Source of the DNA: Minisyncoccota bacterium
GTDB taxonomy: Bacteria; Patescibacteriota; Minisyncoccia; Phycocordibacterales; UBA2135
Assembly (NCBI GenBank): GCA_040879685.1
Contig: JBBDJW010000005.1
Span: forward strand, 21,741-85,740
Direction of reading: 5' to 3'
Length of the DNA stretch: 64,000 bases
The notes beneath the pieces are model-generated. The model worked only from the letters and a program-made list of their open reading frames with translations. It searched no databases and was not told the DNA's origin. Of the stretch, positions 1-64,000 are shown one piece after another (positions within the stretch are counted from its first letter, which is position 1; each line of letters starts with the position of its first letter). Both the position numbers and the translations under genes were made by a program.

Positions 1-1681
1 CTCTTTCGCGATGCTCAACGGTTACCTCATTTTTGGCAAGCTCATCATCTCCAATAACGAGAAAGTAAGGGATTTTTCCCATCTTGGCCTCTCGTATGCG
101 TTTTCCGAGTGTTTCATTCTCATTGAAAAGTTCTACCCGTACACCTTCTCTTGTGAGGGAAGAGCCAATTCTCTCTGCGTATTCCTTGTGTACTTCGCTA
201 ATGGGTAGAACGACGACTTGTACAGGAGAGAGCCAGAGAGGGAATGCTCCTGCAAAATGCTCTATAAGAATTGCAAGAGCGCGCTCGTATGAGCCAAGTA
301 TGGCGCGGTGAATGATAACGGGAGTTTTTTTCTCTCCCTTTCTATCCGTATAAAGAATATTAAATCTTTTTGGAAGTGTGAAATCTATCTGGATTGTTGC
401 AAGTTGCCATTCTCGGCCAAGCGAGTCCTTAAAAATAAAATCTAATTTGGGTCCGTAAATTGCCGCTTCTCCTTCAATTCTTTGCGCATTAAGGTTTAAT
501 TCTTGAGAGACCTCTTCAAGCATTGCCTCAGCATGTTCCCAGTCGGCATCAACCCCCACATAGTTGTCTTTTTTATTCTGGTCACGAACAGAGAGTGATA
601 CCCAATGATTCCCATAAAGACCTAATTCTGAATAAAACTCATCAATTGTTTGTACAATTCGTTTTGCCTCTTCCTTTACCGAAGAAGGCTCTAGAAAGAT
701 ATGCCCATCATCAACGGTGATGGAACGAACGCGTGTAAGTCCGCCAATCTCTCCCGGCTTTTCATCGCGGTACTGCATTGTTGATTCCATATAACGGACA
801 GGGAGATCTTTATAACTGCGTGGCTTAGAGGCATATATTTGAATATGATGAGGGCAATTAACCGGCTTCATAACAAATTCTCCATAGTGACTTACGACTT
901 TTAACAACTCATCGCCAAACTTATCCGCATGTCCGGAGAGTTCATAGAGCTCCCTTTTTGCTATGTGGGGGATGGTTACGCTCTGCATCCCATATTTTTT
1001 ACTAATCGTAGAGAGTTTTTCTTGCAGAAGAGTCCGTAGGAGTGTTCCTTTAGGAGTAAAAAGAGGCAACCCGCTCCCTACAAGTTCTGAAAAAACGAAG
1101 AGGTCAAGCTCACGCCCTAATTTTCTATGGTCGCGCTTTTTTGCCTCTTCCTCATGCGCCTTAAATTCTAGAAGCTCCTCCTTATTTTTAAACGCAATAC
1201 CATAAATACGGGTAAGCATGGCGTTGTTCTCATCTGCACGCCAGTAAGCGCCCGCGATAGAGACAAGTCCGAATCCATCAGGTGCAATTTCATCGGTGCT
1301 CTCTACATGCCCACCGCGACACAAATCAGTAAATGAACCGCTTGTATAAAGAGTAATCTCTTCACCGTTTTCTATAATTTCTTTTATAAGCTCTACCTTA
1401 TAGGGTGCTTCTTTGAAATATTCTTCTGCCTCTTTTTTGCTCACTTCTTTTTTTTTAAAAGAGAGGTTTTTCTTTATGAGTGAGCGCATTTCATCTTCAA
1501 GCATTGCAAGGTCTTCATCTTTAGGGCTTTCTTTTCCTCCAAAATCAAAGTCATAATAAAACCCATTTTCAGTAACGGGACCAATAGCAAGTTTGGCGTG
1601 GGGGTAGTGCTTTAAAACGGCCATTGCCAACACATGTGCAAGTGAGTGGCGAATTTTATAGAGGAGACTTTTTTCTTCCAT
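1..1681 (-). CDS. thrS: threonyl-tRNA synthetase. 3' end (C-terminus) runs off the window start. No N-terminal TGS domain.
   Basis: Reverse-complement translation from ATG at 1681 gives MEEKSLLYKIRHSLAHVLAMAVLKHYPHAKLAIGPVTENGFYYDFDF ... RDHRKLGRELDLF ..., matching the ThrRS N2/catalytic core. No stop before position 1. Confidence 0.85.
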   Translation of the reverse strand, partial: MEEKSLLYKIRHSLAHVLAMAVLKHYPHAKLAIGPVTENGFYYDFDFGGKESPKDEDLAMLEDEMRSLIKKNLSFKKKEVSKKEAEEYFKEAPYKVELIKEIIENGEEITLYTSGSFTDLCRGGHVESTDEIAPDGFGLVSIAGAYWRADENNAMLTRIYGIAFKNKEELLEFKAHEEEAKKRDHRKLGRELDLFVFSELVGSGLPLFTPKGTLLRTLLQEKLSTISKKYGMQSVTIPHIAKRELYELSGHADKFGDELLKVVSHYGEFVMKPVNCPHHIQIYASKPRSYKDLPVRYMESTMQYRDEKPGEIGGLTRVRSITVDDGHIFLEPSSVKEEAKRIVQTIDEFYSELGLYGNHWVSLSVRDQNKKDNYVGVDADWEHAEAMLEEVSQELNLNAQRIEGEAAIYGPKLDFIFKDSLGREWQLATIQIDFTLPKRFNILYTDRKGEKKTPVIIHRAILGSYERALAILIEHFAGAFPLWLSPVQVVVLPISEVHKEYAERIGSSLTREGVRVELFNENETLGKRIREAKMGKIPYFLVIGDDELAKNEVTVEHRER

Positions 1682-1768
1682 ACAATGCTTATAATAGGGT
1701 AATACTAAGGAGTTATCAAGTAAATTATTAAGAGAGAAGAGTTCTCATTGAAGGACTTGAATCTGTTA

Positions 1769-4700
1769 TTACAATTTTTTTATCTTCTCCACCACCAAAG
1801 AAAGTTCCCCATTTCTATGAGAAATTTTACCATTGATTAAAAGCGCCACAGGTTCTTCTAAAAGATCGCGATGGAGTGCATAGGTGCGCGGGAAAATGAC
1901 TGCATCTATCCTATCGTTTATGTCGGCTATTTTTGCAAACGCCATAGGCTCACCCTTTGAGGTAGTAATGGTTCGGATTTCTTCAAAAATACCGGCAACA
2001 GGCGTGGTAATCCCTTCTCTATAGTTACGCAGTCTTCCGATAGAGAGCTTTTTTTGTGCTATTTTTTCTTTATGTGGGTCAAGTGGATGCCCAGAGACAT
2101 AAACTCCCAGTAGTTCTCTTTCCCAAATAAGCTTCTCCTCTAAAGTGAGTTTTTTTGCACCTTTGAGACGAAGCGAGGGGAGTGACTCTTTTTCATTCAT
2201 TAGTGAGAAAAGTGAGCTTTGTGAATCTCCCATTTTTGTTTGTGATTTGCTATAGGAAAGCGCTTCTTCCATATTAGCAAGCATTTCAGCCCTTCCCTCC
2301 AATTTATCCAGTGCGCCACACTTGATGAGTGACTCTAGAGATTTTTTATTAAGGTTGCGATGATGGATTCTTCCAAGAAATTCTTCAAATGAGGTGAATT
2401 TTCCGTTTTTTCCCCGCTCTTCAATAAGAGCATCAGCTATCTCACGACCGAAATTCTTGATTGAGTAGAGTCCAAAGCGAATCTGGTCACCTAAAGAGAC
2501 TTCTTTTTTTGAAGCGGAGTCCGGTGACTTTGAAGGAAGTCCAGGCTTGCTGGCTTTAATAACAGTAAAGTCTCCAAAACTCTCATTGACATCAGGTGGG
2601 AGGACAGGGATTCCTATACGAATACATTCCACAATAAGCTCGGAAATTTTCTGTGTATCGCCCGCATCGGCCGTAAGAACAGAAGCCATATATTCTGTCG
2701 GATAGTGCGTCTTCATATATGCAGTTTGGTAAGCAACCTTACCATAACTTGCGGCGTGGGCCTTGTTGAAACCGTATCCCTGAAATGGTTCAAAGAGGCT
2801 CCAGAGATGCTCGGCGTCTTTCTCACTCATCCCGCTATATTTTTGACACTTTTCAACAAAAAGAATATGTTGTTTTGCCATTTCTTCAGGATTTTTTTTA
2901 CCAACAGCCTTTCTAAATTTATCTACTTCTCCCCAACTATATCCGGCAACTTTGATTGCACTCATAAGAAGGTCATCTTGATACACAAGTACGCCATGAG
3001 TGGTACTAAGAAACTCTTCCATTTTAGGGTGGGCGTACGTCGTCTCCTTTTGGGCATTTTTTCGTGCGATATATTCGTTTATGTTTTCCATTGGTCCAGG
3101 GCGATAGAGTGCGACCATAAGGTTGATGTCATGGATAGAGGTTGGCTTGAGTTCTTTTAAATAACGGGTCATACCTTGGCCGTTTAATTGAAAAAGAGCC
3201 AGCGTTTCTCCTCGTGTGAGTAGCTCAAATGTTTCCTTATCATCCATAGGTATTTTTTCGACATCAATATCCTTGCCGTAATTCTCTCTAACGCGTACGC
3301 GCGTATTAGAGAGAATGGTGAGGTTTTTAATGCCAAGAAAATCAAATTTCAGAAGCCCCATATCTTCAACGGAGTGCATGTCATACTGCGTTATAATCCG
3401 CTCTCCTTGCGGGTCATATTGAAGGGGAACAAATTCAGAAAGAGGTCGAGAAGAGATAACAACACCGGCCGCGTGAACGCTAATGTGCCGGACGGTCCCT
3501 TCAAGTTTTTTTGCCAAGTCAATAATCTCTCGTGCATCATCCTCTTGTTTATATATTTTTTCAAGTTCGGGGATCGTTGCGAGCGCACGGTCTATGGTCA
3601 TGGGAAAGCCTTGTAAACCAAAAGGGATGAGTTTTGAGATACGATCACCTGTTGCATAGGGGTAGCCAAGGGAGCGCGCAACATCGCGCACTGCTCCGCG
3701 CGCCATCATGGTCCCGAAGGTGCCAATCTGAGCAACCTTATCTTCCCCATATTTATGCCGTGCGTACGCGATTACTTCATCACGCCTGTCATCAGCAAAA
3801 TCCATATCAACATCCGGGGCCGAAGGACGCTCGGGGTTTAAGAATCGTTCAAAGGGGAGTTTGAAGTAGAGCGGATCAACATTGGTAATGCCGGTGAGAT
3901 AAGAAACAAGAGAACCGGCGGCACTGCCGCGCGTTGTTGTTAAAATGCTTCGCTTTTGCGCAAAGTGGAGAAGGTCCCCTACGACAAGGAAGTAGGGTGA
4001 GTACCCTTTTGACTTGATAACATTAAGTTCATATTCAATTCTCTCACGTACTTCCTTCGTCTCCTTCATATTTTTCTTTTTGAGACCTTCATAGGTAAGG
4101 CGTTTAAGCTCCGAGTCGTAACTTGTCCCCTTTGGAATTTCATAGTTAGGAAAGTTCCAATCACCCATTGAGAGCGAAAGTGTGCACATCTCTGCAATTT
4201 TTTCTGTATTTTCTACTGCCTCGGGAATATCAGCAAAATATTCCTTAGCTGTTTTGGTATCAATAAAAGAAAAGCTGTCTCCCGAGAGCGAAAGACGGCG
4301 TGCATCATCAAGGTCGGTGTTTTGTTGAATTGCAAGAAGTGTCTCATGGGCTCGCGCATCTTCATCATGCAAATAATGCGAATCTTGAGTTCCCACAAGG
4401 GGAAGGTTATGTTTTCGAGCAAGGTCAATGGTCGCTGCACGTACTTCAAGGAGTCCCTCAATATTGGGGTGGTGCATTATTTCAAGAAAGTAACGGTCTT
4501 TACCAAAGATGTCTTTATATTCAGCAATCACTTCTTCAGCACATTCCATATTTTTATTCTCAAGAGCACGTGAGAGTTCGCTTGCCATACAGCCAGAGAG
4601 ACACACGAGTCCTTCGGAGTGCTGGCGCAAGAGCTCTTTATCAATTCGTGGCTTGTAGTAAAATCCTTCCAAATGAGAAAGTGAGACGAGCTTCACAAGA

Positions 4701-5002
4701 TTACTATAGCCTTTCTCGTTTTGCGCAAGAAGGGTGAGATGGTAGCGCCGATTATCAATGCCCGCTCGTTTTTCATACATACTCCCTTGTGCAATGTACG
4801 CTTCAAGACCAATAATGGGTTTGATGCCCTCTGTTTTGCATTTTTTATAAAATTCAATCGCTCCATAGAGCACGCCATGATCGGTAAGAGCGAGCGCGGG
4901 CATTTCATATTTTTTTGCTAAGTCAACCATCGGTCCCACCTTGGAGAGGCCATCCAAAAGAGAGTAGTGTGAATGAGTGTGTAAATGGATGAAGGAAGAC
5001 AT
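1769..5002 (-). CDS. dnaE: DNA polymerase III alpha subunit
   Basis: 1077 aa. N-terminal PHP domain HLHTHSHYSLLDG, and polymerase core motifs. Confidence 0.93.
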   Translation of the reverse strand: MSSFIHLHTHSHYSLLDGLSKVGPMVDLAKKYEMPALALTDHGVLYGAIEFYKKCKTEGIKPIIGLEAYIAQGSMYEKRAGIDNRRYHLTLLAQNEKGYSNLVKLVSLSHLEGFYYKPRIDKELLRQHSEGLVCLSGCMASELSRALENKNMECAEEVIAEYKDIFGKDRYFLEIMHHPNIEGLLEVRAATIDLARKHNLPLVGTQDSHYLHDEDARAHETLLAIQQNTDLDDARRLSLSGDSFSFIDTKTAKEYFADIPEAVENTEKIAEMCTLSLSMGDWNFPNYEIPKGTSYDSELKRLTYEGLKKKNMKETKEVRERIEYELNVIKSKGYSPYFLVVGDLLHFAQKRSILTTTRGSAAGSLVSYLTGITNVDPLYFKLPFERFLNPERPSAPDVDMDFADDRRDEVIAYARHKYGEDKVAQIGTFGTMMARGAVRDVARSLGYPYATGDRISKLIPFGLQGFPMTIDRALATIPELEKIYKQEDDAREIIDLAKKLEGTVRHISVHAAGVVISSRPLSEFVPLQYDPQGERIITQYDMHSVEDMGLLKFDFLGIKNLTILSNTRVRVRENYGKDIDVEKIPMDDKETFELLTRGETLALFQLNGQGMTRYLKELKPTSIHDINLMVALYRPGPMENINEYIARKNAQKETTYAHPKMEEFLSTTHGVLVYQDDLLMSAIKVAGYSWGEVDKFRKAVGKKNPEEMAKQHILFVEKCQKYSGMSEKDAEHLWSLFEPFQGYGFNKAHAASYGKVAYQTAYMKTHYPTEYMASVLTADAGDTQKISELIVECIRIGIPVLPPDVNESFGDFTVIKASKPGLPSKSPDSASKKEVSLGDQIRFGLYSIKNFGREIADALIEERGKNGKFTSFEEFLGRIHHRNLNKKSLESLIKCGALDKLEGRAEMLANMEEALSYSKSQTKMGDSQSSLFSLMNEKESLPSLRLKGAKKLTLEEKLIWERELLGVYVSGHPLDPHKEKIAQKKLSIGRLRNYREGITTPVAGIFEEIRTITTSKGEPMAFAKIADINDRIDAVIFPRTYALHRDLLEEPVALLINGKISHRNGELSLVVEKIKKL

Positions 5003-5039
5003 GGTATGCTAATAGTTATCAGTATAGCACACACTTTCT

Positions 5040-5660
5040 ATGGTAAGGACGAAGGCGTACAAGTATATAATTGGTGCCGATGAGGCAGGACGCGGACCCT
5101 TGGCAGGGCCTGTGGCTGTTGCTTGTGTAAAAATGGTAGCTTCCTTATATGATGAGGAGGCGCTTTTTTCTCGCTTTGCATATCTGAATGATTCAAAGAA
5201 AGTAACACCAAAACGACGTGAGGTGCTCTATGAAGAAATAAAGAAGGCCCAGAAAGAAAAAATACTTTCAGTAGCTCTCTTTTTTACTTCAAACAAAGAA
5301 ATAGATAAAAGAGGTATTATGAAGGCGACCCACGCCGCACTTCACCGAGGGCTCTTCAAATGCACGAATAATCCGGAGGACGCCCACGTATTACTTGATG
5401 GAACGCTTACGGCCCCCGATGTGTTTGTAAGACAAAAAACAATTATTCATGGAGACGAGAAAGAACCCTTAATCATGCTCGCTTCAATTGTTGCTAAAGT
5501 TTCTCGCGATAGGGCAATGTTTGCCTTGGCACAGGAGTACCCGCACTATGGTTTTGAGAAGCATAAGGGATACGGGACAAAAGAGCACACGCGTGCACTT
5601 TACCGTTACGGTCCTTGTCCAGCACATCGTATAAGTTTTCTCTCTCGGATTTTAAAATAA
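5040..5660 (+). CDS. rnhB: ribonuclease HII
   Basis: YIIGADEAGRGPLAGPV motif. 206 aa. Confidence 0.9.
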   Translation: MVRTKAYKYIIGADEAGRGPLAGPVAVACVKMVASLYDEEALFSRFAYLNDSKKVTPKRREVLYEEIKKAQKEKILSVALFFTSNKEIDKRGIMKATHAALHRGLFKCTNNPEDAHVLLDGTLTAPDVFVRQKTIIHGDEKEPLIMLASIVAKVSRDRAMFALAQEYPHYGFEKHKGYGTKEHTRALYRYGPCPAHRISFLSRILK

Positions 5661-5897
5661 AAATAGTCCTTTGATATTCTTTGTAGAGTGTTTTTTATAA
5701 CCATAGAGCGCCCACCAGCTATTTCAAGGCTCTCTTAGAAAGTTTGTCTGGGAAGAGATTGAAGCCAACCCTCCTTCTCGGTGGAAACTAAAACGAAGAT
5801 GATGTATCGCGGGCTAGGTATCTGGAGGCTTTTTCTTTTAAATTTAAACGGCCTAAACCATTGCTTTTTTGAGGACTTTATGTAATACTAGGCAATT

Positions 5898-6104
5898 ATG
5901 TCAGTACGAATGAGGCATACGAGAGGCCACACAAAAAACAGGCGCTCTCACCATTTCTTAAAAGAACCGTGTCTTGCCACGTGCGGAAAGTGCGGAGAAA
6001 AGCACCTCTATCACAGAGCGTGTCTTTCTTGTGGTACCTACAAAGGTAAAGAAGTTCGTGTTTCTGCAAAGACTCGTACGAAGAAAGATGAGAAGAAGGC
6101 ATAA
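5898..6104 (+). CDS. rpmF: 50S ribosomal protein L32
   Basis: 68 aa, MSVRMRHTRGHTKNRRSHH...C..CG..HL.HRAC..CG.YKG zinc ribbon. Confidence 0.85.
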   Translation: MSVRMRHTRGHTKNRRSHHFLKEPCLATCGKCGEKHLYHRACLSCGTYKGKEVRVSAKTRTKKDEKKA

Positions 6105-6156
6105 TTTTCTTCTGTCACATTTATTGTTGAAGGGAAGAGGGAGTGCGCTTTTATAT

Positions 6157-7092
6157 ATGGCGAATAGGCACCTTTCAAGAAGTATTGTAATGCAGACCCT
6201 CTTTGAGTGGGATTTTATGCACTATGATACGACAAAAGCACAAGAAATCCTTGAGCGTAATGCTAAGGAGTTTGCTCCCGGATTGCCTCAAGAGGCACGT
6301 GCGGGAGATTTTTCATTTACAAAGAAACTTCTTGAAGGAATTCTTAAAAAACAAAAAACACTAGACTCTCTCATTGAGAAAGCAGCACCTGAATGGCCTC
6401 TTTCTAAAGTATCTATTGTTGACCGCAACGTACTTCGTATAGGTCTCTACGAACTTCTCTTTGGAGTGAAGGGAGAGGTACCTCCTAAGGTGGCAATTAA
6501 CGAAGCAATTGAACTTGCAAAAACGTTTAGCGGGCTCAATAGCGGAAAGTTTATTAATGGAGTGCTCGGTAGCGTCTATCGTGAGTTAGGTGAACCAGGA
6601 AAAAACGACAAGCCAGTAAAAAAGAACCACAACATTGACCCAGCGAAAATGCCTATTTATAAAAAGGGCGGGGCGGTTATCTACAGTATTCATGAAGGAG
6701 TTGTGCATCTCGCCCTTGTCCACGATATCTTTGGCCGTTGGACATTATCAAAAGGAGGGATTGAAACCATGGGTGACCAAAAGGAATTGACAGTAAAAAA
6801 AATTAAAGAGGAAATCGGTATTACTATTACAATAGAAGATACACTCGGAGAGAATGAATACATCGCCTCTGATCCTCAGGAAGGCAAGGTTCGCAAACAA
6901 GTAACCTACTATCTTGCGAGCGCCTCTTATCAAACGCTTACGCTTGGTGAGACCGGGGGACTTGATGATGTAAGATGGTTTCCACTTGCTGAAGTGCCAT
7001 CGTTGAGGATGTATGATGATATTTTGCCGATTTTAACAAAAGGCATTGAGAAGATAACAAAAAAGAAAAACCGTTCAGAAGAAAAAAAATAA
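6157..7092 (+). CDS. nusB: NusB antitermination factor fused to a C-terminal Nudix-fold-like domain with a degenerate Nudix box
   Basis: ATG at 6157 preceded by GGGAAGAGGGAG. The N-terminal 145 aa match NusB: [30 protein letters not shown] versus E. coli [29 protein letters not shown]. The C-terminal 165 aa look like a Nudix fold: [30 protein letters not shown] and [13 protein letters not shown]. The frame is continuous. The ORF-track start at 5974 overlaps rpmF and is rejected. Confidence 0.75.
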   Translation: [311 protein letters not shown]

Positions 7093-7094
7093 TC

Positions 7095-7787
7095 ATGAAA
7101 GACTTTTCAGAATTTGAATCCATTTCCGCTGTTTCATTTAAAAACAAAGACCTCCTGAAGCAGGCCTTTCTTCATCGTTCATATTTAAATGAGCATCCTG
7201 AAGAAACATTAGGTAACAATGAACGCCTTGAATTCCTTGGAGACGCCGTTTTAGAGCTTGTAGTAACAGGGTATCTCTTTAACCGGTTTCCAGAGAAGCC
7301 AGAGGGGGAGCTTACCGCTTATCGTGCAGCGCTTGTTAATACACAAAGTATCTCAGAGGCCGCACGACGATTGTCTATGAACAACTTCCTTCTTCTTTCA
7401 AAAGGTGAGGCACGTGACACAGGAAAGGCACGAGACTATATTCTTGCAAACACCTTTGAATCGGTCATTGGCGCCATATATCTTGATTGCGGGTATGAAG
7501 AAGCGTATGAATTTATTAAAAACAATCTTTTTCCACAACTTGATGAAATTTTAGAAAATGGCTCATGGCAAGATGCGAAAAGTAAATTTCAAGAACGTGC
7601 ACAAGAGCACGAGGGAATTACGCCTGTCTATAACCTCCTTGAAGAAAATGGTCCCGATCATGCAAAGAATTTTATTGTCGGTGTATATTTGGGAGATGTA
7701 CTGAGAGGAGAGGGAGGCGGGGGGTCAAAACAACAAGCCGAGCAGGAGGCGGCGCTTGATGCGCTTAAAAAAAGCGGTTGGGAGTAA
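7095..7787 (+). CDS. rnc: ribonuclease III
   Basis: ERLEFLGDAVLELVVTGYLF signature. C-terminal dsRBD. Confidence 0.9.
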   Translation: MKDFSEFESISAVSFKNKDLLKQAFLHRSYLNEHPEETLGNNERLEFLGDAVLELVVTGYLFNRFPEKPEGELTAYRAALVNTQSISEAARRLSMNNFLLLSKGEARDTGKARDYILANTFESVIGAIYLDCGYEEAYEFIKNNLFPQLDEILENGSWQDAKSKFQERAQEHEGITPVYNLLEENGPDHAKNFIVGVYLGDVLRGEGGGGSKQQAEQEAALDALKKSGWE

Positions 7788-7804
7788 GCGAAACGTATAC
7801 ATGT

Positions 7805-10111
7805 ATGTACTTGAAGAGACTTCATCTTTCTGGTTTTAAATCATTTGCTCGGGATACTGAGCTTTCATTTACTACTCCTATAACAGCAATTGTTGGACCA
7901 AATGGTTCAGGGAAGTCAAACATTGCAGAAGCGATTCGTTTTGTACTCGGTGAACAGAGTATGAAATCCTTACGCTCAAAACGAGGTGAAGACCTTATCT
8001 TCAACGGTTCAAAAACGCTCTCCCGCGCAAGCAAGGCTAGTGTTGCAATTTCATTTGATAACACAAAAAAAACTTTTCCACTTGATTATGACGAGGTGGA
8101 GCTAAAACGAGTTGTGTATCGTGATACCACCAATCAATATTTTTTAAATGGAAAACGGGTACGATTGAAAGATATTATTGAAACACTCTCGGCGATTCAT
8201 ATTGGTGCGTCAAGTCATCACATTATCTCGCAAGGAGAGGCAGACAGAATTTTAAATGCCTCCATCAAAGAGCGAAGAGTAATGATTGAAGATGCACTTG
8301 GGTTGCGTATTTATCAATATAAAAAAGCAGAAAGCGAACGAAAACTAGCAAAAACAAAAGAAAACATAAACCACGTTGAGGCACTCAACAAAGAAATTAC
8401 TCCGCACCTCAAATTCTTAGAGAAACAAGTAAAGAAAATAGAAGAAGCAGAAGTTTTAAAAAAGGCTCTTATAGAGCTTTATAAGGAATATTTTGCTCTT
8501 GAAGAAGGATACCTAACACATCACCGTCTGCTTCTTGGCAAAAAGCGACATCTTCCTGAGGTGGAGCTTAGGGAGGTAGAGACACAAATAAAAGAGAGCG
8601 AGGAGGGCCTCTTGGTGCTTGAAGGAGGGGAGGTTAAGAGCCAAAAGAGAATTGACCTTGAGGAGAAACTTTCTAAAATTGCCAAAGAAAAAGATGAGCA
8701 CTCCCGCCGCCTCGGGCGTCTTGAGGGAATGCTTCTCTATGAAGAGAAAAGGAAGAAAAGGGCACAAAAAGAACCACGGGGAGAGAGAATAGAGATAAGC
8801 GCTTTCCACTTGCGAGATTTTATTGGTAAGCTCAAAAATCTTATTAAGGAGGGAGAAGGGCTTAGAGACAGTGCTTCTTTGTCGGGGCTTTGGGAGAGAA
8901 TGAAAAACACCGCAGAGGCATTTTATCAGCAGTATGAAATTGTTGCCCTCTCTGAAGAAAAACAAGAAGAGACTAAAATTGATGAAGAGGCTTTGTCACA
9001 CCAAGAGAATGAGGAAGATACCTATGAGCACCTTGTGTCGCAAAAGCGGTTACTTGAAGAAAAAGAACGAACACTGACTTCCGAGGAGAGGGATCTGCAA
9101 GAGAAACGAGAGAAACTTACACACACTATTGAAAAAGAAAGGGTGGAGGAGCGGGCAATTGAACAAAAATTATTTTCTCTACGAACACGAAAAACAGAGC
9201 TTCTTTCAGAAATTGAAATGGTGGGGGTCCATGAAGAGAGGCTCACTGAAGAAGAGAGGCGTTTTAACGTGGAGAGAACGGAAGCTGGGCATCTTCTCGG
9301 CCTTTCCTCTCTTCGTTATGAAAAGAAAACTTTCTCTGAATCAGTTGATAAAGAGGCGTTACGTATCTCACAGGAAGAAAAAAGAAGAAAGGCGGAGAGA
9401 ATGAAGGTTAAAATAGAAGACCTTGTTGGGGGCGGGGGAGACGAGCTCCTTGCTGAATATGAGGAGGTAAAAGAGCGGGCAGAATATTTAGAGAAAGAGC
9501 TTGTTGACTTGAGAAAGAGTACGGGAGCGCTTCTAGAACTTATTGGTGAGCTTGGAGAAAAAATTGACAAGGAATTTAAGGAAGGCGTTTTAAAAATAAA
9601 CAAAGAGTTTGGAAAGCTCTTTGAGACTATGTTTAGCGGGGGTGTTGCTAAAGTCGCATTAATTTCTCCGCCATCAAAACGAATAAAAAGAGATACAGAA
9701 GTTGAAGACGAATTTATAGAGGGGGGAGAGGAATTTGAAGAAGAACAAGAGGAAGGTATTGATATTGAAGTTTCCCTTCCTCATAAACGCCTTAAAGGAC
9801 TCCATATGCTCTCAGGAGGAGAAAGAACACTTACCTCTATTGCGCTCATCTTTGCACTCTCTTTGGTCAATCCGCCACCATTTTTAGTACTTGATGAGAC
9901 AGACGCTGCTCTTGACGAGGCAAATTCAAGAAAATATGGAGAGGTGGTTAAGGAACTCTCAAAAAAGACGCAATTTATTATCATCACTCATAATCGTGAG
10001 ACAATGAATACCGCGCATGTACTCTATGGCGTCACCTCAACTTTCGATGCGGTGTCTAGAATTCTTTCTCTTAAATTTGATGAGGCCGAGGAGTTGGCAC
10101 AAAGTGTGTGA
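7805..10111 (+). CDS. smc: SMC-family chromosome segregation ATPase, short form. Head domains and coiled coil are present; no hinge is recognisable.
   Basis: N-terminus LSGFKSF...IVGPNGSGKSNIAEAIRFVLGE. C-terminus LSGGERTLTSIALIFAL...LVLDETDAALDEAN. The 770 aa between are all charged heptad-like sequence. The in-frame ATG at 7805 is preferred over the TTG at 7778, which overlaps the rnc stop. Confidence 0.8.
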   Translation: MYLKRLHLSGFKSFARDTELSFTTPITAIVGPNGSGKSNIAEAIRFVLGEQSMKSLRSKRGEDLIFNGSKTLSRASKASVAISFDNTKKTFPLDYDEVELKRVVYRDTTNQYFLNGKRVRLKDIIETLSAIHIGASSHHIISQGEADRILNASIKERRVMIEDALGLRIYQYKKAESERKLAKTKENINHVEALNKEITPHLKFLEKQVKKIEEAEVLKKALIELYKEYFALEEGYLTHHRLLLGKKRHLPEVELREVETQIKESEEGLLVLEGGEVKSQKRIDLEEKLSKIAKEKDEHSRRLGRLEGMLLYEEKRKKRAQKEPRGERIEISAFHLRDFIGKLKNLIKEGEGLRDSASLSGLWERMKNTAEAFYQQYEIVALSEEKQEETKIDEEALSHQENEEDTYEHLVSQKRLLEEKERTLTSEERDLQEKREKLTHTIEKERVEERAIEQKLFSLRTRKTELLSEIEMVGVHEERLTEEERRFNVERTEAGHLLGLSSLRYEKKTFSESVDKEALRISQEEKRRKAERMKVKIEDLVGGGGDELLAEYEEVKERAEYLEKELVDLRKSTGALLELIGELGEKIDKEFKEGVLKINKEFGKLFETMFSGGVAKVALISPPSKRIKRDTEVEDEFIEGGEEFEEEQEEGIDIEVSLPHKRLKGLHMLSGGERTLTSIALIFALSLVNPPPFLVLDETDAALDEANSRKYGEVVKELSKKTQFIIITHNRETMNTAHVLYGVTSTFDAVSRILSLKFDEAEELAQSV

Positions 10112-10238
10112 GCATGTAGTTTTTAGGTGATCAGTGCCTAAGAGTCTGAGAGAGGGGTAAGAATTATTAAAATCTAAAATTCAAATACTCCAGCACCCTA
10201 AGCTTCTCTTCGCAAAGCCAAGGATTGCAAGCTCTCTG

Positions 10239-10847
10239 TTAGCGTCTATTTTCCATTGCCGCCTTAATGGTGTCGGCATCTGAATACTCAAGTTCAGTGC
10301 CCGTTGAAAGTCCACGACCTAGTGTAGTAATAGTAAAACCGTGTTTTTTCGAGAGTGGGATAAGATAACGCCTAATTTCATCTCCTGTGTGATCGCCCTC
10401 GGGGTTTGCAGAGAGCGCAATAATAATTTCCTTTAATCCTTCTTCACGCGCGCGTTTCTCTACCAAAGAAGAGAGCGAGTGTAGGTAGGGTTCGCTCTCG
10501 TCTGTGTTTCTAAGCGAGAGAAGTCCGCCGAGTACAAAATATTTTCCTTCATAGAGAGAAGCTTTTTTGACCGCCTCCATATCAATATCTTTTGCGACAA
10601 TCATTAAGAGTGAACTGTCGGCATTTTTATCAGAACAGGTAGCGCAGTAATTAGAGACGCCCTCAAAATAGCTGTGGCAAGACTCACACTTTATCATAGT
10701 GCTCTTAAGATTTTGTAGATTTACAACTAATTCTTCAATGAATGTGGGATGGGTGCGTAGCAAAAAATAAACAAACCGCTCAGCTTGACGGCTTCCAATA
10801 CCAGGAAATTTCATAAAAAGTGACACGAGTTTATCTTTCGTTCTCAT
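10239..10847 (-). CDS. recR: recombination protein RecR
   Basis: KFPGIGSRQAERFVYFLL HhH motif, a C4 zinc finger (C.C...C..C) and a Toprim-like C-terminus. Confidence 0.85.
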   Translation of the reverse strand: MRTKDKLVSLFMKFPGIGSRQAERFVYFLLRTHPTFIEELVVNLQNLKSTMIKCESCHSYFEGVSNYCATCSDKNADSSLLMIVAKDIDMEAVKKASLYEGKYFVLGGLLSLRNTDESEPYLHSLSSLVEKRAREEGLKEIIIALSANPEGDHTGDEIRRYLIPLSKKHGFTITTLGRGLSTGTELEYSDADTIKAAMENRR

Positions 10848-10853
10848 GGGGTA

Positions 10854-12254
10854 TTAAAATTCTTCTCCACGGGATTCCTCACCCTCACTTTGGATGCCAA
10901 CATCTTTTTCAAGAGATATGAAGGTCGCTCTCTTTTCATCAAAGTAAAGTTCTATTTTACCGGTTGGTCCGTTACGGTGCTTCTCTATGTGAATCTCTGT
11001 GATATTGGTCTTCTCTTCATCATCACGATATTTATCATCGCGGTGGATGAACATTACCACATCAGCGTCTTGCTCAATGGAGCCAGAATCACGAAGGTCG
11101 GAAAGGCGTGGCTTGTCGCGACGGTGCTCAATGGCACGTGAGAGCTGTGAGAGAGCAATGACAGGGATATCAAGCTCGCGAGCAAGTCCCTTAAGCGAGC
11201 GAGAGACTTCTGATACTTGGTGCACCATCATCTCATAATTTTTAGTAGGGGTAATAAGCTGAAGATAATCAATAATAATAAGCTGAAGATCATGCTCTCG
11301 CTTCATCTTTCTTGCAATACTGCGAATTTGAAGGATTGTTAACGAGGATTGGTCATCAATATAAATTGGTGCTTGTGAGAGAGTGTCAAGCGCTGTTCGG
11401 ATACGGGAGAAATCTTCGTCATTGGAAAGTTGTCCTGTGCGGAGTTTCCATGCATTAACGCGAGACTGTGCAGCGAGCATCCTGTCTACAAGCTGTTGTG
11501 AGCCCATCTCAAGCGAAAAAATGCCTACAGGGATATTATGTTCACAGGCCGCCTTTCGTGCAATATCAAGGGCAAGGGTTGATTTTCCCATTGAAGGACG
11601 CGCGGCAAGAATGACAAGGTCTGATTTTTGAAATCCTGAAAGTAAATCATCAAGCGCCTTGTAACCGCTTGGGATGCCTCGCATCCCCTTCTCGCCCTTA
11701 TGAAGTTTATCAAGCCTGTCCCATGCTTCAGCGAGTGTATCTTTCAAAGTAATAAATGTTTTTTTGGAGCTTGTATTGTTAGTGATTTCAAAAATTTTCT
11801 TCTCACACTGATCCATGAGATCTTCAATTTCCCTGTCTTCATTAAAGCCTAGCTCACCGATAAAATCAGAGGCATTAATAAGCTCTCGAAGAATATGTTT
11901 CTTTTGTATAATTTCAGCATAGTGTTTTACGTTTGTAGAAGAAGGAACCGCACTAACAAGTTCAGTTAAGTATGAACGGCCTCCAACTAAGTCAAGTTTC
12001 TTCTGGTCTTCCATGCGAGAGGAGAGAGAGAGAAGGTCAATAGGCTCTTTTTTATTGTGGAGCCAAAGCATCACTTCATAGATAATTTTATGTTTTGAGG
12101 CATAAAATGATTCAGGAGTAACAGTTTCGCCAATTTCAAAAATCGCATCAGGACGAAGCATAATAGAGCCAAGTAATGCCTTTTCTGCTTCAAGAGCTTG
12201 AGGAGGAACGCGCGTTCCTGTTGTTATTTCGTTATAAGGAGACTTCTGCGCCAT
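10854..12254 (-). CDS. dnaB: replicative DNA helicase DnaB
   Basis: GIPSGYKALDDLLSGFQKSDLVILAARPSMGKSTLALDIA Walker A region, plus DnaB N-terminal domain motifs. Confidence 0.9.
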   Translation of the reverse strand: MAQKSPYNEITTGTRVPPQALEAEKALLGSIMLRPDAIFEIGETVTPESFYASKHKIIYEVMLWLHNKKEPIDLLSLSSRMEDQKKLDLVGGRSYLTELVSAVPSSTNVKHYAEIIQKKHILRELINASDFIGELGFNEDREIEDLMDQCEKKIFEITNNTSSKKTFITLKDTLAEAWDRLDKLHKGEKGMRGIPSGYKALDDLLSGFQKSDLVILAARPSMGKSTLALDIARKAACEHNIPVGIFSLEMGSQQLVDRMLAAQSRVNAWKLRTGQLSNDEDFSRIRTALDTLSQAPIYIDDQSSLTILQIRSIARKMKREHDLQLIIIDYLQLITPTKNYEMMVHQVSEVSRSLKGLARELDIPVIALSQLSRAIEHRRDKPRLSDLRDSGSIEQDADVVMFIHRDDKYRDDEEKTNITEIHIEKHRNGPTGKIELYFDEKRATFISLEKDVGIQSEGEESRGEEF

Positions 12255-12419
12255 TTCTTTATGGTAGCACAGAGGAAGTGCTGAGGCATCTTGAGGGACC
12301 TGTAAAACATGTGTTTAAGTTGGGGACTAGGGGCTAGCTAGGAGGCTAGGACTCGGAGTGATATCTTTATTTCGGTTGTTGTTGGGCCGGAGACTAGGAA
12401 CATTACCTCGCCACCCTCT

Positions 12420-13811
12420 TTAAAGTTTTTTTGTTATCTCTTGACCTTCGGGCGTGTCTTTCACAGAATATCCCGCTTTTTCTATTTTTTTGCGAAGTGA
12501 ATCAGAGCGTGCCCAATCTTCTTCTTCACGTGCTCCCTTTCTCTCATCTGCGAGAACTTCAACGTGAGCGGGGAGAGGTTCTTTTTTGAGATCAGCAAAC
12601 CCAAGTCCAAAAACTCTATCAAAGTCTTTTAACAACTCTTTTTTTTCTTTTTCACCCAATCCATCATCTTTTACTATAATCCAAAGAAGAGCAAGAGCCC
12701 CCGGGGCATCAATGTCATCCTCAATATACTCTTTAAATCTATCTCCATATTCTTTTGCTCTTTCTTCTCCTCGAGAATCAGTTTCATCAAGTGAAAGATA
12801 GAACAGAGAGAGTTTTGAAAGACTACGTGATGCTCCCTCAAGCGCCTCCCATGTAAAATTAATAAGAGTACGGTAGTGGGCACCAAGAAGTAAGTAGCGA
12901 TAGGCAAGAGGAGAGATTCCTTTCTCACTCACATCAAAAAGTGTAGTAAAATTTCCTAATGATTTAGACATCTTTTCATTTTCTATCAAAAGATGGTTAT
13001 TATGCATAAAGTAACGAACAAATGTTTTCCCCGTTGCGGCCTCTGATTGGGCAACTTCATTGGTGTGATGTGTTGGAATATGATCTATACCACTTGTGTG
13101 AATATCTAATGTCTCACCAAGGTACTTCATTGCCATCGCTGAACACTCAGTATGCCACCCTGGAAACCCTTTCCCCCAAGGAGAATCCCATTCTTGTGCG
13201 CGGTGTGTATCCTTTTTTGAAAATTTCCAAAGTGCAAAATCTGTTGGGTATTTTTTTTCGGGATTTTTTTCTATACGTGCGCCCTCACGTAATCCAGAAA
13301 TATTAAGTCTGGCAAGTTTCCCATAGTCGGGGAATTTGCTCGTATTAAAATAAACACCATCACGTGTGGTATAGACATACCCTCTTTGCTCCAACTTTTT
13401 AATAAGAGCAATCTGTTCAGGAACATGTTCTGATGCTTTCGGAAATTCGGTACCCTTTGTTTTAATGTTGAGTGCGGCAAGGTCTTTTTTAAAACTCTCC
13501 ATATAAAACGTAGCTATCTCTTGTGGCGTTTTCTTTTCTTTAACAGCCTTTTGCAAAACCTTGTCTTCTCCTTCATCCGCGTCGGTTGTGAGATGCCCGA
13601 CATCTGTTATGTTGATAATTTGCGAGACCTTAAAACCTTCATATTCAAATATTCTGCGAAGTGTGTCGGCAAAGATATAGGCACGAAGATTCCCAAGATG
13701 AACAAAGTCATATACTGTTGGTCCGCAATGATACATAGAAACGTGTCCTGTGTTACGTGCGACAAAGAGCTCCTTGGTGCGTGTTTTAGTATTGTAAAGA
13801 TAAAGAGACAT
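12420..13811 (-). CDS. cysS: cysteinyl-tRNA synthetase
   Basis: MYHCGPTVYDFVHLGN (HIGH region), KMSKSLGN and the CysRS anticodon-binding domain. Confidence 0.9.
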   Translation of the reverse strand: MSLYLYNTKTRTKELFVARNTGHVSMYHCGPTVYDFVHLGNLRAYIFADTLRRIFEYEGFKVSQIINITDVGHLTTDADEGEDKVLQKAVKEKKTPQEIATFYMESFKKDLAALNIKTKGTEFPKASEHVPEQIALIKKLEQRGYVYTTRDGVYFNTSKFPDYGKLARLNISGLREGARIEKNPEKKYPTDFALWKFSKKDTHRAQEWDSPWGKGFPGWHTECSAMAMKYLGETLDIHTSGIDHIPTHHTNEVAQSEAATGKTFVRYFMHNNHLLIENEKMSKSLGNFTTLFDVSEKGISPLAYRYLLLGAHYRTLINFTWEALEGASRSLSKLSLFYLSLDETDSRGEERAKEYGDRFKEYIEDDIDAPGALALLWIIVKDDGLGEKEKKELLKDFDRVFGLGFADLKKEPLPAHVEVLADERKGAREEEDWARSDSLRKKIEKAGYSVKDTPEGQEITKKL

Positions 13812-13925
13812 ACATAAAGTATATCACAGAGCACGAGTCATATAATACGTAGTATGTTAGCCATGAGGCAGGAGGGGAAATTAAAAATTATCATTAGCCA
13901 AAGACCTTAATCACTAATCATTGAA

Positions 13926-13954
13926 TTGACCACACGCTCTTCCTCTGAGATAAT
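13926..13954 (+). promoter_or_regulatory. sigma70-like promoter TTGACC-N17-GATAAT, immediately upstream of the S41 protease gene. Leader is very short or absent.
   Basis: Read directly from the sequence: ttgacc at 13926-13931, a 17-nt spacer, gataat at 13949-13954, ATG at 13963. Confidence 0.4.
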
Positions 13955-13962
13955 AGAAACTT

Positions 13963-15192
13963 ATGAAGATGAAAAAAACATCTCTTTTCCGATTTCTCCT
14001 CATCACGCTCATTCTTATAGGAGGATCTTTTTTGCTGGGTTTCTATTTTGGTGAGCAGTCAGTCTCATATAAAGAGCGGGTCAGAGATATCTCCGAGAAA
14101 GACCCCTCTCTCCAATTCGGGGCGGTAGTAGTGAGTTTTGAGCCATTTTGGAAGACATGGAGTGTAATAGACGAGAAATTCGTAAGCACAGGGACAACAA
14201 CCGCAGAGGATCGTGTATGGGGCGCAATAGAGGGGTTGGTAAATTCATTGAATGATCCGTATTCTGTTTTTCTTCCACCTGATGACGCGGAGATTTTTAA
14301 CGAGAATATAATCGGTAATTTTGGAGGAGTTGGCATGGAGATTGGTATCCGTGATGGCGTGTTAACTGTTGTTGCACCACTCAAGGATACACCAGCAGAA
14401 AAAGCGGGAATAGAGACAGGTGATAAGATTTTAGAGGTTGATGGTGTTGTTACCACTAAAATGCGCACCGACGAAGCGGTGAAGCTTATTCGGGGAGAGA
14501 TGGGCACTAAAGTTGAACTTACCATTTCACGCGAAGGGGTAGAAGAAGCTTTTATTGTTGAGATTGTTCGCGGAAACATCTCTATACCTACCATAGAGAC
14601 AACACTGCGAGATGATGGGATTTTTATGATTGAGCTTTACAGCTTTACTGCTGTCTCGCCACAGCTTTTCGAACAGGCACTCCAGGAGTTTGTTTTGAAA
14701 GGGAATGGAAAACTCATTCTTGACCTGCGTAATAATCCCGGTGGCTTTTTAGATGCCGCGGTTGATATGGCAAGCTGGTTCTTGCCGGCTGGTACAATTA
14801 TTGTTTCTGAAAATTTTGGTGAAAAGAAAGAAAGTGTTACGTATAGAAGTAAAGGGTATGATATTTTCAATACCGATGTACTTAACATGGTAGTTCTCAT
14901 AAACGAAGGCTCTGCGTCTGCTTCGGAGATTTTGGCAGGAGCACTTTCCGAGCATGGTGTTGCGACACTTATCGGTGAGCAGAGTTTCGGAAAGGGGAGT
15001 GTGCAGGAGCTTGTAAAGATTACTAAAGATACCTCTTTAAAGATTACTGTTGCAGAATGGAAAACACCGCAAGGAAAATCATTCAGTAAAGAAGGGCTTA
15101 TTCCTGATATTGAAATTGAACTGACAACAGAAGACAGAGAGGCAAACCGCGACCCGCAGGTTGAAAAGGCGGTAGAGTTTTTGTTAGAGTAG
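13963..15192 (+). CDS. ctpA: carboxyl-terminal processing protease (S41 family) with PDZ domain
   Basis: N-terminal TM segment, PDZ domain (GDKILEVDGV) and S41 motifs LILDLRNNPGGFLDAAV. Confidence 0.85.
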   Translation: MKMKKTSLFRFLLITLILIGGSFLLGFYFGEQSVSYKERVRDISEKDPSLQFGAVVVSFEPFWKTWSVIDEKFVSTGTTTAEDRVWGAIEGLVNSLNDPYSVFLPPDDAEIFNENIIGNFGGVGMEIGIRDGVLTVVAPLKDTPAEKAGIETGDKILEVDGVVTTKMRTDEAVKLIRGEMGTKVELTISREGVEEAFIVEIVRGNISIPTIETTLRDDGIFMIELYSFTAVSPQLFEQALQEFVLKGNGKLILDLRNNPGGFLDAAVDMASWFLPAGTIIVSENFGEKKESVTYRSKGYDIFNTDVLNMVVLINEGSASASEILAGALSEHGVATLIGEQSFGKGSVQELVKITKDTSLKITVAEWKTPQGKSFSKEGLIPDIEIELTTEDREANRDPQVEKAVEFLLE

Positions 15193-15199
15193 AAACATC

Positions 15200-15646
15200 A
15201 TGCGTATTATTTTGTTACAAGATATTGCCAAGATAGGCAAAAAATATGAAGAAAAAAATATTGCAAACGGCTATGCTCGCAACGCTCTTATTCCGCAAGG
15301 TAAGGCCATACTTGCAACGCCTGAAAACAGGAAACATGTTGCCACAAAAAAAGAGGTGAGAGAACAAAAGTGGCAGGATAAGGAAGAGCGCTTAGAGAAA
15401 GCACTCTCCGGTCTTTCAGATGAAAAGATCACCGTGAGGGTTAAGGCGAATGAAAAAGGACACCTTTTTGCAGGTATCGGGAAAGAAGAGATAAGTGCAC
15501 TTCTTAAAAAAGAGGGGATTATAGATATTGAGCCACGCTTTATTGAGTGTGACGGAGTGATAAAAGAAGTAGGAGAGCATAGTGTTGGACTTTATTTAGG
15601 TGATAAAAAAGGAGAGATAGTGCTTAGAGTTCAGGCTGAAGAGTAA
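15200..15646 (+). CDS. rplI: 50S ribosomal protein L9
   Basis: MRIILLQDIAKIGKKYEEKNIANGYARNALIPQGKAILAT. Confidence 0.85.
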   Translation: MRIILLQDIAKIGKKYEEKNIANGYARNALIPQGKAILATPENRKHVATKKEVREQKWQDKEERLEKALSGLSDEKITVRVKANEKGHLFAGIGKEEISALLKKEGIIDIEPRFIECDGVIKEVGEHSVGLYLGDKKGEIVLRVQAEE

Positions 15647-15649
15647 AAA

Positions 15650-15687
15650 AATAAACGACTCAATTCATGAGTCGTTTATTTTTTTTA
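15650..15687. terminator. bidirectional intrinsic terminator between convergent rplI and rpmA
   Basis: aaaaaaATAAACGACTCAattcaTGAGTCGTTTATtttttttt: a perfect 10-bp stem with A-run and T-run flanks. Confidence 0.8.
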
Positions 15688-15717
15688 CTTCCTTTATATG
15701 GTTCCTTGGTGGAATCT

Positions 15718-15990
15718 TTATTTCACGTTTGCTTGTTTTTTGCGGATGATCTTGCCGGTAAAATGTGTTTTTCGGACAGAGGTAAATTTTACAATACCAT
15801 CTTTAAGAGCAAAGAGAGTGTGATCTTTTCCTGCACGAACATTTTCTCCAGGGATAATTTTTGTCCCTCGCTGACGCACGATAACAGAACTCCTTTGCGC
15901 CTTCTGGCCGTCGTAGAGTTTTGTACCAAGATATTTTGGGTTTGAATCTCGAAGATTTTTTGCAGAACCTCCGGCTTTTCTATGTGCCAT
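15718..15990 (-). CDS. rpmA: 50S ribosomal protein L27
   Basis: [24 protein letters not shown]...IVRQRGT. Confidence 0.9.
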
Positions 15991-16127
15991 AATCTCTTTA
16001 ATCTCTTTTTTTACTGGGCATATTTCTTTTTAGGTGTATGCCTCCCAAGAGATTTTTTATCTGTTATACTAGAATAATGTTGACTATCATACAGAATTTT
16101 GTTTTAAAAATCAAGTCTTTTCGCGAC

Positions 16128-16451
16128 ATGATGAATCGCAGAGAAGATCTTTTTCTTGTAACCCTTATTGTCCTTGTGGGGCTGGGGAGCTTCGGTCTTG
16201 GAAGACTCTCGGCGATAGAGCAAGGTGAAGTAAGAATAGAGTCGGTATCGGCGCTCTCTAGAGATGCGACTGGCTCGCTGGAAGATCAAGGAAAGGGAGG
16301 TTTTGTGGGTTCAATAAACAGCACAAAATATCACGCACCGTGGTGCTCGGGAGCTTCACGTATTGCACGAGAAAATGAAATTTGGTTTGCTTCAGAAGAA
16401 GAGGCACAGCGGGCAGGGTATACTCCGGCGGCAAACTGCAAAGGAATTTAA
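16128..16451 (+). CDS. small membrane-anchored protein whose C-terminal domain resembles the Ada N-terminal metal-binding fold
   Basis: TM helix LFLVTLIVLVGLGSFGLG. The C-terminus YHAPWCSGASRIARENEIWFASEEEAQRAGYTPAANCKG aligns with Ada FCRPSCRARHALRENVSFYANASEALAAGFRPCKRCQP. ATG at 16128. Confidence 0.55.
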   Translation: MMNRREDLFLVTLIVLVGLGSFGLGRLSAIEQGEVRIESVSALSRDATGSLEDQGKGGFVGSINSTKYHAPWCSGASRIARENEIWFASEEEAQRAGYTPAANCKGI

Positions 16452-16482
16452 TTTAGTCAGCAATTATGTTACGATTATTGAT

Positions 16483-17232
16483 ATGAGAGAAGATGTTGCA
16501 CGAACATTAGAAGAGGTAGATAGGGGAGCTGAAGCACCGAAAGGGGAGAAGTATATCCCCAATAAGGTGAGTTTTTGGCGTCTCATTGCTATTTTGAGGG
16601 AGTTTCAAAAGGGATTTAATCTTATTCAAAAATATTCACTTGCAGTGACATTTTTTGGATCTTCTCGGGAGTGTCTCTCAAAAGAAACATACGCAGAAGT
16701 TACTAAACTCGCTCGCATACTTTCAAAAGACGGCTTTACCGTAATTACCGGAGGAGGTGGGGGTGTTATGGGTGCGGCAAACAAGGGGGCTCATGAGGCA
16801 GGAGGGGATTCTGTTGGGGTAAATATTAAACTTCCTCATGAACAAAATCTTAACAAGTACACAACAGATTCTAAGGAATTTAAATATTTCTTTATTAGAA
16901 AGATAATGCTCTCGTTTGCTTCTGAAGCATATATTTTTTTCCCTGGAGGTTACGGTACCTTAGATGAGTTTTTTGAGATTATTACACTTATTCAGACAAA
17001 GAAAATTCAACCGATTCCTGTTGTGCTTGTGGGAAAGAGTTATTGGTCTCCTCTTATAGAGTGGATAAACAAAACACTTTATGAAAAAAAAGGCACGATT
17101 AATAAGGAAGATTTAGAAATTTTTTTTCTTGTTGATAACGCCGAAGAAGCACACAAAGCAACACATCTTCTTCTTAAAAAACTTTGTCCAACGTGCCTCG
17201 CTGACCATGGAGTAGCGGAGAAATGTGAGTGA
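16483..17232 (+). CDS. LOG family protein (TIGR00730-type Rossmann-fold nucleotide-binding / cytokinin riboside 5'-monophosphate phosphoribohydrolase-like)
   Basis: GGGGGVMGAANKGA and PGGYGTLDEFFE motifs. The ATG at 16483 follows the stop of the upstream gene. Confidence 0.8.
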   Translation: MREDVARTLEEVDRGAEAPKGEKYIPNKVSFWRLIAILREFQKGFNLIQKYSLAVTFFGSSRECLSKETYAEVTKLARILSKDGFTVITGGGGGVMGAANKGAHEAGGDSVGVNIKLPHEQNLNKYTTDSKEFKYFFIRKIMLSFASEAYIFFPGGYGTLDEFFEIITLIQTKKIQPIPVVLVGKSYWSPLIEWINKTLYEKKGTINKEDLEIFFLVDNAEEAHKATHLLLKKLCPTCLADHGVAEKCE

Positions 17233-17504
17233 ACAGAGCGCATAGTTTTTAGATTTTAGGATGCATCTCACCGTCGGGAAAGACAAGGTGGGTGCAAATG
17301 ATTAAAAAAACGATAGGGGATAGGGTTTTTGCGCCCTTGTTTCTCTATCTTATCGTGTCGCACAATATACATTTTACGTAGGTAAGAATATCAATAAAGA
17401 AGGTAATAGTTACTACCTTCTGAATTTTACTTTCTAATTCCTACTTCTAGTTTCAACAGTTGTAATTTTCCGAAAGTTATAGACCTTGTGACGTAACACC
17501 TCTC

Positions 17505-17541
17505 GTTACCGTGTTATACTTCCGAAGTATAATACGGTAAC
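17505..17541. repeat. near-perfect 37-bp palindrome in a 650-bp non-coding region
   Basis: gttaccgtgttatacttcCgaagtataatacggtaac, with 1 mismatch between arms. Confidence 0.6.
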
Positions 17542-17631
17542 TGAGAAGTCCGACTCCTCAGTAACTCCTCAGTAGAGTGCTCAATACAAAAAATATTCCT
17601 AAAAACTCCCCTATGCCTTTCCATTCCATAT

Positions 17632-17650
17632 ACACAAGTCTGACTTGTGT
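17632..17650. repeat. copy of the 19-bp palindrome ACACAAGTCTGACTTGTGT. Two more copies lie at 30067-30119.
   Basis: Exact string match seen in the sequence at three places. Confidence 0.7.
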
Positions 17651-17821
17651 GGTAAGGAATGATGGTGAGAATGCACTTCAAATTCGGTAAACAGATAAAT
17701 AGGTAAATACTACTCAAGACATTGAAAGGCTTCATAAAGACGACGCGCTTTCTTATCCCCTTCTTTTGAAAAAACATTCTCAAGCGCGCATAAAAAAGTA
17801 AAAAGTAATGCGTGCCAATCA

Positions 17822-17857
17822 CAATACTCCAATATTCTATAGAATGTTGGAGTATTG
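17822..17857. repeat. 36-bp near-perfect palindrome/hairpin CAATACTCCAAtattctatagaatgTTGGAGTATTG, a possible terminator for the minus-strand operon ending at 17879
   Basis: Arms of 11 bp are perfect and the centre is itself palindromic. A T-rich tract follows on the minus strand. Confidence 0.5.
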
Positions 17858-17878
17858 TGAAGAGTGTTTTTTATAAAA

Positions 17879-18190
17879 TCAGCGTGTTATTACCGGAGCG
17901 TTCAGCTCAAAATCATGCGGCTCTCCTACTTTGATGCGTTCAAGGTTGTCTACAAAACTGCTCCAGAGCAAGTCTATAAAAATATTGTTCCAGAAATATA
18001 AAACGGGGCTTGCAAGATGTTCATTCCAAACATATTTTGCTCCTTCAACAATATATTCAATATTTTTTTGTGTTGTTGGCTGGTCAATAAAAGATTTAAT
18101 ATCAAAGTTAAAATAACTCAAAACAAGAACGCCTAAAACAATAAGAATAATAAGTTTTATGAGCCCTTTGTTTTTTTGATGTGCGTACAT
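17879..18190 (-). CDS. hypothetical small membrane-anchored protein
   Basis: 103 aa with a TM helix LIKLIILIVLGVLVLSYF. Abuts the upstream M23 peptidase gene, so is probably co-transcribed. No recognisable domain. Confidence 0.45.
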   Translation of the reverse strand: MYAHQKNKGLIKLIILIVLGVLVLSYFNFDIKSFIDQPTTQKNIEYIVEGAKYVWNEHLASPVLYFWNNIFIDLLWSSFVDNLERIKVGEPHDFELNAPVITR

Positions 18191-18199
18191 AATTTTATT

Positions 18200-19495
18200 C
18201 TACTCCAAGCGTGGGAGATATGAAAGCGGATTAAGATAGCCGTTTTTTGCAGAGAGCGGAAGCGTGAGTTCAACACCGCATACGCGACTAATATATTTTT
18301 CGGTATCTTGCCCGGAGATACCAACTGCTTTTGTCGCAAAAACAGCAAAGTGAAGATGGGGTCCTGTTGAGTAGCCGGTATTACCCGAGTAGCCAATAAT
18401 CTGCCCCTCTTGTACCTCCTGTCCAACTGAGACGCTCTGAAGCGAAAGATGAGCATAGAGTGTTGAGAGGCCATTGAAGTGCTCAACCAAAATCCACTTT
18501 CCGTATGAGACCCGATAACATTGTGAGTCGGTATCAGCTACACCGCGAACAATACCGCCTGAAGAAGAACGAACCGGTGTCCCGACACTTGCACGAAAAT
18601 CTATACCGTTATGTCCCCCGCCATTATAAACTTGCGGATTTGCTGTTGCAAAAGGGGTAGTACCAAAATATTGCGTGATATAAAGAGAGTCAAGGGGCCA
18701 TCGCAAGACACCCGTTCCGGTGCTTGGCAGTGAGTTAGGGTCAATCTCAATACGAAGTCGCTCCTCAAACTCAAGAATTTCTTTCTCCAGAGCCTCTTTT
18801 TTGGCAAGGCGCACTTCAAGAATTTGCTGGTAATTCGCCTCCTTATTTTTTGTATCTTCCAAAAGCCGTGCCTTCTCTTCCTGGTTTATCTCCACAAGAA
18901 GTCTCTGGTTGGAGAGTTGTTGCTGATGAGCGATAAGGCTTCTTCTTTCTTTCTCATGCGCGTCTCGCTTCTCTTCAAGAGCTCTCTCTAGCTCTGAAAG
19001 TTCTCGTAGGCTTGTCTGCACACTTGCTTGAAAACGTTCTATATTTTCAACATTGTCCCAAAAGGCAGAAAAACTATTCCCTGAAAAAATAATTTCCACC
19101 AGAGATTGCGATTCAAGCTCGTGGAGGATTCGCAGTGTTTGTGAAAGGTCTCCCACATTTTCTTTTATCTCTCTTCGCTTCTCTATAATTTCCGTTTCAA
19201 GAGAAAAAATAGACGAAGCGGTCTCTTGTATATCCCCTTGCGTTGTTTTAATATTTCCTCGGAGTCTTCTCTCTGAGACATCAAGACGGTCAAGCTCCCC
19301 TTCAAGTGTTTTTGCTTCTTCTTGTGTCTCTTCAACACGCTCTTTATACTCCTCAATTTCACGGTTCAACTCTTTGATTTGGTGTGCTCGATTGCTGATG
19401 AGATTACGCAAGTCATCTAAAATACCCGCGCTTGCATGTGCGGGAAAAAAGAGTGTAAAAAGTATTAAAAATAAAAAAAATATACTATTTCTCAT
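18200..19495 (-). CDS. secreted M23 family metallopeptidase with N-terminal coiled coil (EnvC/NlpD-like)
   Basis: Signal peptide, about 250 aa of coiled coil, and a C-terminal LytM domain with HNGIDF and HLHF motifs. Confidence 0.8.
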   Translation of the reverse strand: MRNSIFFLFLILFTLFFPAHASAGILDDLRNLISNRAHQIKELNREIEEYKERVEETQEEAKTLEGELDRLDVSERRLRGNIKTTQGDIQETASSIFSLETEIIEKRREIKENVGDLSQTLRILHELESQSLVEIIFSGNSFSAFWDNVENIERFQASVQTSLRELSELERALEEKRDAHEKERRSLIAHQQQLSNQRLLVEINQEEKARLLEDTKNKEANYQQILEVRLAKKEALEKEILEFEERLRIEIDPNSLPSTGTGVLRWPLDSLYITQYFGTTPFATANPQVYNGGGHNGIDFRASVGTPVRSSSGGIVRGVADTDSQCYRVSYGKWILVEHFNGLSTLYAHLSLQSVSVGQEVQEGQIIGYSGNTGYSTGPHLHFAVFATKAVGISGQDTEKYISRVCGVELTLPLSAKNGYLNPLSYLPRLE

Positions 19496-20858
19496 ACACT
19501 TCTAACTTTTTAGCGGCACTACGCAGACGAGAAATTGTTTCTTTTTTTCCAAAGAATTCAGAGAGCGTAAAGGGATCGGGAGAGTGCTCTTTTCCTGAAA
19601 GTGCAAAACGCATTGGCCACAGAACACCCCCCCTCCCCTCTTTCTCTGCATACTCCCACACCGCTTCTTTTATTTTTTCTTTACTAAAAAACTTCTCGTC
19701 TAGTTCTGTTAAAAGCGAAGCGACACGAAGGACTCGTTCCTGTGTTCGCTCTTTGTCCGTCTCGCCTTTCCATAAAAGTTTTTTCGTCTCATAGTGAGGT
19801 TCAATAAAAAAATAAGAAAGCGCATCGTCTTTATGAAGCTTTTCAATGTCTTGAAAAGTATCAATGTGTTCTGTTAAAATTCTGCGTGCGCGCAGTACTT
19901 TTTCCTTAAAGTTTGGTAGTGCGGATAATGCATGCGGAAAAAAAGTAGTTGCCTGTGTGAGCCATTCACTATCAGTTAAGTTTTTTATATGCCGACGATT
20001 AAGCCAGTGCAATTTTTGATAATCAAAAATTGCACCACCCTTTCCAATGTGTTCAAAGGAAAAGTATTTTGTGAGCTCGGAAAGCGAAAAAACATCTTCT
20101 TTTTGTTGCCGTATCTCTTCTGCCGGAGCCCAACCAAGAAACGCCATATAATTAAGAAGGGCTTCTGGTAAATAACCCTCTGCCTTAAAATCGCCCACAG
20201 AAGTTGCTCCGTGGCGTTTAGAGAGCTTAGACCTATCTTCACCCAAAACAAGCGGTAAATGGGCGTATTTGGGCCTCAGAGCGCCGAGAGCGTCTTGTAT
20301 CAGTATCTGGCGAGGAGTATTTGAAATATGGTCTTCTCCGCGGATAATGTGGGTAATCCCCATTTCATGGTCATCCACCACAACCGCCAAATGATAGAGG
20401 GGGTCACGGACACTCTTTGCGATAATAAAGTCACCCAAATCGGCAGTGTCCATCTCAATTTCACCACGTACAAGGTCGGTGAAACTTACTTTAATATTTG
20501 GGTTTTTAAAGCGGATGACCATGCTCTCCTCTCCGTCTTTCTCTTCTTTTGACTCGTAGGCACTACCGCTTTGTAGGAGGCCTTGTACATGTTTTTCATA
20601 AATATCCCCTCGTCTGCTTTGATAGATAATTTCACCACTATACTTCAAGCCAAGCCACGCAAGTCCTTCTAAAATGTCTTTTTCATATTCTTCCCTGCTA
20701 CGCTGTATATCGGTGTCCTCAATGCGTAAATACATCTCTCCACCATAGTGCGTGGCGGCAAGAAAGTTAAACAGTGCTGTGCGAGCAGAACCTATGTGCA
20801 AATTTCCCGTTGGCGACGGAGCAAAACGAGTCTTCATATTTTTTGTTTTGTTAACCAT
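19485..20858 (-). CDS. gltX: glutamyl-tRNA synthetase
   Basis: TRFAPSPTGNLHIGSARTALFN (HIGH region) and KLSKRHG. The start may instead be the MKTRF at 20837. Confidence 0.88.
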   Translation of the reverse strand: MVNKTKNMKTRFAPSPTGNLHIGSARTALFNFLAATHYGGEMYLRIEDTDIQRSREEYEKDILEGLAWLGLKYSGEIIYQSRRGDIYEKHVQGLLQSGSAYESKEEKDGEESMVIRFKNPNIKVSFTDLVRGEIEMDTADLGDFIIAKSVRDPLYHLAVVVDDHEMGITHIIRGEDHISNTPRQILIQDALGALRPKYAHLPLVLGEDRSKLSKRHGATSVGDFKAEGYLPEALLNYMAFLGWAPAEEIRQQKEDVFSLSELTKYFSFEHIGKGGAIFDYQKLHWLNRRHIKNLTDSEWLTQATTFFPHALSALPNFKEKVLRARRILTEHIDTFQDIEKLHKDDALSYFFIEPHYETKKLLWKGETDKERTQERVLRVASLLTELDEKFFSKEKIKEAVWEYAEKEGRGGVLWPMRFALSGKEHSPDPFTLSEFFGKKETISRLRSAAKKLEVYEK

Positions 20859-20888
20859 ATTATAATGCGTAACACTCCTCGGTAGACC

Positions 20889-22016
20889 CTATAGTTCATG
20901 CGAGAGTCCAATCTCCAATGCTTCGTGAGCTATGGCAGTTGCTGCGCCGTCATCAAAAAAGTTTTTTGCCGCCGTACTCATTGTATCGTAAATTGCTTTG
21001 TTGCTTATGATGCGTTTTATCTCGCTTAAAAGTACATGTGGTGTGAGGTTCTCCTCTTCAATGACAACACTTGCACCGGTACGAGCGTAGGTAAAGGCAT
21101 TTTTTCTTTGATGGTCTCCTTGTGAGTGCGTAATGGGAATAAGAATGCTGGGGATACCCCAGGCAGCAATTTCAAAAATAGTTGAACCCGAGCGCGACAC
21201 AACAAGTGAAGCAACACCCGCGGACATACGCATCGCAAGAGGGTTAAGGTAAGCAAATGGCTTGTAGCGAGAAGCATTCTCGTTTTTATTTAAAATGACA
21301 CTCGCAGTTTTTTTAACTGACTCATTATGGAGAACTCCTGTTTGATGAATGACCTGATATTCAGAAAGAAGCTCTGGAAGAACATCCATAACAGCCTCAT
21401 TTATTTTTTGAGCGCCTTGAGAACCTCCCATAATAAGGAGCGTTGGTGTTTTTTCTGAAAGCTTAAGATATTCATAGGCACCGCGTGAAAGCGGTCTAAT
21501 AAGGTCGCGGCGCACAGGAAGCCCAACAACGGCAACCTTCTCTTTTGGAAAAAAGGAGGCTGCTTCGCTCCAAGCCACGGCAATGCGTCGCGCAAACTTT
21601 GAGGCCCATTTATTAGCACGTCCCGGATATGAATCTGATTCATGAATAATAACAGGAATGTTAAAAAGTCGTGCTGCAAAAAGCGCAGGGATACTTGCAT
21701 AGCCTCCTTTGCTTATCACTACATCGGGAAAGATAAAAAAGACATCAATAATAGCCATAACAATACCGATCGCCATTTTAACCATATCTATATAATTCCA
21801 AAGAGAGAAATAGAGGCGCCTCTTCCCTGCAAGAACTTTGTGAAAGGTGATGTCGTTTTCAAAAAGAAGTTTCTTGTCATAGGGTGCGGTAGACATATAG
21901 TGAAGGTCTGCCGGCAAAAGTTTTCTTTCGTCAGTTGTTTTGTGTATTTCTTCTGCTATGGCGATAAGCGGATAGAAGTGTCCTGCACTACCGCCTCCGG
22001 TTAAGAGAATCTTCAT
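20889..22016 (-). CDS. murG: undecaprenyldiphospho-muramoylpentapeptide beta-N-acetylglucosaminyltransferase
   Basis: MKILLTGGGSAGHFYPLIAIAEEI and a GT28 C-terminal domain. Confidence 0.88.
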   Translation of the reverse strand: MKILLTGGGSAGHFYPLIAIAEEIHKTTDERKLLPADLHYMSTAPYDKKLLFENDITFHKVLAGKRRLYFSLWNYIDMVKMAIGIVMAIIDVFFIFPDVVISKGGYASIPALFAARLFNIPVIIHESDSYPGRANKWASKFARRIAVAWSEAASFFPKEKVAVVGLPVRRDLIRPLSRGAYEYLKLSEKTPTLLIMGGSQGAQKINEAVMDVLPELLSEYQVIHQTGVLHNESVKKTASVILNKNENASRYKPFAYLNPLAMRMSAGVASLVVSRSGSTIFEIAAWGIPSILIPITHSQGDHQRKNAFTYARTGASVVIEEENLTPHVLLSEIKRIISNKAIYDTMSTAAKNFFDDGAATAIAHEALEIGLSHEL

Positions 22017-22072
22017 AATTAGATTGTTAAGTGTTAGGGATACCGTAAACTATGTTATGTAGTATGTAGTAT

Positions 22073-23161
22073 TTATCGGGCATATTTTGAAATATTTAAC
22101 AAAATACCAACAGCAGCCAAAGAAACAACAAGTGATGAGCCCCCATGTGAGACAAACGGAAGAGGAATGCCCGTGAGAGGAAAAACATTTAAAATACCAC
22201 CAATGTTTAAAAAGGCCTGCCCTGTAATTAGTATAACAATTCCTAAAGCCGTGAGTCTAGAAAAATGATTAGGTGCATGCCGAGCGATGCGGAGCCCACG
22301 AAGAGCAAAAGCAGTAAAGAGGGCAACAAGAAAGACACTACCTATGAAACCGAATTCTTCGGAAAAGACAGCAAAAATAGAGTCGGCTATCGGTTCTGGC
22401 AAGTATTGAAATTTTTGTATCCCCTGCCCAAATCCACGCCCCGTTAATTCTCCCGAACCTATTGCAATCAAAGACTGCTGGATCTGGTAGCCGGCGCCTT
22501 GCGGATCTAGCGCGGGGTTTATAAAGGTCATAATTCTCTCCCACACATAGAAGCGAGAGAGAGAAAGAATGACAACACCTACTACACCGCCGGCAATGGA
22601 GAGAGCAATATGTTTCCACGGTGCTCCATTTGCAATGTACATCACAAAAAGAGAGGTAGCTATAATGAGGAAGGTTCCTGTATCCGGTTGGCTTAAAAGA
22701 AGTGCTCCTATAAGAGAAGTGAGAAGTACAAAAGGGATAAGTCCATAACGAATGTCACGGACTCTCCTGTGCATCGCACCGAGCCATGTTGCAAAATAGA
22801 GAACGGAGGCAATCTTTAATAACTCTGACGGCTGAAAAGAAACAGGACCCAATGAAAGCCAACGGCGCGCACCTCCATACTCAAAAGAAAGAGCGTCTAT
22901 AAAAAGCAAAAGCATTAAAAAAAGCGAGAATGCAAAAAAAAGTAGGGAATATTTGCGGAGGAGTTTGTAATTGATATGTGCCGTTATAAAAAGGGCGATA
23001 AGACCTAAGACAAGTGCAAAAAATTGATTAAAAATAAGGGCAAAAAACTGCGCTCCTTCACGGGCGTGTTGCCCAAGTGATGCAGATAAGAAAATAAAAA
23101 AACCGCTCACCAAAAGTGCGGCAACAATTCCTAAAAACCACTTATCAACTCCACGAAGCAT
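22073..23161 (-). CDS. ftsW: SEDS family peptidoglycan glycosyltransferase (FtsW/RodA)
   Basis: Ten or more TM segments. FGQGIQKFQYLPEPIADSIFAVFSEEFGFIG motif. Sits between mraY and murG. Confidence 0.8.
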   Translation of the reverse strand: MLRGVDKWFLGIVAALLVSGFFIFLSASLGQHAREGAQFFALIFNQFFALVLGLIALFITAHINYKLLRKYSLLFFAFSLFLMLLLFIDALSFEYGGARRWLSLGPVSFQPSELLKIASVLYFATWLGAMHRRVRDIRYGLIPFVLLTSLIGALLLSQPDTGTFLIIATSLFVMYIANGAPWKHIALSIAGGVVGVVILSLSRFYVWERIMTFINPALDPQGAGYQIQQSLIAIGSGELTGRGFGQGIQKFQYLPEPIADSIFAVFSEEFGFIGSVFLVALFTAFALRGLRIARHAPNHFSRLTALGIVILITGQAFLNIGGILNVFPLTGIPLPFVSHGGSSLVVSLAAVGILLNISKYAR

Positions 23162-23164
23162 ATC

Positions 23165-24226
23165 CTAAATCAAAGCTATAACAGTTCCAATAATTGCCAA
23201 GACTGCGCCAATAACCCAAAAACGCATTACTACCTTATACGAAGGCCAGCCAATCGCTTCAAAATGATGGTGAAGGGGTGCAATTTTAAAAAGCTTTTTC
23301 CCCCGAACCTTTTTAGAAAGCACCTGAAGGATATTTGAAAGTACCGTTACTACAAGAATGCCACCAATAATCGGCAAAACAGCAATGCCAACTCCTCCTC
23401 CAAGAGAGTCTGTCATAAAGGCTAAGACGGCAATGGTTAACGTCAACCCCATAGTACCTGTGTCTGTCATATAAAATCGTGCTGGAGGAATGTTAAACCA
23501 CAAAAAAGCAAGAAGCGCACCAACAGTTGTTGCAGAGAAGGCCGCGACATCAACTTGCCCTTGGGAAAATGCAATAATACCGTACGAAGCAAAGATAGGA
23601 ATAAAGACTCCTCCTGAGAGGCCATCTATGCCATCTATAACTCCGCTTGCGTAGAGTGCTAGAGAGACGAGAATAAAGAGTGGGATGATAAGCCACCCTA
23701 CAAAGAGCGGGTCTGCAAAAGGAATGCCTATCTCGGCTACTCCAAGCTTTTCATAAAACCACCAGCCAATAAAAAGAGAAAGAAGCACAACAATAGCAAG
23801 CCGATAGCGTAGTTTAAGAGTGCTTCTTTTTGGGAGAATGTCGTAGAGATCGTCCATAAGGCCAACAAGTGAGCCGACCATAAGTGTTGCAAGAGGAATC
23901 CATGTTCCACTTCGACTAAAAAAGTCGAGATTTTCAAAAAAATAAGGAAATTGTTCTGCCAAGAGGGCAATTCCGAGTGTAGTGATAAGGATACTTACCC
24001 AAATAATAATACCTCCCATGCGCGGGGTTTTTACTTCCCCCTCTGCGTGTAATTTATTAAATTCATGAGCAACACCTCCATCCAAGGCGTACTTACCACC
24101 CTCTTTTTTCCATGCCTTGTATTTATAGAGGTAATGCGTGAGGACTGGCGTCAATGCCATCCCAATAAAAAATGCCACGAGCGAGGGCACAAAAACTTTG
24201 AGAACATTTACTACTTCTGCCTCCAT
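23165..24226 (-). CDS. mraY: phospho-N-acetylmuramoyl-pentapeptide transferase
   Basis: Polytopic membrane protein with VIDGIDGLSGG and other MraY motifs. Confidence 0.88.
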   Translation of the reverse strand: MEAEVVNVLKVFVPSLVAFFIGMALTPVLTHYLYKYKAWKKEGGKYALDGGVAHEFNKLHAEGEVKTPRMGGIIIWVSILITTLGIALLAEQFPYFFENLDFFSRSGTWIPLATLMVGSLVGLMDDLYDILPKRSTLKLRYRLAIVVLLSLFIGWWFYEKLGVAEIGIPFADPLFVGWLIIPLFILVSLALYASGVIDGIDGLSGGVFIPIFASYGIIAFSQGQVDVAAFSATTVGALLAFLWFNIPPARFYMTDTGTMGLTLTIAVLAFMTDSLGGGVGIAVLPIIGGILVVTVLSNILQVLSKKVRGKKLFKIAPLHHHFEAIGWPSYKVVMRFWVIGAVLAIIGTVIALI

Positions 24227-24254
24227 AAGGCTATCATAACATGAATTATAACAA

Positions 24255-24305
24255 TAAAAATCCCCGTGTTTGTGTAGAAATACACAAACACGGGGATTTC
24301 AGAGT
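24255..24305 (-). terminator. intrinsic terminator with a 19-bp perfect stem and GAAA loop, downstream of the 24311-24691 gene
   Basis: AAATCCCCGTGTTTGTGTAgaaaTACACAAACACGGGGATTT, followed on the minus strand by TTATTGTT. Confidence 0.65.
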
Positions 24306-24310
24306 AGCAA

Positions 24311-24691
24311 TTATGCTGCTCTGAAATGATACGGCGCCTTTCGGGCAATGTTGATCTTTGTCAACACCGCCCGTTGTCTGCCAGTGAGTTCACATCGCTC
24401 CCCTTGAAAACACTCCAGTGGAACAGCATTTTTATACCCCACTAGCCCGCCGATGTTGCATGAGCCGGCAAATTGCTTAATCCACAGCTCTTTGCCATTA
24501 CTTCCAACAAGCAAAACACACGGCGGTTCGCATTTTCCCTGGAAGACCGATTCTTTTTTATAGAGGGCAACATTTGCAACATCGCCCTCAAGAACATCCT
24601 CAAAGGTTGCCCCTGGGGTTGCAAGTTTTTCAATTTCGCACAAGTGCTTTTGACTTTCTTTTCTTCGCTCAGACCTTGTCTTGGCAACCAT
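24311..24691 (-). CDS. hypothetical Cys-containing protein
   Basis: 126 aa. A GGAG sits 8 nt upstream of the ATG and its own terminator lies downstream. No recognisable domain. Confidence 0.5.
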   Translation of the reverse strand: MVAKTRSERRKESQKHLCEIEKLATPGATFEDVLEGDVANVALYKKESVFQGKCEPPCVLLVGSNGKELWIKQFAGSCNIGGLVGYKNAVPLECFQGERCELTGRQRAVLTKINIARKAPYHFRAA

Positions 24692-24799
24692 AGCATAGCT
24701 CCTTATATATATGAATTTAAAAAAAACTTCTTTACCGCTTCTTGTCTTTTATCATATATAGTCTATCTTGTCAATATCTCGTGTGGTAGATTCAATAGC

Positions 24800-24820
24800 G
24801 TCAAAAGCTTAGCTTTTGAC
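24800..24820. repeat. 21-bp palindromic hairpin GTCAAAAGCTTAGCTTTTGAC, copy 1
   Basis: Perfect 9-bp arms. An identical element in reverse-complement orientation lies at 25048-25068. Confidence 0.7.
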
Positions 24821-25047
24821 AATGGGGGCAGGAAATTATAAAACCGTCAAATTGTGCACTATCCAATGTTGAAATTAATTATGGAACTCACCCCAAGAGG
24901 AAAAACTTCTGGGAGAGGTATGCTTCTAAAACACCTCTGTAGAGCTGTTTTAGAGACTATTTTAGAGAAAGAATTTCTTCATAATTATATATTTGATGCT
25001 ATAGCATTAAATATATAATTTCCTCCGCCGAGAAATTATGCCTAAGT

Positions 25048-25068
25048 GTCAAAAGCTAAGCTTTTGAC
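25048..25068. repeat. 21-bp palindromic hairpin GTCAAAAGCTAAGCTTTTGAC, copy 2, the reverse complement of copy 1
   Basis: Exact reverse complement of 24800-24820. The two bracket about 230 bp of non-coding DNA. Confidence 0.7.
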
Positions 25069-25161
25069 ACTACGGGAATAAAATCAAAAAACTGTTTCGC
25101 CTACTGCGCGACGGTTTTTTATTCCTATAGCAACCTACAGCAATGGTAATAATATCTTTTT

Positions 25162-26115
25162 CTATTTATCCTGTTCGGTGTACTCCAAGTATTCAAATGT
25201 TGCCCAGATTAGCTGTGCGACATCGGAAAACCTGCCCTCTCGGCTTGAACCGAGCACAACAACAACCATAGGACGCGCAAGACCGGCATCAAAAGCAACC
25301 GCTAGATTTCCTCCCGCAAGGTAGGTGAAGCCAGTCTTGGAGCCAATAACTGCAGGAAGGGTGTTGACGAGTTCATTGGTGTTCGTCGCAGAGTGTACAT
25401 AATTACTTAACGAGGTAAGTGTTTTTTCCTTGTGTGTTGTTTCCTCAAGAATCTGCGGATGATGCTCCATAATATAAGCAAAAAGTTTTGCAACGTCATA
25501 CGCACTTCCATAGGCGCCACTTATCTCTGAAGAAATATCAAGCCCCGAAGGGTCAAGAAGATAGGTTTGATCCAGATTCGCTCTTTGTATCGTTTCAAGT
25601 ATTTTGTAAGAAAAAATATCCTGCGCATTTATATCTTCCTTTTTACCCAACAGAGAAACCGCCTCTGCAAGAGCCACAGCGCCATCATTTGATGACGTGA
25701 TAAGAGTTAGGGCGATAAGGTCAGAGGGATTCCACAGCTCTCCCGTAAGAAAGCCAGAGTCCCCTTCTTTTGCTATGGCGGATTTTGTAATTATCACCGA
25801 TTCATCTGCGTCTATGTTCTCTGTTGCAACAATCGCTGTCAAAAGCTTTGCAAGTGAGGCAAGAGGAAGCTGGTCAGTCTCGTGTTGTCGGTAAAGAATC
25901 CTCCCTGTATTGATATCAAAAACAATAGCCGATTGTGCCTCTAAACTGATTACCTTGTATGGATTTATAGTTCCTTTATGGATCGGGGTAGTTTTATGCA
26001 CTGCGAGCTCTTCTTTCCCTGCGCCAAAAAACAACGCAAAAAGTACCAACATCACACCAAGCGTTACTTGGATTTTATGAGGGCTATGCGGATCTTGTAA
26101 AAGCTCATTATTCAT
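25162..26115 (-). CDS. dacA: D-alanyl-D-alanine carboxypeptidase (S11, PBP5/6-like)
   Basis: N-terminal TM segment. SxxK (SLAK), SxN (SSN) and KTG motifs. Confidence 0.8.
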   Translation of the reverse strand: MNNELLQDPHSPHKIQVTLGVMLVLFALFFGAGKEELAVHKTTPIHKGTINPYKVISLEAQSAIVFDINTGRILYRQHETDQLPLASLAKLLTAIVATENIDADESVIITKSAIAKEGDSGFLTGELWNPSDLIALTLITSSNDGAVALAEAVSLLGKKEDINAQDIFSYKILETIQRANLDQTYLLDPSGLDISSEISGAYGSAYDVAKLFAYIMEHHPQILEETTHKEKTLTSLSNYVHSATNTNELVNTLPAVIGSKTGFTYLAGGNLAVAFDAGLARPMVVVVLGSSREGRFSDVAQLIWATFEYLEYTEQDK

Positions 26116-26666
26116 GATTCATTTTTATCCTCTTCTTTTTTAAAATTTTTCTCAAAATGAGCAATTTCTTCTTGGACAGTGCTGAATTCAGGCAGTTCGT
26201 TTTTCTTTGAGATGCCAAGATATGAAAAGAGTTCCGTTGTTGGACTATAGACGTAGGCTCGCTTATCTAGTTTATGAGGTACCCTCTCTACAAGACCACG
26301 AATAAGAAGATTTCGTAAAATAAAACTTGAATTGACTCCTCGTATATAGTCTATCTGTGCCTTAGACACAGGTCCTTTATACAACACAATGGTAAGTGTC
26401 TCAAGCGATGCCTTTCCGAGGTCTTTCTCTCTCTCTTCTTTGGTGAGGTCTTCTATCAACTCGCTCATTTCTCTGTCTGTTGCTAACGAGACCTCTTTGT
26501 CATTTTGGATAAGTGTAATGCCATGTCCAGAAAGCCGCTCCTCTAACACAGGGAGCGCTTTTTTAAGCTCATCGCGCGAGATACCCAAAAGCCTTTCAAG
26601 TATCTGATGGCTCATTGGCTCACTTTTATAAAAAAGCAGTGCTTCAATTTTTGCTGATAAATCCAT
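26112..26666 (-). CDS. scpB: segregation and condensation protein B
   Basis: MDLSAKIEALLFYKSEPMS... winged-helix ScpB pattern. Directly downstream of scpA. Confidence 0.8.
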   Translation of the reverse strand: MDLSAKIEALLFYKSEPMSHQILERLLGISRDELKKALPVLEERLSGHGITLIQNDKEVSLATDREMSELIEDLTKEEREKDLGKASLETLTIVLYKGPVSKAQIDYIRGVNSSFILRNLLIRGLVERVPHKLDKRAYVYSPTTELFSYLGISKKNELPEFSTVQEEIAHFEKNFKKEEDKNES

Positions 26667-26670
26667 AGTA

Positions 26671-27396
26671 TTAGTAATGTGGCGTATCTACCTCGGCACG
26701 TCCCATTGTAATATCTCCAAAGTGTTTTTGTTGCTCTGCGGTGATTACCCCCCGTCGCACCAACTCAAGCATTGCAAGAAATCCAATCACAATAGTTACC
26801 CTTTCCTTCTGCCCTCCTGAAAATTCCTTAAAAGAAACTGAGAGAGCAGAGTTAATTCGCTCCGTTAAGGAGTCAATCACCTCTTTTAAAGAAAGCATCT
26901 TTTTCATTACGACCTGGGGCACATACTCTATTTTTGGTAATGATTGAATAACTCGGTAGATAGCAGAAAGAAGATTGCTCTTTGTAATCTCTGCTGTCGG
27001 TGAAAAAACCGGCTCTAAGGAAGGTGTTTTACTTTTCTGATAGAGAACTTTTTTTCCAAAATGATTTTGAATATAAACACTTAATTCTCTGAAACGTTTG
27101 TACTGCATAAGTTGTTCCTCAAGGCTTTCAATGCTCTCCTCTTCTTCATCTTTAAGCTTTAGGTTTGGCAAAAGTGAACGAGATTTTATCAAGACAAGCG
27201 TTGAGGCAACGAGAATAAACTCTGCCGTATGTCGCAGGTGCACACTCTCAGCTTCTTCCAGATATGAAAGATAGTCATCTGTAATTGCCGCGAGAGATAC
27301 ATCGCTTATGTGCATTTTTCGCTCTTCAATAAGGGTCAAGAGCAGGTCCAAGGGACCTTCAAAACTTTCAAGCTTTACTCGGTAATTTTCAACCAT
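26671..27396 (-). CDS. scpA: segregation and condensation protein A
   Basis: YRVKLESFEGPLDLLLTLIEERKMHISDVSLAAITDDYL. The start is chosen at MVENY (27396), so it does not overlap the upstream synthetase gene. Confidence 0.8.
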   Translation of the reverse strand: MVENYRVKLESFEGPLDLLLTLIEERKMHISDVSLAAITDDYLSYLEEAESVHLRHTAEFILVASTLVLIKSRSLLPNLKLKDEEEESIESLEEQLMQYKRFRELSVYIQNHFGKKVLYQKSKTPSLEPVFSPTAEITKSNLLSAIYRVIQSLPKIEYVPQVVMKKMLSLKEVIDSLTERINSALSVSFKEFSGGQKERVTIVIGFLAMLELVRRGVITAEQQKHFGDITMGRAEVDTPHY

Positions 27397-27397
27397 A

Positions 27398-28777
27398 TTA
27401 TTCGGAGAGCCGTGTATCAATTCTATCATTGTCGGAAAGACGCGTATCAATACGATGCATATCGCGAGGAAACGGCGTTGCAAGTTTTACATTCGGAAGC
27501 TCGAGCATTCGTGCTGTAAAACGTTCAAGCCCTGTTGAGCATCCACCATGGGGCGGGATGCCGTATTTATGCATTTGAAGATAGAAAGAGAATTTTTCAG
27601 GATCCAACCCTCGCTCTTTAAGTGTTTTTATAAGATGTTCATAATTATGGTATCGTTGACTACCACTGTTTATCTCAAGTCCACGGAAAAGAAGGTCGAA
27701 ACTCCTCGAGTACGTCGGGTTATCAGGGTCAGGATATGTATAGAAAGCACGTTTTGCTGTTGGGAAGTGTGTAATAAACACAAAGTCAGAACCATGTTCT
27801 TTGCAAGCCCACTCACCTATTTTTCGCTCATGTTCTGGCTCAAGATCTGGCTCTCCAATAGCATCAATGCTAAATTCTTTTTTAAGAATTTCTTGTGCCT
27901 CAGTAAGTTTTAAAGAAGGAAACTCTTCTTTAGGAAGTATGGGAGTTTCTATTCCAAAACGTGTAAATACATCTAAATGTTTCTCTATAACACGCTCTAC
28001 AGTTTTTCGAATAACATGCTCTAGAACACTCATTACGTCAGTGTGGTCTTTGATAAATGCAAGCTCAAAGTCCATCTGTGTAATCTCGCTTAAATGGCGT
28101 GTCGTTGCATGCTTTTCCCCTCGAAAGATTTTTGCAATGGTGAATACTTTTTCAAAAACACCCGTCATGATTTCTTTATAGAGTTGTGGGCTTGTTGCGA
28201 GGAAGGCTGTCTTTTCATTATAATATGCAACTTTAAATGCAGCCGCACCCCCTTCAGCATCCTCTCCTACAAGTGCGGGAGATTGAAACTCAATAAACTC
28301 TGCATCAATAAGGGCCTTGCGATATGCTTCTAGAATCGTTGCCTGCACAGTGAAGATGTCCCTTCCTTTTTGTGTTCTTAGTGTTAACGGAAGATAGTCA
28401 AAATATGTATCAAGGTTTATATCACCATTTTTATCAAAAGGAAGCTCGGCGGAAGGAGAGAGGATGACGATATCTTCTATTCCAAGCTCAATATCTCCGG
28501 TCGGCAGTTTGTCATTAACCATATTCTCCGGTCTTTTTTTAACCGTTCCGGTAACTTCAACCACCCATTCCGCATGAAGTTTTTGGGCGTCGTTATGTGC
28601 CTTTTCTTCTTTAGGGGTCACTACTGATTGAATGACTCCGGTTCTATCGCGAATATCTAAAAAGGTAAGTTTGCCATGATCACGAGCACTATCAACCCAA
28701 CCGGCAATTTTTACCTCTTTGTCAATATGATTCTTTAATTCATTTATATAAATTCTTTTCATTTTTTTCTTTTCCAA
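27398..28777 (-). CDS. aspS: class IIb aminoacyl-tRNA synthetase, most likely archaeal/eukaryal-type aspartyl-tRNA synthetase. AsnRS is not fully excluded.
   Basis: 459 aa with an OB-fold N-terminus, FRGEKHATTRHLSEITQMDFELAF (motif 2), SPQLYK, and GIPPHGGCSTGLERF (motif 3). There is no bacterial GAD insertion. Confidence 0.6.
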   Translation of the reverse strand: MEKKKMKRIYINELKNHIDKEVKIAGWVDSARDHGKLTFLDIRDRTGVIQSVVTPKEEKAHNDAQKLHAEWVVEVTGTVKKRPENMVNDKLPTGDIELGIEDIVILSPSAELPFDKNGDINLDTYFDYLPLTLRTQKGRDIFTVQATILEAYRKALIDAEFIEFQSPALVGEDAEGGAAAFKVAYYNEKTAFLATSPQLYKEIMTGVFEKVFTIAKIFRGEKHATTRHLSEITQMDFELAFIKDHTDVMSVLEHVIRKTVERVIEKHLDVFTRFGIETPILPKEEFPSLKLTEAQEILKKEFSIDAIGEPDLEPEHERKIGEWACKEHGSDFVFITHFPTAKRAFYTYPDPDNPTYSRSFDLLFRGLEINSGSQRYHNYEHLIKTLKERGLDPEKFSFYLQMHKYGIPPHGGCSTGLERFTARMLELPNVKLATPFPRDMHRIDTRLSDNDRIDTRLSE

Positions 28778-28826
28778 TTATCGTTTTTTTTTCAAAAAAA
28801 CCATAATTGGGAATGCATACTACTTT

Positions 28827-29783
28827 TTACAACGTAACGCCTATCTTTTGTTTAACCTCATCCATTTTTATTGAAGCTATCCCCTGTGCCCGCAAGGCTC
28901 CTTCTTTTAATAATATTTCAACATCCACATCACGCACCATCGCTCTTTTTTCACGCAGAGGTGCAATATAAGCATCAACATCTTCAACGAGGGCATTTTT
29001 GAGATCTTGATATTTCCCTTTTTTCTCCTCATAGAGAACGGCGAGTTCTTCCTCGTTCTTGAAAAGTTTATGAATTGCATAGACATTGCGCGGTACCGTG
29101 CCCTCTGAATCGGTTAGAATTCCCATAACCGCTCTTTCAATTTCTTCGCGTGAAGCAAAAAGAGGAATGGTGTTGTTGTAGCTCTTGCTCATCTTCTGCC
29201 CATCAGTACCGGGGACGACGCCGACCGCGTCTAAAATTTTCTCTTGCGGGAGTTTGAAAGTCTCGCCATAGGCATTGTTAAATTTTCCCGCCGCTTCTCG
29301 TGCATATTCAACATGCTGGCGCTGATCTGAGCCGACAGGCACAACATCCGTGTCGTAGAGAAGAATATCTGCCGCCATAAGCATTGGATAATTAAAAAGG
29401 CCAGCATTGGGCTCAAGCCCTTTTGCAACCTTATCTTTATACGCGTGTGCTTGCATTAAAAATGGCACACTTACCAAACACTCTAAAACCCATGCCAACT
29501 CGGTGTGTTGTGAGACATCGGATTGCTTGAAGATGGTCGCCTTTTTAGGGTCAACACCCACGGCAATATAATCCTTTACCACCTCATAAATATTTCTCCT
29601 TAAAACTTCCGGATCGCGGGTTGTAGTGAGTGCATGATAGTCAACAACCATCAAAAAGCTCTCATACTCGTGGTAGAGCTCCAGAAAAGGCTTTAAGGAG
29701 CCAAAGTAGTTGCCGATATGAAGGGAGCCGGAAGGCTGAAGCCCTGTGAGCAGTCGTTTCATAGTACCCTCCCATGATACCAA
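28827..29783 (-). CDS. trpS: tryptophanyl-tRNA synthetase
   Basis: LTGLQPSGSLHIGNY and KMSKS. The likely true start is the MKRLL at 29762. Confidence 0.9.
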   Translation of the reverse strand: MVSWEGTMKRLLTGLQPSGSLHIGNYFGSLKPFLELYHEYESFLMVVDYHALTTTRDPEVLRRNIYEVVKDYIAVGVDPKKATIFKQSDVSQHTELAWVLECLVSVPFLMQAHAYKDKVAKGLEPNAGLFNYPMLMAADILLYDTDVVPVGSDQRQHVEYAREAAGKFNNAYGETFKLPQEKILDAVGVVPGTDGQKMSKSYNNTIPLFASREEIERAVMGILTDSEGTVPRNVYAIHKLFKNEEELAVLYEEKKGKYQDLKNALVEDVDAYIAPLREKRAMVRDVDVEILLKEGALRAQGIASIKMDEVKQKIGVTL

Positions 29784-30066
29784 AAGATAACTAAATAACC
29801 AATGAAAATAACTTAAATTCTTATCTTGAATAAAATCCAGATTCTCATTGAAGTGATTGTATGTGTTCTAGTTGCTGGCGTTTACCTATCCGTTTTTACT
29901 TACTTGAAAGATCTTTTTCATATCAAGGTGTATTTAAATAAATTATAAACACACTATAGCGGTCGCCATCGTCACGTACAATTTCCATACCGCGCGCTCC
30001 GCGTTTGATACTATGCACAACCGATCCGATTTCGTATAGTTCAATTCGCAGAGCATTATTATTTAC

Positions 30067-30119
30067 ACACAAGTCTGACTTGTGTATATGTGGTATTTAT
30101 ACACAAGTCAGACTTGTGT
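30067..30119. repeat. tandem pair of 19-bp palindromes, ACACAAGTCTGACTTGTGT at 30067-30085 and ACACAAGTCAGACTTGTGT at 30101-30119. Each is followed by (R)TATGTGG.
   Basis: Seen directly in the sequence. The same palindrome also occurs at 17632-17650. Confidence 0.7.
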
Positions 30120-30178
30120 GTATGTGGCGGTCAGAGTTTTGGTGGTGATCAGTGAAGAGATAAAGCCCCTTTGCAAAT

Positions 30179-30700
30179 CTACACAAACTCATCACGGTCG
30201 GTGAAATAGATGCTGACAAGCGGTAGGACAAGGCTCCAAAAGAACCACAAAGGTGAGCCCAGAATCATCTCCAGTTGTGGTGAAAGCGGATAGAGTTCGG
30301 GAAGCGGAATAATTCTATATGCAAAGAAAAAGAAAAGTGCGGTAGTAAAAAAAGAAAGTAAAACCATCTGAAAAAATTTTTCTAAGAAATTTTCAGGATA
30401 GCGGGCAAGGATAATCTGCGCAACAGCAAGAAAGGAGATAAAAATACCAAGCAGAAATACAAGCGCTTTAAGCTGTGGTGCTTCCAGCGGTATTTTGGAG
30501 AGAAGTAATTCCCAAAAGGGAAAAAAGAGAAGTATGAATCCGGTAAGATAAAGAGAGAGGAGAATCGCCACCAACTTGCTCTTACCCTTCAATGTGGTAA
30601 AGACAAGAGAAATAACAAATATCCCAAGGAGAATGAGGACATCTCCCGAGAGAGAAAGAAAACTTTCTGAAAGTGCCCCTGTAAGTGCGGTGGCGTCCAT
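30179..30700 (-). CDS. hypothetical polytopic membrane protein
   Basis: 173 aa with 5-6 hydrophobic helices. No recognisable motif. Confidence 0.5.
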   Translation of the reverse strand: MDATALTGALSESFLSLSGDVLILLGIFVISLVFTTLKGKSKLVAILLSLYLTGFILLFFPFWELLLSKIPLEAPQLKALVFLLGIFISFLAVAQIILARYPENFLEKFFQMVLLSFFTTALFFFFAYRIIPLPELYPLSPQLEMILGSPLWFFWSLVLPLVSIYFTDRDEFV

Positions 30701-30708
30701 GAGCAGTA

Positions 30709-31800
30709 TTATACCCCTTCACTGCGTAGTTCTTCAAAGATTTTTTTCGCTTTTCGCGAGAGTTTTTTAGGAAGCTCTACCTTGAGTTTAATAAGTAAAT
30801 CCCCGCGGTGCGCGGCCGAAGCATCCTTCGGGACACCCCTCCCTCGTATACGAAGTACTTCACTAATTGTTATCCCGCTTGGTATTTTTACACTCAATGC
30901 GGGGCCTTCAAGTGTGGTAATGCTATATTCACTCCCCAAAACAGCATCGCTGAGTTTTACAGAGAGCTCCATTATAAGATTATCTCCTTCTCGCTTAAAG
31001 AGCTCATGGTTTTCAACATGAACTTTAATATATAAATCTCCCGCAGTGCCTTTTCGTATTGCCTCCCCCATTCCCGAGAGACGAATCACCTCTCCATCAC
31101 GAATACCAAACGGAACAGAGACCTTTATCTCTTCTTGGCGCTTTAAGACACCAAGACCACTACACTCTAAGCATTTTTTCTTAGGAATACTCCCCTCACC
31201 CTCACATCCACTGCAGTCCCGAACGCTTGTAATGACGCCGAGTATTGAATTCCTAGTCTCACGAACCTGTCCTTGCCCATTACACTTTTGACACTTTAAA
31301 ACCCCCGCGTCTTCCTCTCTACCGCTTCCAGAACATGTGTCACACGCAACTGTTTTAGCTAAAAGAATTGTCTTTTCTCTGCCAAAAACAGCTTCTTTGA
31401 AAGAAACCGAAAGGTCAATAGAGATATCTCTTCCTCGGCGAGCCTGCGCACGACGAGAGCTTTGTGTACCAAATATGTCTCCAAAAATATCTCCTAAATC
31501 CCACTCCACGCCTCCTGCTCCATGGGAAAATCCTTGTGCTCCAAAACCTCGTGCGAAGTCTTCAAAGGGAGAGCCTCCGCCTCCTGAAAAGACGTGTCCA
31601 TACGCATCATACTCAGCACGTTTTTTTGTATCAGAAAGCGTTCTGTATGCCTCACTTACTTCCTTAAACTTTGTTTCATCACCCCCAACCCCCCTGTCAG
31701 GATGGTATTTTTTAGCAAGCGTATGAAAAGCCTTTTTGATCTCTTCCTTGGAGGCATTTTTGGGTACACCCAAAGTTTTGTAGTAGTCTTTATTATTCAT
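30709..31800 (-). CDS. dnaJ: chaperone DnaJ
   Basis: J domain KDYYKTLGV...HPDR and four CxxCxGxG repeats. Start at MNNKDYYK (31800), not the longer ORF start at 31914. Confidence 0.9.
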   Translation of the reverse strand: MNNKDYYKTLGVPKNASKEEIKKAFHTLAKKYHPDRGVGGDETKFKEVSEAYRTLSDTKKRAEYDAYGHVFSGGGGSPFEDFARGFGAQGFSHGAGGVEWDLGDIFGDIFGTQSSRRAQARRGRDISIDLSVSFKEAVFGREKTILLAKTVACDTCSGSGREEDAGVLKCQKCNGQGQVRETRNSILGVITSVRDCSGCEGEGSIPKKKCLECSGLGVLKRQEEIKVSVPFGIRDGEVIRLSGMGEAIRKGTAGDLYIKVHVENHELFKREGDNLIMELSVKLSDAVLGSEYSITTLEGPALSVKIPSGITISEVLRIRGRGVPKDASAAHRGDLLIKLKVELPKKLSRKAKKIFEELRSEGV

Positions 31801-31967
31801 CCTGCTTTGCGGCAAGTCATGGTCAAGACCATGGCTTTGTAAATTAAATGTAATAAATGATCTCTCAGTGTTCCGTAAATGAAGTTCGCGCGAGTGACTA
31901 TAAGCCACTGACAAACCATACCTTCATGCCACCTCTTCACTCTAGCGCACAGAGAGCTCCCGCGCAA

Positions 31968-33899
31968 TTATTTTTTTTCACCCTCTTTTCCTTCATCATT
32001 TTTATCGTCCCCTTTCTCTTCATAGTCAGCGTCACGGACATTTTCACTGCCACTACTTGTTTTATTTTCGGCGCCGGGTGTTTCTTCACCCCCTCCTTGT
32101 GACTTCATCATCGCTTCGCCTATTTTTGAAATTTCTAAAGAGAGTCCCTCAGTTGCACTTTTAATTGTATCTCTGTCGCTCCCCTTAAGCGCCTCCTTAA
32201 GCGCAGTTACTTTCCCCTCTACTGAAGTTTTCACATCGGCAGGGACTTTATCCCCTCCGTCTTTAAGAGCTTTTTCTGCGGAGTAAATAAGTGTCTCGCC
32301 TTGGTTGCGAGTTTCAACAGATTCTTTTTTCTTCCTGTCTTCCTCTGCATGGATCTCCGCCTCTTTTTTCATCTTTTCAATCTCATCTTTATTCAAGGAC
32401 GAGCTTGCTTCAATCTTAATAGACTGCTCCTTGCCACTTGCCTTATCAGTTGCCTTGATGTTGATAATACCGTTTGCATCAATATCAAACGACACCTCAA
32501 CCTGAGGCACACCTCGTGGAGATGGTGGAATTCCATCAAGGATAAAGCGGCCAAGTGTTTTATTGTCTCGTGCCATAGAGCGTTCGCCTTGGACTACATG
32601 AATCTCAACTGATGTCTGATTATCGGCTGCTGTTGAAAAAATCTGAGAATGAGATGCAGGGATAGTGGTGTTTCGTTCAATGAGTTTTGTTGCCACACCT
32701 CCCATCGTTTCAATCCCTAAAGAAAGCGGAGTCACATCAAGGAGAAGAACTTCTTTTACATCCCCTTGCAAAATGCCCCCCTGAAGCGCAGCTCCATCAG
32801 CAACAACTTCATCGGGATTAATTGATTTATTAGGTTCTTTTCCAAAAAGCTCGGTAACCGCTCTTCCAATTGCCGGCATTCGTGTCTGCCCTCCAACAAG
32901 GATGACTTCATCAATATCCGCAATTTCAAATTTAGAGTTTTCAATCGCTTGTTTGGTAATTTGAATTGCCTTTTCTATGTACGAAGATGCTAGTTGTTCG
33001 AGTTTTGCACGAGAGAGCTTGATGGCTAAGTGTTTTGGCCCGGCGGCATCGGAGGTAATGAAAGGAATGTTAATTTCGGTTTCTTGTGACTCTGAAAGCT
33101 CGTGCTTGGCCTTCTCTGCTGCCTCTTTGAGCCGTTGAAGCGCGAGAGGGTCTTTGGTTATATCAATTCCATTTTCTTTTTTGAACTCTTCTCCGAGCCA
33201 GGAAACAATTTCACGGTCAATATCTTCACCACCCATATGACTGTCACCATCGGTTGATTTCACCTCAACCACCTCTTCTCCAACTTCAAGCACCGTGACA
33301 TCAAATGTTCCACCGCCGAAGTCAAAAACAACAATCTGCTGGTCTTTCTTTTTTTGAAAACCATACGCAAGCGCTGCGGCGGTTGGCTCATTGACAATTC
33401 GCAATACATTAAAGCCGGCAACTTCACCCGCATCTTTCGTTGCTTGTCGCTGGGAATCGTCAAAGTATGCAGGAACGGTGATAACCGCATCTTTCACTTT
33501 TTCACCAAGACGCGCCTCAGCATCCGCTTTAAGTTTTTGCAATATCATTGAAGATATTTCTTCAGGCGTATGCTCTTTTTCACCCATCTTAACTTTTACA
33601 CCCCCTTTGTCACCCTCTATCATTTTAAAAGAAACTGCGTTCCGTTCCTTGGTGACATAAGAATCATTATACTTATGTCCCATAAGTCGCTTCACTCCTG
33701 AAATAGTATTTTCAGGGTTTGTTACCGCCTGTCGTTTTGCAAGCACCCCAACGAGCCGCTCGCCGTTTTTAGACATAGCGACAACCGAAGGCGTTGTGCG
33801 CCCTCCTTCTGCATTTTCTATAATTTTAGGAGCACCTCCCTCAATAACAGCCATCGCTGAGTTCGTTGTTCCTAAGTCTATTCCTAATACTTTTGCCAT
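31968..33899 (-). CDS. dnaK: chaperone DnaK (Hsp70)
   Basis: [18 protein letters not shown]... and full Hsp70 motifs. 643 aa. Confidence 0.95.
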
Positions 33900-33938
33900 A
33901 TTCTTTAATTCTTTAAAATTAAAGCTGATAATCTAAAA

Positions 33939-34499
33939 TCACTTTTTATATAAACTAACAATCACCCGTGCAGGCCGTAGCAGTGTCTCATTAAGAAAAT
34001 ATCCTTTTTGTATTACCTCAAGTATTATACCTTCCTGTTGTGCTTTGTCAGTTTCCCGTACCTCAACAGACTCATGTTTGCGCGGGTCAAATTTTTCTCC
34101 TTGCGGGTCATCCTGCGCCATTCCGTTCTCCTCTAGCACCTTCAGCAGGTGAGCGTGGATGTGTTCTACTCCGGTGCGCCATGTTGCATCAACCTGCTCC
34201 CACGCCTCTTTGTTTGCAAATGCCATATCAAAACTATCTAATACAGGAAGGAGCTGGCTTAAAACATCTTCCTTGGCATAGAGAGCACCCTGCGCTCTTC
34301 GTTCATCTTCCTTTTTCTTGTAATTTATGAAGTCAGCTTGAGCCCGTTGCCATCCATCAAGGTACTCTTGTCGCTCCTTAAGACACTGTGTGAGCCTTTT
34401 TTTAAGCTTATCAGCGTCACCTTTTTTAGAAAGCGACACGACATCCTCCTCTACCGCCTCAAAATCATCGTCCATTTCTGGTTGCTTCTTTTTCGACAT
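33939..34499 (-). CDS. grpE: nucleotide exchange factor GrpE
   Basis: Coiled-coil N-terminus, then WQRAQADFINYKKKEDERR and a GrpE C-terminal beta domain. Sits upstream of dnaK. Confidence 0.85.
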   Translation of the reverse strand: MSKKKQPEMDDDFEAVEEDVVSLSKKGDADKLKKRLTQCLKERQEYLDGWQRAQADFINYKKKEDERRAQGALYAKEDVLSQLLPVLDSFDMAFANKEAWEQVDATWRTGVEHIHAHLLKVLEENGMAQDDPQGEKFDPRKHESVEVRETDKAQQEGIILEVIQKGYFLNETLLRPARVIVSLYKK

Positions 34500-34632
34500 A
34501 CATCACAAGTTTTATGCAGAACTTCGTCTCTGCGTTTTATATAATTCCATAATAGCCTCTTTTATCAGCTTTGTCAATAAGCATTTAATAAAATAATATA
34601 CCACACTTCTCTCTTACAAAACCTGAACAGTA

Positions 34633-34676
34633 AAGAATCCCTCAGGCTCAAGACTGAAGGATTCTTCTTCTTTTTA
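34633..34676. terminator. hairpin plus T-tract separating the ribosomal-protein operon from the grpE-dnaK-dnaJ operon
   Basis: AGAATCCCTCAG...CTGAAGGATTCT (1 mismatch), followed by tcttcttttt. Confidence 0.4.
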
Positions 34677-34679
34677 TAT

Positions 34680-35108
34680 TTATCGTTTTGACCACTGACC
34701 ACTCTTACGCGCCTTCTTTCTGCCGAACTTTTTTCGTTCAACCATGCGAGGGTCTCTTTTTAAGAGACCGGCTTTTTTGAATTTCTTGCGAAGCTCTTCA
34801 TCAAAGAAAACGAGCGCTCGTGAAAGTCCAAGACGAAGGGCTTCTGCTTGGGCATGAATCCCTCCTCCCACGATTTTTGCTGAAACACTAAAGGAGATAT
34901 CCCCCTTTCCTTTAGCGAGTGCCTCGTGTGCAATGCCCTTCATCTCCTCAGTTGGAAAGTAATCCTGAATATTCTTTTCATTAACATGAAAAGAGGGTGC
35001 GCCGGACTCTTCAAAAATACGAACACGCGCTACTGCAGTTTTTCTGCGGCCAATACCTTCAATATAACGTCCTTTTTCCAGTTTTTTGATTTCTTTTTTC
35101 TCTTCCAT
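34680..35108 (-). CDS. rpsI: 30S ribosomal protein S9
   Basis: GIGRRKTAVARVRI ... ends RKKARKSGQWSKR. Confidence 0.9.
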   Translation of the reverse strand: MEEKKEIKKLEKGRYIEGIGRRKTAVARVRIFEESGAPSFHVNEKNIQDYFPTEEMKGIAHEALAKGKGDISFSVSAKIVGGGIHAQAEALRLGLSRALVFFDEELRKKFKKAGLLKRDPRMVERKKFGRKKARKSGQWSKR

Positions 35109-35120
35109 AGTTATAACCAG

Positions 35121-35474
35121 TTACTCTTCTATCTCAAGTTGTTTCATAAGTTTAGCACGAGTTTTATTTGCAGGAAGCATCCCATAAACAGCTTTTTTTA
35201 CAATCTCTCCATATCCTTTTTTGGCAACCACTTGACGCAGAGATTCTTCTTTCAAACCTCCGGGATATCCTGAATAGCGCTTATACTTTTTTTGGTTTCG
35301 TTTTTTTTGTGAAAGTGAAAGGCCTTTTGCATTTACGACAACTACACGGTCATCTGTTTTTTTATTTCTTTCAAAGGCAACTGTTTTCTTACCCATAAGC
35401 AAAACTGCCACTTGTGTAGCGATTCTTCCGAGTCGTTTTCCTTGTGCATCTATTGTGTGCTTCATACTATACAA
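35121..35474 (-). CDS. rplM: 50S ribosomal protein L13, short form
   Basis: GKRLGRIATQVAVLLMGK...VVVVNA...GYPGG. 117 aa. Confidence 0.8.
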   Translation of the reverse strand: MYSMKHTIDAQGKRLGRIATQVAVLLMGKKTVAFERNKKTDDRVVVVNAKGLSLSQKKRNQKKYKRYSGYPGGLKEESLRQVVAKKGYGEIVKKAVYGMLPANKTRAKLMKQLEIEE

Positions 35475-35820
35475 ATTCTATAAGAGCCATAGGGCTGGCG
35501 TCGCCACCTCGTCGTGGTAATTTTACTATTCTCGTGTACCCTCCGTGGCGTTCTTTGTAGCGAGGGGCAATTTCGTCCATCAACTTATTCCCTCCTTCTT
35601 TATTGTTACCAAGCAAAGCAATAAGAATGCGACGTGAGAAAAGCCCTTCTTTTTTTGCCCGCGTAACAAGTTTCTCTATGTACGCTCGGAGCTCACGAGC
35701 TTTAGCATCTGTTGTTTCAATTCGTTCTTTTTCAATAAGTGCAAGCGCAAGAGAGCGCATGAGCGCTTTTCTCACTTTTCGTACTCGTCCGAATTTTCTG
35801 TTGGTGTTATGGTGTCGCAT
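35467..35820 (-). CDS. rplQ: 50S ribosomal protein L17
   Basis: MRHHNTNRKFGRVRKVRKALMRSLALALIE... Confidence 0.88.
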   Translation of the reverse strand: MRHHNTNRKFGRVRKVRKALMRSLALALIEKERIETTDAKARELRAYIEKLVTRAKKEGLFSRRILIALLGNNKEGGNKLMDEIAPRYKERHGGYTRIVKLPRRGGDASPMALIEFV

Positions 35821-35844
35821 ACTCTCGTCGCTGGTTACTGGTCT

Positions 35845-36816
35845 TTATTTTAAAGTGAGACCAAAATTACCAAGACTTCGTTTAATTTCCTGCACTCCTT
35901 TCTCTCCCAGACCGTCAAGGGCAAGTAAATCATCCTCTCCTTTCTTAATGAGGCCTCCGACAGTGCGGATGTTTGCCTTATCAAGGGCATTTGCTGTTCT
36001 GGTGGAAAATCCAAGTGTCTCGACGCGAGTCTTGAGAAATTCTTTTTCCTCCTCGCTATCTTTCTCTTCCTCGTTAGGAATCTCTTGCTGTACGCTTTCT
36101 GCCTCCTCAACAAGGCTCCTTCCTTCTTGAAAACCGACGACAGCCTGTAGTTGTTGTATCATTATTGTGATGGCATTTTCAAGAGCCTCACGGGGAGTAA
36201 TGGTGCCATCGGTTTCAATGGAAAAGCGAAGTTTATTGTAGTCAGTCCTGTCGCCAACTCGCATATTCTCAACTTCATAGTTTACACGACGAATAGGAGT
36301 AAAAACAGCGTCAAGAGCAATGGTGCCAATTCCAACCTTATCTTTTTGTAATGCTTCTTTTGGTACATACCCAAAAGACTTTTCAACAACCATTTCAATG
36401 TCAAGCGTTATATTTTTATCGGTAATTTCCACAAGATACTGATCAGTATTTAAAACTTCAATTTGCCCTCCTGCCTTAATATCCCTTGCAGTAACCTTTG
36501 CGGGACCTTCTGCTTTTAAAGTAACTGTTTGCGGTTCATCAGTAAGCAATTTAAAATTAACCTTCTTGAGATTAAGGAGAAGTATAATAACATCTTCTTT
36601 AACACCAGGGATTGTTGAAAATTCATGGTTTACGCCGTCAATCTTTACTGAGGTAATCGCGGTCCCTTCCAGCGATGAAAGAATAATTCTTCGCAAGGAG
36701 TTGCCAAGCGTATGCCCATAACCAGGGTAAAGGCTGTCTATTTCATAGACTCCTACGAGGCCCTCCTCTTTGACAACGCGTGGTTTTGATGGAAGAACGA
36801 TAGTATGATCTAACAT
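35845..36816 (-). CDS. rpoA: DNA-directed RNA polymerase alpha subunit
   Basis: NTD motif GHTLGNSLRRIILSSL and a CTD with HhH-like motif. 323 aa. Confidence 0.92.
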   Translation of the reverse strand: MLDHTIVLPSKPRVVKEEGLVGVYEIDSLYPGYGHTLGNSLRRIILSSLEGTAITSVKIDGVNHEFSTIPGVKEDVIILLLNLKKVNFKLLTDEPQTVTLKAEGPAKVTARDIKAGGQIEVLNTDQYLVEITDKNITLDIEMVVEKSFGYVPKEALQKDKVGIGTIALDAVFTPIRRVNYEVENMRVGDRTDYNKLRFSIETDGTITPREALENAITIMIQQLQAVVGFQEGRSLVEEAESVQQEIPNEEEKDSEEEKEFLKTRVETLGFSTRTANALDKANIRTVGGLIKKGEDDLLALDGLGEKGVQEIKRSLGNFGLTLK

Positions 36817-36849
36817 AGTAGTGTATTAAAAATTTATAAAGAGAGACTA

Positions 36850-37461
36850 TTAACGGCTATAAAACTCAATAACGGAAGGTAGGTCAAGGGATGCTTCATC
36901 TTGTTCGCTCAAAACGGGTGTCCCTTCAACCTTTCCCTCTTTTGTTTTTGAAGAAAATGAAAGCCATGCAGGAGGTGTTTTTTCTTTGAGGTTTTCAGTA
37001 AGACCTTCAAAGAGAGGTTTTTCAAGACTTGCCTTTTTTATTCCTATCATATCCCCTTGTATCAATTGGCGAGAGGGAATTGTTACTCGCCTTCCATTTA
37101 TCGTAATGTGCCCATGTGATACAAGTTGGCGCGCAAAACGACGGGTTTTTGCAATTCCAAGACGATAAATACTATTATCAAGACGAGTTTCAAGTAACGT
37201 ATAGAGCTCTATAATGGGCTTAATTCCTTTTTTTTCCATTGCTTCCTTTACATAGTTTGAAAACTGCTTCTCGCTCAATCCATATGAGTATCGTGCTTTT
37301 TGTTTTTCGAGAAGCTGTTTTGAATATTCACTGCGTGCAGAAAACCTACGCCCGCCCTTCCCGTGTATTTTTGGGGTTGTTGAAAAATGTGGATTATCAC
37401 ATTTAGGAAAAATGGGTGCTCCCAATCTTCGTGCTATTTTAAATTGTTTTATCTTAACCAT
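36850..37461 (-). CDS. rpsD: 30S ribosomal protein S4
   Basis: MVKIKQFKIARRLGAPIF ... S4 domain RLDN..YRLG. Confidence 0.9.
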   Translation of the reverse strand: MVKIKQFKIARRLGAPIFPKCDNPHFSTTPKIHGKGGRRFSARSEYSKQLLEKQKARYSYGLSEKQFSNYVKEAMEKKGIKPIIELYTLLETRLDNSIYRLGIAKTRRFARQLVSHGHITINGRRVTIPSRQLIQGDMIGIKKASLEKPLFEGLTENLKEKTPPAWLSFSSKTKEGKVEGTPVLSEQDEASLDLPSVIEFYSR

Positions 37462-37467
37462 ACTTTT

Positions 37468-37902
37468 TTAAGTTCGTCTTGCCTTTCGAGCCCGAGGACC
37501 ATTAAAGGGTACCGGTGTTGCATCTACAATTTTATTAATATCAATACCTTTTGAAGCAAAAGAACGAATCGCCGACTCTCTACCAGAACCAACGCCACTC
37601 ATCACAACAGAAACTTCTTTAATTCCAATAAGGAGGGATTTTTCTCCAACCAACTCCCCCACTTTAGCGGCGGCAAAAGGAGTTCCCTTCTTTGCTCCTT
37701 TAAAGCCGAGTGCACCACTTGAAGATCGTGAGAGGAGATTTCCTTTTGTATCAGTCAAAGATAAACTCGTATTATTAAATGATGCTTCAACATAAAGCAC
37801 TCCTTCACTGAGCTTTCTTTTAACGATTTTTGAAAGTGAGCGACTGCGTAATTCCTGCTGGAAGCCACCTCCCTGTTTTTTAACTGTTCGTTTTTTACCC
37901 AT
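37468..37902 (-). CDS. rpsK: 30S ribosomal protein S11
   Basis: ASFNNTSLSLTDTKGNLLSRSSSGALGFKGAKKGTPFAA. Confidence 0.9.
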   Translation of the reverse strand: MGKKRTVKKQGGGFQQELRSRSLSKIVKRKLSEGVLYVEASFNNTSLSLTDTKGNLLSRSSSGALGFKGAKKGTPFAAAKVGELVGEKSLLIGIKEVSVVMSGVGSGRESAIRSFASKGIDINKIVDATPVPFNGPRARKARRT

Positions 37903-37908
37903 ACAATT

Positions 37909-38289
37909 TTATTTCTTTTCAGTCTTTCTCCTTCCTGAACCCATTGTTTTTCGAACATTTCCACGAACCGTTCGAGAATTTACTTTTGTTCGCTGTCCGC
38001 GGGCAGGTAGTTTTTTACTATGTCGTGTACCACGGTATGAATTAATGTCTTTCAATCGCTTAATGTCTGAGTTAACTTTCCTTTTAAGTTCTCCCTCAAG
38101 CGTGTATTCTTCAAGATATTTACGAATAGCATTTTCTTCTTCTGTTGAAAGCGTATGCGCCTTTCTGTTGCAATCAATTCCTGTCTTATCTAAAATTTCT
38201 TTTGAACGAGAGCGTCCAACACCAAAAAGAGCGGTTAATCCCACTTCAAGTCGTTTATTGTCTGGAATAGTAATACCTGAAATTCTCAT
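37909..38289 (-). CDS. rpsM: 30S ribosomal protein S13
   Basis: MRISGITIPDNKRLEVGLTALFGVGRSRS... Confidence 0.9.
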   Translation of the reverse strand: MRISGITIPDNKRLEVGLTALFGVGRSRSKEILDKTGIDCNRKAHTLSTEEENAIRKYLEEYTLEGELKRKVNSDIKRLKDINSYRGTRHSKKLPARGQRTKVNSRTVRGNVRKTMGSGRRKTEKK

Positions 38290-38304
38290 AATAATTTTAA
38301 CAAA

Positions 38305-38418
38305 CTAACCTTGTCGCTGTTTGTGTTTAGGGGTGTCACATACAACAAAAAGCCGTCCTTTTCTTCTGACAACTTTACATTTTGTGCACACCTTTTTTAC
38401 TGATGAACGAACTTTCAT
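38305..38418 (-). CDS. rpmJ: 50S ribosomal protein L36
   Basis: Not in the ORF track because it is under 60 aa. Reverse-complement translation gives [37 protein letters not shown], stop TAG. Confidence 0.85.
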
Positions 38419-38420
38419 AA

Positions 38421-38669
38421 TTACAAACGTCGAGTGATCCTCCCCTTTCCTCCATAAGGATCAAGAATAACCTCTACCTTATCACCAACAAGAACTTTGA
38501 TTCTATACATACGCATTTTTCCGGCCAAATAACATAATACCTCATCATTTTGCGTATTTATGTCACCCGCACCACCGCTTGTTTGGGCAGGCATCTCAAC
38601 ACGAAACAAGGCGTTGGGCAGCGCCTCAACGACCGTGCCAACTTTTGTATCTCTTTCTTTCTCTCTCAT
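38421..38669 (-). CDS. infA: translation initiation factor IF-1, with a 16-aa internal insertion
   Basis: [16 protein letters not shown]...[31 protein letters not shown]. The insert is [16 protein letters not shown]. Confidence 0.85.
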
Positions 38670-38767
38670 CTTCTTGTTGATTCCGCCATCATAACAGAGT
38701 GCCTCTTACGTGTCAAACTAAAAACCCTTATATCACAATGGATATGGAGAGTTTTGCGAAATAAGTA

Positions 38768-40102
38768 TTAATTAGTAATAATTTTTTTAATAGTGAATCG
38801 CGACTCTTTTTCAGGGAACGACCTCTTCCAGAATGGCCTTATAACGACCTCTGCTTGCGCAATACCCTTAAATTCACTCAAAATATTCCTTAAATCCCCC
38901 TTAGGTCTGCCAAAAAGAGAACGGATAAGCTTCGTATCATCAAACTGCCAGACAAAATGAGGTCTTCCGGAAAGAGAAAAAGAGATGGTTGTATCTTCTT
39001 CTAAATCAAGCGAATCTTTATTAAGAAGATTGAAACTCAGCTCTTCCATGTTAGAAATCATGACAGTCGCATCTTCTTCCATGGGTTGAATAATTTTTTC
39101 TCCTAATTTCTGGCTAAGAGCTTTTTCATTAAATAAAATTCCTCTTAAAACCGCTTCTTCTTCAAGCGTGACCTCTTTTTTATTACTATCAATCTCTTCC
39201 GCTTGTATGTTGTCTTTTGTAAAAGTAATAAAGATCCCATCGTTAAAAAGTGCAAACCCTTCAGGTTTCTGTGTCCCTACGCTCTCTAGAAGTTTTGCAC
39301 GCATGGTGCTACGAAGCTCTTCTTGCACACTCTGTCTTTTTTCATCGGAAACTGTTTTTACCTCCCCACTATAGCCACCTGTCATTTCTGTTTTTGAGCG
39401 AGCGTAAAATCCTTCAAAGCGCGGCGGGTCGTTTTTGAAACCCGGAATAGTAAAGTCTGTAAGAGTACTATTATATTTCTCTCCCGGCTCATCGGCATAA
39501 ACGGTAACTTCCAAACTTCCTGGGATACGCTCTCCATTCTCAATTTTAAGCGCCGGAACTATAATTGAATCATAGACACGATAGATAAGTCCTTCCGAAG
39601 TTTCAAAACGAGTATTTTTTACCAGACGTCTATTAACAGACTCGTAATTATTGTAAATAATGATGGTGCCACTCGCACGCCATTGTACCTGTTTTATTTC
39701 TGTTGCATCAACAGTTATTGAGTCTGAGAGAGGGATAGTTATAATTTCAAAGGGAATTTTTTCAGGGTCAGTAGATTCCTTTACTGCAGTAAAAACAAAG
39801 TCTAAATCAACAGTTCTTTGTTTGGGTGTTATCTCAAGTGTTGCGTGTTCAAAAATAGTTGCAATAGAGAGAAGGAGGATAATAACGGTTAGGATTGCAA
39901 CCCCCCAGAGAGCCCGGAAAGAGCCTCTTGAAAGTTTCTTTTTTTCCATATCAGGCACAATACCACCAAACATGGTCCGCTTAACCTTCCCAACCCTTGT
40001 GCGAGGTCGCCCCGCTTTGGCGGATGTCGGTTTTGGAATGCGCCTTTTTCTTTGTGGCTCATTAGAATTTCTCTCACTATGAGGTGGTATAATATCGTCC
40101 AT
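38768..40102 (-). CDS. hypothetical membrane-anchored protein (basic N-terminus, single TM, large extracytoplasmic domain)
   Basis: 444 aa. KRRIPKPTSAKAGRPRTRVGKVKR, then the TM helix ALWGVAILTVIILLLSIATIF. No known motif recognised. Confidence 0.55.
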   Translation of the reverse strand: MDDIIPPHSERNSNEPQRKRRIPKPTSAKAGRPRTRVGKVKRTMFGGIVPDMEKKKLSRGSFRALWGVAILTVIILLLSIATIFEHATLEITPKQRTVDLDFVFTAVKESTDPEKIPFEIITIPLSDSITVDATEIKQVQWRASGTIIIYNNYESVNRRLVKNTRFETSEGLIYRVYDSIIVPALKIENGERIPGSLEVTVYADEPGEKYNSTLTDFTIPGFKNDPPRFEGFYARSKTEMTGGYSGEVKTVSDEKRQSVQEELRSTMRAKLLESVGTQKPEGFALFNDGIFITFTKDNIQAEEIDSNKKEVTLEEEAVLRGILFNEKALSQKLGEKIIQPMEEDATVMISNMEELSFNLLNKDSLDLEEDTTISFSLSGRPHFVWQFDDTKLIRSLFGRPKGDLRNILSEFKGIAQAEVVIRPFWKRSFPEKESRFTIKKIITN

Positions 40103-40171
40103 ATAATATAGAGTTAGTCTTACGTATAAGTATAATACACCTCGCGCCTTTTTACCAAGAAAATATTACTC

Positions 40172-41161
40172 TTATATTTCTTCTCTTTCCTTAAAGACTT
40201 CTATAAGGGGGTCTAAGTTGCCTGCGAGCGTCTCCTCAATGGCATGCCAGCTTTTTTTAATACGATGATCGGTAATTCTATTTTGTGGAAAATTATAGGT
40301 TCGTATCTTTTCACTCCTATCAGCTGTGCCTATTTGTCCCTTTCTTTCTTGTGCATATTTTTTCGCCTCTGCCTCCTCCGTTTGCTGTTGGAGCTTGAGC
40401 TGTAAAAGAGACAGTGCCATATCCCTGTTTTTCTGCTGGGTTCTCTCTGCGGTACTTCTCACATCAATGCCTGTTGGCTTGTGAATAATGCGTACCGCTG
40501 TCTCTACTTTATTGACATTTTGTCCACCCGCACCGCCGGAACGAGAGAATTCCATCTCTAAATCAGCAGGGTCAATTTCAACAGTTATTTTTTTCCGAAC
40601 CGGCATGATCGCAACTGATGCTGTTGAGGTATGGATCCTTCCTGCTTTTTCTGTCGCAGGAATTCTTTGTACACGATGGACTCCCGTCTCATACCGTAGT
40701 CTCTTATAAACATCAAGGCCTTTAATTTCAAAAGAGGCTTCTTTGTATCCCCCGATTTCGTTCATTGATTCATTAAGCGTCCGCATCTTCCACCCCCGCC
40801 TCTCAGCGTAACGTGCATACATCTCTGCAAGCTCATAGGCAAAAAGAGTTGCCTCATCACCTCCCGCCCCCGCGCGAACTTCTAAAATAATCTGGTTTGG
40901 AAACACCTCTTCCTCTTCGTCTTTTTTTACAATTTCTTCCATCTGGAGAGAGAGAGTAGTCTTTTCCTCTTCTATCCTTTTACGCTCCTCTTGTGCAAGT
41001 GCTTCCATATCCTTGTTATCCTTCACCAGAGAGGAAAGCTCCTTCTCTTCGTCTAGAAGTTTTTGATACCGCTCTGCTAAAAATGCGGTCTTTTGATTTT
41101 GTTTATATTCTTCTAAATCCATAAAGTCTCTTGAGTATAGCGTATTGTGTATTGAGTACAA
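40172..41161 (-). CDS. prfA: peptide chain release factor 1
   Basis: [18 protein letters not shown] (PAT tripeptide, so RF1) and [11 protein letters not shown] (GGQ). Confidence 0.9.
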
Positions 41162-41164
41162 AGC

Positions 41165-41190
41165 AAACGGCTCACTATAGTGAGCCGTTT
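41165..41190. terminator. perfect 11-bp-stem hairpin AAACGGCTCACtataGTGAGCCGTTT between rpmE and prfA. No adjacent U-run on the minus strand, so it may be an RNA-processing or stability element rather than a terminator.
   Basis: Seen in the sequence. On the plus strand a T-run follows about 10 nt later. Confidence 0.35.
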
Positions 41191-41201
41191 CTCCCTAGGT
41201 T

Positions 41202-41438
41202 TTATTTTTTTGTTTTCTTGGCAGGTGCGCTTGTGGTTGCCCTTTCTCGGCGAGCCTTAAATTTTTCAACACGTCCAGCAGTGTCAATAAGACGCTCTTC
41301 TCCAGTAAAGAAAGGATGGCACTGACTGCACACCTCCACCTTGATTTCAGGGCTTGTTGAGCCAACAGTAAAACTTGCTCCGCAGGCGCACTGCGCTGTT
41401 ACCTCTTTATTATAGTTTGGGTGAATTTCTTTTTTCAT
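41202..41438 (-). CDS. rpmE: 50S ribosomal protein L31
   Basis: [23 protein letters not shown]...[10 protein letters not shown]. Confidence 0.9.
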
Positions 41439-41447
41439 GATACTAAT

Positions 41448-41891
41448 CTACGAATCTATGCGAATAATACGAATGGGCTTTACATACCGGTTTCTAAAGT
41501 TGATAAGAAGCCCTAATTTATATTTACCCGCCTGTAGATATCTTTGTGTTTGATCATAATCAGCCCTCAAAAGAGCTGGTTTTGCTTTTATCTCAAGTAT
41601 AATCTTATTATCTATAACAAAATCTACCTTATTTGTAAAGTTATTTTCTACAAGCTCTATAGGAAGGGCCTGTTCTCTTTTAAAGGAAACACATTTTTCA
41701 TGCAAAAGAGTTTCTAACGCATCACCGTATTGTTTTTCTCTACAAAACCTCCCTAGAGTATTATGGACGTTAAAACAAATGCCTGTTATTTTATAAGAAA
41801 GCTCTCTATAAATAATCTTATCCACTCCCTTATTTGTATTATTCGTGTTCATTTGTATATTGGTAAGCCTAATTTTCTTGCAAGAAATCAA
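41448..41891 (-). CDS. GxxExxY family protein (PD-(D/E)xK nuclease-like fold)
   Basis: KIIYRELSYKITGICFNVHNTLG...EKQYGDALETLL...DFVIDNKIILEIKA...GLLINF: the typical pattern for this family of about 125 aa. The true start is probably at the internal Met MNTNN. Confidence 0.7.
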   Translation of the reverse strand: MISCKKIRLTNIQMNTNNTNKGVDKIIYRELSYKITGICFNVHNTLGRFCREKQYGDALETLLHEKCVSFKREQALPIELVENNFTNKVDFVIDNKIILEIKAKPALLRADYDQTQRYLQAGKYKLGLLINFRNRYVKPIRIIRIDS

Positions 41892-43224
41892 TGTTTTGTT
41901 GATGTTTTTGCGCTAACTCCATAACAGAGTTTCCATAAAAAGCATAGCGAGTTTTATTGGCGTTTGCCCATCCGGCAAAATATCGCAACGCCGCCAGCCT
42001 CTCTGCGGTATAGCCACCTTTCGCGGCACCATTATCCCGCAAGAGAAGCGCTGAGGCCATAAATGCATCTTCCGGATCCCATGGGTTTGGTGGGTTGTGT
42101 CCTGTGAGTTTAGCAATCCGCTCTTCAAACAAGACCCACGTTGAAGGAATGAACTGCGCCGGCCCCATCGCTCCGCCATAGCCATACGAAGGCGGGCACG
42201 ACACTACCTGTGCAAACGGGTCAAAGCCAAGCCTCTCTGCAATGTTTAAAAAGATATCAACGTCACGGCTTGGCTTCATAACGCTTGTGAATATTCTCCC
42301 CGTATTTATCCCCTTTCCATCACCCTTGTCTGGTTGGTTGGTGAGAACACACTGTCCTACATTTTCACCAAATTTTGATTCCTGCTCTATAACCCCCAAA
42401 ATAAGGGCGGGGCGAACACCTGTTTGTTCAAAGGCGCGCACCGCCAGATCAAGTGCGCGCTCAAAGGGAATTGCTTCACTGCCACGAAGCGCAAAAAGAG
42501 CACTCCTAATAGTAGCCGCATCTTTTTGTTTTGCTTTTACAATTTCCTGATAACGCTCCTCTTCCCCTTTCGTGATTTCTAAAATATCGTTTTTCTCCTG
42601 TTTATCTTCTTCAATCTGGTTCTTTTGGATTTGTTGGAGTCGGCGAAGTTCCTCTTTCTCTCCCTGCACTGTTTCAAGTCCTTCTTTTTGCTGTGAAGTA
42701 ACTTTTTTTGTCGCCTCTATTTGACTAAAAGATTCCTGCAATGACTCCTTGATGGAAGCAAAAGAATCAATGTCACCAAGAAAACCGGAAAGGTTCTTAT
42801 TGGAGAGAGCGATTTCAACGATTGAATATGAATCAATTTCTCGTGTCTTTCTAATCAGTTGTCCTAGGGATTCTTTTTCCCGCAATAGTTTCGCGCTTAA
42901 GCTATCAATGGTACCTTCGGCCGCGTTAATATCGCTTTGCAAATTTTGGATAACCAAATTTCGTTGTCTGATAGAGAGCTCTGCTTGTCTGATGCGTGCA
43001 TCAAAAATCGCAATATCTCGCAGAAGAGAAGTACTCTCTCGTTGTTTTTCAATTAAAAAACTTCTTTGCGTTTCAATCTCATGCTCAAGCCGAGAAAGCT
43101 CTACCTCAAGCTCTGCGCGTTTTTTTATGACATCTTGACTCGTTGCCTGTGCATACAAAAAAACACCCGGCATAAGAAGCGCGATGAGTAAAAGAGAGCA
43201 AAGCAAAAAAGAGAAGGCTTTCAT
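41869..43224 (-). CDS. secreted coiled-coil protein with C-terminal lytic transglycosylase (SLT-like) domain
   Basis: Signal peptide, about 250 aa of coiled coil, then LILGVIEQESKFGEN and YGYGGAMGPAQF, which resemble the SLT catalytic motif. Confidence 0.7.
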   Translation of the reverse strand: MKAFSFLLCSLLLIALLMPGVFLYAQATSQDVIKKRAELEVELSRLEHEIETQRSFLIEKQRESTSLLRDIAIFDARIRQAELSIRQRNLVIQNLQSDINAAEGTIDSLSAKLLREKESLGQLIRKTREIDSYSIVEIALSNKNLSGFLGDIDSFASIKESLQESFSQIEATKKVTSQQKEGLETVQGEKEELRRLQQIQKNQIEEDKQEKNDILEITKGEEERYQEIVKAKQKDAATIRSALFALRGSEAIPFERALDLAVRAFEQTGVRPALILGVIEQESKFGENVGQCVLTNQPDKGDGKGINTGRIFTSVMKPSRDVDIFLNIAERLGFDPFAQVVSCPPSYGYGGAMGPAQFIPSTWVLFEERIAKLTGHNPPNPWDPEDAFMASALLLRDNGAAKGGYTAERLAALRYFAGWANANKTRYAFYGNSVMELAQKHQQNIDFLQEN

Positions 43225-43299
43225 ACACTCTAGTATAACAAATATCTAGCAATCTAAAGAGGGATAAAAACAACCCGCTGTGTGCGGGTTGCCAATACC

Positions 43300-43989
43300 T
43301 TATTCTTTTTTTACAGAATCTTCCGAGGGAATCTCTTCTTCCTCTTCCTTTCCTTTAGTTTCAACTTCTACTGCGTCAGGATCAAATTCTTCCGTAGATT
43401 CTTCTTCCTCCTTAGCCTCTGACATTGCAGCAACTACCTCATCTGGATTTTCTACAAGAGTAACGCCCGCAGGAAGTGATACATCACCCGCGGTAATACT
43501 ATCGTCCATTGCTCTTAGTACGCTGAGGTCAACTGAGAGCTCATGAGGGAGATCTTTAGGAAGTGCACTTATAGAAACTTCATGAAGCACTTTGACCAAT
43601 ACTCCACCAAGGTTCTTTTCCGCTGGAGCAGAGTTTGTAAAAATAATGGGCACCTTCACCTCAACCGCCTTATCTGCCTCAACCGCGTAGAAATCTACAT
43701 GAATAGGCTCTCCATGAAGTGGCTCATAGGCAACATCGTGGATAAGCACGCTTATCTCTTTGTCATCCGTCTTGAGGGTAAGCACTGTTGACTCGCCCGC
43801 TTCACGAAGTGCTTTTTTAAAAAGTAAAATATCAAGACTCACCGGCGTAGATGCTTCTTTTCTTCCATAAAAAACAGCAGGGATTTTTCCTGTCTGACGA
43901 AGCATTTCTGCATTTATTTTTTTATCTCTCTTTTTTGCTATAAGCTCTAACATAAGCGCGATACTACCACTTTTTTTTAAGGAGTGCAA
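43300..43989 (-). CDS. rplY: 50S ribosomal protein L25 / general stress protein Ctc, with an acidic C-terminal tail
   Basis: MLELIAKKRDKKINAEMLRQTGKIPAVFYGRKE... The likely start is the MLELIAKKR at 43950. Confidence 0.8.
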   Translation of the reverse strand: MHSLKKSGSIALMLELIAKKRDKKINAEMLRQTGKIPAVFYGRKEASTPVSLDILLFKKALREAGESTVLTLKTDDKEISVLIHDVAYEPLHGEPIHVDFYAVEADKAVEVKVPIIFTNSAPAEKNLGGVLVKVLHEVSISALPKDLPHELSVDLSVLRAMDDSITAGDVSLPAGVTLVENPDEVVAAMSEAKEEEESTEEFDPDAVEVETKGKEEEEEIPSEDSVKKE

Positions 43990-43992
43990 CTC

Positions 43993-44529
43993 TTACCAAC
44001 GCTTGGCTCCTTCACTAAAAGAAGAAAGCGAGCACTGAACACTTGAACGCACGGGATCATAATACGGGTGATCTTTGGGAATGGCCGGAGCGGGAGTGTT
44101 TTGAGGGCACGTATTAAGAGATTCAATGGTGTGATGAACTAAAAGCTTATAATCTACTCCGTCAGAGCGATAAAGATAACACCCATAGTCTTTTATTGGA
44201 GCAGGATCAATGGGAAGCTCCGGAAGATACCTTGGCGCAATGTTGGGGACCCAGCCATTTGCTCCACTTCGGGGATGTTTCCCATAAGCATCACACACCC
44301 CCCACCATTGACCGTTTGTTGAAGGGTAGTTTTTGTTTTCATTATGATAGACCTCAAGTGCACGTGTGAGTGTTTGTATGTCTGATAGTCTTATCTCATC
44401 ACGAAGAGGATCTTGAGAACCACCTGGAAAAAAACTTATAAGTGCAACGAGAAAGCTCAGAAGCGCTCCTATAAGAAAAATTTCTAAAAGACTTGCCCCT
44501 TTGTTATGCTGAAGGCGGAGTGATTTCAT
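43993..44529 (-). CDS. type IV pilin-like protein (prepilin-type N-terminal cleavage/methylation motif)
   Basis: MKSLRLQHNKG|ASLLEIFLIGALLSFLVALISF: G at -1, E at +5, then a hydrophobic helix. The start is the internal ATG at 44529, not the longer ORF start. Confidence 0.65.
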   Translation of the reverse strand: MKSLRLQHNKGASLLEIFLIGALLSFLVALISFFPGGSQDPLRDEIRLSDIQTLTRALEVYHNENKNYPSTNGQWWGVCDAYGKHPRSGANGWVPNIAPRYLPELPIDPAPIKDYGCYLYRSDGVDYKLLVHHTIESLNTCPQNTPAPAIPKDHPYYDPVRSSVQCSLSSFSEGAKRW

Positions 44530-44782
44530 ATATCTGCTGTAACTCTTCCGGAGTAAGCCGTGGTGCATCAAAATATAACTCTTGAGCAAAGATGTACACG
44601 GAGACGAGGAGCAAGAGAAGAGCAAAGGTAAGAAGTAATAGGCTCGCTATTTTTTTACTCTTAGCAATTCCTATTCGCATTAAAAACCTCTCCATGCCCG
44701 AAGTGCGAGAGAGCTCTCTTTTTGCGTCCTCATCAAGAATTGAATCAATCTCAAATTCCACATTTAACTCTTTATCGTTCAT
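44504..44782 (-). CDS. hypothetical small membrane protein
   Basis: 92 aa with one TM segment LLLLTFALLLLLVSVYIF. Overlaps the pilin start by 26 nt. Possibly real; this architecture is common next to pilins. Confidence 0.4.
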   Translation of the reverse strand: MNDKELNVEFEIDSILDEDAKRELSRTSGMERFLMRIGIAKSKKIASLLLLTFALLLLLVSVYIFAQELYFDAPRLTPEELQQIYEITPPSA

Positions 44783-44784
44783 AT

Positions 44785-45753
44785 TTAAGATACTGCATTA
44801 GGGGCATTGCTACCGGAAAGCACAGCAAGAATATTTTCTGCTGCAAGCTTTGACATTTTTGAACGGGTTTCTTCGGTGGCAGAGGCGATATGCGGAGTTA
44901 CAATAACATTGGAAAGACTGGAGAGCCCTGCGGTGAGGTCCGGCTCATGCTCAAAAACATCAAGCGCCGCACCGCGAATATTTTTTCTCTCTAGCGCCTC
45001 AAAAAGTGCTTTTTCATCAATAACACCCCCTCGAGAAGTATTCACAAGGTATGCGGTTTTTTTCATTCTTGCAAGACGTTCTTTGTTGAGAAGATGTTTG
45101 GTAGAGTCCAAGAGAGGAATATGAAGCGACACAAAGTCTACTTGTTCAAGAAGGTCTTCTATATATTCACAGAACTCCGCTCCCACCTCTTCCTCTAAGT
45201 GCTCGTTCTTTTTTATATCATAGTAAAGCACCTTCATATCAAAGCCTCTCTTCCCATGATGCGCAACTCTCGCACCTATTCTTCCTGCCCCCACAATACC
45301 GAGCGTCTTTCCAGACAAATCGTTTCCTAAAAGTAAGAGAGGCGCCCAGCCTTCATATTTGCCTTCACGAACAAATAAATCCGCCTCAACGATTCTATGT
45401 GCTATCGCCAGCAACAATGCAAAGGTGTGCTCGGCAACAGTATTTGAGAGTACTTCGGGAGTATTTGAAATTACAATACCTCTCTTTTTTGCTTCTTCAA
45501 CATCAATGTTATCAAAACCAACAGCATAATTGGCAAATATCTTAACTTGCGGTGCCGCATCATATATCTGCCTGTCAATTTTATCGGTCAAAAGGCACAG
45601 TACCGCATCATAGGGTTCTTTTTGGAGTTCTGTAAGAAGTTCTTCCTTAGAGAGGACTCCTTCTTTTTTACTCACCACAACCTCATGACCAGAATCCCTC
45701 AGCAAGGCAATGCCGGAATTAGGAATGGTGCGTGTTACATAAATTTTTGCCAT
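44785..45753 (-). CDS. D-isomer-specific 2-hydroxyacid dehydrogenase family (glycerate/hydroxypyruvate/phosphoglycerate dehydrogenase-like)
   Basis: GIVGAGRIG NAD-binding motif and the catalytic R...E...H arrangement. 322 aa. Confidence 0.8.
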   Translation of the reverse strand: MAKIYVTRTIPNSGIALLRDSGHEVVVSKKEGVLSKEELLTELQKEPYDAVLCLLTDKIDRQIYDAAPQVKIFANYAVGFDNIDVEEAKKRGIVISNTPEVLSNTVAEHTFALLLAIAHRIVEADLFVREGKYEGWAPLLLLGNDLSGKTLGIVGAGRIGARVAHHGKRGFDMKVLYYDIKKNEHLEEEVGAEFCEYIEDLLEQVDFVSLHIPLLDSTKHLLNKERLARMKKTAYLVNTSRGGVIDEKALFEALERKNIRGAALDVFEHEPDLTAGLSSLSNVIVTPHIASATEETRSKMSKLAAENILAVLSGSNAPNAVS

Positions 45754-45762
45754 AGGTATCGG

Positions 45763-46614
45763 TTAATTATGAAATAATGCGATTCGCTGTGCAACAATCT
45801 CTTTGACATTGCTTCGCGCGCCGTCAAGAAGTTTATAAGGTGCCACTGTTTCCGTGTCGCGCTTCAGCGCGTCTTCAATACCGCTTCTCCACGCCTTCCT
45901 AATTTCCGTGTTTATATGCACCACGCTTATTCCTGCCTTGATGGCCTTTTTAAAATCTTCGTCACTCACCCCTGAACCGCCGTGAAGCACTAAAGGAACG
46001 CCTGCATCTTTTCTAATTGCTCTAATTCTTTCTATATCAAGATTTGGATTTTGTGCATTTTTTAGCATACCGTGAATATTCCCGACCGAGGGAGCAAGAA
46101 GATCAACTCCTGTCTTTTTTACAAATTCACGTGCTTGGTCGGGCGTTGTCATTTCCTCGCGGGTTACTCCTTCAGGAATTTCATCCAAAAGTTTTGACGA
46201 GGTCCCAATATATCCAAGCTCACCCTCTACAACCATATCGGGGTTAACACATTTTGCATAATCAACACATCGTTCGGTAATTTCACAATTCTTTTCAAAA
46301 GGAAGCTGTGCACCATCAAAGATAACCGCATCATAACCATTATCTGCCGCTCTCTTTACTCCTTCAAACGAGTAGGTGTGATCAGCATTGGCATAAATAG
46401 GATAGTTAAACTCTTCCCGTAAACTCTTTACAAGCGCTGTAAACTGCCGCTCTCCAATAAACTCTCTCTCGCCCTCTGATGTGCCAACAAGAACGGGAAC
46501 GCCTTGCTCTTGCGCGGCTTCAAAAATAGCCCAGAGAGCATCAATTGTTGAGATATTAAAGTGCCCCAAAGCATACTGTTCACTGTCTGCTTTTAAAATA
46601 TGTTCAAGCAACAT
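45763..46614 (-). CDS. fba: class II fructose-bisphosphate aldolase family
   Basis: LVLHGGSG and DHTYS motifs. 283 aa. The related tagatose-bisphosphate aldolases are not excluded. Confidence 0.75.
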   Translation of the reverse strand: MLLEHILKADSEQYALGHFNISTIDALWAIFEAAQEQGVPVLVGTSEGEREFIGERQFTALVKSLREEFNYPIYANADHTYSFEGVKRAADNGYDAVIFDGAQLPFEKNCEITERCVDYAKCVNPDMVVEGELGYIGTSSKLLDEIPEGVTREEMTTPDQAREFVKKTGVDLLAPSVGNIHGMLKNAQNPNLDIERIRAIRKDAGVPLVLHGGSGVSDEDFKKAIKAGISVVHINTEIRKAWRSGIEDALKRDTETVAPYKLLDGARSNVKEIVAQRIALFHN

Positions 46615-46703
46615 TATCTTAGTATAACACCTCGCCTGCGCGTACTCCAGATGTCTACGTGAGTATTTATTTTATGAAAAGATATTCTACTATCAAGAAA
46701 ATT

Positions 46704-46737
46704 CAAAAACCACCAAAATCTAGAAGATCTTGGTGGT
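46704..46737 (-). terminator. intrinsic terminator downstream of the 46765-47223 gene
   Basis: CCACCAA...TTGGTGG stem followed by UUUUU on the minus strand. Confidence 0.55.
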
Positions 46738-46764
46738 GTATGAATTGTAGTAACAATGGTTACC

Positions 46765-47223
46765 TTATGGTCGCACAAGACTCCAGACGCCACCAAGTCC
46801 GTTCCCTTTTACATCTCCGAGAACGAGGTCTTCCTCATAGTAGTAAAGTGCCTCTCCCTTCCACGTATACTGCAAAACACCTAACTCCTCATTAAGAACC
46901 GTACTCAAGTTACCCTTGCGGACTTCCTGTTCTGCTCTATAAGGAGGCCATACTATAAGGCACTCGCCCGTACAAGCGCGAGAGGAAGTATACAGCGTCA
47001 TTCCGGAGAAATCCACTAGATACTCGCCGTCTTGGTTAATTGCAACACTCAAAATCTTGCTCACATCAGGAGTACCCAAAACATCTCCTTTCCCGTCTAC
47101 GGTAGTTGGTCCGGTTTGTGTGTCACGAGGGGTAACTATACCACCCCCCGCACCAAACCAAAAAATTCCAAGAACAACGACAAGCGCAATAACGACTGAA
47201 ATAATAATATTAAAATTACGCAT
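46765..47223 (-). CDS. secreted/TM-anchored protein of the COG4315 (Lipoprotein_15-like) family
   Basis: N-terminal TM segment, then GMTLYTSSRACTGECLIVWPPY. Confidence 0.65.
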   Translation of the reverse strand: MRNFNIIISVVIALVVVLGIFWFGAGGGIVTPRDTQTGPTTVDGKGDVLGTPDVSKILSVAINQDGEYLVDFSGMTLYTSSRACTGECLIVWPPYRAEQEVRKGNLSTVLNEELGVLQYTWKGEALYYYEEDLVLGDVKGNGLGGVWSLVRP

Positions 47224-47262
47224 AGAAAAATAAAGTGGTTATGTATAAATATTTTTAGACCA

Positions 47263-47288
47263 ATCAATCTTACGTAGATAAGATTGAT
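47263..47288. repeat. hairpin ATCAATCTTAcgtagaTAAGATTGAT (10-bp stem), about 40 nt upstream of the 46765-47223 gene start
   Basis: Perfect inverted repeat seen in the sequence. Confidence 0.6.
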
Positions 47289-47362
47289 CCCATCTAGTAG
47301 TTTAATAATACCACCTCCTTTTGTAATGTACACCTCTAGGGTGAAAGGTTATACACAAATGG

Positions 47363-47431
47363 AAAATACCACCCGAAGGTGGTATTTTCCAGTGTACTTA
47401 TTTTATGCCCGGAGGCAAAAAATAAGTACAC
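47363..47431. repeat. two adjacent perfect hairpins with A/T flanks: AAAATACCACCcgaaGGTGGTATTTT (47363-47388) and GTGTACTTATTTT-N14-AAAATAAGTACAC (47392-47431)
   Basis: Seen directly. These are terminator-like, but no gene is immediately upstream on either strand. Confidence 0.6.
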
Positions 47432-47562
47432 CATGAGTATATAGATAGGATCTCTCTGTGTCAAATATAAAATCTTAAACCTGTGGAAAACTAAAAAATC
47501 CCCTTATTTTGCAGTAATTATTTCTTGTTGTTTAAACATTAAGTGTTGAGCATTTTTAAGTT

Positions 47563-47603
47563 AAAACCACCAGAATGGTGCCATTCTGGTGGTTTTTGAT
47601 TTT
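47563..47603. terminator. bidirectional intrinsic terminator aaaaCCACCAGAATGGtgCCATTCTGGTGGtttttgattttt
   Basis: 12-bp GC-rich stem with an A-run upstream and a T-run downstream. Confidence 0.7.
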
Positions 47604-47659
47604 TCCTCTATCCCGACATACTACATCTTCTTGTTTGTCTATAATACGGAGGTAGCTCT

Positions 47660-47695
47660 CACACTAAAATAAAAACGAGGACCGGAGTCCTCGTT
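47660..47695 (-). terminator. intrinsic terminator of the repeat-protein gene (47715-48305)
   Basis: AACGAGGACcggaGTCCTCGTT, followed on the minus strand by UUUUUAUUUUA. Confidence 0.75.
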
Positions 47696-47714
47696 GTGTC
47701 TCTGTGAGTCGCAG

Positions 47715-48305
47715 TTATGCGACGGCGGTGCAAGCGGGAAAGATGATGGGGTGCTCGTCTGTAAAAGAGCATCCGCATTCTTTCTCGTGGAGTGACATCA
47801 GTTCGTCACGATGGCGAATAAGGGCTTCAGCGAGCTTACGATCAGCTTCAGCGCCCCTCCGACCAGCTTCAGCGCGCTTACGATTAGCTTCATCACGCTC
47901 CCGACGAGCTTCATCGTACTTCCGCTCAGCTTCAGCGAGCCTCCGATGAGCTTCATTCCACTCCCGATCAGCTTCAATGAGTCTCCGCTGAGCTTCATCA
48001 CGCTCCCGATTAGCTTCATCGTACTTCCGCTCAGCTTCAGCGAGCTTACACACAGCATCTTCAACCTCAGAAGGAATCTCTCCCATAACCGGTTTGAAGA
48101 GCTGGAGACGGAGCTCTCGTTCGTCTACGAATTTTTCCACGATACACGCCACCCGCTCCTTGTAATCCCAGCAGAACTCAATCGCTTCTTCGTTGTGATG
48201 CACATGCCAGTACATACCGGGAGTGAACGTTTTGATACGTTCATCAACAAGTTCTGCTGTCTCCTGGCTGACGCCTTTCACCTCACTCCAGTTTATACTT
48301 TCCAT
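47715..48305 (-). CDS. hypothetical protein with a tandem charged-repeat region (8-aa R..xEAxR periodicity, plus a 35-aa duplication) between unique N- and C-terminal segments
   Basis: Translation ...LAEAERKYDEANRERDEAQRRLIEADREWNEAHRRLAEAERKYDEARRERDEANRKRAEAGRRGAEADRKLAEA... The start is chosen at MESINW (48305), which has a GAGAGAGAGAAG purine tract upstream. No homolog recognised. Confidence 0.6.
   Translation of the reverse strand: MESINWSEVKGVSQETAELVDERIKTFTPGMYWHVHHNEEAIEFCWDYKERVACIVEKFVDERELRLQLFKPVMGEIPSEVEDAVCKLAEAERKYDEANRERDEAQRRLIEADREWNEAHRRLAEAERKYDEARRERDEANRKRAEAGRRGAEADRKLAEALIRHRDELMSLHEKECGCSFTDEHPIIFPACTAVA
47820..48060. repeat. intragenic tandem DNA repeats: 24-nt units containing AGCTTCA, and a 105-nt duplication (53-nt cores at 47888-47940 and 47993-48045, 2 mismatches)
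   Basis: Seen directly. Both periodicities are multiples of 3, so the reading frame is preserved. Confidence 0.8.
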
Positions 48306-48427
48306 CTTCTCTCTCTCTTGTTTGTGAATCTGTACACAGATTGTCATAGTGGAGTGTTTTTGTCAACCCCTCTACAACTCATCCAACGTCTAATGTTGGA
48401 CATTTTGTTTCAGCATAGCTTCTTTCA

Positions 48428-49720
48428 TTAACGGGATAAAAATTTTCTCCCCCGAGACTTAGTGTGAAAGGCAAGCGCGAAGCGATGTGCCTCATAATTG
48501 GCAAGGAGGATAGCTTTTTCATAATGCTTCTTATAGAAAGCACTCCCTTTGATTTCACGAGGTTTATGGTGCTCGTCTTTAACAACACTCACAATAGGGA
48601 TAGACATATCGTGTGAAGCAATAATTTTCTCAGCCACACGCTTTTGAGCAACCCCGCCGTCAACAACAATTAAATCTGGAAGTGGCCACTCGTTGTGGCG
48701 CATACGGCGCGTTAAAATTTCGGCAAGCGCGCCCACATCATCACCTCCCTTTGCTTCACGAATACTAAACTTTCGATACGAAGACGTATCCGTCTCTCCA
48801 CCCACGACGACAACCATGACGCCACCAGTATCTTTGCCTCCAGTATGGGCCACATCATACCCCTCAATACGGAACGTGTTGTACTCTCTTCCATCAAATT
48901 TGCTGGGAAGAAGCGCAACATCTTGAATATGATTCAACGAAAAAATAGTTTTTTTAATTTCTCCAGCCCGCTCATATTCCCTCTCGCGCGCCGAGTGCTT
49001 CATTTCTTTCTCTAGCTTGCGTATGAGGGTCTTTTTCTTTCCGGAAAAGAACATCTCTATATTGCGAATCCGTTCACGATACACCTTTTTTTCTATCTCA
49101 CCGAGACATACGCCAGGACACAGGCCAATCTGATATGAAAAACACGGCCGTGCTTTCTCCTTGGGGGTGAGCTCCACTTTGGGAGTACATCTCTTGTCCC
49201 TGAACGGAAAAATTTTTCTTACAATACCGAGTGCTCTCTTTAAGGTTGTACCTTGCGGGAAGGGCCCAAAGAGGGAGCGAATTTTCCCTGTATCTTTTTG
49301 TTTCAAAAGATCTCGATGGCGCATCACCACAACCTGCGGAAACGCTTCTTTGGTAATAACAATATAATTGAAGCTCTTATCATCTTTCTCTTTTACATTA
49401 TATTTCGGCTGATACTTTTTTATTAAATATGCCTCTACAATAAGCGCCTCAAGGACTGAGTCTGTCTTTTTAATACTTATGTCATGTGCTTTTTCAACCA
49501 TCCGTAAAATAGCCGGGGAACGAGATTCTGGAAGCCCCGCACTAAAATAACTCCGTACACGATTGGAGAGAGAACCAGCCTTCCCAATATAGAGAACCTC
49601 CCTTCCCCGCACCCCTTCTTGAGAAGTTTTTTTACCAAGAAAAAAATACACGCCGGGCGTATGAGGAAGCTTTTTTTTCTGTAGTGCTTGAAGATTCATG
49701 GTATTTAGAGTATCATACAA
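48428..49720 (-). CDS. uvrC: excinuclease ABC subunit C, short form: GIY-YIG, Cys cluster, UVR domain and RNase H-like endonuclease domain are present, but no C-terminal (HhH)2 domain
   Basis: PGVYFFLGKK...VLYIGKAGSLSNRVRSYF (GIY-YIG), REYERAGEIKKTIFSL (UVR), RIEGYDVAHTGG...LIVVDGG (endonuclease domain), and the tail AHRFAL. Only 80 nt lie between it and the next gene. Confidence 0.8.
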   Translation of the reverse strand: MYDTLNTMNLQALQKKKLPHTPGVYFFLGKKTSQEGVRGREVLYIGKAGSLSNRVRSYFSAGLPESRSPAILRMVEKAHDISIKKTDSVLEALIVEAYLIKKYQPKYNVKEKDDKSFNYIVITKEAFPQVVVMRHRDLLKQKDTGKIRSLFGPFPQGTTLKRALGIVRKIFPFRDKRCTPKVELTPKEKARPCFSYQIGLCPGVCLGEIEKKVYRERIRNIEMFFSGKKKTLIRKLEKEMKHSAREREYERAGEIKKTIFSLNHIQDVALLPSKFDGREYNTFRIEGYDVAHTGGKDTGGVMVVVVGGETDTSSYRKFSIREAKGGDDVGALAEILTRRMRHNEWPLPDLIVVDGGVAQKRVAEKIIASHDMSIPIVSVVKDEHHKPREIKGSAFYKKHYEKAILLANYEAHRFALAFHTKSRGRKFLSR

Positions 49721-49766
49721 TTTTAGAACACTTCTTTTTTAGACAACCAACAAAGGGGAGATCAGG

Positions 49767-50126
49767 ATGTTAGAAAAATCTACTTCAAAAGCTTTTGAAG
49801 AAGCGGATTTGCCAGCTAATAAGGATAGGATTGAGAAAGCAATATGCAGATACATCCGCAAACAATTTGAAAAAATTGTTAAAAACACTTTTAACGAACA
49901 CGGAACACAAGATTCCGAACCTGCCCGCGAAGCTATCCGCCATCAACTCGACATGGTTGGAACTGCCGCAGACAGAGCCTTCTGGGATCTTTTTGAAGAA
50001 AAGGATGAGTTACCTGAAACTGAGTGGCATACTCTGTATAAATTTTCTCTCTGGACGGCTGAAAAAGAAAAACACCCATTCTATCAGAGAGTAAACTCGG
50101 AAAAAGCTCTTTGTGTTACTCTTTAG
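49767..50126 (+). CDS. hypothetical small protein (119 aa)
   Basis: Divergent from uvrC and convergent with uvrA. It has its own terminator and no recognisable motif. Confidence 0.45.
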   Translation: MLEKSTSKAFEEADLPANKDRIEKAICRYIRKQFEKIVKNTFNEHGTQDSEPAREAIRHQLDMVGTAADRAFWDLFEEKDELPETEWHTLYKFSLWTAEKEKHPFYQRVNSEKALCVTL

Positions 50127-50130
50127 ATTT

Positions 50131-50165
50131 TTTTCAAAGACACCTTTTGGTGTCTTTATTTTTTG
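50131..50165. terminator. bidirectional terminator ttttttcAAAGACACCttttGGTGTCTTTattttttg between the small plus-strand gene and uvrA
   Basis: 9-bp stem with T-runs on both sides. Overlaps the uvrA stop codon. Confidence 0.75.
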
Positions 50166-52810
50166 CGAATGGTTTTCTTATTTCTCTTTATTGCCTTTTC
50201 ATCAAGGACTTTTTTTAAATACCTTCCCGTAAGAGAATTTTTATCCTGTACCAGTGCTTCAGGAGTGCCTTGCGCGACCACCTTACCTCCTTTTTCTCCT
50301 CCAGAAGGACCAAAGTCAATAATATAATCAGCGCTTTTAATAATATCCATATTATGCTCAATCATCAAAACAGAATTGCCACGCGAAATGAGTTTTTGAA
50401 GTATTTCAATCAATTTTTTCACATCCTCATAATGAAGCCCTACGGTGGGCTCATCCAAGATATAAAGCGTCTTACTTGTAAGCGGACGATATAATTCTGA
50501 GGCAATCTTGACTCTCTGTGCCTCCCCTCCGGAGAGGGTCGTGGCAGGTTGGCCAAGTTCAAGATAACCAAGTCCCACCTCATCTAAGGTACTGAGACGG
50601 TCATAAATTGCTGGAATATCCTTGAAAAAAGAGAGGCTCTCCTCAACAGTCATTTTTAAACAATCATAAATTGATTTCCCTTTATATTTTACTTCAAGCG
50701 TCTCCTTTTGAAATCGTTTTCCTCCACACACATCACATGAGACATACACAGTCGGCAAAAAGTGCATTTCCACAGCAATAACTCCATTCCCCATACATGC
50801 CTCACACCTTCCTCCTTTCACATTAAACGAGAATCTCCCCGGCTTCCACCCTCGTTGGCGCGCCTCACTGGTGAGCGCAAAAAGATCTCTCATATGCGTA
50901 AAGGTGCCGGTGTACGTTGCCGGATTTGAACGAGGTGTTCTCCCAATGGGAGTTTGGTCAATCAAAGAAGTTCTGTTAATGTATTCTGCGCCTGTAAACG
51001 ATGTGCAGTTATAAACGGCGGGGTTATTTCTTTTTCGTTCAAATTTACTTTGTAGGTTTTTGTAAATAATCTCATAAACAAAGGATGATTTGCCTGAACC
51101 GGAGACGCCCGTCACTACACACATCCTCCCAAGTGGCACGGTAACATTTAGTTTTGTGATGTTAAAGACCTCTCCACCACGCACCTTAAGCGAGCCACGC
51201 TCTTCGCAACGACGCTTCTCCGGCAAAGGAACTTCCCTCTCCCCACGCAAATAATCAAGCGTCAATGATTGATACTTCTTTTTGTCTTTCAGCGCTGTTT
51301 CAAGTTCCTCTGAAACCATAACCTCCCCACCGTGAATACCGGCGGCAGGGCCAATGTCAACGATATAATCAGCAGAAAAAATAGTATCTTCATCATGCTC
51401 AACAACAATAATTGTGTTGCCGATATCACGTAAATCCTGCAGTGTTGCAATTAAACGGTCATTGTCGGAAGGATGAAGACCGATGGTCGGCTCATCCAAG
51501 ACATAGAGCGCGCCAACAAGGCGTGAGCCTAATTGTGAAGCAAGCCTCATGCGCTGTGCCTCACCGCCAGAGAGTGTATTTGCCCGCCTATTGAGCGTTA
51601 GATATTCAATGCCGACATTGATCATAAAAGAAAGGCGGCTGGTTATCTCGCGAATCACCATATTTGAAATTTCCTGTTCTGTCTCAGAAAGTTTTACTTT
51701 TTGGAAAAATTCGGTTGCGTTTTCAATAGAAAGTCCCACAAGGTCAACAATGTTTATTCCTCCATCTTGAGGCCCGGCACCAAGATAGACATGGAGTGCT
51801 TCTTTACGAAGTCGCGCACCCTGACATTCTGGGCATACTTCAACACCATTAAAAAAACGTGTTCCTAGTCCATTACATTCCGGACATGCGCCGGCAGGAG
51901 AGTTAAATGAAAAAAGCCGTGGCTCTATTTCAGGATATGAAAAGCCATCATACGGACACATAAATTTCGCACTCACAAGACGTTCTTTACTCGCCCCTCC
52001 CACACCTCCTTCTGGAATCTCAAAACGTATAAGCCCGTCGGTATGATGAAGCGCCCTCTCCAGCGCGTCAGAGAGCCGCTCACGCGCTGCATTTTTGTTG
52101 TCCTGAAATTCACTAATATAAAGCTCATCAACCACCACATCAATATCATGCTTTTTATTTTTATTCATCTCAATTCGTTCACGAAGTGCTTTCATGACGC
52201 CATCAATTCTAACTGTGCTATACCCTTTATCAAGTAAGTCATAGAGGAGTTGGTAATACTCCCCCTTTCGCCCCACAACAACAGGAGCGAAAATTCTCAC
52301 CTTCATAGCGTCTACAGCAACGCCGAGCACCTTCTTTGATTTTTGTTTTTTAGAAAGAGTAAGAACTTCTTCTGTAATAAGGTTTATAATTTCTTCATTT
52401 GAAAGCTTTTTAATTTCTCTGCCACACTCCAAACAGTGCGGTCTGCCGATGCGCGCATAAAGCACTCGCAGATAATCGTATATCTCCGTGATGGTGGCAA
52501 CGGTTGAGCGAGGATTTGATGAGGCCGATTTTTGGTCAATAGAAATTGCCGGTGAGAGTCCTGAAATTTCATCAACATCCGGCTTCTGCATTTGGCGTAG
52601 GAATTGTCGGGCATATGACGAAAGAGACTCAACATAGCGCCTCTGCCCCTCTGCAAAGATGGTGTCAAAAGCAAGTGATGACTTGCCCGAACCGGAAAGA
52701 CCTGTGAAAACAATCATTTTTTCGCGCGGAATCTCCACGGTGATATTCTTTAAGTTATGAGTTCGCGCACCCTTCACAACTATTTTTCCTTTATTATTTT
52801 TTTTCTCCAT
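50156..52810 (-). CDS. uvrA: excinuclease ABC subunit A
   Basis: Two ABC modules: [28 protein letters not shown], zinc fingers and LSGGE signatures. Start at MEKKNNKG (52810); the ORF-track extension to 52948 is rejected. Confidence 0.93.
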
Positions 52811-52830
52811 ACTACCTAAAAACACAAGAG

Positions 52831-52860
52831 CACTCCCCCGTCGTGTCCGTAGGGGGAGTG
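52831..52860 (-). promoter_or_regulatory. hairpin CACTCCCCC-N12-GGGGGAGTG immediately upstream of the uvrA ribosome-binding site (AGGUAG) and start codon; a possible attenuator or leader structure
   Basis: On the minus strand the stem is followed by CUCUUGUGUUUUUAGGUAGU-AUG. Confidence 0.4.
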
Positions 52861-52943
52861 TGTCTTTCTTTAATACTAGAAACCTACCATGAAATACCCC
52901 TAAGTACAACTCGCAGTAAACCTTTGTGCTTTCCATGGGATTA

Positions 52944-53079
52944 TGCAAAGAAAAAGCCGCGTCTTAAAAAGAGCGGCTTATATGGCGTTAGATTGAATCC
53001 CGGAGAAGCTCCGGTCTGCTGTAGTCCTTAGACCTTTGGTACAAGTATTAGACCCGCCTTCCGAAGTTCAATCTAACAA
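52944..53079 (-). ncRNA. candidate small RNA or structured leader of about 135 nt. 5' and 3' ends pair over 11 bp (GUUAGAUUGAA / UUCAAUCUAAC), there are internal hairpins, and it ends in an intrinsic terminator. Its identity is unknown.
   Basis: Minus strand, starting at the TSS: TTGCTT-N16-TATACT promoter (plus coordinates 53084-53111), then gttagattgaa (pairs with 52987-52997), CCGGAG/CTCCGG and GGUCU/AGACC hairpins, then terminator AAGCCGC-N12-GCGGCTT + UUUUUCUUU (52944-52979). No ORF. Not tRNA-like. Confidence 0.45.
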
Positions 53080-53083
53080 AAGC

Positions 53084-53111
53084 AGTATAGCAGATGGATA
53101 GTTTTAAGCAA
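53084..53111 (-). promoter_or_regulatory. sigma70-like promoter TTGCTT-N16-TATACT driving the candidate sRNA/leader
   Basis: Read on the minus strand. Confidence 0.4.
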
Positions 53112-53320
53112 CCCCATCTATGACCGCAGGTACTTTTGCACTCCGCTGGTAATTTCTCATAGTGTAGTAGTTTTCCAACCGGTGTCAGCTTGTTCCGTAT
53201 TGTAGAAGAGGAGCCACTACATACTATAGAGTATATGTGTTTATTACTTATAACGATAAGAACCTATACCCCATACTACGCTATAGCGTATAATAGGGTA
53301 TAGGTAGTAACTCAATAGAG

Positions 53321-53373
53321 GTGGTTATTAAAATATGGACATCGGATGTCCATATTTTAATAACCCAACCACC
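53321..53373. terminator. large hairpin/terminator downstream of uvrB. The core is a perfect palindrome AAAATATGGACATCgGATGTCCATATTTT (53330-53358), extended by GGTGGTTATT / AATAACC-CAA-CCACC.
   Basis: Seen directly. A/T flanks. 15 nt past the uvrB stop. Confidence 0.7.
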
Positions 53374-53388
53374 TAAAGACTAAGGGCT

Positions 53389-55410
53389 TCATGACTTCTC
53401 TTGGAGAGCAAGAATCTCATCACGCAGAAGTGCTGCCGTCTCAAAGTCTAAAATCTTAACCGCTTCGTTCATCTGACGCTCTTTTTCTTTGATGAGCTTC
53501 TTGGGTGCCCTTTTATAGAGATCTCGGTCAACTTCAAGAAGCGTTTTGAGCGCTCGCTCATGCTCGCTTTCAAGCTGTTGTGTAATATCATTAATCGCCT
53601 TCTTGATACCTTGCGGAGTAATGCCGTGTTTTTTATTGTATGCTTCTTGAATTTCTCGTCTACGCTGTGTCTCATCAAGCGCTCGTTGCATAGAGCCTGT
53701 TATCTTATCGGCATAGAGAATCACTTTTCCATTGATATTACGCGCCGCACGGCCAATGGTCTGAATGAGAGATGTCTCGCTCCGTAAAAATCCCTCTTTA
53801 TCAGCATCCAGAATCCCAATAAGAGAAACCTCCGGCAAATCCAGTCCTTCCCGCAAAAGATTCACTCCCACAAGACAATCAAACACCCCCCTTCTAAAAT
53901 CAGTAAGTATTTTTATTCGTTCAATTGTTTTGACATCGCTGTGCACAAACTCCGCCTTCACACCCTTTTCATTAAGGTAAGTTGTCAAATCTTCTGCCAT
54001 GCGCTTGGTAAGCGTTGTTACCATCGTACGATCTCCCTTTTTCACCACGCGCACTGCCTTGTCAATAAAGTCATGAATCTGCCCTTTATACTCACCCTTT
54101 TCAATAACTCCACAAACGACAAGCTCGGGGTCCAAAAGCCCCGTAGGGCGTATCACCTGCTCAACAATGTGCATCGGATCGGTGTTTTCTCTTTCATATG
54201 CTCCGGGAGTTGCCGAAGTGTAGAGTCGTTGCCCCACACGTTCCTCAAATTCATAAAATTTCAAAGGACGGTTATCAAGCGCTGAAGGAAGTCTGAAACC
54301 ATGTTCTACTAAATTTTTCTTTCGTGAAGCATCTCCTACATGCATACCCGCAAGCTGAGGGATGCTAACATGAGACTCATCTATAATGGTCAAGAAATCC
54401 GCGCTTCCGTCCTTGTTTCTAGGAAAGTATGAAAGAAGTGTATCGGGCGCTTCGCCTTTTTTCTTGCCAGAGAGATGTCGTGAATAATTTTCAATGCCGT
54501 TACAATACCCAACTTCACGAAGAAGTGTGATGTCGCCTTTTGTTCTGCGTACAAGTCTGTCTGCCTCAAGAATTTTGCCCATATCCTGAAGCTCTTTTAC
54601 TCTTTGTTTTAGTTCGGCTTGTATGTTTTTAATCGCTCCCTCCAATCGTTCTTTGTTAGTAACAAAATGCTTTGCCGGAAAAAGATAATATATATCAACT
54701 TCTTCAAGTATGGTGTTGCTTACAGGATCAATCTTCACAATGCGAGAAACCTCATCTCCATCAAGCTCAACGCGAAATGTCTGCCTCACATTAACCGGCA
54801 TAATCTCAACCACGTTGCCGATAACCCGAAAGTATCCCGGAGTAAGATCAGCTGGCGTCCTTTCAAAATACAAAGAAACGAGGAGCCTTAAAAATTCCTT
54901 TCTACTTGCCTTCATTCCTTTTTTAATCTCCAAGTGCTCTTTTCTATACTCATCAGGACTTCCTAATCCATAGATTGCAGAGACAGAAGCAACCACAATA
55001 ACATCACGTCTGCTTAAAAGGTCTTGCGTTGTCGCGTGCCGAAGGCGGTCAATCTCTTCATTGACCTGTGCTTCTTTTTCAATATAGGTGTCTGAAATAG
55101 GAACATACGCCTCCGGTTGGTAATAATCATAATACGAAACGAAATAGTGCACCGCATTATTTGGAAAAAAATCTCGGTATTCCTGTACAAGCTGAGCGGC
55201 AAGCGTCTTATTGTGAGCAATGATAAGCGTTGGCTTATTTATACGCTCAATAATATTTGCCGCCGTAAATGTCTTACCTGAACCCGTCACACCCAAAAGC
55301 GTCTGGTGCTTTACACCGGTTTTAATGCCACGATACAGTGCCTCAATCGCCTTAGGCTGGTCGCCTTCCGGTTTGTAGTGCGAGGAAAGTTCTAGATTTT
55401 TTTGCGCCAT
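53389..55410 (-). CDS. uvrB: excinuclease ABC subunit B
   Basis: LLGVTGSGKTFTAANIIERINKPTLIIAHNKTLAAQL, helicase motifs and a UVR domain at the C-terminus. 673 aa. Confidence 0.95.
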   Translation of the reverse strand: MAQKNLELSSHYKPEGDQPKAIEALYRGIKTGVKHQTLLGVTGSGKTFTAANIIERINKPTLIIAHNKTLAAQLVQEYRDFFPNNAVHYFVSYYDYYQPEAYVPISDTYIEKEAQVNEEIDRLRHATTQDLLSRRDVIVVASVSAIYGLGSPDEYRKEHLEIKKGMKASRKEFLRLLVSLYFERTPADLTPGYFRVIGNVVEIMPVNVRQTFRVELDGDEVSRIVKIDPVSNTILEEVDIYYLFPAKHFVTNKERLEGAIKNIQAELKQRVKELQDMGKILEADRLVRRTKGDITLLREVGYCNGIENYSRHLSGKKKGEAPDTLLSYFPRNKDGSADFLTIIDESHVSIPQLAGMHVGDASRKKNLVEHGFRLPSALDNRPLKFYEFEERVGQRLYTSATPGAYERENTDPMHIVEQVIRPTGLLDPELVVCGVIEKGEYKGQIHDFIDKAVRVVKKGDRTMVTTLTKRMAEDLTTYLNEKGVKAEFVHSDVKTIERIKILTDFRRGVFDCLVGVNLLREGLDLPEVSLIGILDADKEGFLRSETSLIQTIGRAARNINGKVILYADKITGSMQRALDETQRRREIQEAYNKKHGITPQGIKKAINDITQQLESEHERALKTLLEVDRDLYKRAPKKLIKEKERQMNEAVKILDFETAALLRDEILALQEKS

Positions 55411-55458
55411 AGAAATGGAGTATAGCGCAAAGAGAGGTTTTATAAAAATGCCTGAACC

Positions 55459-55494
55459 TTTTCCAATACGCCAGACGCCTGGCGTATTGGAAAA
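55459..55494. promoter_or_regulatory. 36-bp perfect palindrome TTTTCCAATACGCCAGacgcCTGGCGTATTGGAAAA just upstream of a putative uvrB promoter (TTTATA-N16-TATACT, then about 8 nt to the ATG)
   Basis: Seen directly. 16-bp perfect arms. 49-84 nt upstream of the uvrB start codon. Confidence 0.5.
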
Positions 55495-55690
55495 TTATGC
55501 AAAGGAGGACTTTACCCCCAGCGCTTGCCCCGCCATCTGGAAATACATACCCGGCAGTAATACAATGTCCAAAATCTGATTTATGACATTGTTTTGAAAT
55601 TTTGGACACTCCTTGTATCATAAAAACATTCAAACATTATTGATAATGTTTAAATGTTTTACTCTCTTCTCTACTACTGCCGACCGACCA

Positions 55691-55849
55691 CCTGCCGGCA
55701 GGCCTTATACACGCTTTCTCCTCACCACTTTACTTTAAAATTATATATTCAGACCTATAGGTCTGAATATATAATTTTCTCTCTCTTCACTCCTTTCTAC
55801 CTGCCGGCAAGCAGACTCCTCCCTCCTCATTCCCTCTCTGCCGGCAAGT
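55691..55849. promoter_or_regulatory. three copies of the palindromic core TGCCGGCA (CCTGCCGGCAGG at 55691-55702, CTGCCGGCAAG at 55801-55811 and 55838-55848) in a CT-rich tract, flanking a 42-bp perfect A/T-flanked palindrome
   Basis: Seen directly in the sequence. Confidence 0.5.
55737..55778. repeat. 42-bp perfect palindrome AAAATTATATATTCAGACCTA|TAGGTCTGAATATATAATTTT (possible bidirectional terminator)
   Basis: Seen directly. Downstream of the trxB and small-ORF transcription unit. Confidence 0.6.
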
Positions 55850-55883
55850 TTACCCTTTATTACACCTATACAAAATACCTATA

Positions 55884-56099
55884 CTAAATCACTCCTATCT
55901 CCAATAGATAACCAGCAACGACAAGCACAACGCCCGACCAGCCGACAAACTGCTCTATCTTCATTGTTGTAAAAACTTTTCGGTCAATTTTATGTTCACG
56001 CAATACGCGATGATGTACCCGAAGCGCGGCATAAGCAATAAAGAGTGTCCCAAGAACCTCAAGAGTAAGTCCCATGTTGCTTGTTATTGCACCTATCAT
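55884..56099 (-). CDS. hypothetical small membrane protein (71 aa, 2 predicted TM segments)
   Basis: Lies immediately downstream of trxB on the same strand. Hydrophobic segments LTLEVLGTLFIAYAAL and GWSGVVLVVAGYLLEIGVI. Uncertain. Confidence 0.35.
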   Translation of the reverse strand: MIGAITSNMGLTLEVLGTLFIAYAALRVHHRVLREHKIDRKVFTTMKIEQFVGWSGVVLVVAGYLLEIGVI

Positions 56100-56102
56100 A
56101 AA

Positions 56103-57086
56103 TTATTTTTGTATGAGCTTATGTTTGGAAGGTTGTTGATGAAGTGGACACAAATCACCATGCTTTTTTATCTCTTCATAAGCTGAAGTGGCGGCAAGCG
56201 CTCCTGATGCGGCGGCAGTGATGGCCTGCTTAAAAGAACCAAAGTGGTTCATAGTATCCCCCGCAACCAAAAGTCCATCAACACCTGTGTGCATTGTGGC
56301 ATCAACTTCAATATAACCATGCTTGCCGAGCTTTACGCCAAGCGGTTTTACAAGCTCCACATGAGGAACATATCCTATCTGAACAAACAAAGCATCAACA
56401 ACAAGCTCCTTGCTTCCGTTAAATGCCTTTGTAAGAATTACCTTTTCAAACTTTTCATCTCCCACAATTTCTTTTACTTCCGTTTCCTGCAAAACCTCTA
56501 CTTTTTCTCCCACCCTCTCAAGATTCTCACGGTTAACCGGCTCGCCTGAGAGCGTCGCTTCGCGGTTTATGATATACACTTTTTCTGCATACTCTGAAGC
56601 GAGTGTCGCGGCCTTCACCGCGCTGTCTCCCCCACCAGCAATCGCGATTTTTTTGCCGGTATAGAGCGGGCCGTCGCACGTAACACAATAATGAACTCCT
56701 TTGCCTGTGAGCTCTTTTTCATTAGGGATGTTGAGTTTTCTGCTTTCAGCCCCACCGGCAAAGATAACAACTGTTGCGTGATAGCGCTCATCTCCCGCCA
56801 TCAATGTAAAGCAATGATTTTCTTTTTTTAAGCTCTTTACTTCCGTGCTTTTAAATTCTGCCCCAACTTCTTTGGCTTGCTCTTTCATAATTTTTGTGAG
56901 CTCATAGCCGTCAAGCGACTTCACACCAGGGTAGTTGGCAATTTTCCCCGCCGTTGCCGTCTCACCTCCCGGCTCTTTCTCAAAAACAACCGTATCAAGC
57001 AAGTAACGCCCGCAATAGAGACCCGCCGCAAGGCCTGCAACACCGGAGCCAATAATGGCAACGTCATAGATATTTTTTTTCTCCAT
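56103..57086 (-). CDS. trxB: thioredoxin-disulfide reductase
   Basis: IGSGVAGLAAGLY (FAD), CVTCDG redox motif and a second Rossmann motif GGGDSA. Start at MEKKNIYDV (57086). Confidence 0.88.
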   Translation of the reverse strand: MEKKNIYDVAIIGSGVAGLAAGLYCGRYLLDTVVFEKEPGGETATAGKIANYPGVKSLDGYELTKIMKEQAKEVGAEFKSTEVKSLKKENHCFTLMAGDERYHATVVIFAGGAESRKLNIPNEKELTGKGVHYCVTCDGPLYTGKKIAIAGGGDSAVKAATLASEYAEKVYIINREATLSGEPVNRENLERVGEKVEVLQETEVKEIVGDEKFEKVILTKAFNGSKELVVDALFVQIGYVPHVELVKPLGVKLGKHGYIEVDATMHTGVDGLLVAGDTMNHFGSFKQAITAAASGALAATSAYEEIKKHGDLCPLHQQPSKHKLIQK

Positions 57087-57273
57087 TACGTTTATAATAC
57101 CACGCCAGGAGGACATTGGGTGAGCACGTGTGGATATCCCGATAGAGTAAAAGGTTAAGGGTATGTGTTTTTTTAGACACGCACGCCCAACTAATCGCAC
57201 GTTCTTACTCCTCAATCTTTCGGCTCTGATTTTGTATGTTATGTACCGCACTGCTCTATGCTACAATAAAAAC

Positions 57274-58272
57274 ATGAACAACATTGATTTTCTTGCAATT
57301 GGTGACATAACCGCCGACGCGTTTATACGCCTTTCGGGGAATGATGCCGATATAATAAAAAATCCCAATGAAGAAGGGAGTAAAATTTGCTTTAATTTTG
57401 GCGATAAAATTGAATATGATTTTGTAAAACAAGTCTATGCTGTCGGTAATAGCCCCAATGCGGCAGTTTCTGCTGTACGGCTTGGACTCTCTTCATCTCT
57501 CCTTGCTAACGTAGGGAAGGATGATCTGGGGGAAAAGACCATTGCAACGCTAAAAGAAAACGGAGTTACTACATCCCTTATTCGCACTCACGCCGGTAAA
57601 AAAACAAATCAGCATTATGTCCTCTGGTATGGCGCGGAACGCACTATTCTCATCAACCACGAAGAATATCCGTATGAGCTTTCCAATATTGGAGATCCTC
57701 AATGGATTTATTTTTCATCCTTAGGAGAGAAGTCAATTGAGTTTCATCATGCGCTTGCCGCATGGCAAAAAGAGCATCCCAAAACAAAGCTTGCCTTTCA
57801 GCCGGGAACATTTCAAATTCGTCTTGGGAAAGACAAGCTCAAAGACCTCTACGAAGTAACTGAACTCTTTTTTTGTAATGTACAGGAAGCGCAACGTATT
57901 TTAGAAACTGAAGAATCTGATATTAAAGCGCTTTTGAAAAGCATGTGTGCACTCGGGCCACGCATCTCTATCATCACCGACGGTCCGCGCGGTGCCTATA
58001 CCTACGATGGAGAAGAAATCTGGCATATGCCAATGTATCCAGACCCGAAAGAGCCGCTTGATAGAACCGGTGCGGGTGATTCCTTTGCGAGCACCTTTAC
58101 CGCAATGCTCGCACTCGGAGAGAGTGTCCCCGAGGCGCTTCGTCGCGCTCCTATTAATTCAATGTCTGTCGTTCAGTATATCGGCGCACAAGAAGGCCTC
58201 CTCTCGCGCGAGGTACTTGAAGAGCATCTCAAAAACGCTCCCGCTGACTATAAAGCAACTAAAGTAGAGTAG
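57274..58272 (+). CDS. PfkB-family carbohydrate/nucleoside kinase (ribokinase-like)
   Basis: DRTGAGDSFASTF (PfkB signature 2) and an N-terminal GD..D motif. ATG at 57274. Confidence 0.8.
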   Translation: MNNIDFLAIGDITADAFIRLSGNDADIIKNPNEEGSKICFNFGDKIEYDFVKQVYAVGNSPNAAVSAVRLGLSSSLLANVGKDDLGEKTIATLKENGVTTSLIRTHAGKKTNQHYVLWYGAERTILINHEEYPYELSNIGDPQWIYFSSLGEKSIEFHHALAAWQKEHPKTKLAFQPGTFQIRLGKDKLKDLYEVTELFFCNVQEAQRILETEESDIKALLKSMCALGPRISIITDGPRGAYTYDGEEIWHMPMYPDPKEPLDRTGAGDSFASTFTAMLALGESVPEALRRAPINSMSVVQYIGAQEGLLSREVLEEHLKNAPADYKATKVE

Positions 58273-58277
58273 AAAAA

Positions 58278-58305
58278 CAATCCCTGGACATCCGATGTCC
58301 GGGGG
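58278..58305. terminator. hairpin CCCTGGACATCcGATGTCCGGGG, a terminator for murF (minus strand, followed by UUGUUUUUCU) and probably also for the PfkB gene
   Basis: Shares the core GGACATC(S)GATGTCC with the uvrB terminator at 53330-53358. Confidence 0.6.
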
Positions 58306-58341
58306 TTACTATACTCAAACACCTATTGTATATTTGTACGA

Positions 58342-59640
58342 TTACCGCTCTTGCCATTCCTTTTCCTGACGGACAAGCAGATGTTCTGCGTTCTCTTTAT
58401 CAGCAAGCAACTGCACAAGCGCTTTTTCCATCCGTATGCTTTGTGATGCCTTCAGAAGCACAACATCTCCTTCTTGTATAAAATCTGCCAGAAACTCCCC
58501 CGCTTCTTCCGAGCTTGCAAAATGATAGATATTTTTCTTGAGCATCTTTTTACGATATGCCTCTTCGCCCGCAAGTTCTGCGCGATGCCCCACACTCACA
58601 AGAATGTCTGCGTTGACCTTGGCAAGTGCTCCCATTTTTTTATGCTCATCGGCAGTGTACTTCCCAAGCTCAAGCATGTCTCCCAAAACCGCAATTTTCC
58701 TCCCTTGGGTCTTAATCTCACCAAGCGCCTCTAGTGATGCACGAAGCGCGGTTGGTGATGAGTTATAGGTGTCGTCAATAAGTGTTGTCCCCTTCACTCC
58801 TTCTAAGAGTTTCCCGCGCCCGGGTGGTAAAGATCGCTTACCAAGAATCTCAAGCATTTCAACCATATTCATCCCTAACGTGACGCCCACCGAAAAGGCG
58901 GCAAGAGCAGAGTAAATAGAAGCAATGCTAACACTTTCCATAATGCGCAACGGCAAAACCTTGTCACCATACTCTATGCGACAGCCAACTCCTTTCACCC
59001 TTCCTTTCTCGTCATATAATAATTCTTTATTCAAGGCTCTTACCATCGCTTCGCGGGCAAACCCAAACGAGATCACCTTCTTTTCTGGAATAGTTTGAAT
59101 AAGCCGTTTGACATCTTTATCATCAATAGTAAGAACCGCCGTTTTGCCCTCTTTAAGCACCTGTATAAGCGATGCTTTCTCTTCAATCAATGCTTCCCGA
59201 GACGGAAAAAACTCTATATGGACCGGTACATCGCCAAAGCGAGTAATAACGGCAATATCAGGCTTAAGCCAACGAGTGATCCGTGGAATATCTCCAGGGC
59301 GATCTGTCCCTACCTCAAGAACAAGTATTTTAGGATAATGATTTTTTAAAACAATCAGAAGTATTCCTTCAATGAGAATCTTAAACCATGTAGAGGCATT
59401 GTTCCAGCCACTCTCACAACCAAGGATGGTAAGTGGCACACCAAACTCGCTATTAAAACTTTTTTTACTTCTCTGTACAAAATATTTTTTTTCCAAAACA
59501 TCCGCGATAGCATCCTTACTTGTCGTCTTCCCTACGCTTCCCGTAATGGCAATAATCATTGGCTTATACTTACGCAGTACAAGCCATGCCTCAAAGGTAA
59601 GTAAAAAAATAATAATTGATTTAAATACTTTTTTAACCAT
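58342..59640 (-). CDS. murF: UDP-N-acetylmuramoyl-tripeptide--D-alanyl-D-alanine ligase. The usual N-terminal domain is replaced by a short TM segment.
   Basis: IAITGSVGKTTSKD P-loop at residue about 30. DDTYNSSP...RKIAVLGDMLELG is the MurF hallmark. Confidence 0.8.
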   Translation of the reverse strand: MVKKVFKSIIIFLLTFEAWLVLRKYKPMIIAITGSVGKTTSKDAIADVLEKKYFVQRSKKSFNSEFGVPLTILGCESGWNNASTWFKILIEGILLIVLKNHYPKILVLEVGTDRPGDIPRITRWLKPDIAVITRFGDVPVHIEFFPSREALIEEKASLIQVLKEGKTAVLTIDDKDVKRLIQTIPEKKVISFGFAREAMVRALNKELLYDEKGRVKGVGCRIEYGDKVLPLRIMESVSIASIYSALAAFSVGVTLGMNMVEMLEILGKRSLPPGRGKLLEGVKGTTLIDDTYNSSPTALRASLEALGEIKTQGRKIAVLGDMLELGKYTADEHKKMGALAKVNADILVSVGHRAELAGEEAYRKKMLKKNIYHFASSEEAGEFLADFIQEGDVVLLKASQSIRMEKALVQLLADKENAEHLLVRQEKEWQER

Positions 59641-59648
59641 AAAAGGGT

Positions 59649-61361
59649 TTAGCGATCCGGAGGAATTTCATAATAGGTAAGAAGAAATTTCATAATATCC
59701 ATAAAAGGATGAGTGAGTGTTTCTGAGGCATAACGAACTCCTTGAGGGTCAAGTATGTAGAGAAATACTAAAAACTTTGGTTCATACGCAGGCGCATACC
59801 CAAAAAACGAATGGAGGTGCCTGTCATCATAATACCCGCCCTCATCTTCTTTAGCAATTTGTGCTGTTCCTGTTTTTGCAGCAATGCTATAGCGAGGAAG
59901 CGCTACTACTCCGCCCAAAAGAGCTTCGTCAACCACTTCTACAAGCATCCTCGTTACCTCATAGGTACTTTCCTCTCGAAAGACACGCGTACGATCCCCA
60001 AATGAAATAAGTTGTATCGGGCGCAAGTCTCTCTCTATTGCATAGCCAGCATGGGGTGTAAGCATAACTCCTCCATTGGCCAGAGACGAGAGCGCACGCA
60101 CCATGGTGATTGGGGTTGTCGCAATACCTTGACCAAATGAAGCGGTTGCAAATTCAATATCACGAGAGCTCTCCAAGTTATTAACGAGCCCCCTCACCTC
60201 ACCGGGAAGGTCAATGCCTGTTTCTTCTCCAAATTCAAGTTTTTTAAAATATTCTCGAAACACATCTCTCCCCACTTCCTGCATAATGTGGACAGCTCCT
60301 GTATTGAGCGATTGATTTAAAATTTCCTGTAAGGGAACAATACCGCGCGCTTTTCCATCATAGTTTTCAATTCGCGCACTGTTAAGAACCACAAATCCTT
60401 TATCATTATACGTATCGTCTGAAGAGAGCGCACCACTATCAATTCCTACTGCCATAGTAAGTGGCTTCATGATAGAGCCAAACTCATAAACATTCTCAAC
60501 GAGAGGGTTGCCAAAGAGTGAAATGTCGGATTCTTCCTTGAATGTGTTTGGGTTAAAGGAGGGTCGTGAAGCCATGGCGTAGAGTGAGCCATCGGTTGGA
60601 TTTATGATAATACCCCCTGCGCCTCGCGCCCCATACTTTGTCATAACTTCAGCAAGAGTATTTTCAAGTATTTGCTGAACCTGTGGCTCAAGAGAGAGTA
60701 CAATATCACCCTCTCCTTTATTTTTATAAAAAAGGGTTTGTTCTATGTTTGCAAAAACTTCAGCAAAAAAATTTATATAGAGGTCTTTTTTGTCTCTTTG
60801 TAAAATATCATTATAATATCGCTCAACCCCATAGCGTCCACTAACTATGTCTCCTTTATACCCTATAAAACCAAGAACGTGCGCCGCTCTTTCTCCCCAT
60901 GGATAAAAACGCCACCTTCTCTTCTGCACAATAACTCCGGGAAGAGAAAGCGCGCTCACCCTTTCCGCCTCTTCTTTGCTCACTTTCTCTAAGAGTTCTT
61001 CATAGGGATCATCCTTCTTCCCCGCTCTAAAGAAAAAATCACCCTCTTCTAACGAGGGGAAAATGAGGGAGAGCTCTTTATACACTTTCCTTGCATCAGA
61101 AAGAACGCGAGGATTTATAGCAATAGTATAGCCGATCTGAAGTGTTGCTGCTGAAATGCGTGAACCGTCTTTTTGTTTAAAATAAATAAAGCCACGATCA
61201 TAAATATCCTGAGAAGGAGATACGTATTGACGATCAGCACGAAGCGCAAAAGATTCACCCTGGAGAATCTGAACAAAAAAAAGTTTCGTAATAAGCAAGC
61301 CAGCAATAAAAAGAGTGACTATATAAAAAAGAGTACTTCTCGTTCTAAACGAATTATTCAT
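59649..61361 (-). CDS. ftsI: penicillin-binding protein (transpeptidase, FtsI/PBP2-like)
   Basis: N-terminal TM segment. SxxK (GSIMKP), SxN (SLNTG) and KTG (KTGTA) motifs. Position in the dcw cluster. Confidence 0.85.
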   Translation of the reverse strand: MNNSFRTRSTLFYIVTLFIAGLLITKLFFVQILQGESFALRADRQYVSPSQDIYDRGFIYFKQKDGSRISAATLQIGYTIAINPRVLSDARKVYKELSLIFPSLEEGDFFFRAGKKDDPYEELLEKVSKEEAERVSALSLPGVIVQKRRWRFYPWGERAAHVLGFIGYKGDIVSGRYGVERYYNDILQRDKKDLYINFFAEVFANIEQTLFYKNKGEGDIVLSLEPQVQQILENTLAEVMTKYGARGAGGIIINPTDGSLYAMASRPSFNPNTFKEESDISLFGNPLVENVYEFGSIMKPLTMAVGIDSGALSSDDTYNDKGFVVLNSARIENYDGKARGIVPLQEILNQSLNTGAVHIMQEVGRDVFREYFKKLEFGEETGIDLPGEVRGLVNNLESSRDIEFATASFGQGIATTPITMVRALSSLANGGVMLTPHAGYAIERDLRPIQLISFGDRTRVFREESTYEVTRMLVEVVDEALLGGVVALPRYSIAAKTGTAQIAKEDEGGYYDDRHLHSFFGYAPAYEPKFLVFLYILDPQGVRYASETLTHPFMDIMKFLLTYYEIPPDR

Positions 61362-61405
61362 ACTGATATACCTCTCTAAGCACTGTCCAAGCTCTCCTCA
61401 GATGA

Positions 61406-61726
61406 CTATTCTATACCAAGATTCCCAACAAGTTGTCGCTGAGATGCAAAGACTTGATTGCGAGGTTCATTAAAACCAAGTATATAAGCCTTTTGATACG
61501 TGATGTAGCTTCTTAGTGCGCCATACTCCCTCTCAAGCTCTCCCACCTGTGCAATAAGCTCTCCCATTTCATGCTCAAGAGACTCTCGCTGTACAATATT
61601 AATGATAAGTGCATTCACAAGATATCCGTATGCCATAAAAAAAACAACTACCAAGCACGCAAGGGAGATAACCAGCTGTTTCTTATTTATGTGGATAACG
61701 TTTTCAATGGATTTCATTTTTTTCAA
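61406..61726 (-). CDS. ftsL: cell division protein FtsL-like (TM segment plus short coiled coil)
   Basis: 106 aa. Sits between rsmH and ftsI. TM helix LACLVVVFFMAYGYLV. Confidence 0.6.
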   Translation of the reverse strand: MKKMKSIENVIHINKKQLVISLACLVVVFFMAYGYLVNALIINIVQRESLEHEMGELIAQVGELEREYGALRSYITYQKAYILGFNEPRNQVFASQRQLVGNLGIE

Positions 61727-62603
61727 TAATTCTTAATTTTGCGCTTCGTGATTTGGGATTGTGCTCTCGCTCATAAGCGCTCGGAGTAATAGGTTTTTTA
61801 TGTATATGTGTGTACGTGCCGTTTTCAACCCACTTCTTAAATGTTTGTTTTACTATCCTATCCTCAAGAGAATGAAATGAGATGACTGCGACGCGACCAT
61901 GTGGTTTTAAAATTTCTGGAACCTGTTCTAAGAGTGCTTCAAGCGCTGAAAGTTCATCATTAACTGCAATGCGAAGTGCTTGAAAGACTCTTGTAGCTCT
62001 ATGTCCTCCTCCCCGGCGCGGCCCGGCAGGAACGCTTTTTAAAATAAGCTCTTGTAAATCTTTTGTTGTATCAAGAGGATGTTCTTTCCGCGTGGCAAGA
62101 ATAGTATCAGCTATCTTGGAGGCAAAAGGTTCTTCTCCGTATTCTTTAAAAATCTGCACAAGATCTTTCTTTCCCCAGCGATTAACTATTTCATAAGCAG
62201 TAAGAGCTCCTGTAGGAAAATCTTTTGTAAAGGTCATAAGAAGTGGTTCATCTTTTCTGAATGAAAAACCTCTTCCAGATTGTTCAATCTGCTCTGTCCG
62301 TAAGCCTAAATCAAGCACAAGGGCATCTATGGTGTTAAAAGAAAGCTTGGTAAGTATCTCTTTTAGATTCCTAAAATTTCCTTGTACAAAATGCTTTTCT
62401 GTCGGGAAACTCTTCAATCGTCTTTCCGCCTCTTTTAGTGCCGTCTCATCCTCGTCAATGCCAATCAGAACCCCTTTCTCACCGATAATTTCGCATATTT
62501 TTAAGGCATGGCCACCGTTACCGAGTGTGCCATCAACAACGACAAAGCCTCTCTTTAGATTCAAGCCTTTAATAACCTCTTGTAAAAGAACACTCTCGTG
62601 CAT
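61704..62603 (-). CDS. rsmH: 16S rRNA (cytosine1402-N4)-methyltransferase RsmH/MraW
   Basis: MHESVLLQEVIKGLNLKRGFVVVDGTLGNGGHA. Confidence 0.9.
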   Translation of the reverse strand: MHESVLLQEVIKGLNLKRGFVVVDGTLGNGGHALKICEIIGEKGVLIGIDEDETALKEAERRLKSFPTEKHFVQGNFRNLKEILTKLSFNTIDALVLDLGLRTEQIEQSGRGFSFRKDEPLLMTFTKDFPTGALTAYEIVNRWGKKDLVQIFKEYGEEPFASKIADTILATRKEHPLDTTKDLQELILKSVPAGPRRGGGHRATRVFQALRIAVNDELSALEALLEQVPEILKPHGRVAVISFHSLEDRIVKQTFKKWVENGTYTHIHKKPITPSAYEREHNPKSRSAKLRIIEKNEIH

Positions 62604-62608
62604 GAAAA

Positions 62609-63043
62609 TTAGATCGCTCCAATCTCACCCAATTTTTCGGCAAGTGTATCTGCTTGGGTTTCAATATGTTTCTTGTAATCATTCCATGCCTTCTCGCCCC
62701 AAATCTCAACGTGCCCCCCTACTCCTACCAACACCACCTTACTTTTAAGTCCCGCAAACTCTTTCAAAAAATCAGGAACAAGAATTCTCCCAAGAGAATC
62801 AATGGAGGCATCAAGTGCGCCGGAGAGCATAAAACGAGTAAACCCTCTTGTATCTTTCTGCCCCATTGAAAGGGCACTTAATTTCTCTGCGACCTTTTCC
62901 CACTCTTTCTTTGAATAAACATATAAACAGTTATCAAAGCCGCGAGTAATGACAATGTTCTTACCAAATTCCTTTCTGAATTTCACAGGCAATGAAAGCC
63001 TTTTTTTCGCATCAATACTGTGTCTGTATTCACCAATCAACAT
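62609..63043 (-). CDS. mraZ: transcriptional regulator MraZ
   Basis: MLIGEYRHSIDAKKRLSLP and a second DxxxR-type repeat (GRILVP). ATG at 63043 is preferred over the GTG at 63052. Confidence 0.85.
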   Translation of the reverse strand: MLIGEYRHSIDAKKRLSLPVKFRKEFGKNIVITRGFDNCLYVYSKKEWEKVAEKLSALSMGQKDTRGFTRFMLSGALDASIDSLGRILVPDFLKEFAGLKSKVVLVGVGGHVEIWGEKAWNDYKKHIETQADTLAEKLGEIGAI

Positions 63044-63046
63044 ATT

Positions 63047-63092
63047 TCCCACTATTTACCACTTTCTTAAATTATATACTACTTTCTCCCAC
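63047..63092 (-). promoter_or_regulatory. putative MraZ operator/promoter: GTGGGA (63087-63092), TATAAT -10 hexamer (63071-63076), GTGGTA (63057-63062), GTGGGA (63047-63052)
   Basis: Read on the minus strand. Box spacings of 30 and 10 bp fit the known 10-bp phasing of MraZ TGGGN repeats. Confidence 0.4.
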
Positions 63093-63115
63093 TTCACTAA
63101 AAAGTTATCCACATC

Positions 63116-63154
63116 AATAAACCGCTAAAATCTAAAAGATTTTAGCGGTTTATT
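63116..63154. repeat. 39-bp perfect hairpin/palindrome AATAAACCGCTAAAATCTaaaAGATTTTAGCGGTTTATT upstream of the dcw operon promoter
   Basis: 18-bp perfect arms, seen directly. Confidence 0.6.
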
Positions 63155-63239
63155 GGTTTCTGAGAGTCTCTAGCTTTTCCAAAAGGCATGGTACAAGAGC
63201 GTCTCGGTGCACTTGCAAGGTTGTGCCTTTAAAAGGTTA

Positions 63240-63263
63240 CTTACTTCAGTTAACTGAAGTAAG
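63240..63263. repeat. 24-bp perfect palindrome CTTACTTCAGTTAACTGAAGTAAG
   Basis: Seen directly. Lies in the intergenic region between greA and mraZ. Confidence 0.6.
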
Positions 63264-63443
63264 TCGTCTTTCAAACTTCACTCTCTAAATGCAGGGGTAT
63301 CTTTTTGTCCGAATCATCTCATTTCTTGGAGGTAACCTTGTTTAAAGCCCGACTTTAAAACAAGGTGAGTATTTGGATAATTGTAACGCACCTCTGTACC
63401 GCTCGTATAGTGTGTTAGCAACACATACGCCGAAGGGTGTAGA

Positions 63444-63929
63444 TTACGCAATTTTGATGACACTATAGGAAATATCTCCTTTCGGTGACCGGCAAAGCGC
63501 TTCCTCACCTTTTTTCTTTCCCATAAGTGCTTCACCTAACGGACAGCGATTTGAAATTTTTCCTTCTACAATATTTGATTCTTCCGCTCCAACAATTTCG
63601 TACGTCTTTGTAGAACTCTCTCCCTCCTTCTTAAGTGTTACCACCGAACCAATAGAGACAGAGTCAATCTTGTGATCCAAGACAACAACGGCGTTTTTAA
63701 GAACTGCCTCAATGGTGGCAATCCGCTCTTCAATACCGGCTTGTGCATCTCGCGCTTCCTGGTATTCAGCATTTTCTGATAGGTCGCCGAGGGATTTTGT
63801 GTATTCAAGCTTATCCGCAATTTCTTTTCGTTTTTCTGTTTTGAGCGTTTTAAGTTCTTTTGTAAGCTCATTTTGTTTCTCTTGACTTAAATATATTTTC
63901 CCCTCTTCGGCATTTTTTGCAATATCCAT
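63444..63929 (-). CDS. greA: transcription elongation factor GreA
   Basis: Coiled-coil N-terminus with GDLSENAEYQEARDAQ and a C-terminal FKBP-like domain. Confidence 0.88.
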   Translation of the reverse strand: MDIAKNAEEGKIYLSQEKQNELTKELKTLKTEKRKEIADKLEYTKSLGDLSENAEYQEARDAQAGIEERIATIEAVLKNAVVVLDHKIDSVSIGSVVTLKKEGESSTKTYEIVGAEESNIVEGKISNRCPLGEALMGKKKGEEALCRSPKGDISYSVIKIA

Positions 63930-64000
63930 AATAGTAATTGTTTATTCTTATAGTTTATTCTTATATAGGTTTGGTTGATTATATACACAAATGGCTAAAT

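Follow-up and report, generated by a model that had tools for sequence, protein, structure and literature searches.

Within the window, by which we mean the whole 64-kb stretch of DNA analysed, the uvrB coding sequence (673 aa) occupies positions 53389 to 55410 on the minus strand. Its product matches the Pfam families UvrB, UvrB_inter, Helicase_C, ResIII and UVR and is 100% identical to 'excinuclease ABC subunit UvrB [Candidatus Paceibacterota bacterium]'. A consensus scan located a -35-like hexamer, TTTATA (55441 to 55446, minus strand), and a -10-like hexamer, TATACT (55419 to 55424, minus strand), the latter 8 nt before the uvrB ATG at 55410. The putative promoter has the leaderless-type geometry TTTATA-N16-TATACT-N8-ATG. 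This arrangement recurs in the window: at least seven genes carry (TGn)TATACT or TATAAT 6-8 nt before the ATG and have no Shine-Dalgarno sequence, with starts of this spacing at 13811, 13963, 24226, 30700, 43224 and 46614. Because these genes share the pattern, the uvrB promoter originally predicted beside a palindrome, and so close to the ATG, is plausible; it would imply a leaderless mRNA.

That palindrome lies upstream of the promoter, its edge 12 nt from the -35 box. It spans 55459 to 55494 (36 bp, no strand assigned) and reads TTTTCCAATACGCCAG-ACGC-CTGGCGTATTGGAAAA; as predicted it is perfect, with two 16-nt arms that are 100% complementary and enclose a 4-nt loop. Its centre falls at -66.5 from the A of the uvrB ATG. 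A chance origin was ruled out by 20 dinucleotide-preserving shuffles of the window, in which perfect arms around a loop of up to 12 nt reached 12 nt at most; each shuffle gave 0-2 hairpins whose arms measured 10 nt or more, compared to 15 observed. Folded as RNA in an 81-nt context, the palindrome reaches -35.3 kcal/mol (z = -6.5). It thus has the G+C-rich stem-loop of an intrinsic terminator (a 16-bp perfect stem) and lacks the U-tract: no T-tract follows the stem on either strand, where GGAAAAGG and GGAAAATT come next, and a terminator scan of the window did not list it. The earlier judgement that a terminator is unlikely here agrees with both observations. The palindrome had no Rfam match at E <= 1 apart from a meaningless one to STnc490 (E = 0.5), and the whole 64-kb window yielded no Rfam match at gathering threshold and no tRNA or tmRNA.

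With a perfect palindrome so close to the uvrB -35 box, it is tempting to read it as a non-canonical operator box through which a DNA-damage (SOS-type) regulator controls uvrB specifically, and LexA homologues are encoded in related Parcubacteria (L082, 3143-3781; L083). Patescibacteria reportedly use a Gram-positive-like LexA motif. The palindrome, however, resembles neither CTGT-N8-ACAG nor GAAC-N4-GTTC, as had been noted from the start, and GAAC-N4-GTTC with at most one mismatch is not enriched in the window (19 sites vs 26 expected), none of these sites lying upstream of uvrB or uvrA. Its position upstream of the -35 box would also be atypical for a LexA-type repressor. Such an operator would be expected to recur upstream of other DNA-repair genes, yet there is no copy upstream of uvrA, and neither a 12-mer search nor a covariance model (R1, filters off) found a second copy or further half-sites in the 64-kb window; the model gave the palindrome 50.9 bits and the next-best match in the window 14.3 bits. 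The palindrome is missing upstream of uvrB in L001 and L002, the two closest relatives with pfkB-trxB-orf70-uvrB-uvrA synteny, and none of the ~45 other copies described below adjoins a DNA-repair gene set. By the criterion set in advance, that is, a lack of further copies and of conservation upstream of uvrB in relatives, the SOS-operator reading is largely refuted, and we consider it very improbable. What survives of the original prediction is the site for a dimeric DNA-binding protein, which conserved half-sites, a variable centre and linkage to a winged-helix gene elsewhere keep as the best reading; the dedication to uvrB or SOS does not survive. A tempting mis-annotation is thereby corrected, in that the perfect palindrome before uvrB here is no evidence for a novel SOS box.

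The window palindrome instead represents a low-copy palindromic element whose conservation extends across the Parcubacteria/Paceibacterota, a phylum-level lineage. A 24-bp core, AATACGCC-NN-NCGN-NN-GGCGTATT, was found in ~45 loci from Paceibacterota/Parcubacteria genomes and groundwater metagenomes; its NN positions are variable and usually paired, and G-R-R-AAAA often comes next on one side. Exact-pattern scans recovered the core in the Paceibacterota genomes L007 and L019, in L021 (a MAG classified no further than 'bacterium') and in ~25 metagenome loci whose flanks are unrelated. It is also present in loci from Yanofsky-, Giovannoni-, Niyogi-, Doudna- and Wolfe-bacteria that were fetched through the linked protein described below. 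Gene contexts of the ~45 other copies are unrelated, with thioredoxin, ychF, HIT, radC, TspO, transporter and dnaK genes among the neighbours, and density runs from 1 per 64 kb here to four copies in one 20-kb stretch (L083). In the window the core (55465-55488) reads AATACGCCAG-ACGC-CTGGCGTATT and is extended on both sides by TTTTCC/GGAAAA. This looks like the usual one-sided GGAAAA flank of the family copied across the dyad, as template-switch 'palindrome perfection' of the DNA would be expected to produce. The element is previously undescribed: neither Rfam nor the searchable literature has it. In the latter, 10-mers of the motif appeared only as primers in unrelated papers, and nothing was found on intergenic palindromes of Parcubacteria. 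We rejected a phage or viral origin, as IMG/VR contained no family members by DNA pattern or by protein; the viral-contig control gave 8 matches, none with family features.

The window palindrome was aligned with 34 other copies (alignment A2). Conservation across these 35 copies is complete or at least 90% at the outer 8 positions of each arm, with one exception (A-T in 29/35), and at least 90% at the central CG of the NCGN centre, while the loop-flanking bases and outer flanks are variable. The family therefore shows the dyad symmetry, with conserved half-sites and a less conserved centre, of a winged-helix operator. The variable paired positions of the arms, 9-10, covary (AG/CT, AC/GT, CC/GG, AA/TT), with a covariation score of 0.205 vs 0.131 that none of 500 shuffles reached. 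Complementary flank extensions of at least 3 bp occur in 12 of 30 copies, against a null of 4%; their sequences vary among copies and they are Watson-Crick only, G.T (15) being no commoner than A.C (20). Between the otherwise identical loci L040 and L051 the loop is inverted.

With the sole exception of L049, copies are extragenic. They sit 4-70 nt past stop codons in the orientation of the flanking genes, and the asymmetric GRRAAAA flank and a G/G top mismatch always follow the orientation of the local genes. In L021, L051 and L046 the motif stands between a stop codon and a canonical terminator, the L046 copy doing so between convergent genes. Three loci have a start codon 8 nt past the stem, which leaves no room for a promoter. 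A few copies with T-tracts (L072, L050, L065) look like ordinary terminators; most are followed by purine/A-rich sequence. Measured from leaderless-type starts, the motif centre lies at -54.5 in L021 and at -66.5 in both the window and L087, and L087 has a TTTATA...TATACC...ATG arrangement resembling the uvrB promoter. A single helical phase between motif centre and start codon was considered and rejected: the distances (-20.5 three times, -32.5 twice, -40.5, -46.5, -54.5, -66.5 twice, -85.5, -87.5 and others) are recurrent and fall in several phases. An embedded sigma-70 promoter, with TTGRRA as -35 or TATTGR as -10, was likewise rejected, as manual reading found no consistent partner hexamer across copies. 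L018 is an exception, with TTGACA-17-TATTGT spanning the palindrome.

Positions of this kind could point to a function in RNA, the leading alternative to a DNA site, which we take seriously while thinking it rather unlikely. The stem-loop would be transcribed in the 3' UTR or between cistrons and would act as a block to 3' exonucleases, a processing site, a terminator without a U-tract or an insulator, and a cognate factor that binds RNA or hairpins would account for the conserved sequence. In favour are the high stability of the hairpin (-35 kcal/mol, z = -6.5), the covariation of positions 9-10 and the differing sequences of the complementary extensions; however, RNA hairpins bound by proteins usually show the reverse of a near-invariant stem beside variable loop-flanking bases, there is no enrichment of G.U pairs, loop inversion is tolerated and no Rfam family matches. 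Placement shortly past stop codons, co-oriented with the genes, and the stop codon-motif-terminator order of L021, L051 and L046, which indicates a 3' UTR location, fit transcription of the element. T-tracts on some copies do so too, although the window palindrome and most copies have none and run into purine/A-rich sequence, and the genome of the window does use canonical terminators. For the window, the RNA-level reading holds that the uvrB promoter is shielded from read-through out of a 470-nt upstream region. The corresponding place upstream of uvrB in L001 is taken by a terminator hairpin, unrelated and A/T-flanked, and long perfect intergenic hairpins are numerous in the genome of the window; one of them, without a U-tract, immediately follows the uvrB stop codon. 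Upstream of the window palindrome, though, the nearest stop codon is 390 nt away, and a more terminator-like palindrome (55737-55778) intervenes.

The motif is linked to the gene of a conserved ~110-aa protein that has a transmembrane helix at its N-terminus and a winged helix (TM-wHTH). In 15 of 15 independent loci the motif lies downstream of this gene, always within ~400 nt and in 13 loci within 70 nt, and about one-third of the motif copies selected by pattern adjoin such a gene. In six of the eight loci fetched through the protein, the gene stands at the 3' edge of a defence island. Pfam matches of the protein are HTH_24, HTH_11 and MarR. Its AF2 model (pLDDT 82.6) has a TM helix, a long helix and the wHTH, and the top PDB matches of the model are CadC, ZitR, a MarR-operator complex, HlyU and the pNOB8 centromere binder AspA. 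The recognition helix, SSRTAVRYL, is nearly invariant across lineages. Among those examined, only one lineage has an altered helix (SRATVVRYL, P0220), and its palindrome, at the same position, reads AATGCCTCAG-GCGC-TTGAGTCATT-GAAA, with both arms changed symmetrically. This may represent co-variation of protein and site, observed as one event in a single lineage.

The TM-wHTH gene is not in the 64-kb window, which does contain a second palindrome (55623 to 55660, no strand assigned) 165 bp further upstream of uvrB. It reads AAAACATTCAAACATTAT-TG-ATAATGTTTAAATGTTTT, with tandem AACATT half-sites, and belongs to a second family, hairpinX (AACATTCCAACATTCTGCAGAATGTTGGAATGTT, with AACATTC repeats): local alignments to L081 and L082 score 53 and 48 vs 24 +/- 3.8 for shuffles. 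HairpinX occurs in L021, L040, L081, L082, L086 and L087. In other Parcubacteria it adjoins TM-wHTH and ArsR-like genes, directly beside the AATACGCC motif, and overlaps the promoters of these regulator genes. The 128-nt spacer between the two window palindromes (55495 to 55622, minus strand) corresponds to a position that regulator genes occupy or adjoin in other genomes. A decayed wHTH or ArsR-like pseudogene was rejected here, as the spacer has no detectable regulator-gene remnant: Smith-Waterman comparison to wHTH and ArsR-like genes gave z <= 2.9, never above the best shuffle, and the sole protein-level signal was a weak tblastn match (E = 0.064) with an internal stop. Relative to L001, the window has a ~370-bp insertion that holds both family palindromes and no gene.

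Given these results, we tentatively favour the palindrome as a double-stranded DNA recognition site with TM-wHTH as its candidate binder, an explanation to which comparative sequence data lead us to give nearly even chances. A dimeric winged-helix protein would bind the palindrome as double-stranded DNA; TM-wHTH, whose gene would lie outside the 64-kb window, would act in trans on the uvrB-proximal site. Conserved half-sites around a variable spacer are the pattern produced by a dimer reading the major groove of B-DNA, and a perfectly paired RNA stem is seldom read sequence-specifically. In this family, conservation of sequence exceeds conservation of structure, which supports a DNA site. We also count in its favour the linkage of the motif to the gene of a protein with a winged-helix fold, the nearly invariant recognition helix, which matches the invariant half-site, the altered helix of P0220 with its symmetrically altered palindrome, and the lack of an RNA-specific signature (flanks that pair by Watson-Crick rules only, G.T not enriched, an inverted loop). 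The agreement of L087 with the window, in the -66.5 distance and the TTTATA/TATAC promoter, counts likewise. A window with a hairpinX companion and without the regulator gene is as expected for trans-acting sites. Here the palindrome stands just upstream of the putative leaderless uvrB core promoter, with the hairpinX palindrome behind it, an arrangement suggesting that the region upstream of uvrB is connected to the regulator pair rather than to LexA. We infer that binding may affect uvrB transcription through activation, repression, insulation or membrane tethering, and either sign is possible.

Several observations count against such a DNA site. The wHTH gene was not seen in the 64 kb examined of this genome, and many copies lie just 3' of a gene and not in an obvious promoter. 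As a promoter operator, the L046 copy between convergent genes makes little sense, and in three loci no promoter fits between the stem and the start codon 8 nt past it. Positions 9-10 and the flanks are complementary far above chance, as an RNA or single-stranded DNA hairpin would show, and the few T-tract copies resemble ordinary terminators. A symmetric site does not require an asymmetric flank and a G/G mismatch that are co-oriented with genes. Finally, a spacing of 16 bp between half-site centres departs from the usual one or two helical turns.

The defence-island context and the geneless insertion bring in a further explanation, which we regard as improbable: a REP-like or recombination repeat kept by a DNA-level process such as hairpin-specific transposition, site-specific recombination at island boundaries or template-switch palindrome growth. 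The window copy and hairpinX would then be the scar or empty landing site of a cassette of wHTH, ArsR-like and defence-island genes, a view that the geneless insertion relative to L001 supports, although no remnant of a regulator gene is detectable in the window. Several copies stand at non-homologous loci, extragenic save L049. Against this reading, they are few (1 per 64 kb here), and their core is shared by class-level lineages, unlike REP families, which are normally confined to one species. Copies in direct orientation bracket defence islands in L082 (2369/10703), L086 (906/10393) and L083 (3509/10346), the wHTH gene tends to the 3' edge of the island, and one island (L087) has a serine recombinase. 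The annotated loci, on the other hand, contain no RAYT/IS200-type transposase, integron integrase or tyrosine integrase, no Y1 transposase is found among the Pfam-annotated genes of L081-L089, and viral contigs hold no family members. Hairpin dynamics at the DNA level are suggested by loop inversion and by flank extensions that pair perfectly by Watson-Crick rules, yet there are no target-site duplications, no GTAG/CGTC head and, in the aligned copies, no attC cores (RYYYAAC / GTTRRRY).

A bolder proposal, to which we give a low though appreciable probability, is that AATACGCC-N8-GGCGTATT and the membrane-anchored wHTH make up a new system of sites and binder, common to the Parcubacteria, which does something other than switch transcription in the conventional way. 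Each ~1-Mb chromosome would have tens of sites held at the membrane, marking, insulating or bounding (through recombination) variable or defence islands, like Noc-NBS, RacA-ram, parS or a cassette-boundary site, and the uvrB copy would be one such anchor or boundary. Short palindromic sites, a handful to tens per chromosome with one adjoining the binder gene, are common to ParB-parS, Noc-NBS, RacA-ram and the archaeal AspA centromere. Noc and RacA are membrane-associated, as TM-wHTH is predicted to be, and AspA is among the structural matches of its model. In contrast to those systems, no ParA/ParB partner was seen, and the motif sites are strictly intergenic and co-oriented with genes.

Returning to a DNA recognition site, the closest parallels may be the MarR and ArsR-SmtB operators (MarR-marO, CadC, SmtB 12-2-12), which are also inverted repeats with conserved half-sites and a variable centre, with a copy beside the regulator's own gene. 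The candidate binder is predicted to share their wHTH fold, judging by the CadC, ZitR, MarR-operator and HlyU matches. It differs in its N-terminal transmembrane anchor and lack of a recognisable sensor domain, and the motif differs in having its 'home' site downstream of the gene rather than in the promoter, half-site centres 16 bp apart, extra hairpin-extending flanks in many copies and a putative regulon without an evident functional theme. CIRCE, the HrcA operator (TTAGCACTC-N9-GAGTGCTAA), is similar as an 8-9-bp inverted repeat with an 8-9-bp spacer and deep phylogenetic conservation, able to serve both as a DNA site and as an mRNA hairpin. However, the motif has a different sequence, its linked protein is not HrcA and it is not confined to heat-shock operons, one copy lying downstream, not upstream, of dnaK.

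Next to nothing is known of gene regulation and chromosome organisation in bacteria of the candidate phyla radiation (CPR), uncultivated organisms with tiny genomes, and the motif offers a concrete and cheaply testable handle on both. Its nearly invariant 24-bp core spans several class-level lineages of Parcubacteria and accompanies one small, highly conserved protein, predicted to be membrane-anchored and DNA-binding, often at the edge of a defence island.

Two groups of repeats also resemble the element. REP/BIME sequences with RAYT likewise form hairpins, lie outside genes in multiple copies, commonly in 3' UTRs or between cistrons, and in some cases overlap terminators; unlike them, the motif is low-copy, lacks a GTAG/CGTC tag and a neighbouring RAYT gene, and its core is conserved across classes, not within a species. 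Paired DUS in the terminators of Neisseria and Pasteurellaceae share a conserved ~10-nt word in inverted pairs with variable loops and flanks, sometimes in terminators, whereas single words of the motif show no excess and its density is ~50-fold lower than that of DUS/USS. A DNA uptake sequence was rejected, since singleton AATACGCC/GGCGTATT counts are near Markov expectation and in ordinary coding context. As a minor observation on gene neighbourhoods, a 5' fragment of radC (MKIKDL...) lies ahead of the motif in both L082 and L086.

The region upstream of uvrB contains a 36-bp palindrome at 55459-55494, TTTTCCAATACGCCAG-ACGC-CTGGCGTATTGGAAAA, whose 16-nt arms are 100% complementary around a 4-nt loop; both direct reading of the sequence and a repeat finder recovered the element as originally predicted. 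In 20 dinucleotide-preserving shuffles of the window, the longest perfect arm reached 12 nt, and each shuffle had 0-2 hairpins whose arms measured 10 nt or more, as compared to 15 in the window itself (about 0.7 expected). As RNA in an 81-nt context, the palindrome folds at -35.3 kcal/mol (z = -6.5). No T-run lies 3' of it on either strand, in keeping with the predicted lack of an adjacent U-tract. The uvrB gene itself (53389-55410, minus strand) is an ORF with UvrB, UvrB_inter, Helicase_C and UVR domains, and is followed by uvrA (50156-52948). A consensus scan also returned the putative uvrB promoter proposed earlier, with TTTATA at 55446-55441, a 16-nt spacer, TATACT at 55424-55419 and 8 nt to the ATG. 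The edge of the palindrome is separated from the downstream -35 box by 12 nt and, numbering from the uvrB ATG as putative transcript start, the element spans -49 to -84, centred at -66.5. Because at least seven window genes (e.g., those starting at 13811, 13963, 24226, 30700, 43224, 46614 and 55410) have a (TGn)TATACT/TATAAT box placed 6-8 nt ahead of the ATG and lack a Shine-Dalgarno sequence, it is a reasonable inference that the uvrB mRNA is leaderless and starts at or near the ATG. This geometry suggests that leaderless mRNAs and extended -10 promoters are widespread in this Paceibacterota genome. It is also present in three related loci (L002, L019 and L021; L-numbers denote the genome and metagenome loci compared).

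The original prediction saw in this palindrome an operator for a dimeric regulator, possibly acting on uvrB within an SOS response. UvrB is 100% identical to 'MAG: excinuclease ABC subunit UvrB [Candidatus Paceibacterota bacterium]', and its next homologues are only ~71% identical; we are therefore dealing with a CPR/Parcubacteria genome without a close sequenced relative. The pfkB - trxB-like - small ORF - uvrB - uvrA neighbourhood is kept in the two nearest syntenic relatives, L001 and L002, and the palindrome is missing upstream of uvrB in both: an unrelated A/T-flanked terminator hairpin takes its place in L001, just 5' of a TTGACA box, and a divergent gene does so in L002. A covariance model built from 35 copies of the motif found no match in either locus and a single one in the window (50.9 bits; runner-up 14.3 bits, E ~ 1). 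No copy was found upstream of uvrA. GAAC-N4-GTTC boxes were absent near uvrB and uvrA and not enriched in the window. With one copy in the window and no conservation at uvrB in L001 and L002, an outcome of the kind that the original prediction named as its refutation, a dedicated SOS operator of uvrB is very improbable, while the broader idea of a regulator recognition site survives as the leading interpretation.

Scanning one genome per species for the exact pattern gave 30 loci, mostly ordinary terminators containing a chance 10-mer, with A-tract/T-tract flanks and different loops; a 4-nt GC-rich loop was common to three of them (L007 and L019, both Paceibacterota, and L021). Among 48 loci from metagenome contigs, ~25 were low-GC CPR-type contigs sharing the core within unrelated flanks. 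Eight further loci, from Yanofsky-, Giovannoni-, Niyogi-, Doudna- and Wolfe-bacteria, were fetched independently, through a linked protein (TM-wHTH, described below), and carry the motif. Several contigs hold more than one copy: four within 20 kb in L083, three in L086, two each in L082, L063, L078, L050 and L018, and one each in L070 and L077, which lie on the same contig. In an alignment of 35 copies, from individual loci chosen, like those behind all family statistics here, by exact pattern or by linked protein, the outermost eight positions in each arm (AATACGCC / GGCGTATT) were invariant or at least 90% conserved except for one pair, which was A-T in 29/35; the central CG was conserved in at least 90%. 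Arm positions 9-10, both bases next to the loop and the outer flanks were variable. A 3' flank of G-R-R-AAAA is common on one side, always oriented with the local genes (crude ORF calls in the pattern-selected loci), and the window copy has it on both sides. A looser pattern, run against 2.9 million viral contigs, gave eight matches that all lacked the family features; no Rfam 15 model matched the motif; and in the full-text literature searched the 10-mers occurred only as unrelated primers, with the element itself absent.

The motif of L019 and L021 follows, by a few nucleotides, the stop codon of a ~110-aa ORF that combines an N-terminal hydrophobic helix, basic residues and a winged helix-turn-helix (Pfam HTH_24, HTH_11, MarR). 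Its homologues (TM-wHTH) form 106 clusters of ~110-135 aa from many Parcubacteria lineages; the family bears no functional name, the best on any member being 'HTH domain-containing protein'. The protein is unusually conserved, with a nearly invariant recognition helix (SSRTAVRYLDELE) and wing (VEQVGK-GH-VTYRLK). An AlphaFold model (pLDDT 82.6) consists of a TM helix, a long helix and the wHTH, and its best PDB matches were CadC, ZitR, a MarR-operator complex, HlyU, Z-alpha and the archaeal centromere binder AspA. Among the loci compared, the motif was downstream of the TM-wHTH gene in 15/15 independent ones that encode it, within 70 nt in 13 and one small ArsR-like gene further on in the other two. 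Only one of the lineages compared has an altered recognition helix (P0220, a TM-wHTH protein; SRATVVRYL), and its palindrome, in the corresponding position, is changed symmetrically in both arms, AATGCCTCAG-GCGC-TTGAGTCATT-GAAA; this is a single case of protein-site co-variation. No homologue is encoded in the window, which covers 64 kb of the genome.

These patterns make a double-stranded DNA recognition site of the TM-wHTH protein our preferred reading, held tentatively at slightly short of even confidence. Base-pairing as such is supported, because 75.9% of cells in an 18-bp helix were paired across the 35 copies (34-37% with the partner slid), the covariation score was 0.205 versus 0.131 in shuffles (0/500 reaching the observed value), unrelated sequences extended the palindrome by at least 3 bp in 12/30 copies (4% under the null), and, at arm position 10, G/G mismatches occur beside G-C, C-G and A-T pairs. 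An RNA-level hairpin in 3' UTRs or between cistrons would account for copies just past stop codons and co-oriented with genes, for those between stop codon and canonical terminator in L021, L051 and L046 (the gene after the last being convergent), for the ATG 8 nt past the stem in L039, L081 and L082, and for the T-tracts on a few copies. Nevertheless, we consider it less likely, though it is the main rival. The stem sequence is conserved and the loop-flanking bases are free; protein-bound RNA hairpins typically show the reverse, and the arrangement found here is typical of half-site recognition on B-DNA. The flank extensions are Watson-Crick only, with G.T (15) not above A.C (20), and the motif is linked to a DNA-binding fold. 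Further, the loop is inverted between two otherwise identical loci (ACGC in L040, 105-128; GCGT in L051, 97-120). Such a flip-flop is typical of hairpin- or cruciform-mediated DNA events. The symmetric GGAAAA flanks in the window resemble the usual one-sided flank copied across the dyad, from which we infer template-switch 'palindrome perfection', i.e., Ripley-type quasipalindrome correction.

In six of the eight loci fetched through the protein (L081, L082, L085, L086, L087 and L089; wHTH at locus positions ~10001, 7006 or 2083), a variable defence island ends with the TM-wHTH gene, which is co-oriented with it. The islands carry type I/II restriction-modification, CBASS (SMODS-SLATT), GmrSD or SocA-Panacea systems, and that of L087 includes a serine recombinase. 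A further copy of the motif, pointing the same way, lies at the opposite island edge in L082, L083 and L086. In Parcubacteria, the TM-wHTH edge has the look of a conserved hotspot for island integration; that the motif itself is a REP-like or recombination-boundary element seems improbable. Short ORF starts resembling the RadC N-terminus (M-K/R-I-K-D-L-P) occur 60-95 nt upstream of left-edge copies (L082, 2307-2420; L086, 101-222 and 811-941); either truncated radC genes or a repeated unit of larger size may lie behind this. An intact radC lies 28 nt downstream of the motif in L071.

A companion palindrome of tandem AACATTC half-sites, AACATTCCAACATTCTGCAGAATGTTGGAATGTT, immediately precedes the motif in L081, L082, L086 and L087. 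It also precedes the ArsR-like gene in L081 and L082. In L021 and L040, it covers the likely leaderless promoter of the wHTH gene, 13 nt ahead of the start. The repeat finder located a window member at 55623-55660, AAAACATTCAAACATTAT-TG-ATAATGTTTAAATGTTTT, with 18-nt arms and tandem AACATT half-sites (local alignment scores 53 and 48; shuffles 24 +/- 3.8). The companion, which in other Parcubacteria overlies the likely promoters of both the TM-wHTH and the ArsR-like genes, is likely a second operator family. Both palindromes thus stand upstream of uvrB in the order and orientation seen at regulator loci, and the 128 nt between them hold no detectable remnant of either regulator gene. The palindrome-rich uvrB upstream gap measures 473 bp versus ~100 bp in L001, an insertion of ~370 bp. 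Part of this insertion, 55654-55900, is strongly strand-biased (GC skew down to -0.6, purine-rich on minus), holds three copies of CTGCCGGCA(A/G)G and has no Pfam-matching ORF or Rfam match. A 42-bp perfect zero-loop palindrome, AAAATTATATATTCAGACCTA|TAGGTCTGAATATATAATTTT, lies at 55737-55778.

At uvrB, a wHTH dimer bound to the site would be placed upstream of the leaderless promoter, one to two helical turns from its -35 box. Such a position would be apt for activating the promoter, for shielding it from transcription that arrives from upstream or for drawing it to the membrane, and ill suited to classical core-promoter occlusion. The same centre, -66.5, recurs in L087 before a gene with a similar TTTATA/TATAC promoter. 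The companion lies 165 bp further upstream, where promoter-like hexamers of both strands overlap it, and it could control transcription entering the region. Palindromic protein-recognition elements are a known kind; what is new and worth testing is that five features come together: the core hardly varies between class-level CPR lineages, the linked partner is a minimal wHTH anchored in the membrane, a 'home' copy follows the gene of that partner, copies occur at the edges of defence islands, and the flanks extend the hairpin.

Two copies in L018, an unclassified MAG (5821-5842 and 6454-6475), have 2-nt loops and share longer flanks. They lie inside a sigma-70-like promoter (TTGACA over the left arm, 17-nt spacer, TATTGT over the right arm) ~35 nt upstream of two adjacent genes. 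In L049 (3559-3582), the full motif is in frame within a tsaD-like ORF, where it encodes GIRQAAGVF; this peptide falls in the variable loop that separates the HMEGH and LLVSGGHT motifs. The placement could be chance or an in-frame insertion.

Elsewhere in the window, GTCAAAAGCT-N-AGCTTTTGAC occurs at 24800-24820 and 25045-25071, a spacing of 245 bp, within ~500 bp free of ORFs, and looks like a repeated operator. These copies are upstream of a small SD-preceded ORF, beside a TTGACA box. On the minus strand, 24 nt past the stop codon of uvrB, lies a perfect hairpin with 21-nt arms and no U-tract (53323-53365). The 440 nt between uvrB and uvrA also contain a well-folding stretch of ~230 nt (52950-53200, minus strand; -75 kcal/mol, z = -3.2), with a canonical terminator at its end, directly ahead of uvrA; it matches no Rfam model and is possibly an unannotated small RNA. 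Further long perfect intergenic palindromes lie at 30064-30122, 41165-41190, 47263-47596 and 63115-63264. Among them are a palindrome whose arms measure 25 nt, another with a T7-promoter-like core (GCTCACTATAG), a cluster of three that share a gap and a further two close to the window end.

Follow-up and report, generated by a model that had tools for sequence, protein, structure and literature searches.

Results

Genes and features of the locus

The DNA analysed as a whole, hereafter the window, is a stretch of 64,000 nucleotides from a metagenome-assembled genome of Candidatus Paceibacterota (CPR). The region of interest is a spacer of 473 bp (55411-55883) whose flanking genes all lie on the minus strand, i.e., uvrB (53389-55410) on one side and a 71-aa ORF, orf71 (55884-56099), followed by trxB (56103-57251), on the other. 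A preliminary description had spoken of a trxB-uvrB spacer of 470 bp; the uvrB border holds and the length is 473 bp, but orf71 (WD003_00870, MEX0933799.1), which is membrane-like, conserved in relatives and located downstream of trxB, intervenes between trxB and the spacer. No regulator gene is found among the neighbours trxB, orf71, pfkB, uvrB and uvrA. Stops interrupt the spacer in six of six reading frames, and none of its ORFs is present in a collection of 15 billion proteins, in which the flanking orf71 was found. A coding role was rejected on these grounds, together with the fact that a 262-aa ORF found in the relative L085 has left no trace in the window.

The plus strand is strongly CT-rich, as had been described, with G at 23 of the 247 bases in 55654-55900, though this polarity is not unique to the spacer and is the same as that of the surrounding minus-strand genes with their purine-rich sense strand. 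Across the window, a Shine-Dalgarno-like motif stands upstream of only 11 of 57 ORFs (~19%), and many gene starts lie 6-9 nt behind a TGnTATACT/TATAAT -10 box, which implies largely leaderless mRNAs and extended -10 promoters. The cumulative GC skew has its maximum at ~17200-17550, where plus-strand genes (to 17232) meet minus-strand genes (from 17514) in a terminus-like arrangement, with a weak dif-like string GTCGCACAATATACATTTTACGT in the gap between the strands.

The features of the spacer, with positions in the window, are the following; the boxes and the two units are described below.

55419-55446, minus strand: uvrB promoter TTTATA-16-TATACT, 8 nt before the ATG of a nearly leaderless mRNA; TATACT stands in the same place in L085.
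55459-55494: perfect inverted repeat, arms of 16 nt (TTTTCCAATACGCCAG/CTGGCGTATTGGAAAA), separated by 12 nt from the downstream uvrB -35 element.
55480-55513, minus strand: block with 25 of 34 positions in common with L085, where its orientation to uvrB is the same (sequence comparison).
55559-55608: mutually exclusive inverted repeats, i.e., TGTCCAAAAT/ATTTTGGACA and 18-nt arms at 55559-55576 and 55578-55595 (repeat scan).
55623-55660, minus strand: long hairpin of unit 2, an AT-rich inverted repeat whose arms measure 18 nt (repeat scan, RNA folds).
55661-55676, minus strand: linker of unit 2, UAGUAGAGAAGAGAGU on the minus strand (direct repeat D3).
55677-55684, minus strand: box 0, a degenerate fourth box that pairs with box 1 (plus strand CTGCCGAC; RNA folds).
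55691-55702, minus strand: box 1, CCTGCCGGCAGG, half of the unit 2 GC stem (repeat scan, RNA folds).
55737-55778: perfect 42-bp palindrome, AT-rich with the centre CTATAG, the long hairpin of unit 1 (repeat and promoter scans).
55779-55798, minus strand: linker of unit 1, AGAAAGGAGUGAAGAGAGAG on the minus strand (direct repeat D3, 79% against the unit 2 linker).
55799-55812, minus strand: box 2, ACCTGCCGGCAAGC on the plus strand, 3' half of the unit 1 GC stem (RNA folds).
55838-55849, minus strand: box 3, CTGCCGGCAAG on the plus and ACUUGCCGGCAG on the minus strand, 5' half of the unit 1 GC stem (repeat scan, RNA folds).
55856-55885, plus strand: 30-nt block TTTATTACACCTATACAAAATACCTATACT, 26 of 30 positions in common with L085, promoter-like (TTTATT-18-TATACT) on the G-poor strand.

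GC boxes and palindromes

The self-complementary octamer TGCCGGCA occurs at 55693-55700, 55802-55809 and 55839-55846, three times within 160 bp. The preliminary description was accurate on the details of these boxes, of which copy one is a perfect 12-mer palindrome (55691-55702) and copies two and three are identical 11-mers (55801-55811 and 55838-55848), and on the palindromes around them: the perfect palindrome of 42 bp is present between copies 1 and 2, the one placed around 55631-55650 is AAACATTATtgATAATGTTT at 55632-55651, and the further inverted repeat is GTCCAAAAT/ATTTTGGAC at 55567-55575 and 55599-55607. The octamer was counted 5 times in the window against 0.65 expected, a palindromic 8-mer with three copies within 160 bp arose in 0 of 100 third-order Markov simulations of 64 kb, and of nine CTGCCGG heptamers in the window, five fall in 55551-55844. 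The cluster of boxes and the 42-bp palindrome are each far beyond chance.

Outside the spacer, TGCCGGCA has two copies in 63.5 kb, both within ORFs. The enrichment that had been proposed as a check is real in the window, but it comes with no intergenic copies outside the spacer in the 64 kb, and the boxes are a local structural feature, not a dispersed or new genome-wide motif. This, like the unconserved spacer of L082, speaks against the proposal that they serve a nucleoid or partition protein. ParS is a 16-bp palindrome of the TGTTNCACGTGAAACA type with several origin-proximal copies, whereas the boxes are unrelated to it in sequence, have no dispersed intergenic copies in 64 kb and lie in a terminus-like neighbourhood, ~38 kb from the skew maximum at which the gene strands converge.

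A literature search for the octamer returned primers and phage ends only, and comparison by eye with the dif/Xer, LexA, RDRM, Fur/PerR and sigma-54 consensus sequences gave no convincing match. A metagenome scan for CTGCCGGC-N15-45-ATACAAAATACCTA yielded five matches, all in one unrelated coding family, and these were rejected as a chance match; the double-box pattern had >120 uninspected matches among viral contigs, presumably chance matches in GC-rich contigs. Mini-ORFs with Shine-Dalgarno-like motifs over the boxes (MPAERE*, MPAGRKE*) were likewise treated as chance, since the frame differs at box 1.

The 42-bp palindrome contains the promoter-like hexamers TTCAGA-16-TATAAT facing outward on both strands, and scores 10/12 as a sigma-70 promoter in both directions. 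A terminator scan flagged it only for the plus strand; the sequence after it on the minus strand is UUUUAAAG. The palindrome AAACATTATtgATAATGTTT, of the form AAACATTAT, is the core of the longer inverted repeat 55623-55660, whose 18-nt arms are 94% complementary and form a 17/18-bp stem followed on the minus strand by UUUUUAUGAU (UUUUUAU). Within the same repeat lies, at 55641-55649 of the plus strand, the one sequence of the spacer that matches an extended -10 element, TGATAATGT. In the repeat 55459-55494 the T run comes first, so it is not terminator-shaped. Promoter-like and terminator-like signals were thus found on both strands of the spacer.

The 30-nt block at 55856-55885 contains a tandem repeat of the octamer ACCTATAC, which occurs 5 times in the window against 0.66 expected. 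Four of these copies flank uvrB: two, inverted, are the outer arms of a 44-bp palindrome downstream of the gene (53262-53305), and two make up a 13-nt tandem repeat at the orf71 stop (55864-55889). The only other assembly of the locus, the Logan contig SRR27977663_457698 (L001/L097), is identical in sequence and ends in the middle of the 42-bp palindrome; the break probably arose as an artefact of assembly, from a perfect palindrome that exceeds the k-mer in length.

Two tandem units and their folding

The region consists of two diverged tandem copies of one unit made of a GC stem, a linker and an AT-rich hairpin. Along the minus strand, a GC stem formed by two CTGCCGGC-type boxes is followed by an unpaired linker and then by an AT-rich hairpin with A/T-run flanks. 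Unit 1 comprises the stem of box 3 with box 2, the linker AGAAAGGAGUGAAGAGAGAG and the 42-bp palindrome, and unit 2 the stem of box 1 with box 0, the linker UAGUAGAGAAGAGAGU and the hairpin 55660-55623, after which comes UUUUUAU. On the minus strand the stem of boxes 3 and 2 has 11 bp, one of them a G.U pair, and on the plus strand 8 bp followed, beyond an A.C mismatch, by 2 more; the purine loop of 27 nt inside this stem reads AGAGGGAAUGAGGAGGGAGGAGU on the minus strand. The stem of boxes 1 and 0 has 8 bp and a loop of 9 nt.

In the direct-repeat analysis the boxes (D1), the linkers (D3) and the two AT hairpins recur at a spacing of 109-119 nt, and unit 1 aligns with unit 2 at a score 4.7 sd higher than that of shuffles. 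Boxes and linkers are conserved in sequence from one unit to the other, the latter with a common ..GAAGAGAG.. on the purine-rich minus strand and ..CUCUCUUC.. on the CT-rich plus strand, whereas the AT hairpins are nearly unrelated in sequence and keep only their pairing.

RNA folding of 55600-55890 gave z -8.7 against shuffles, and that of the whole spacer z -9.5. The boxes pair as stems in both the minimum-energy and the centroid structures, and the pairing of box 3 with box 2 is predicted for either strand. The mismatches in 55623-55660 and in the two box stems become G.U pairs on the minus strand, but this local hint at the transcribed strand is unreliable because the tally of G.U wobbles over all hairpins of the window points the opposite way (13 on the plus strand vs 5 on the minus strand).

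Hairpin arrays across the window

All six tested spacers of at least 390 nt, each between minus-strand genes (24692-25161, 29784-30178, 47224-47714, 52949-53388, 55411-55883 and 63053-63443; ~2.7 kb of 64 kb), folded at z -5.7 to -9.5 vs shuffles, the orf71-uvrB spacer being the most extreme, whereas coding controls ranged from z -2.3 to +0.75, nine of ten lying within 0.75 of zero. Apart from an AT palindrome, the six spacers have no sequence in common. Hairpins with arms of at least 12 nt number 23 in the window vs 1.7 in simulations, and nearly all are intergenic.

The shared palindrome recurs at 24983-25020 with outer arms and a CTATAG centre identical to those of the 42-bp palindrome, and the five inner pairs differ between the two by four double compensatory changes and one wobble, giving the pattern AATTATATATT-N5-CTATAG-N5-AATATATAATT. 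Of the 17 CTATAG hexamers in the window, five are the centres of long zero-loop palindromes (centred at 17837, 24999, 41175, 53281 and 55755), all between co-directional minus-strand genes. This suggests that CTATAG is a preferred loop or centre for hairpins of this genome. The 42-bp palindrome is accordingly an ordinary member of a local hairpin class and not a singular element, and the members of this class are probably terminator or RNA-end hairpins.

Several other structures of the window deserve mention. The spacer 24692-25161 carries the palindromic box GTCAAAAGCTNAGCTTTTGAC twice (24800-24822 and 25047-25069), on either side of its AT palindrome, and a plus-strand hairpin with a U6 terminator ~100 nt downstream. 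In the gap between uvrB and uvrA (52951-53092, minus strand), a good extended -10 promoter, TGCTATACT at 53092..53084, precedes a long hairpin of ~90 nt with GUUAGAUUGAA/UUCAAUCUAAC as its closing pair. After it comes a GC hairpin with a U5 tract, ending immediately ahead of the putative start of uvrA. This element folds at z -4.75, has no Rfam match and looks like a stand-alone small RNA of ~125 nt or a leader that attenuates uvrA. The longest hairpin of the window (30064-30122, arms of 26-28 nt, TACACACAAGTCTGACTTGTGTATA...) lies upstream of the gene 30179-30700, and a dense tandem repeat of GCTTCAGC/AGCTTCAT at 47824-47999 is inside a 210-aa ORF (47715-48347).

Relatives of the locus

The nearest UvrB among 5.8 billion proteins is 71% identical, and a scan of a genome collection with UvrB found only relatives of at most 65% identity, with no alignable spacer. 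Through homologues of orf71, the order trxB-orf-uvrB was recovered in the two relatives L082 and L085 only, others having different contexts or contigs of <1 kb, and the comparison of spacers is thus one with two distant relatives (UvrB at most 71% identical). L082 (UvrB 71% and orf70 65% identical) keeps the order pfkB-trxB-orf70-uvrB. Its spacer of 98 bp holds one long terminator hairpin and a TTGACA-17-TAAAAT promoter, and GCCGGC is absent from it; the hairpin, with 24-bp arms and starting TAGGTA, lies directly after the orthologous ORF. Because the L082 spacer is so short, ~370 bp of the spacer in the window are taken to be lineage-specific.

L085 has its extra ORF, of no known family, and a spacer of 417 bp. 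This spacer contains one CTGCCGGC box, 35 nt upstream of the 30-nt block on the G-poor strand vs 21 nt in the window. The box has no strong pairing partner and no comparable hairpin, and box and block together are inverted relative to the flanking genes between the window and L085. The block is promoter-like in both genomes (TTTAT[T/A]-17/18-TA[T/C]ACT) and resembles the own uvrB promoter of each; equally, it could be one surviving arm of an ancestral terminator hairpin. The comparison of the syntenic spacers that had been proposed as a check is thus divided, with 98 bp and no box in L082 but one box and the 30-nt block in L085. In a third relative, L083, a tgt gene lies between the small ORF/trxB and uvrB. 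Similar long palindromes after genes occur in the relatives, and in L083 the same pair of perfect palindromes (ACACTAATTCTCACGATCG..., GAACC-A/T-rich-GGTTC) is found twice, at 6366-6456 and 7820-7910, beside toxin-antitoxin genes.

These comparisons bear directly on the array of binding sites that had been suggested for the boxes. Its local form would make the TGCCGGCA boxes duplex sites of a dimeric regulator controlling the uvrB-like promoter on the G-poor strand at 55856-55885 or the outward-facing TTCAGA-16-TATAAT promoters of the palindrome. The box that L085 keeps near the 30-nt block (26/30), without a comparable hairpin, fits such operators, as do the resemblance of this block to the uvrB promoter in each genome, the identity of two pairs of boxes over 11 nt, the 10/12 promoter score of the 42-bp palindrome in both directions and the flanking repeated box GTCAAAAGCTNAGCTTTTGAC (24800, 25047) in the other spacer with an AT palindrome. 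However, no regulator gene is adjacent, the distance from box to promoter differs by 14 bp between the window and L085, boxes 2 and 3 are 37 bp apart and thus on opposite faces of the helix, and the flanks of the core are conserved asymmetrically (CTGCCGGCAAG). L082 moreover lacks the box, which has no other intergenic copies in 64 kb, and the promoters of this genome usually carry TGn upstream of the -10 element, which the palindrome does not. We consider a local operator array, the main rival of the reading preferred below, possible but somewhat unlikely. The wider suggestion of a binding-site array retains the one box kept in L085, against the two outside copies within ORFs and the unconserved spacer of L082; such an array is neither proven nor needed to account for the boxes.

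The variability of the locus also raises the question whether the region is a neutral by-product of rearrangement or decayed mobile DNA, with orf71-uvrB as an insertion hotspot and the boxes and palindromes as functionless remains left behind where sequence was duplicated or inverted, or where DNA was inserted into an ancestral terminator hairpin. Each relative has a content of its own at the locus (98 bp in L082, a 262-aa ORF and 417 bp in L085, tgt in L083), the orientation of the 30-nt block to the flanking genes is opposite in the window and in L085, and the block could be a surviving arm of a terminator such as the TAGGTA hairpin after the ORF in L082. However, the window contains no terminal inverted repeats with target-site duplication, as a MITE or insertion-sequence remnant would have, and no second copy in its 64 kb. 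BLAST against phages and plasmids found no match, nor did a scan of viral contigs for the palindrome family. A perfect stem of 21 bp, a stem of 17/18 bp and compensatory changes would be unexpected in decaying DNA unless they were maintained by template-switch correction. We therefore regard neutral debris as unlikely. Of the mobile or recombination remnant mentioned in the preliminary description, the lineage-specific ~370 bp and the inverted shared block remain; the terminal repeats with target duplications, a second copy in 64 kb and a similarity to phages or plasmids were not found.

Discussion

We interpret the core of the spacer (55615-55850) as a lineage-specific, non-coding, tandemly duplicated hairpin module. 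Our preferred reading, held tentatively and with somewhat less than an even chance, is that this core is a transcribed hairpin array acting as a terminator or insulator, or as a pair of small RNAs. It is non-coding, strongly structured and duplicated, it conserves pairing over sequence, it belongs to a genome-wide class and it has features of terminators. The hairpins sit at the 3' end of the predicted transcription unit, where intrinsic terminators lie; past the orf71 stop, the 42-bp palindrome comes after 106 nt and the hairpin 55623-55660 after 224 nt, both ahead of the uvrB promoter.

RNA polymerase arriving from trxB-orf71 on the minus strand would transcribe the array, and the nascent RNA would fold into four hairpins in succession. 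The last of them, 55660-55623 with its UUUUUAU, would stop transcription, with the earlier hairpins serving as a backup and as protection of the 3' end. The nearly leaderless promoter of uvrB could thereby be shielded from read-through. In a variant of this mechanism, one or two small RNAs of ~80-130 nt could be made from either strand, for which structured ends and a conserved single-stranded centre are suitable. We infer that TGCCGGCA recurs because it is the self-complementary core of a stem within a duplicated unit, and not because it is a genome-wide protein site. The boxes as RNA-hairpin stems of a duplicated module are at least as well supported as the protein-binding sites of the preliminary description.

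Several observations speak against the transcribed module. The U-tracts that follow the AT hairpins on the minus strand are weak or missing, and the stems of these hairpins are far longer and more AT-rich than those of classical terminators. The extra ~370 bp are unneeded for termination, since L082 manages with a single hairpin in 98 bp. The unpaired CTGCCGGC box of L085 argues for sequence-specific recognition and not for stem formation, and template-switch mutation can keep palindromes perfect without selection.

A more specific proposal, which seems improbable to us, takes the units for two small regulatory RNAs of a kind so far undescribed, encoded in tandem by a CPR bacterium. On the plus strand, each RNA would start at an AT-rich palindromic promoter, expose a CU-rich seed CUCUCUUCACUCCUUUCU resembling an anti-Shine-Dalgarno sequence and finish with the hairpin of the GC boxes. 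A third, related RNA could be driven by the palindrome 24983-25020, with the 5' end UCCUCCGCC and the U6 terminator ~100 nt downstream, and the targets would be the minority of mRNAs that have a Shine-Dalgarno sequence.

The purine-rich minus strand suggests yet another role, that of a sponge RNA of the CsrB/RsmZ type which displays GGA/AGGAG in its loops and linkers and titrates a CsrA-like protein or 30S subunits. GGAG/GAGG motifs reach a density of 42 per kb on the minus strand of 55600-55860 vs 11.5 per kb in the window, and the 27-nt loop between boxes 3 and 2 has four motifs of this type. However, any purine-rich sequence abounds in such motifs, a crude pattern search of the window found no CsrA-like ORF, and no homologue with this arrangement was found. 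The whole window has no match at the Rfam gathering threshold, and at E<=10 the spacer gave only below-threshold hairpin-noise matches to microRNA models, hence none to this family at any threshold. A sponge RNA is therefore very improbable. A CsrA-binding RNA of the Coxiella/Legionella type had also been considered and was dropped once UvrB homologues placed the genome in Paceibacterota.

If the array acts as a terminator or insulator, it documents how transcription units are separated in a tiny Patescibacteria genome, which is useful for annotation and not surprising. As either a pair of small RNAs or a regulated promoter beside uvrB, it would be among the first candidate elements for post-transcriptional regulation or for regulation of the DNA-damage response in this uncultured group.

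Among known systems, operator arrays of local repressors resemble the spacer in having a self-complementary 8-12-mer three times within 160 bp beside promoter-like elements, but here the adjacent regulator gene is missing, the spacing is irregular and conservation is partial. The spacer has the GGA-rich loops of CsrB/RsmZ RNAs, though no match to the family model and, in the crude search of the window, no CsrA-like ORF. Intrinsic or bidirectional terminators are another comparison. Like them, the hairpins have A/T-run flanks and stand between co-directional genes, UUUUUAU comes after the repeat 55623-55660 on the sense strand, the terminator scan called the 42-bp palindrome terminator-like, and a plain terminator occupies the orthologous position in L082. 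They differ from the usual GC-rich stems of 5-14 bp in their length of 17-21 bp and their A+T content of ~80-85%, in the series of four hairpins, in the weak U-tracts of the sense strand, and in GC stems with loops of 9 and 27 nt and no minus-strand U-tract.

The REP/BIME elements of Enterobacteria, which have roles in protection of mRNA 3' ends and in termination, are similar as strong palindromes clustered between co-directional genes, and here too the elements form a genome-wide class and are not a one-off. REPs are dispersed, near-identical copies, whereas in this genome the arrays differ in sequence from spacer to spacer; recurrence is limited to the AT palindrome (2 copies) and to the CTATAG centre (5 copies), the rest of each array being unique, and no RAYT-type transposase was seen. 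Tandem paralogous small RNAs (OmrA/B, Qrr, LhrC, streptococcal csRNAs) differ from the present units in that these have no unambiguous promoter, a Shine-Dalgarno-like target in only ~19% of the ORFs and no homologous family in Rfam. They are like the units in forming two adjacent, diverged copies with structured ends and a conserved unpaired stretch. The csRNAs and LhrC have anti-Shine-Dalgarno seeds, and the plus-strand version of the units is CU-rich with CCUCC-like motifs. The feature can thus be placed as a further case of structured intergenic hairpins, or as a candidate small RNA, in an understudied lineage.
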